NCBI GenBank assembly: GCA_049969615.1
Contig: JBMFOM010000028.1
Coordinates: 1 to 19,284 of the forward strand
From: a candidate division WOR-3 bacterium
GTDB taxonomy: Bacteria > Hydrothermota > Hydrothermia > JBDRYB01
Direction of reading: 5' to 3'
Length of the DNA: 19,284 nucleotides
Every line of letters starts with the position of its first letter. Positions within the stretch are counted from its first letter, which is position 1. The translations under genes and the position numbers were made by a program. Below the pieces are notes generated by a model that saw only the letters and a program-made list of their open reading frames with translations, did not search any database and was not told where the DNA came from. Positions 1 through 19,284 of this stretch are shown here, piece after piece.

Positions 1-1
1 T

Positions 2-625
2 CCTCTCCTTCATACCCAGAGAATAAGGCAAGTGGTCAATCAGGGGCCAGCTAGAGGCCAGCCGGGTGAAGGATCACAAAAGGAGCTTGAGGCTGATAAC
101 AACAAAGATAAGAGGAAGATTGAAATCCGGAAACGAGACCTCCTCCTCCAGTCCTACAGGGCTGTCCGGCTCAACCTTGAGGACGAGGGCATGTTTCCGG
201 AGGCGGGGGAGCTCTATGTGAGGGAGATGGATCTCAAACGGGACTACAGGGTTGGCGGCCGTAGCTACCGGTTTCTCCTATGGCTCTACAAACTCGCCAG
301 CAAATACGGCGAGAGCTGGCTCAGGCCGTTGGTTTGGCTGGGTGTCATTGTTGGCATCTCAACCGCTATATTCACATCAACGGGAGTCAATGACGGGACC
401 AGAGACATTCACTACCAGTTCAAGTTAAGCTGGGATTTCTGGATGGACTGGGAGAACTGGTGGCCCTTTGTCTGCGCTCTCAAATCAACTATTCCCGGCC
501 TCGGGATGATGGAGCCGAGGCCCGTGGGGCCGTGGGGTGCCCTGGGGTCAATATTCACGACAGCAACAGGTGTTATCCTCATAACCCTTCTGGCTCTGGC
601 CATCCGCAGGCGCTTCAGGAGATAG
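2..625 (+). CDS. 5'-truncated membrane protein; resembles the C-terminal membrane region of pentapeptide-repeat proteins
   Basis: The frame is open from position 2, so the gene starts outside the window. It has 'AGELYVREM...LYKLASKYGESWLRPLVWL', then two hydrophobic segments and a C-terminal 'LAIRRRFRR'. This pattern is familiar from pentapeptide-repeat membrane proteins, but the repeats themselves are not in view. Confidence 0.6.
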   Translation, partial: PLLHTQRIRQVVNQGPARGQPGEGSQKELEADNNKDKRKIEIRKRDLLLQSYRAVRLNLEDEGMFPEAGELYVREMDLKRDYRVGGRSYRFLLWLYKLASKYGESWLRPLVWLGVIVGISTAIFTSTGVNDGTRDIHYQFKLSWDFWMDWENWWPFVCALKSTIPGLGMMEPRPVGPWGALGSIFTTATGVILITLLALAIRRRFRR

Positions 626-698
626 GCAGGAGGGTCTTTGCGCCCCCGCAATAGGGCACAGTCCGGCCCCGGCTACAAAGAGCCGTAGCTACCCATGA

Positions 699-1963
<1,265 letters not shown>

Positions 1964-1967
<4 letters not shown>

Positions 1968-2620
1968 AGCATCCTCGTGTTGTTTATCCAAACCTGGAAT
2001 GAGGCCGAAAGGGTCCTCGCGGCCCTCTCGGCTATGTGTATCCTCGGCGTAAAGATCTCAAAGTATTCTATAACCGGGCTTATTTCCGTGTCTATCTCTA
2101 TGCGGTAGGATATGACCCTCGCGGTCGCGTCCACATCTATTATGCTACTGGTGGCCGCGAAATTGACCCTGTCGTGAATGTCATTCTTTATGTCATATGC
2201 AACGACCCTTGACCTATGGACATCCGCCTTGTCCGCCAGGATGAGGGCCGCGGTTATCGGCGTCACGGGCTCGCCTGTTTCCTCGTGGTGGTTGCCTATG
2301 GCTGTCGCAACATCCAGGGCGTCCTGAAAAGGCATCCCGAGATGCGTCAGGTAATCAAGGGCGAGGAGAGCGCCGGTTTGTTCGTGCTGGACCCTGTTTA
2401 TGGCGCTCCCTATGTCGTGAAGATAGCCGGCTATCTCCGCGAGGCAGACATCCCTCTCCGGATAACCTAGCTCCCTCATTATCCTGCCTGCATCCTCGGA
2501 AACCCTTCCCATGTGCCTGTCGCCGTGCTCAGTGTATCCCAGCTTCACGAGGGCTTCGCGGGTCCTTGATATGAGCGCGGCTATCCTCTCGTCCCTTTTC
2601 AGGTCTTCAACGGTTATCAT
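1964..2620 (-). CDS. HD-domain metal-dependent phosphohydrolase
   Basis: Motif set H (YTEHG), HD (YLHDIG), H (GNHHE) and D (LADKAD); 'DIHDRVNFA'. Confidence 0.88.
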
Positions 2621-2636
2621 ACAAGAAGGTTAAATC

Positions 2637-3353
2637 CTAAAGGCCAAAAAGGCCCTCTTCCTCTACTATTGTCCCCACAACCACATAGTCAGCCCCCGCC
2701 ACGAAAGCCGCCTCTGCGGATTCTGGTGTCCTTATCCCCCCACCAACCAGGAGGGGGAGCCTAGTTTCATCCCTGGCGGCCCTTATCATCTCAGTGGGGA
2801 CCGGCATGGATGCTCCTGAACCCGCTTCAAGGTATATCGCCTTGAACCCCAAAAGACAAGCGGCCATGATGTGAGCTAGGAGTATATCAATTTTGTCCCT
2901 TGGGATAGGTTTTGTGCCGGACACAAATTCTACAGCTGTTTGGCCCCCGGATTCAACCAAAAGGTATGCGGTGGGGACAACATAAAGGCCCATCCTTTTT
3001 ATGTGCGGAGCGGCACGAACATGCTCGCCTATCAGGAACTCCGGGTTCCTGCCTGATATGAGGGATAACAACAGAATACCATCGGCATCTGGCGCCAGCT
3101 GGGTGGAATTGCCGGGGAATATTATGACTGGCCTCGCCATGTGTTCCCTGAGCGCCCTTACAAAACCTGGAAAGTCCTCTGAGAGCATCAGGCTGGTGCC
3201 GGCGAGAATTGCTTTGACCCTTTCCTCCGCGTTTATCCTCTCCGCTAGGTGCGGTATGTTGTCCCTGGGCAGGCGATCCGGGTCAACCAGGACAAAGAAT
3301 CCCCTGTCTCTATCTTCCGAAAAGAGTTTCCTTAAGGTATCTGAAGAGGGCAT
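2637..3353 (-). CDS. Geranylgeranylglyceryl phosphate (GGGP) synthase, PcrB/GGGPS family, group II-like
   Basis: 'VLVDPD', 'PVIIFPG', 'SLISGRNPEFLIG', 'YLEAGSGA', 'VGGGIR', 'GADYVVVGT'. AAGGA SD before the ATG. Confidence 0.93.
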   Translation of the reverse strand: MPSSDTLRKLFSEDRDRGFFVLVDPDRLPRDNIPHLAERINAEERVKAILAGTSLMLSEDFPGFVRALREHMARPVIIFPGNSTQLAPDADGILLLSLISGRNPEFLIGEHVRAAPHIKRMGLYVVPTAYLLVESGGQTAVEFVSGTKPIPRDKIDILLAHIMAACLLGFKAIYLEAGSGASMPVPTEMIRAARDETRLPLLVGGGIRTPESAEAAFVAGADYVVVGTIVEEEGLFGL

Positions 3354-4530
3354 TTTTTCCTTTTCTAACAGCGAGGGCCGCGAGGCCAGGCGCGCCAGAG
3401 AGTATCATGCGACCTATGTAGGTAGAATCAACGCTCTCAAGGGATCTCTCGTGAAAGAGGGGTTTGAGCTGTCCAAAGATGTAGTTAAGGTCGCCATCAG
3501 TAAAATCAAAATAGGCTTCCCTGATGGTGTAAGAGAGCTCATAGGCTTTCCTATCGGCCCTTGACCAGTAGAGCTTCGGGTATTCCGAAAGCCTCTTTGC
3601 AGAAAGATTGTCCTCGGAGAGGGCCTCGGCACCCACCTGGCCCGCACTGGCCCCGGAGACCATTGCTGGTCCTATTCCGCCGCCGGTTATTGGGTCCGCA
3701 AGCCTGGCCGCGTCTCCCGCGAGCATCACCCTATCGCCGTAAATCTTCAATTTGTGGCCACCTGTCGGGACAACAGAGAGTATCCGAGCCAGTCTCTTTC
3801 CGCCGGGGAAATATCTGCTGAGAAAGGCCTCCAGGTAGGGGAGCGGGTCAATCCTTTTTTTTCTATCTGCAACGCCAACCCCGGCGTTGGCGAGGCCATC
3901 GCGCTTCGTGAACAACCACGCATAGCCATGTGGAGCAATATCGTTGCCAGCATATAGACCAAGCCAATCGCCTGATATGCCATGGTCAGAAAGAAGAACC
4001 TGCGCGGTGTAGTGAATGTCGGCAATAGGGACATCAACGCCAAGGCCCATAGCCTTGCCAACAGCCGAAGCAGGGCCATCCGCGCCTACAATGAGCCGTG
4101 CGGTGATGCGCTCGTCCTTGCCAAGGTGGTTGAAGCTGACCTCAACGCCATCCTTTGTCCTCTGGGCAGCCGTGAACCTCGCGGATACCAGGAATTCAGC
4201 GCCCGCCTCCGCGGCCATCACGGCCAGGTCCCTATCAAAGATCCTCCTCTCAAGGATGTTTCCCACATGGCCGACGTGGACATGGAAGTATTCACCGGTT
4301 GGGCCATAGACCCTAACGCTCTGAACATGGTTACATATCCAGGCCTTCTCCGGCTCCCATCCCAAAGCCCTGAACCAGAAATCAGTTATCCCCTCAGCGC
4401 AGGCTATTTCGCCTGCAACCTGGCGCTGGCGTTCCAGAACCAGAACCCGATGGCCGCGGGAGGCCAATTCCCGCGCCGCACAGGAACCCGCGGGCCCCGC
4501 GCCAACAACAACAGCATCGTAGGATTCCAT
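3310..4530 (-). CDS. Geranylgeranyl reductase family FAD oxidoreductase (digeranylgeranylglycerophospholipid reductase-like)
   Basis: Rossmann 'VVGAGPAGS', 'CAEG', 'LERRIFDRDL', 'GADG', GGR motif 'PHGYAWLF' (canonical PxxYxWxFP), 'AGDAA...PITGGGI'. Confidence 0.88.
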   Translation of the reverse strand: MESYDAVVVGAGPAGSCAARELASRGHRVLVLERQRQVAGEIACAEGITDFWFRALGWEPEKAWICNHVQSVRVYGPTGEYFHVHVGHVGNILERRIFDRDLAVMAAEAGAEFLVSARFTAAQRTKDGVEVSFNHLGKDERITARLIVGADGPASAVGKAMGLGVDVPIADIHYTAQVLLSDHGISGDWLGLYAGNDIAPHGYAWLFTKRDGLANAGVGVADRKKRIDPLPYLEAFLSRYFPGGKRLARILSVVPTGGHKLKIYGDRVMLAGDAARLADPITGGGIGPAMVSGASAGQVGAEALSEDNLSAKRLSEYPKLYWSRADRKAYELSYTIREAYFDFTDGDLNYIFGQLKPLFHERSLESVDSTYIGRMILSGAPGLAALAVRKGKNALFRYLKETLFGR

Positions 4531-4539
4531 TTCGGGTTT

Positions 4540-5610
4540 TCAAACAGGGAGTCCAGCCTTCTCAATGATCTTGGTCCTTATCTCCTCCGCTATCTCCGGA
4601 TGCTCCTTGAGAAAATCAACGGCTTTGTCCCTGCCCTGGCCTATCTGGGTATCCCCATATGTATACCAGGAACCAGACCTTTTGACTATGCCCTTTTCAA
4701 GACCAAGATCAACCAGTTCCCCGAAGGGATCTATGCCCTTACCATAAAGTAGATCAATCTGAGCGCTCTTGAACGGAGGAGCCACCTTGTTCTTCTGGAC
4801 TTTGAGTTTCAAGGTGTGGCCAATGGCCTCCTCGCCCTCCTTGATCTGTCCGGAACGTCTTACCTCAATCCTCATGGAGGCGTAGAACTTGAGAGCGTTG
4901 CCGCCGGTGGTCACCTCCGGGTTTGCATATGGGCCAACCCCTATCTTATATCTTATCTGGTTGATGAAAATCACAACAGCCCTGCTTTTGCTTACCGCGC
5001 CTGTGAGCTTGCGGAGCGCCTTGGACATGAGCCTCGCTTGCGTGCCAACCGTGATGTCCTCCATCGCCCCCTCAAGCTCTGCCCTCGGAACCAGCGCGGC
5101 CACCGAATCCACGACGAATATATCCACGCCTCCGGAACGAACCATGGTCTCAAGGATGTCAAGGGCCTGTTCACCATCATCCGGTTGGGAAACCCAGAGA
5201 TTGTCAACATCAACGCCGAGGGCCTTCGCGTAGGCAACATCAAGCGCGTGCTCAGCGTCTATAAACATCGCAACTCCGCCCATTTTTTGGGCCTCGGCAA
5301 TCGCCAGGAGCGCTATGGTGGTCTTGCCGGTCATCTCCGGACCGTATATCTCCACTATTCTGCCCCTCGGATACCCGCCAACCCCAAGAGCTATGTCAAG
5401 GCCAAGGGAGCCGGAGGGAATTACCGGAACCTTCTCAACCGGTATACCTCCTATGATCTGAACCGCACCCTTGCCATAGTTCTTCTCCACGAGCTTGAGC
5501 GCGGCTTCAAGTGCCTTTGCCCTCTCGGGGTCAGATTCCAACCTTCCGGCTTCTGGACGCTTTGAGCTGTCCGTAGCCTTCGGTTCCTTCTTATCCTCTT
5601 TTTCGGCCAT
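4540..5610 (-). CDS. recA: Recombinase RecA
   Basis: '[27 protein letters not shown]', 'FIDAEHALD', 'VVDSVAAL', '[12 protein letters not shown]', '[10 protein letters not shown]', 'KNKVAPPF'. Start set at ATG 5610 (AAGGAG SD); the longer ORF would overlap dcd. Confidence 0.98.
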
Positions 5611-5623
5611 ATCAGCTTCTCCT

Positions 5624-6217
5624 TTATTTCCTACGTTTCCCCACACTCTCCCCCTCGGCCTCATCAATCCTGGGGGCAACCACCCCTTTCTGGGCCTGAT
5701 ACTTGCCCTTCCTGTCGCCATAGGAGCACCTAGTGATTTCTGTTGCCTCAAGGAATATCAATTGCGCTATGCCCTCGCCAGCATATACCTTTGCAGGAAG
5801 CGGAGTCGTATTTGAAATCTCTATTGTCAGATGGCCTTCCCACTCCGGCTCAAGAGGGGTTATGTTGACAACGATGCCACAACGGGCATAAGTGCTCTTG
5901 CCCAAGCATATCCCCAGAACATCCCTAGGTATCCTGAAGTATTCAAGAGACCGGGCCAGACAGAAGGAATTTGGAGGTATCACACACTCATTGCCCCTGA
6001 AATCAACGAGGCTCCTATTGTCAAAATTCTTCGGATCAACAACCGTATTCCAGACCTCCGTGAATATCTTGAACTCATCCGCCACGCGGATGTCATATCC
6101 ATATGATGAAAGGCCAAACGAGACGACACCACCGCGAACCAGCTCCGGCACAAATGGTTCAATCATACCGTGCTTGGTCGCCATCTCCTCTATCCAGCGG
6201 TCTGACTTTATGCCCAC
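5624..6217 (-). CDS. dcd: dCTP deaminase
   Basis: '[12 protein letters not shown]', 'GKSTYARCG', 'TPLEPEWEG', 'GEGIAQ', 'YGDRKGKYQ'. Probable GTG start at 6217 with a GGGAG SD. Confidence 0.95.
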
Positions 6218-6312
6218 GGCACAACTCCCAAAATCCAATCTGTTCCATCAGGGAGCAATAATCCCATAGTATTTCCTCTCAAAGGCCCTTCTCTCGCCGA
6301 CCATTCGTTTGT

Positions 6313-6690
6313 TCAATCAACCGCGGCGATACACTCCATCTCCACCAACGCACCCTTCGGAAGTCCCGAAACTGCCACACAGGCCCTCGCGGGATACGGC
6401 TCCGAGAAAAAGCTGGCATAGACCTCGTTCACCCTTGGAAAATCAGCCATATCAACGAGGAATATGGTGACCTTGAGAACATCCTTCATATCAAGGCCCG
6501 CGGCCTCCAGAATAGCCGCCATGTTCTGAAGAGCAAGGCGTGCCTGGGCTTCCACGCCATCGGCGAGATTGCCCGTCTCCGGATCCATACCCAACTGGCC
6601 TGAGACGAAAACAAAACCTTCTGACTCTATGGCCTGGCTGTATGGGCCGACTGGCCTCGGCGCGCGCGGTGATTCAACGGATTTCTTCAT
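6313..6690 (-). CDS. ridA: RidA/YjgF/UK114 reactive-intermediate deaminase
   Basis: 'APRPVGPYSQA', 'FVSGQLG', 'VNEVYASFF', 'YPARACVAV..LPKGALVEME' including the catalytic Arg. Start ATG 6690. Confidence 0.92.
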   Translation of the reverse strand: MKKSVESPRAPRPVGPYSQAIESEGFVFVSGQLGMDPETGNLADGVEAQARLALQNMAAILEAAGLDMKDVLKVTIFLVDMADFPRVNEVYASFFSEPYPARACVAVSGLPKGALVEMECIAAVD

Positions 6691-6795
6691 GCCCAAATAA
6701 TAGACCAGGAGCCATGGCCGGTGCAACCATTCTTGGGTTCGCGAGAGCAAAGAGAATCTCCCTGAAAAATCCCGGTGTCCTTAATAGGCACTGGC

Positions 6796-6829
6796 CTTAA
6801 CACTTTCTTAACCGAACCCTCGTTATACT
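6796..6829 (+). promoter_or_regulatory. Pho-box-like direct repeat plus -10 element upstream of pstC
   Basis: CTTAACA (6796-6802) and CTTAACC (6807-6813) are 11 bp apart, and the second ends 10 nt before TATACT (6824-6829). This is the geometry of PhoB/PhoP-activated promoters. Confidence 0.7.
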
Positions 6830-6833
6830 TTTT

Positions 6834-7712
6834 GTGTTGAAACGGCTAACTGATAGACTTGCTAGGGTCGCGTTCTTGTTTGCCGCAGGCGTTTCAATCC
6901 TCGTTGTGGCTGGCATAGTCCTCCTCTTGGGTAAGAACACCTTCATAGCCCTTAAGACCGTTCCGGTTACGCAACTGCTTTTCGGTACCAACTGGAATCC
7001 TGCTGGCTATACTGGTGCCAGCTATGGCACGCTCCCTCTTCTTCTCTCGTCAATCATGGTCACTACTGGGGCAATGGCAATAGCGGTTCCGTGGGGCCTG
7101 CTTGTCGCGGTCTATCTCTCCGAGGTGGCTACTAACCGCCAGAGATCATGGCTGAAACCCATAGTTGAGCTCCTCGCGGCTGTGCCATCAGTGATATACG
7201 GGTTCCTGGGTTTGGTAATAACAGGGCCTCTGGTCGCGAGGCTCACAGGCCATAGCTCTGGCCTCAACGCCCTGAACGCCTCTATCATACTCGCGATAAT
7301 GATACTCCCAACTATAATCTCAATATCAGATGACGCTCTGAAGACGGTCCCGAAGACATACAGGGAGGCCGCAAGGGCACTAGGCGCGACCCGGTGGCAG
7401 ACAATATGGGGAGTCGTGGTCAAGGCCGCGAGGCCGGGCATAGTCGCTTCAGTGATGCTCGGTTTCGGAAGGGCAGTCGGCGAGACAATGGCGGTTCTCA
7501 TGGCCGCGGGCAACGCGCCGGCTATGCCGCGTTCTTTCCTTGATCCGGTGAGGCCGCTGACATCAACCATAGCAATAGAGCTGGGTGAGGTTGCCTGGAA
7601 CACTGAGCACTATTATGTTCTGTTTGCCTTGGGGTTTTATCTGTTCCTGATAACAATGGTCGTCAACCTGATGGCCGAGCCATTCGTCAAGAGAATAAAG
7701 GAGGCCGCGTGA
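6834..7712 (+). CDS. pstC: Phosphate ABC transporter permease PstC
   Basis: 'AVYLSE', 'VELLAAVPSVIYG', EAA loop 'YREAARALGATRWQT', 'GRAVGETMAV'. Confidence 0.95.
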   Translation: MLKRLTDRLARVAFLFAAGVSILVVAGIVLLLGKNTFIALKTVPVTQLLFGTNWNPAGYTGASYGTLPLLLSSIMVTTGAMAIAVPWGLLVAVYLSEVATNRQRSWLKPIVELLAAVPSVIYGFLGLVITGPLVARLTGHSSGLNALNASIILAIMILPTIISISDDALKTVPKTYREAARALGATRWQTIWGVVVKAARPGIVASVMLGFGRAVGETMAVLMAAGNAPAMPRSFLDPVRPLTSTIAIELGEVAWNTEHYYVLFALGFYLFLITMVVNLMAEPFVKRIKEAA

Positions 7713-8569
7713 GCAGATGGGGCAGACTCATAAAAAAGATAACTGACGGGGCCGGAACAGCAGTCATAATGCTGTCAGCGATATTTGTGGCAATTGTTCT
7801 GGGCTACATATTCTCGTTCATAATCCTGAAGGGAGCCGGAGCGATCAGTTGGGAATTCCTGACGAAACCGCCCCTGAACAACATGACCGAGGGGGGAATA
7901 CTCCCGGCCATTGTGGGCACATTTTATTTGGCTACAATATCAACCATTGCCTCCTTCCCAATAGGGCTTGGCGCTGGAATTTATCTCGCGGAATACGCCT
8001 CCGATAATTGGTTCACGAAACTGGCAAGGAGCACAACACGCAACCTGGCGGGGATCCCGTCAATAGTTTATGGGATCTTTGGGGTCGCGCTGTTCGTTCA
8101 GCTTTCAAGGATGGGGACATCGCTCTTGGCATCTGGTCTTACGCTTGGCCTCATGAACCTGCCCTGGCTCATAACTACATCCGAGGAGGCTCTTCGCCAG
8201 GTCCCTCACTCATACAGGGAGGGTTCGCTGGCGCTCGGCGCGACGAAATGGCAGACGATCTGGAAGGCAATATTGCCCGCGGCCCTACCCGGCATACTGA
8301 CTGGCCTCATCCTGTCCATGTCGCGCGCGGCCGGCGAGACAGCGCCCATTCTCTTTACGGGCGTGGTATTCTATACACCACACCTACCTGCCAGCCCCTC
8401 AAGTCAGTTCATGGCCTTACCTTATCACCTGTATATTCTGGCAACCCAGCACCAGAATATAGAGGGAGTTCGGCCACTGGCATACGGAACCGCGCTCGTT
8501 CTCATAACACTGACCTTCATCTTGAACCTGGTTGCTTTCTTCATAAGGAAGAAGTTCACCGTTTTATAA
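7709..8569 (+). CDS. pstA: Phosphate ABC transporter permease PstA
   Basis: 'GGILPAIVGT', 'IYLAEY', 'LAGIPSIVYG', 'SLALGATKWQT', 'RAAGETAPI'. GTGA overlap with pstC. Confidence 0.95.
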   Translation: MSRWGRLIKKITDGAGTAVIMLSAIFVAIVLGYIFSFIILKGAGAISWEFLTKPPLNNMTEGGILPAIVGTFYLATISTIASFPIGLGAGIYLAEYASDNWFTKLARSTTRNLAGIPSIVYGIFGVALFVQLSRMGTSLLASGLTLGLMNLPWLITTSEEALRQVPHSYREGSLALGATKWQTIWKAILPAALPGILTGLILSMSRAAGETAPILFTGVVFYTPHLPASPSSQFMALPYHLYILATQHQNIEGVRPLAYGTALVLITLTFILNLVAFFIRKKFTVL

Positions 8570-8576
8570 TCTGGCA

Positions 8577-9253
8577 ATGTGTGGACAGGTCAAGGAACTT
8601 CTGGAATTCAACCTAGGCAAGTCCGGCGCCAACATAATCGCCGGACTGTTTTTCGCTTACATACTTTTCACCTTTGGTGCTTCCATTTATCTCTTCTTTT
8701 TTCGCCGATGAGCGAAACGCTCCTTACCTTTTTCAGGCCGTTCTTCTCCCTTGAGGGCGGGACAGAGACCCTCGTGTGTTTCGTGGCATTTATACCCTAC
8801 CTGCTTGTTTGGATATTCTTCTACGCGGGGATTATCTGGTGAATCCCCTGGGGAAACTATTTAGAAAACGATGACAGGGTAACAGTCTTAAACTTCACCA
8901 GATTTATGTTGGCTGTAATAGCTCCCTGGCTTGATGCCCTGTTCGGTGTTAACTTCAACAGGATTGCCCTTCTTGTTGCCGGAGAGGGAATACTGGGAAT
9001 GCTCGTGTCGGTTCCAACCCTCTTCAGATTTATGGGAGCAGAGATGGTAATATTCTCTTTCAGGGAATTCGCTGGCTATATGTTCCAGCTCGTGCCGGTC
9101 ATCGTGAGCACTGCGGCCTTTGTGCCCATGTTTATTGACGCGTGGAGGCTTGGGATCGTAGGTAACCCCATCCATGATCCCCGGTGGTATATCTGGCTGA
9201 TCCTGGGTTCATTGGGAGTAATGAGGAGCTTCAGGGGTGGGTTATTGGAGTAA
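8577..9253 (+). pseudogene. Disrupted multi-pass membrane protein of unknown function (about 225 aa if repaired)
   Basis: ATG 8577 opens a hydrophobic frame (MCGQVKELLEFNLGKSGANIIAGLFFAYILFTFGASIYLFF) that stops at 8709-8711. Adding one T to the T6 run at 8697-8702 joins it to the frame holding ORFs 8579-8842 and 8906-9253. Those two are the same frame, split only by TGA 8840-8842. Confidence 0.65.
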
Positions 9254-9284
9254 TCACGAACCTAAAGTCCTTATTCTTCCTCTG

Positions 9285-10238
9285 CTACTCAGGTTTTGCC
9301 TCGCCCTCCGGTCTCGGCCTTGAGGCGAGGAACTCAAGCCGCTCCCATTCCCGACGTATATCCTCCTTGAGGTCATCAATGAGCTTGGGGTCCCTGAGAA
9401 TGTGCCTGAAACGGGTCTGTGCCTTCAGAAAATCCTCAAGGGGCCGGAATTCCTTAGGTCTGACGGTGATCCGGAAATAACCGTTCTCAACCTCGTAGAG
9501 GGGCCAGAAGCCGGTCTCCACCGCGAGATGGGAAATCTCTATGGTCTTTTCGTCCGGGAACCCCCAGCCAGGAGGGCACGCGGAGAGAACATTCAGGAAC
9601 GCCGGGCCATCTGTCAGAAGACCCTTCTCAGCTTTGCGTGCCAGATCAAGCCAGTGAGAAGGTGAACCCTGGGCCGCATAAGGGATGTCATGGGCCGCGA
9701 CTATCTCTGTGAGGGGCTTTCGTCTCTGCTGTTTGCCGGGAACAACCGTTCCGGCCGGAGATGTTGTTGTTGAACCGTGCCTGGGCGTCGCACCAGAGCG
9801 CTGAATCCCGGTGTTCATGTATGCACCATTATCATAGCAGACATAAAGGAAATCGTGGCCGCGCTCGAGCGCTCCAGAAAGTGCCTGAAGCCCTATGTCA
9901 TAGGTACCGCCATCCCCAGCAAAGACCACGAACCTTATCTTCTTATCACCGGGTATCTTTCCCTTTCGGACCAAGGCCTTGTATGCGGCCTCTATGCCGG
10001 ATATGGTAGCGCCGGTGTTGTCAAAAGCGCTGTGGAACCAGGTCACTGGCCAGGAGTTATATGGGTAAATGGAGGTCACGACCTCCATACAGCCAGTCGC
10101 GTTGACCACGACAACCGGATCATCCGTAACCGAGAGGATTATCCTTATTATAGAAGGAAAAGCACAACCCGCGCAGGCCCTGTGGCCTGGGGCCAGTTCG
10201 CGGCCCTGACGGGCGAGTTTTCTTATACTTATAGCCAT
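9285..10238 (-). CDS. porB: Pyruvate/2-oxoacid:ferredoxin oxidoreductase beta subunit
   Basis: 'GHRACAGC', 'NATGC', TPP motif 'GDG...YDNGAYMNTG', distal 'CP'. Confidence 0.93.
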   Translation of the reverse strand: MAISIRKLARQGRELAPGHRACAGCAFPSIIRIILSVTDDPVVVVNATGCMEVVTSIYPYNSWPVTWFHSAFDNTGATISGIEAAYKALVRKGKIPGDKKIRFVVFAGDGGTYDIGLQALSGALERGHDFLYVCYDNGAYMNTGIQRSGATPRHGSTTTSPAGTVVPGKQQRRKPLTEIVAAHDIPYAAQGSPSHWLDLARKAEKGLLTDGPAFLNVLSACPPGWGFPDEKTIEISHLAVETGFWPLYEVENGYFRITVRPKEFRPLEDFLKAQTRFRHILRDPKLIDDLKEDIRREWERLEFLASRPRPEGEAKPE

Positions 10239-10239
10239 C

Positions 10240-11418
10240 TCAGTTCTCCTTTAGCCCCACATAGTTCATGGTCTCCGGTATCTCTTTTCTGCCGGAAGCC
10301 ATATCCAGAAGATCATTATAGACTTTCATGAAGTCCTCAGGGAAGATGTCCCTGCCACCAAAACCATAGTGATATGCTCTCAGGATGGGATGCCTGTCGT
10401 AGTGATAAAGCGCGCCCGCTATCTCGGAAAACATGGGTCCACCGTGGTTCTTGAAGGAATCAGTCCTCTCCATGATCGCAACGACCTTGTATTTACCTAG
10501 GGCCTGCCTCAGGCGCTCAACCGGAAGGGGTCTGGCGACCAGGAGCTTGATGAGGGCTACGCGCTTGCCCTCCGCGGCTAGAAAATCAACGGTTTCCTTA
10601 GCGGTTCCCGCGGCTGAACCTATTATCAGGATGGCCACATCAGCTTCCTGTGGCTCGTAAATTTCCATCCAGTCATACTTTCTGCCAAAACGTTCCGCGA
10701 ACTCCCGGTAGGCCTGGTCTATGAACATAGGGGCCTCGGCCATGCCCTGCGCGAGCTTGCGTCTGTGCTCCATGTAAGTATCCGGGAGAGAAAGATGGCC
10801 AGCCATAATCGGATGATCCGTGTCCAGAAGGTTATACAGGGGCTTTCTCTCGCCCAGGTATTTCGCTATCTCAGCCTTGTCCAGGACATCAACCGGCTCA
10901 AGGGTGTGCGAGAGTATAAAACCATCCTCGCAGACAAAGGCGGGAAGGTTGGAGAGCTCGGCCGCGCGGAGAGCTATAAAGATGTGATCGTAGAACTCCT
11001 GGACGCTCTCCCCGTAGAACTGAAGCCAGCCGGAATCGCGCGAGCCCATGGTGTCCGAGTGATCGCCGTGGATGTTTAGGGGCGAATTCAGGGCACGAGA
11101 GGCTATGACCGTGACAATGGGCAGTCTCATGGAAGAGGCTATGTAAAGCATTTCGTGCATCAACGCGAGGCCTTGCGCGGCAGTAGCGGTCATCACCCTC
11201 GCACCACACGCGGAAGCACCAATACACGCGCTCATCGCGGAGTGTTCTGATTCAACGGGAACAAACTCTGTCTGGCACTCGCCGTTGTTGACATAGTCTG
11301 AGAAGCGCTCCACAACCTGGGTGGACGGGGTTATGGGATACGCGGCCACCACATCCGGGTTTATCTGCATCATGGCATAGGCCGCGGCCTCGTTTCCAGT
11401 CATGGGTATTCTGGGCAT
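10240..11418 (-). CDS. porA: Pyruvate/2-oxoacid:ferredoxin oxidoreductase alpha subunit
   Basis: 'GNEAAA', 'AYPITPS', 'ESEHSA', 'GLALMHE', 'GFGGRD'. Start ATG 11418 (GGAGG SD, TGATG overlap with delta). Confidence 0.93.
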   Translation of the reverse strand: MPRIPMTGNEAAAYAMMQINPDVVAAYPITPSTQVVERFSDYVNNGECQTEFVPVESEHSAMSACIGASACGARVMTATAAQGLALMHEMLYIASSMRLPIVTVIASRALNSPLNIHGDHSDTMGSRDSGWLQFYGESVQEFYDHIFIALRAAELSNLPAFVCEDGFILSHTLEPVDVLDKAEIAKYLGERKPLYNLLDTDHPIMAGHLSLPDTYMEHRRKLAQGMAEAPMFIDQAYREFAERFGRKYDWMEIYEPQEADVAILIIGSAAGTAKETVDFLAAEGKRVALIKLLVARPLPVERLRQALGKYKVVAIMERTDSFKNHGGPMFSEIAGALYHYDRHPILRAYHYGFGGRDIFPEDFMKVYNDLLDMASGRKEIPETMNYVGLKEN

Positions 11419-11699
11419 CACTTCACCTCCTGGACTATATCTATGGCCTTGCACTTGTCAGGGCAGACCTCAGCGCATATGCCACAGCCCTTGCAGTAGT
11501 CATAGTCTATCCCGATCATCTTGTCTTCCTTGACGATAATGCAGGAGTCCGGACAAAAAAGCCAGCAGAAGAGACAGTGATTACACCGCTCCTCGTGCCA
11601 TATGGGCTTTCTCGTGCGCCAATCACCCGTCTTGATTGCCTTGGAAGTGCAGGGCTCAGGGATGAAGGGCGCGGGTTCAAGTTCCTTCCAGCTCTTCAT
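11418..11699 (-). CDS. porD: POR delta subunit (2x[4Fe-4S] ferredoxin-like)
   Basis: 'TGDWR', CxxCxxCxxxCP twice, 'DYDYCKGCGIC'. Confidence 0.93.
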   Translation of the reverse strand: MKSWKELEPAPFIPEPCTSKAIKTGDWRTRKPIWHEERCNHCLFCWLFCPDSCIIVKEDKMIGIDYDYCKGCGICAEVCPDKCKAIDIVQEVK

Positions 11700-12274
11700 A
11701 TCTCCTTCACCTCCTCATATGCCTTCCTCAGGGCAGTGAGGTTTTCGTTCACGACCTTTTCGCCCTTGAGCCTGAACCTGGCCACTAAGGCCTCCTCAAG
11801 GGCATCAATGGGCAACAGGTCACCAAGAACCCTTGACACCGCGCCCACTATTGGGGTGTTGGGGATGTTCCTGCCAAATGAGGCAAGAGCTATTCCAGAG
11901 GCATCAACCGAGAAAAGCCTTCTGCCATTGACCTTTATTTTCTTCCTCAGATCATCAGCAGGAAGGACTGAATTGACCAGGATGATGCCGTTTGGTGCAA
12001 GCCCTTCCAGAACATCCGGGGAATCAATAAATCCGGAGTCAATAACCACGACCATATCCGGTTCGGTTATGCCTGAGCGGAGGCGGATTGACTTGTCGGA
12101 TATACGGTTGAATGCCCTTACGGGCGCGCCACGGCGCTCAGGCCCAAACTCAGGGATGGCCTGGACGAACTTGCCTCTTCTAACAAGGGCATCGGCAACG
12201 AGTAGGGCCGCTGTCACGGTTCCCATTCCTCCCCGGCCGTGCCACCTTATTTCGTATAATCCTTTGACCTTCAA
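11696..12274 (-). CDS. porC: POR gamma subunit
   Basis: 'EIRWHGRGGMG', 'FGPERRGAPV', 'IPNT', 'EN..AL..AY'. TTG start after an AAGGAGG SD. Also called porG. Confidence 0.92.
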   Translation of the reverse strand: MKVKGLYEIRWHGRGGMGTVTAALLVADALVRRGKFVQAIPEFGPERRGAPVRAFNRISDKSIRLRSGITEPDMVVVIDSGFIDSPDVLEGLAPNGIILVNSVLPADDLRKKIKVNGRRLFSVDASGIALASFGRNIPNTPIVGAVSRVLGDLLPIDALEEALVARFRLKGEKVVNENLTALRKAYEEVKEI

Positions 12275-12312
12275 GGTAGTTGCCTCCTTAAAGATGGGAA
12301 AGCTAAGATCAT

Positions 12313-12342
12313 ATTATATGGCCAGAAGTTTCCATGAAACAA
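12313..12342 (-). promoter_or_regulatory. Putative sigma70 promoter of the por operon
   Basis: Minus strand TTGTTT-18 nt-TATAAT, ending about 40 nt before the TTG start. Confidence 0.5.
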
Positions 12343-12360
12343 ACCGCGCGAACCCCATGC

Positions 12361-12390
12361 TTGAATTAGTTTAGTGTCAGGTGTTACAAT
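12361..12390 (+). promoter_or_regulatory. Putative sigma70 promoter of the FmdE-family pseudogene
   Basis: TTGAAT-18 nt-TACAAT with a TGn extension; ATG 6 nt downstream at 12397. Confidence 0.6.
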
Positions 12391-12396
12391 ATGTCA

Positions 12397-12856
12397 ATGC
12401 GGTGGCACACAACTGATCCGGATTTCTGGTTGACAATAGAGGGCCTTGAGAGGGCAACTTCGTTTTACGGCCACATGGGATCGTTCCTGATAGTTGGACT
12501 CAGGATGGGCGCGCTGATTCTCAGAGAACTTAAAACCGTGGGCCATTGGGCCGCTTAAGATACGTTGTTTCGCGGCAAGACCGCCGGTCTCCTGTTTCGT
12601 TGATGGGCTTCAGCTCTCAACCGGTTGCACGTTTGACAAAGGCAATATATCAACGGAGGACCAGGACAGGTGCGGGGTAATGGCAGAGCTTGAGAATGAA
12701 CGCGGTGTATTGGTTATGACCGTGAGGCTAAGGGATGAAGTAAGGCAGAGGATAGAATCCTCCTTTGGTTAGTGCGAGGAGGTGGAGGCCGAGATTGAGA
12801 ATTATCTCTTGGTTGCTCCGGATGACGAACTCTTCCGGGCGATCAGAGAGTCCTAG
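12397..12856 (+). pseudogene. FmdE/FwdE-family metal-binding protein pseudogene
   Basis: Manual translation gives 'ERATSFYGHMGSFLIVGLRMG', then after a frameshift near 12550 'RPPVSCFVDGLQLSTGCTFDKGNI', an in-frame TAG at 12770-12772 and the end 'PDDELFRAIRES*'. This matches the FmdE pattern FHGHxxP...GxRxG...SCxxDGxQxxTGCTxGKGN. Confidence 0.85.
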
Positions 12857-12857
12857 G

Positions 12858-14179
12858 CTATTTCTCCAAAAGCTTCCTGACCATCGCGAGGTTCAGTCTA
12901 TCGGTTTCCGCGAACTTCATGGCCCCGTAGGAATTATCAAAAGCAAGGCCGCCGACATATTCCAGAAACAGCCTTACATCCTTGTCATTTGGAACTTTGC
13001 CTTTCTTTACCAGTAGAAGTCCCTCAATGGCGCGCAGGTAATTCCGTTGTTTCCTGCCCTCAAACCTGAGGAGCATGTAGTCCGGAATCTCTTCCCCGTA
13101 ACGAATATAATAGGTTATGTCCCCGGACTCGTAATACCAGGGGAAGAGGAACAGGGGCACCAGCTCAAGAAACCCGTTTTCTCTCAGGGCCATTTCGGTC
13201 TTTTTAATCCTGGAAAGCTCATCATTCAGGTATTGGAGGGCTTTTTTCTCCTTTTTGGTTAGGGGGAAATTGGCCGTATCCGGAACATATTCCCTGAAAG
13301 CCCTAGCCAGGAAAGTGTCCACGGGTTCCCTGCCCTGCCTCTTTTCCAGGATTGCCGAGAGGAAAAGCAAACCGGCCTTCCTGGGACACGGCGTGCCCGA
13401 CGGCCAAATGAGATCGTATTCCTTCGGATTCTCGCTGAATTCCTGGGCCAGGCCATCCAGCATTTCAGGCGGGAACTGGCCGGGCAGGCTGCTCCAGTCA
13501 AGTCCCTGGACAGAAACCTTGAAATCCTCTGATGGCTCCCAGTTCTTGAATTTCCAGGTTACCCACCCGTCAGTGAGAACATAGCCTGATGGTCCTATGA
13601 CCCAGGGATAGACTGCTTGCCAGTCATAGGGGCCAGGCTGGGGTAATTCCTGGGGAATCTGAAATCGGAAAACAGCGGAGTCCATCTTCCCTGTCCAGGC
13701 CGCGCCAGTAGTCGCTATGTATCCCAGAGTATATGAGAAGCTCAGGGGCTCGACATTCCGGATCCAAGAGATGTTATACTCGCAAGACAGCTTTTTTTCT
13801 CGCCCGGCTCCATAGTTATTTTGGAGATATAGACCACCGTTTCTGATCCAGTGTCCTGGGAGAGCACAGCTGGTATCTCCACCCCGTCTAGGTATGCCTT
13901 GTAGGAAAGCTTGCCGGCCGCGGGCTCCGGTTTACCCGATGACAGGTCAAACCACTTGTTCCTGAAGGGAAAACCAACAGTGAGGGTTGTCTTTTCGGAT
14001 GTGAGGTTCTCAAGGGTAAACCGGGCATTGAACTTCATAAGCCAACCCTCAAGTATTCTCGCCTCAACAATCTCGGAAACCAGTCTTACCCTGGTTTCTC
14101 CTAGGGGTTTAACCGACGCGCCATCGGGCGCAACCTCATAGACCGAATAGTTTGAGATGAGGTATAAGAGCCAGATCAT
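12858..14179 (-). pseudogene. Frameshifted DUF4424-like exported protein (about 440 aa if repaired)
   Basis: ORF 13742-14179 ('RLVSEIV...FTLENLT...LTVGFP') joins ORF 12858-13685 if the A7 run (plus strand 13792-13798) is A8. The bridge reads 'EKKKLSCEYNISW...YTLGYIATTGAAWTGKMDSAVF', restoring a Y-x-x-x-TGA-x-W-x-G type motif. The family name is from motif memory. It could be an intact gene with a sequencing indel. Confidence 0.7.
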
Positions 14180-15006
14180 TTCCTTATCACGGTCCTTGAT
14201 AACCTACCCCTTCCGTAATCTAGCGCAAGGACATAGACTCCAGGCCTGAGCTCGGGGCCAAGCCAGATCGTTCCCTTGCCTTGGCCTTGCCACAGATCCT
14301 GAACCAGCGCGCCCTGTGAGTTGTAGAGACAAAGCCTGGCTTCCGAGGGCGCGTTCAGATCAACCCTGCATGAAGACGAGAACGCGGATGGCCAGGCCGA
14401 GAGGGTTGCTATTGGAAGTCCCGCGCCCTCCTCCAGCTCAAGGGGTATGTTGGCTATGATGCTTATGTCGTCTATGTAGGTTGAGTCGTCAGCCGGATCG
14501 GATGACCAGAAACCCCATATCCTCAGGCCTGAGAGCTGTTTGCCCATGGTGAGCCAGCTAGTTATGTTCCACTGCCGCCAGAGTGTGTCAGGAAAGACCA
14601 CATCATCGTAGTAGCTCGCATCAGAATACATCAGGTCAAAGGCCTGGAGATAAGCGGGCTTGTTCGGTGGAGCCTGTCTGCTCCAGATGGTTATGGATAT
14701 AATGCTCTCCACAGGTATGGGTTGGGCAAAGTCCTGTCTTATCCAGTAGTTGCCGGTGTCCGTCGCACAATATGTCCCGGAGTGAGGAAATATGGTCGTG
14801 ATTACCCAGTGGTTTCCTGGTCCTTGATACCATGGCGCCAAGGCGCCGGTCTCAAACCCTGTGTTCTGCAGGAGCTCTTGGGGTGGCGGAAAGGTTTGGG
14901 CGCCCGGCTCGTTGGTAGGGACGGGCATGATCTGACCCGTGCCCATATCAACGGTAAAGCCACCGCTCTGGACTATCTGGCCCGCCAAAATCAAAGTCAT
15001 GAACAT
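14176..15006 (-). CDS. Secreted protein with CBM4/9-like beta-sandwich domain and a T9SS type-A-like C-terminal sorting domain
   Basis: 'LLQNTGFETG.LAPW...HSGTY...YIDDISI' is a galactose-binding-like fold pattern. The tail 'LEE...LSAWPSAF...LCLYNSQGALV...LRPGVYVL...RTVIRK' follows the YPNP / IYxxxG / GxYx / K CTD pattern. Strong AAGGGAGG SD. Confidence 0.75.
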   Translation of the reverse strand: MFMTLILAGQIVQSGGFTVDMGTGQIMPVPTNEPGAQTFPPPQELLQNTGFETGALAPWYQGPGNHWVITTIFPHSGTYCATDTGNYWIRQDFAQPIPVESIISITIWSRQAPPNKPAYLQAFDLMYSDASYYDDVVFPDTLWRQWNITSWLTMGKQLSGLRIWGFWSSDPADDSTYIDDISIIANIPLELEEGAGLPIATLSAWPSAFSSSCRVDLNAPSEARLCLYNSQGALVQDLWQGQGKGTIWLGPELRPGVYVLALDYGRGRLSRTVIRK

Positions 15007-15028
15007 TCTTTACCTCCCTTGTTATTAA

Positions 15029-15058
15029 ATTATACAGCGTACCATTTACCATAGGCAA
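15029..15058 (-). promoter_or_regulatory. Putative sigma70 promoter for the CTD protein and DUF4424-like pair
   Basis: Minus strand TTGCCT-18 nt-TATAAT just upstream of the SD. Confidence 0.55.
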
Positions 15059-15070
15059 AATAAAATTCTC

Positions 15071-15300
15071 CTCACCCGACCCACTTTCAACCCCTCCTAG
15101 GTCCTTGACCGTCAAGGAGTTCGGCGAAAGTGCCGATGGCTCTGGGACTTAGCGAGGCAGGATTGGGGAATATGGAGAATATGCTGATTTTCAGCAAAAT
15201 CCGGATCCCAGATCGTCAAGGCCGGGGCCGAAAAGGGCCGGATTCCGGCCTGAACTCGGCCGTGGGAGGGAATGAACCTTGAGACCCTGAGAAGGGTGAG
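15071..15300 (+). ncRNA. Candidate structured RNA or element of unknown class
   Basis: Nested helices found by eye: 15071-77/15294-300, 15092-103/15258-70, 15117-24/15250-57 and 15135-47/15206-17, plus side hairpins. The non-Watson-Crick pairs are G-U on the plus strand. No family recognised. Confidence 0.4.
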
Positions 15301-15543
15301 AGACCCAAAGGTGAGAAGAGGCCCTGTCCTCCTCATCAAAGGCCGTGCCTTCAATCCATAAAGGGCTGAGATGTGTCAGGTGAGGCTGGGTTTCCAACAA
15401 TACCTTCTCCTTGAACCGGGGGAATATTTTTCATCCATCCCCGTGTCCCTGGGCCACTGCGGCCCCAAGGGTTTCAGAGCTTTTGCTTGTTGGACAAGGG
15501 ATTCAGGGGAAAAGAAAGCGTGAGATCTTAGACACACGAATAT

Positions 15544-15572
15544 TTGATCCTGCACGGGGGGTGAGTTATAAT
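15544..15572 (+). promoter_or_regulatory. Putative sigma70 promoter for GT2-yajC-def
   Basis: TTGATC-17 nt-TATAAT, followed by an AAGGGAG SD and ATG 15597. Confidence 0.7.
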
Positions 15573-15596
15573 TTGTTCCTTCAGAAGGGAGTAACC

Positions 15597-17087
15597 ATGA
15601 ACGAGGTGGTTCTCGTAGTCTACATTATTATCCTGAGCTTTCTGGTAGCCTTCTCTTTCAGGGCCTTTTGGCTATACTACCTCTACAGGAAACACAGGGG
15701 ATCATGGCGGACTCGGACTCCTGAACAGCTTGACGAATGGCCTCGTGTCTGTGTTCAACTGCCCATGTATAACGAGTATACGGTTGCCGAGAGAATAATC
15801 AGGGCCGCGGCCGCTCTTGATTATCCGAGAGACAAGCTGGAAATACAGGTGCTTGATGATTCCGATGACGAGACCGTGGATCTGGTTAGGAAGGTTGTCT
15901 CGGAGCTTGCGGCTGGTGGTCTGAACATAAGGCTCGTTCATAGGGGTTCCCGCGAGGGATACAAGGCTGGCGCGCTCAAGCACGGACTCTCGCTTTCGGA
16001 TGCGGAGCTCTTCGCGGTGTTTGACGCTGACTTTCTCCCTCCCCGTGATTTTCTCAGAAAGACGGTTCCCCATTTTCAGGATCCCGATATAGGTGCTGTT
16101 CAGACCCGCTGGGGATACGCCAATGATCTCTCTTCTCCTCTCGCTATGTTACAGGCTGTTGTCCTAGATGGGCATTTTGTGGTTGAACAATTCGTCAGGA
16201 ACCGGGAGGGCCTGTTTATGATATTCAACGGCACCGGCGGAATATGGAGGGCCAAGGCGATCAGGGACGCGGGTGGCTGGGAATCGGACACCATAACTGA
16301 GGACGCTGATCTCTCATACAGGGCGCAATTGGCTGGCTATAGGATCCTTTATCTGCCGGATGTGGTCTGCCCATCAGAACTGCCCCTGGATGTTAATGCT
16401 CTCAAATCCCAGCAAAGGAGGTGGACAAAGGGCGGGGTTCAGACAATGCGCAAGATACTGCCGAGGGTCATGTCCGCGAAGCTACCATTCAAGGTGAAAC
16501 TGGAGGCCTTCTTTCACCTTTCGGGCAACCTGGCCTATCCCGCGATGCTCGTTCTGGCATGTCTCACGCTCCCGGTCCTGCTCATAAAGACCTTCTCTGA
16601 TTCCTACAACTGGTATTTTGCCCTGGCTGGATGCTTCATAGTCGGCGCGTTCGGATTTCCTCTGCTCTACATTACTGCCCTCCGGGATGTTTATCCGGAC
16701 TGGACCAAAAGGGCCTGGTTCGTTCCGTTCATGATGTCCCTTGCCATGGGTATCTCGCTCAATAACGCGGCCGCGGCCATGGAGGGACTCTTCAAAAACG
16801 GGGGGGTTTTTGCGCGGACCCCAAAATGGGGAACCAGCAATGCCGGCCTTTACAAGCTCGCCGAGCGCAGGAGCCAGGCCATCTGTGAGATAATTCTGGG
16901 CATATACATGCTCGCTACATACATCTATTGCATAATAATGACCCAGCTCATCCTTGTGCCTTTTGTCGGACTCTATGCCATTGGTTTCCTGACCACCGGA
17001 TTCCACTCATACCTCTCAACGCGTCAGGCCGAGGCTCTAGTCCGCGATGGGCTCAGGGTAATCCACCAGACAGGAGAAAAAAGATGA
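15597..17087 (+). CDS. Membrane-embedded GT2 glycosyltransferase (cellulose-synthase-like, CESA/CslA-like subfamily)
   Basis: 'VQLPMYNE', 'QVLDDSDD', 'GYKAGAL', 'FDADF', 'FNGTGG', 'TEDADL', 'QQRRW' (D,D,D,QxxRW); N- and C-terminal TM helices. Start at ATG 15597. Confidence 0.92.
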   Translation: MNEVVLVVYIIILSFLVAFSFRAFWLYYLYRKHRGSWRTRTPEQLDEWPRVCVQLPMYNEYTVAERIIRAAAALDYPRDKLEIQVLDDSDDETVDLVRKVVSELAAGGLNIRLVHRGSREGYKAGALKHGLSLSDAELFAVFDADFLPPRDFLRKTVPHFQDPDIGAVQTRWGYANDLSSPLAMLQAVVLDGHFVVEQFVRNREGLFMIFNGTGGIWRAKAIRDAGGWESDTITEDADLSYRAQLAGYRILYLPDVVCPSELPLDVNALKSQQRRWTKGGVQTMRKILPRVMSAKLPFKVKLEAFFHLSGNLAYPAMLVLACLTLPVLLIKTFSDSYNWYFALAGCFIVGAFGFPLLYITALRDVYPDWTKRAWFVPFMMSLAMGISLNNAAAAMEGLFKNGGVFARTPKWGTSNAGLYKLAERRSQAICEIILGIYMLATYIYCIIMTQLILVPFVGLYAIGFLTTGFHSYLSTRQAEALVRDGLRVIHQTGEKR

Positions 17088-17422
17088 TTGAACTTATAAA
17101 CATCCTTTTGTCCCAACAGCAAGGCAGTGGCAATACAGGGAACACCACCGGTGGTGCTGGCAACCTGCTTTCGCTCATACTGCCTTTCGTTATCCTGATA
17201 GCGGTCTTTTACTTCTTCATAATACTGCCCCAGTCAAGGGAAAAGAAGAAGCGTCAGAAGATGCTTGATGCAATGAAGAAGGGGGACACTGTGACAACCT
17301 CCGGAGGCCTCATAGGTGTCATACAAAAGATAGAGGATGACATAGTGACCCTGAAGGTCTCCGAGGGGACAAACCTGAGGGTAGAGAAATGGGCCGTGAC
17401 TCGGGTCCACGACGAACAGTAG
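17084..17422 (+). CDS. yajC: Preprotein translocase subunit YajC
   Basis: 'FYFFIILPQ..KK...ML..MKKGD.V.TSGGL.G'. AGGAG SD and ATGA overlap with the GT2 stop. Confidence 0.95.
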   Translation: MIELINILLSQQQGSGNTGNTTGGAGNLLSLILPFVILIAVFYFFIILPQSREKKKRQKMLDAMKKGDTVTTSGGLIGVIQKIEDDIVTLKVSEGTNLRVEKWAVTRVHDEQ

Positions 17423-17460
17423 GTGCCGCGGAAAAGAAGAGATGCCCGGCCAGTGAGAGC

Positions 17461-18114
17461 ATGGTGGATGATAAGAAATCAACGCGTGGGGCAAGCAAAA
17501 GACGTTCAAGAGAAACGGCTGCCTCAACCTCCGAAAGAGAATCAACGGAGCGTCCGGTCGCCCGGAGGATAAGGTATTACGGGGATCCGGTTCTCAAAAC
17601 CCCGGCCAGGGAGATCGAGGTCATAACCCCGGCTGTTCTGTCATTCGTTGGTGACATGATCGCAACCCTCATGAATGCTGATGGGCTTGGCCTAGCGGCC
17701 CAGCAGGTCGGTGAACCCTTGGCGGTCGCTGTTCTGAACCTGAAAGGATTTGACGATGTGGAAGATGATCTTCTTTCCACGGGCGAAATGCTCGTTCTCC
17801 TGAATCCGGACATAGCCGAGCAGGAAGGCCACCAAACCGACGAGGAAGGATGCCTTTCGTTTCCTGGTCTATATGTTCAGCTCACCAGGCCAGAAAGGGT
17901 TGTAGTTGTTGCCCAGAGGCTCATTGACGAGAACGCTGTTCCGGTAGAGATAGAGGCCAGGGGGCTTTTCGCGAGAGCCATTTGCCACGAAATAGACCAC
18001 CTCCAGGGGAGGCTGATAATAGACAGACTCTCACCATTCGCGCGAGTAAGGGCCCTGGCCCAGTGGAGGCTCAAGCTCGCCGAGGCTCTCAGGAATAGTG
18101 AGGATAAAGAGTAG
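17461..18114 (+). CDS. def: Peptide deformylase
   Basis: 'YGDPVLK', 'GLGLAAQQVG', 'EGCLS', 'HEIDH'. Start uncertain; ATG 17461 chosen. Confidence 0.93.
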   Translation: MVDDKKSTRGASKRRSRETAASTSERESTERPVARRIRYYGDPVLKTPAREIEVITPAVLSFVGDMIATLMNADGLGLAAQQVGEPLAVAVLNLKGFDDVEDDLLSTGEMLVLLNPDIAEQEGHQTDEEGCLSFPGLYVQLTRPERVVVVAQRLIDENAVPVEIEARGLFARAICHEIDHLQGRLIIDRLSPFARVRALAQWRLKLAEALRNSEDKE

Positions 18115-18268
18115 GGGGCGTTCCCCGCTTATCAGCCAACTCGGATTACTCCTTGAATTTGGTCTCGTTTTAGCTCCATGATTTCTCCGTCACAAGGAAC
18201 CCCAAAAACCGCTTCTGCGGGGTTGAAGCATGAAGAGAAAAGGAGATTTTTTAACAAGGAGTCTGGAT

Positions 18269-19063
18269 ATGAAGAGGCTTATAGGCACACTGGCTATCCT
18301 CGTCGCGGTCGCCGCGATAACCGGCTGCAACAAGGAAAAAACCGACGAGGATCTGATACGGGAAGCGGTCATGAACTCGGATTATTTCGGTTCAAGGACC
18401 GTTGAGGGGCAGTCGTTGTATCCAATGGATACGAGCGACTACTTGACCTGGTGGAGAGATGCCACATCTCACCCTGATCCATATCTTGAGATACGCAGGG
18501 TTGATGACTCGGCTTATGTGGTCTTCTCTGCCAAGTCCATAGGTAATTTCAATATAGCCTTCTGGGACAAGGGAACCTATTCCAAACCATATGGAGACAG
18601 CGCGACCATAGAGGGAGTCGTCCAGAAGAATGACATGGGAGACTGGGAGGTCACCCATGTGACTGGAGTTCACTGGATAAGCTTTGAGAACCCGCCGGAC
18701 TACATCATAGATAGCGTTTGGATGACCATAGGTGGAGTTGATACCGTGATAACCAGCCCAATGAACCTCTTCGCACTGGATAGCGTATTGACATTCACGG
18801 TCGGCTCTGATCTGCCAATTCAGTGTAAGGCTTACACATCAACCATGGACCTAGATGGTGCCCTGCACCTCTTTGGCCAGGGCGAGCACTACAGGCTTGA
18901 TTTCGTGGATTCGGGCGCGTTCTTCTTCGCACAGGACACGGTTGGTCTGACTAAGAAGGGCGTCCACTTTCTGGGGGTTGACCTGTTTGACAAGGCCTGT
19001 CTGATGTATGCCGACACGGCTTACGAGTGCAGGGGTTGGCTGGTCCCGTTTGATGTGAAATAG
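18269..19063 (+). CDS. Lipoprotein of unknown function
   Basis: AAGGAG SD; 'MKRLIGTLAILVAVAAITG-C' is a type II signal with a lipobox; the mature region is beta-rich and acidic. Confidence 0.8.
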   Translation: MKRLIGTLAILVAVAAITGCNKEKTDEDLIREAVMNSDYFGSRTVEGQSLYPMDTSDYLTWWRDATSHPDPYLEIRRVDDSAYVVFSAKSIGNFNIAFWDKGTYSKPYGDSATIEGVVQKNDMGDWEVTHVTGVHWISFENPPDYIIDSVWMTIGGVDTVITSPMNLFALDSVLTFTVGSDLPIQCKAYTSTMDLDGALHLFGQGEHYRLDFVDSGAFFFAQDTVGLTKKGVHFLGVDLFDKACLMYADTAYECRGWLVPFDVK

Positions 19064-19082
19064 CGCGTGCCAAGCGACAACC

Positions 19083-19103
19083 AGGGGCCCACGGGCCCCT
19101 TTT
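19083..19103 (+). terminator. Intrinsic terminator after the lipoprotein gene
   Basis: AGGGGCCC-AC-GGGCCCCT inverted repeat running into TTTT, about 20 nt after the stop. Confidence 0.75.
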
Positions 19104-19284
19104 GATTTGCCCAGCAATTAATGAAACGGCCGAAAACCAGATTGGGGATGTCTCACGGGCCATCCGGGTCCCCGCCAGGATGTCGCTCAGGAACAAGTAA
19201 TTTATATAGATCTAGATCTTCTAGAAACATGTTCCGGGGACGACAGGGTGAGGTTATTTTCCTCCGGTCGCTTTATGACCCGGA

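Follow-up and report, generated by a model that had tools for sequence, protein, structure and literature searches.

The analysed DNA, from a candidate division WOR-3 bacterium (Hydrothermota; Hydrothermia), carries a geranylgeranyl-reductase (GGR) family gene that overlaps a gene for a predicted group II GGGP synthase (GGGPS). In archaea the counterparts of these two genes initiate isoprenoid ether lipids and saturate them; here the pair stands among ordinary housekeeping genes. The genes found here and elsewhere in the genome make it likely that this pair is a functional, vertically inherited operon unit, and that the genome has the capacity for saturated isoprenoid glycerol-1-phosphate (G1P) mono- or diether lipids beside fatty-acid/G3P lipids. 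The family-level identities of the genes, the conserved coupling of the pair, its co-occurrence with further lipid genes across the class and the presence of both lipid pathways are directly established.

An overlapping reductase and synthase pair

We analyzed positions 1 to 19,284 of contig JBMFOM010000028.1 (assembly GCA_049969615.1), a stretch of 19,284 nt hereafter called the window. Its source is an uncultured, hot-spring-type bacterium, and the lineage is thermophile-associated. The pair and its context genes, listed here in the direction of reading, are as follows.

4540..5751, minus strand: recA (TIGR02012, 498.7 bits), context gene
3310..4530, minus strand: GGR-family flavoprotein, 406 aa, ATG start (P0002), upstream member of the pair
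3310..3353, minus strand: dual-coding stretch of 44 nt in which the 3′ end of GGR and the 5′ end of GGGPS overlap out of frame
2637..3353, minus strand: predicted group II GGGP synthase, 238 aa, ATG start (P0001), downstream member of the pair
1964..2620, minus strand: HD-domain protein, role unknown (PF01966, 45 bits), context gene
699..1991, minus strand: transcription termination factor Rho (NF006886, 619.7 bits), last gene of the string

These coordinates agree with an earlier interpretation of the same DNA (the sequence-only reading), which had placed the 44-nt overlap between recA and an HD-rho segment. The recA stop is separated from the GGR start by 9 nt, and the GGGPS stop from the HD-domain gene by 16 nt. 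Since no alternative in-frame ATG, GTG or TTG occurs between the GGGPS ATG (3353) and the block encoding D24-P25-D26, the second Met being residue 56, the overlap is no artefact of start calling, and it probably leads to translational coupling. Mobility genes were said to be lacking nearby, and indeed none of the 19 window ORFs scanned against Pfam matched a transposase or integrase family; the G+C content of the pair (0.53-0.58) lies within the window range of 0.49-0.58. A scan of positions 500-7000 returned 3 promoter-like sites (shuffle mean 4.4) and 5 terminator-like sites (shuffle mean 6.7). A search of sequencing runs listed no RNA run and gave two DNA runs with small shares (0.07 and 0.06), and a complex prediction for GGR and GGGPS from our own alignments (A1, A2) scored 0.00, a “no answer” that speaks neither for nor against binding.

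The downstream protein scores above the cut-offs of Pfam PcrB PF01884 (121.2 bits, cut-off 23.9), of the GGGP equivalog TIGR01769 (175.2 bits, cut-off 161.55) and of NF003198 (249.7 bits, cut-off 247), and its nearest solved structures are 4jej (E 4.1e-54) and 4mm1 (E 6.2e-44), which we take to be the GGGPS of Flavobacteriales and Methanothermobacter. The heptaprenylglyceryl-phosphate synthase 4nae matches at E 1.7e-6, the group I models TIGR04146 and TIGR04147 give 36 and 23.9 bits (cut-offs 320 and 300), and NF003197 gives 21 bits (cut-off 260). Judged by these matches, the predicted synthase is a group II GGGPS, as had been proposed, nearer to group II than to group I or to heptaprenylglyceryl-phosphate synthase. 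D24-P25-D26, E176, G178-S179-G180 and G204-G206 are invariant across 15 GGGPS sequences, residues that presumably represent the TIM-barrel phosphate-binding and the metal/diphosphate motifs. With the Flavobacteriales and Methanothermobacter enzymes the window protein shares family and fold class, and keeps the substrate-phosphate and DPD motifs, at an identity of about 50% or less. Residue F143 is aligned to W141 of the 4mm1 chain, in a column that is F or Y in 15 of 15 sequences. According to the available text of PMC7888582, an aromatic anchor (W141 of mtGGGPS) is typical of hexameric group II GGGPS, whereas the Flavobacteriales enzymes are dimers with a charged residue at the anchor position, where the window protein has F143. 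The predicted role of the synthase is to join GGPP to sn-glycerol-1-phosphate.

The upstream protein matches the GG-reductase family model TIGR02032 (206.7 bits, cut-off 158.8) and the GGR_cat domain PF22578 (51.7 bits, cut-off 27), and its nearest solved structure is the digeranylgeranylglycerophospholipid reductase 3oz2 (E 9.6e-50, residues 1-345), compared with E 6.5e-11 for the FixC structure 7koe. It remains below every equivalog lipid-reductase cut-off (NF041160, 176.8 bits against 780; NF041080, 134.1 against 580; NF041385, 79.5 against 700), and we therefore file it as a predicted member of the GGR family, of the lipid-reductase type, and not as a proven DGGGPL reductase. The quinone- and chlorophyll-type models gave 66.2 bits for MenJ (cut-off 700), 40.5 for FixC (610), 58.3 for ChlP (505.3) and 116.1 for BchP-ChlP (343.3); a filing under MenJ, FixC or ChlP-BchP was rejected because model scores and structure matches both favour lipid reductases; a grouping with MenJ/FixC, named in the sequence-only reading as an outcome that would count against it, is not what these matches show. 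Invariant in 13 homologues are G10, G12, G15, C44, Y203, W205, F207 and G272-D273-A274, among which we take the FAD motif GxGxxG, the active-site Cys (C44) and a Y-x-W-x-F segment to be represented. Over the 345-residue alignment, the FAD-binding GxGxxG, the aligned C44 and the Y-x-W-x-F segment are common to the window protein, 3oz2 and the Sulfolobus-type GGR 3atq, whereas the genus of the window has Thr for Pro after the Phe (FTKR vs. FPKG). No ferredoxin gene adjoins GGR at the window locus; a ferredoxin domain is fused to GGR in two loci of relatives (L016 and L028).

Conservation and inheritance of the pair

Of the 41 genomes in a class sample, 23 have both genes, and in 20 of these GGR immediately precedes GGGPS in the same orientation. 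When 121 genomes were sampled across the phylum, the pair was adjacent and co-oriented in 29 of 51, such that the adjacency noted in the window is kept in relatives. All 12 class-type loci that were measured (L045-L055 and L002) have an overlap of 38-47 nt, its length in each case being 2 modulo 3; three loci (L004, L016 and L028) have gaps of 6-14 nt in place of the overlap. Across the phylum sample, the overlapping arrangement persists down to 26-30% reductase identity, and two further genomes, of family f6, have a GGR-like ORF, 24% identical, in the same overlapping position. All 23 class genomes with a close GGR also carry GGGPS, as do 51 of the 52 such genomes in the phylum sample. The distribution of the trait is patchy across families: f6 and f9 have no close GGR, f4 and f5 no G1PDH-like match, and of the 18 genomes of family f21 in the phylum sample, 17 have GGGPS and none has GGR.

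The setting described earlier as a bacterial “recA-rho cluster” stands in part. On the rho side it is class-wide, with the order GGGPS-(HD)-rho occurring in most class families; on the recA side it is genus-specific, recA adjoining GGR only in G000, G001 and G002 (38 of the 41 class genomes have a recA match), and we accordingly rejected the cluster as an ancestral frame. The HD-domain gene, present in 36 of 41 class genomes, is next to rho also in genomes lacking GGGPS (for example G004, G016, G031, G039, G009 and G034), and its distribution follows rho rather than the lipid genes. These HD-rho pairs led us to reject the idea that the gene encodes a lipid phosphatase belonging to the module; the sole solved relative of its product is the uncharacterised HD hydrolase 2pq7 (E 8.2e-5).

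A GGGPS tree was built from the window and 36 of 40 supplied loci (37 rows in all). It places the window among its own class and the rows labelled Poribacteria, Gemmatimonadota, Latescibacterota and Ignavibacteriota on the opposite side, as expected under vertical descent; a Stahliibacteriota-labelled GGGPS lies on the window's side with weak support (59/13). That the genes stem from a misbinned archaeal contig was rejected, given that recA and rho share the window contig and that the same-genus genome G002 carries the same genes. G002 has all four of GGGPS, GGR, the G1PDH-like and the DGGGPS-like gene, at 71-84% identity, and their location on large contigs speaks against an artefact of binning.

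A candidate ether-lipid pathway and its alternatives

Consistent with what had been read from the window, G1P dehydrogenase (G1PDH), DGGGP synthase (DGGGPS) and CarS are all absent from it. Elsewhere in the genome, which is 98% complete, candidates for the first two (EgsA/AraM being the G1PDH sought) were found, while CarS (PF01864) was not.

Contig C99, 3764-4774: G1PDH-like gene, overlapping fabH
Contig C45, 13842-14654: DGGGPS-like UbiA gene, on a different contig from GGGPS (C28)

The C99 dehydrogenase matches 4rgq at E 3.6e-47. Its matches to glycerol dehydrogenases have E values of 2.5e-15 or weaker, apart from that to 3ce9 (1.6e-35), an entry that bears the deposited name “glycerol dehydrogenase.” With NF002022 the protein reaches 237.8 bits, below the equivalog cut-off of 413, and with GldA 78.9; on these scores it best matches G1PDH (EgsA/AraM), not glycerol dehydrogenase or other Fe-ADH enzymes. 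Its overlap with fabH is present only in G000 and G002, and was dismissed as a class-wide feature. The DGGGPS-like protein has a sole solved match, 6m31, over its full length (E 1.5e-29), and its best NCBIfam model is NF009521 at 176.7 bits, under the equivalog cut-off of 296. GGGPS and the DGGGPS-like gene are on separate contigs in class relatives also; clustering is seen only in L016 and L028, where the gene directly upstream of GGR-GGGPS encodes a UbiA with 32-34% identity to the C45 candidate. None of the GGR, G1PDH-like and DGGGPS-like proteins reaches its equivalog cut-off, and the models do not assign their exact substrates.

On the supply side, we found two polyprenyl synthases (on C99 and C169), neither of them a clear GGPP synthase, and IspH of the MEP pathway. 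The polyprenyl synthase on C99 scores 269.8 with the FPP synthase model (cut-off 275) and 261 with CrtE (cut-off 460), and its first DDxxD motif is preceded, five residues ahead, by a Phe, which favours a C15 product. Of the saturated (phytanyl) glycerol ether proposed from the window, the genes support the capacity for a saturated ether, the “phytanyl” (C20) chain being putative. Downstream, the genome has CdsA and two CDP-alcohol transferases, and it also holds the bacterial lipid genes PlsY (two copies), PlsC, GpsA and FabH, the last found in 39 of 41 class genomes. A polyprenyl synthase and PlsY/PlsC, too, had been named for a genome search, and all are present.

The lipid genes co-occur across the class. 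A DGGGPS-like gene is present in exactly the 28 of 41 genomes with a close GGGPS (one of them, G012, with just a 36-residue GGGPS fragment) and absent from the other 13. All 19 genomes with a G1PDH-like gene (our own and 18 others) and all 23 with GGR are among these 28 carriers, and 15 of 41 have all four genes together.

This pattern bears on the alternative that survives best, one in which the genes yield just a minor, possibly non-phospholipid, isoprenoid glycerol mono-ether, a low-abundance envelope component, with no archaeol-like diether and no mixed membrane. The model for such a product is the Bacillus subtilis AraM/PcrB pathway. Retention of fatty-acid synthesis in the class, the PlsY, PlsC, GpsA and CdsA genes of the genome itself, the failure to find CarS and the sub-cut-off score of the DGGGPS-like protein would all fit it, and the available portion of PMC6431249 warns that bacterial genes of this kind may have a purpose other than making membrane phospholipids. 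We nevertheless consider it unlikely, as a DGGGPS-like gene accompanies every close GGGPS in the class and is missing from the other class genomes, UbiA is clustered with GGR-GGGPS in L016 and L028, and the synthase is far nearer to GGGPS than to heptaprenylglyceryl-phosphate synthase.

A second alternative concerns the reductase, which might act on another polyprenyl compound (a menaquinone side chain, polyprenol carriers or phytyl groups), the adjacency then reflecting shared isoprenoid metabolism. The GGR family does include MenJ and ChlP/BchP, the equivalog-level lipid-reductase models were all missed, and an MqnP-like prenyltransferase on contig C118 suggests that the genome probably makes menaquinone. 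Against this, MenJ, ChlP and FixC, at 66, 58 and 40 bits, fall far under the lipid-reductase models at 177 and 134, the close GGR is tied to GGGPS genomes in both samples, and the overlap is retained even between distant reductases, all of which makes a different substrate very improbable. The suggestion that the enzymes salvage or break down archaeal lipids from the environment, with their reactions reversed, which PMC6431249 raises in its available text as a possibility for FCB bacteria without G1PDH and which would fit the f4 and f5 genomes, where GGGPS, DGGGPS-like and GGR genes occur with no G1PDH-like match, is the least credible of all, given a G1PDH-like gene in 19 class genomes and confined to GGGPS carriers, a chain-saturating reductase with no obvious role in breakdown, and polyprenyl synthases and IspH that allow de novo supply.

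We thus favour synthesis of saturated isoprenoid G1P ethers by an operon unit of reductase and synthase, and propose the following scheme. The MEP pathway would feed a short-chain polyprenyl synthase, which, together with the G1PDH-like enzyme, would supply the pathway; the group II GGGPS would link a polyprenyl diphosphate to glycerol-1-phosphate, creating the first ether bond, and the FAD-dependent GGR, of the archaeal lipid-reductase type, would saturate the isoprenoid chain. Through the long conserved overlap, translation of the synthase would depend on that of the reductase, so that both are made together. The DGGGPS-like UbiA, the bacterial CdsA and the CDP-alcohol transferases could complete the pathway, and the product would be saturated isoprenoid G1P mono- or diether (archaeol-like) phospholipids alongside fatty-acid/G3P lipids. 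Here we infer the substrates, the chain length, the stage of reduction, the electron donor and the status of the product as a bulk membrane lipid. A bolder version, which we offer as speculative and somewhat doubtful, is that the lineage builds heterochiral mixed membranes of saturated archaeol-type G1P diethers, made via endogenous G1PDH, and fatty-acid G3P esters, with the ~40-nt overlap fixing the co-production of reductase and synthase and saturation tied to the first committed step (e.g., reduction of GGPP or GGGP), unlike in archaea, where it takes place on the finished phospholipid.

Comparison with known systems

The window bacterium is a new and well-supported instance of a known trait, one that the accessible text of Villanueva et al. 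(ISME J 2020/21; PMC7852524) and Coleman et al. (2019; PMC6431249) describes for related FCB-group bacteria. Because GGGPS, DGGGPS and GGR in FCB-related bacteria were already reported in PMC7852524, the interest of the locus had been overrated in the sequence-only reading. The set of Ca. Cloacimonetes, in the available portion of that paper, has GGGPS, a DGGGPS-type UbiA, GGR(s), polyprenyl synthases, the MEP pathway and CdsA, as does the genome analysed here; both are without CarS, in place of which PMC7852524 puts CdsA, and both keep the fatty-acid/G3P pathway. The two sets differ in three respects. In Ca. Cloacimonetes GGGPS is co-localised with DGGGPS, whereas here it overlaps GGR and the DGGGPS-like gene is on another contig; G1PDH (egsA/araM) was not detected there, whereas here a G1PDH-like gene is present and co-inherited; and the Cloacimonetes enzyme activities have been demonstrated, whereas those of the set described here are predicted.

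G1PDH, GGGPS and DGGGPS likewise occur in one genome in Chitinispirillum and Chitinivibrio (Fibrobacteres), Bacillus and Streptomyces. As far as the available text of PMC6431249 goes, the only phyla named with all three genes in one genome are Firmicutes, Actinobacteria and Fibrobacteres; its Table 1 includes a row for “Candidate division WOR-3,” and the reductase was outside the scope of that survey. Published bacterial cases are either without a G1P source (Cloacimonetes) or without evidence on the reductase, whereas here all four genes are carried together in the class.

A natural bacterium with archaeal-type and bacterial lipids would bear on the “lipid divide” and on the idea of a mixed-membrane ancestor. 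A Hydrothermia isolate, sy37, exists according to the available parts of two WOR-3 phylum papers (PMC12285271, PMC12542636), in which lipid genes are not mentioned; with a pure culture reported in the class, the prediction is directly testable by lipid analysis, and if the mixed-membrane reading were true and sy37 had the genes, it would provide a cultured natural system for the mixed-membrane idea. The concept itself is unchanged by our results, which extend it to a further lineage and gene arrangement and to an organism in which it can be tested: compared with the known cases, the additions are a co-inherited G1PDH-like gene, a conserved long overlap and a lineage with a reported cultured member.

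The reductase-synthase pair and its proteins

The genome to which the window belongs (as contig C28) comprises 2.06 Mb in 203 contigs and is estimated to be 98% complete. The ORF listing places the pair as follows.

2637..3353, minus strand: geranylgeranylglyceryl phosphate synthase (GGGPS), 238 aa
3310..4530, minus strand: geranylgeranyl reductase (GGR), 406 aa

These coordinates bear out the 44-nt overlap claimed in a sequence-only reading of this DNA, as well as the placement of the pair between recA and HD-rho, all on the minus strand: 9 nt separate the end of recA from the GGR start, and 16 nt the GGGPS stop from the start of the HD-domain gene, after which rho follows. Reading the DNA and its translation, we found that the ATG at 3353 is the sole in-frame ATG, GTG or TTG upstream of the invariant D24-P25-D26, so that the GGGPS start is no calling artefact; a purine stretch with GGA immediately precedes it. 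The 19 window ORFs scanned include no mobility gene, again as claimed, and G+C is flat over the region of the pair. Four ORFs of 145-277 aa (window 12858-15006, minus strand, and 18230-19063, plus strand) had no Pfam match.

The synthase scores above the curated cut-offs of PF01884, TIGR01769 (the GGGP equivalog) and NF003198, and its closest solved relatives are the GGGP synthases 4jej (E 4.1e-54) and 4mm1 (6.2e-44). Given that heptaprenylglyceryl-phosphate synthase matched at E 1.7e-6 only, and that the protein falls far under the cut-offs of the group I models, it is a group II GGGPS, as had been proposed. Its F143, in a column occupied by F or Y in all 15 aligned homologues, aligns with W141 of the 4mm1 chain, a position termed the "aromatic anchor" in hexameric group II enzymes (PMC7888582).

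The reductase exceeds the cut-offs of TIGR02032 (GG-reductase family) and PF22578 (GGR catalytic domain). Its alignment with digeranylgeranylglycerophospholipid reductase 3oz2 (E 9.6e-50) spans 345 residues and takes in a Cys (C44) and the Y-x-W-x-F segment; the Sulfolobus-type GGR reaches 1e-21 and FixC 6.5e-11. Among the NCBIfam equivalogs, all of whose cut-offs it misses, the lipid reductases lead with 177 and 134 bits, followed by BchP/ChlP (116), MenJ (66) and FixC (40). Judged by these profile and structure-sequence matches, the protein does not group with MenJ or FixC, the outcome that would have counted against the sequence-only reading, and we file it as a predicted GGR of the archaeal lipid-reductase type.

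Conservation and history of the pair

GGGPS matches were found in 31 of 41 same-class genomes, our own counted: 27 close (at least 43% identity), one fragment of 36 residues from a 77%-complete genome, and three divergent (30-33%). GGR matches (E 1e-20 or better) occur in 26; the 23 genomes at 33% identity or more all carry GGGPS, and the remaining three matches (25-27%) lie in genomes without it. The adjacency is present in relatives, with GGR directly upstream of GGGPS on the same strand in 20 of the 23 class genomes with both genes (exceptions G003, G030 and G038), and two further genomes, of family f6, have a GGR-like ORF, 24% identical, in the same position. One class genome shows an in-frame TAA within its GGR match (G017:C2:254836-255918).

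The overlap was measured at 12 class-type loci (L045-L055 and L002), where it is 38, 41, 44 or 47 nt long and in every case equal to 2 modulo 3. These lengths are partly circular in that starts were picked nearest to the homology-predicted position; the GGR stop always falls within the stretch aligning to the GGGPS N terminus. The length and conservation of this overlap imply joint translation of GGR and GGGPS. In a phylum sample of 121 genomes, GGGPS occurs in 78, GGR (E 1e-30 or better) in 52, and both in 51. The two genes adjoin each other in at least 29 of the 51, since some non-adjacent cases lie at contig ends; 17 of the adjacent pairs are outside the class, with GGR identities down to 26-30%. 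One phylum genome carries two tandem GGR genes upstream of GGGPS (G052:C3:16157-18878). Other named MAGs supplied 29 loci. GGR lies directly upstream in four of these (L002, L004, L016, L028), and several of the rest have upstream DNA too short to judge.

In three class genomes of family f8, genus g11, the usual place of GGGPS upstream of HD-rho is taken by a PcrB-like gene that has diverged to 30-33% identity (G015:C44:34704-37318, G020:C51:11153-13743, G025:C1:33525-36114); these genomes had no match to the GGR, DGGGPS-like or G1PDH-like genes. The gene may represent a synthase in decay or put to a new use.

The HD gene, found in 36 of the 41 class genomes and adjoining rho also where GGGPS is absent, belongs with rho; its product (window 1964-2620, minus strand) is functionally unassigned, with the uncharacterised HD hydrolase 2pq7 (E 8.2e-5) as sole solved relative. 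The order GGGPS-(HD)-rho holds in most class families, and recA adjoins the pair in the genus only (G000, our own genome, G001 and G002). In a GGGPS tree of 37 rows (the window and 36 of the 40 loci supplied, matches under 200 residues being dropped), the window groups with its genus (100/100) and then with class families f7, f6 and f11 (88/81). Rows labelled Poribacteria, Gemmatimonadota, Latescibacterota and Ignavibacteriota are placed in the other half, and one labelled Stahliibacteriota is placed, weakly supported, on the same side as the window. This topology is consistent with an inheritance that is old and for the most part vertical, without recent transfer.

At four loci labelled Gemmatimonadota, Ignavibacteria and Latescibacterota (L012, L018, L020 and L024, ~1300-6750; L024 by position and ORF sizes only), GGGPS comes right after alaS in a recA-recX-alaS string; in the window's genus, too, recA adjoins the lipid pair, a resemblance that may be shared history or coincidence. 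On a contig labelled Micrarchaeota archaeon (L007:4964-6732), a G1PDH gene is found just upstream of a GGGPS that shares 51% identity with that of the window and forms a long branch among bacterial sequences in the tree; transfer or a mislabelled contig are possible explanations.

Candidate partners elsewhere in the genome

Searching the genome for EgsA/AraM and DGGGPS, which lie outside the window, yielded a candidate for each.

C45:13842-14654: DGGGPS-like gene, one of five UbiA-family genes; best model NF009521 (DGGGP synthase), 176.7 bits, below the cut-off of 296
C99:3764-4774: glycerol-1-phosphate dehydrogenase (G1PDH)-like gene; NF002022 237.8 bits vs 78.9 for GldA; G1PDH structure 4rgq, 3.6e-47
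C99:818-4774 (L039): co-oriented short-chain polyprenyl synthase, DUF212/PAP2-like, M50 peptidase, fabH and G1PDH-like genes

The sole solved relative of the C45 protein is the DGGGP synthase 6m31 (1.5e-29, full length). The other four UbiA genes are MqnP-like, decaprenyl-phosphate phosphoribosyltransferase-like and, in two cases, without clear assignment (C57:4687-6921, L043; C46:7674-8609, L042); one of these two proteins, of 744-772 aa, has a UbiA core (~300-505 matched) with long flanks. On C99, downstream of the polyprenyl synthase, DUF212/PAP2-like and M50 peptidase genes, an archaeal-type backbone gene is seated on a fatty-acid synthesis gene, the G1PDH-like ORF as called overlapping the fabH 3′ end by 28 nt, a genus-level junction seen in G000 and G002 only.

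Of the other genes looked for in the genome, polyprenyl synthases (two) and PlsY and PlsC were found and CarS (PF01864) was not; HMG-CoA reductase was likewise not found, and IspH, CdsA and two CDP-alcohol phosphatidyltransferases are present. The bacterial lipid genes are PlsY (two copies), PlsC, GpsA and FabH, with IspH directly adjoining the sole PlsC-family match; the PlsY copies and the IspH-PlsC neighbours lie at C12:17894-18418, C65:476-1003 and C16:11577-12939. PlsY and PlsC are described in a 2026 paper as accepting both glycerol-phosphate stereo-forms (PMC13400652). For the C99 polyprenyl synthase, the FPP synthase score (269.8, cut-off 275) is nearly the same as that for CrtE (261, cut-off 460). 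At a position linked to chain length, -5 relative to the first Asp-rich motif, it has Phe and the C169 enzyme Gly.

Across the class, the DGGGPS-like match (E 1e-10 or better) occurs in 28 of 41 genomes, exactly those with a close GGGPS or the fragment; the G1PDH-like match occurs in 19, all within those 28, and all four genes in 15. None of the four is present in families f3 and f10 or in part of f8, which keep HD-rho and FabH. The relatives are not independent; even so, a shared pathway predicts such joint presence and absence, repeated here over 12 families. Genome G002, of the same genus, carries the four genes at 71-84% identity, and the set is thus no binning accident. Two further loci join three of them.

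L016:3676-6708: UbiA (DGGGPS-like)-GGR-GGGPS cluster
L028:3669-6534, labelled Poribacteria: UbiA (DGGGPS-like)-GGR-GGGPS cluster

Here GGR-GGGPS has the UbiA gene immediately upstream, at 32-34% identity to the C45 candidate, and the GGR (470-474 aa) carries an N-terminal 2x[4Fe-4S] ferredoxin domain. This fusion suggests that GGRs of this kind generally draw their electrons from ferredoxin. In the window, the pair has no ferredoxin gene beside it.

A putative ether-lipid route and known systems

Based on this gene content, MEP-derived IPP and DMAPP would be elongated by a short-chain polyprenyl synthase, and DHAP converted to G1P by the G1PDH-like enzyme; GGGPS would form the first ether bond, the UbiA candidate would add the second chain, and GGR would saturate the chains at some stage. 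Head groups would be attached via CdsA, which in bacteria can stand in for CarS (PMC7852524), and CDP-alcohol transferases. The genomic finding is real, and the ether-lipid interpretation advanced in the sequence-only reading is supported at the genomic level.

The main texts of two WOR-3 papers, PMC12285271 (isolate sy37) and PMC12542636 (181 MAGs), do not mention lipid biosynthesis, ether, isoprenoid or geranylgeranyl, and a literature search returned no description of these genes in the phylum. Among known systems, Ca. Cloacimonetes MAGs are reported to have co-localised GGGPS and DGGGPS, GGRs, polyprenyl synthases and the MEP pathway, with neither CarS nor G1PDH reported, the activities having been demonstrated in E. 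coli and homologues noted in other FCB and related candidate phyla (PMC7852524). GGGPS and DGGGPS are reported from 12 of 12 FCB phyla and G1PDH only from Fibrobacteres and Cloacimonetes, three phyla being named with all three genes in one genome (PMC6431249). Beyond these cases, the present lineage adds a G1PDH-like gene inherited together with the others, a dual-coding overlap of 38-47 nt that is conserved across the class and joins GGR to GGGPS, with adjacency across the phylum, and, if the taxon label is right, an existing culture for a direct lipid test.
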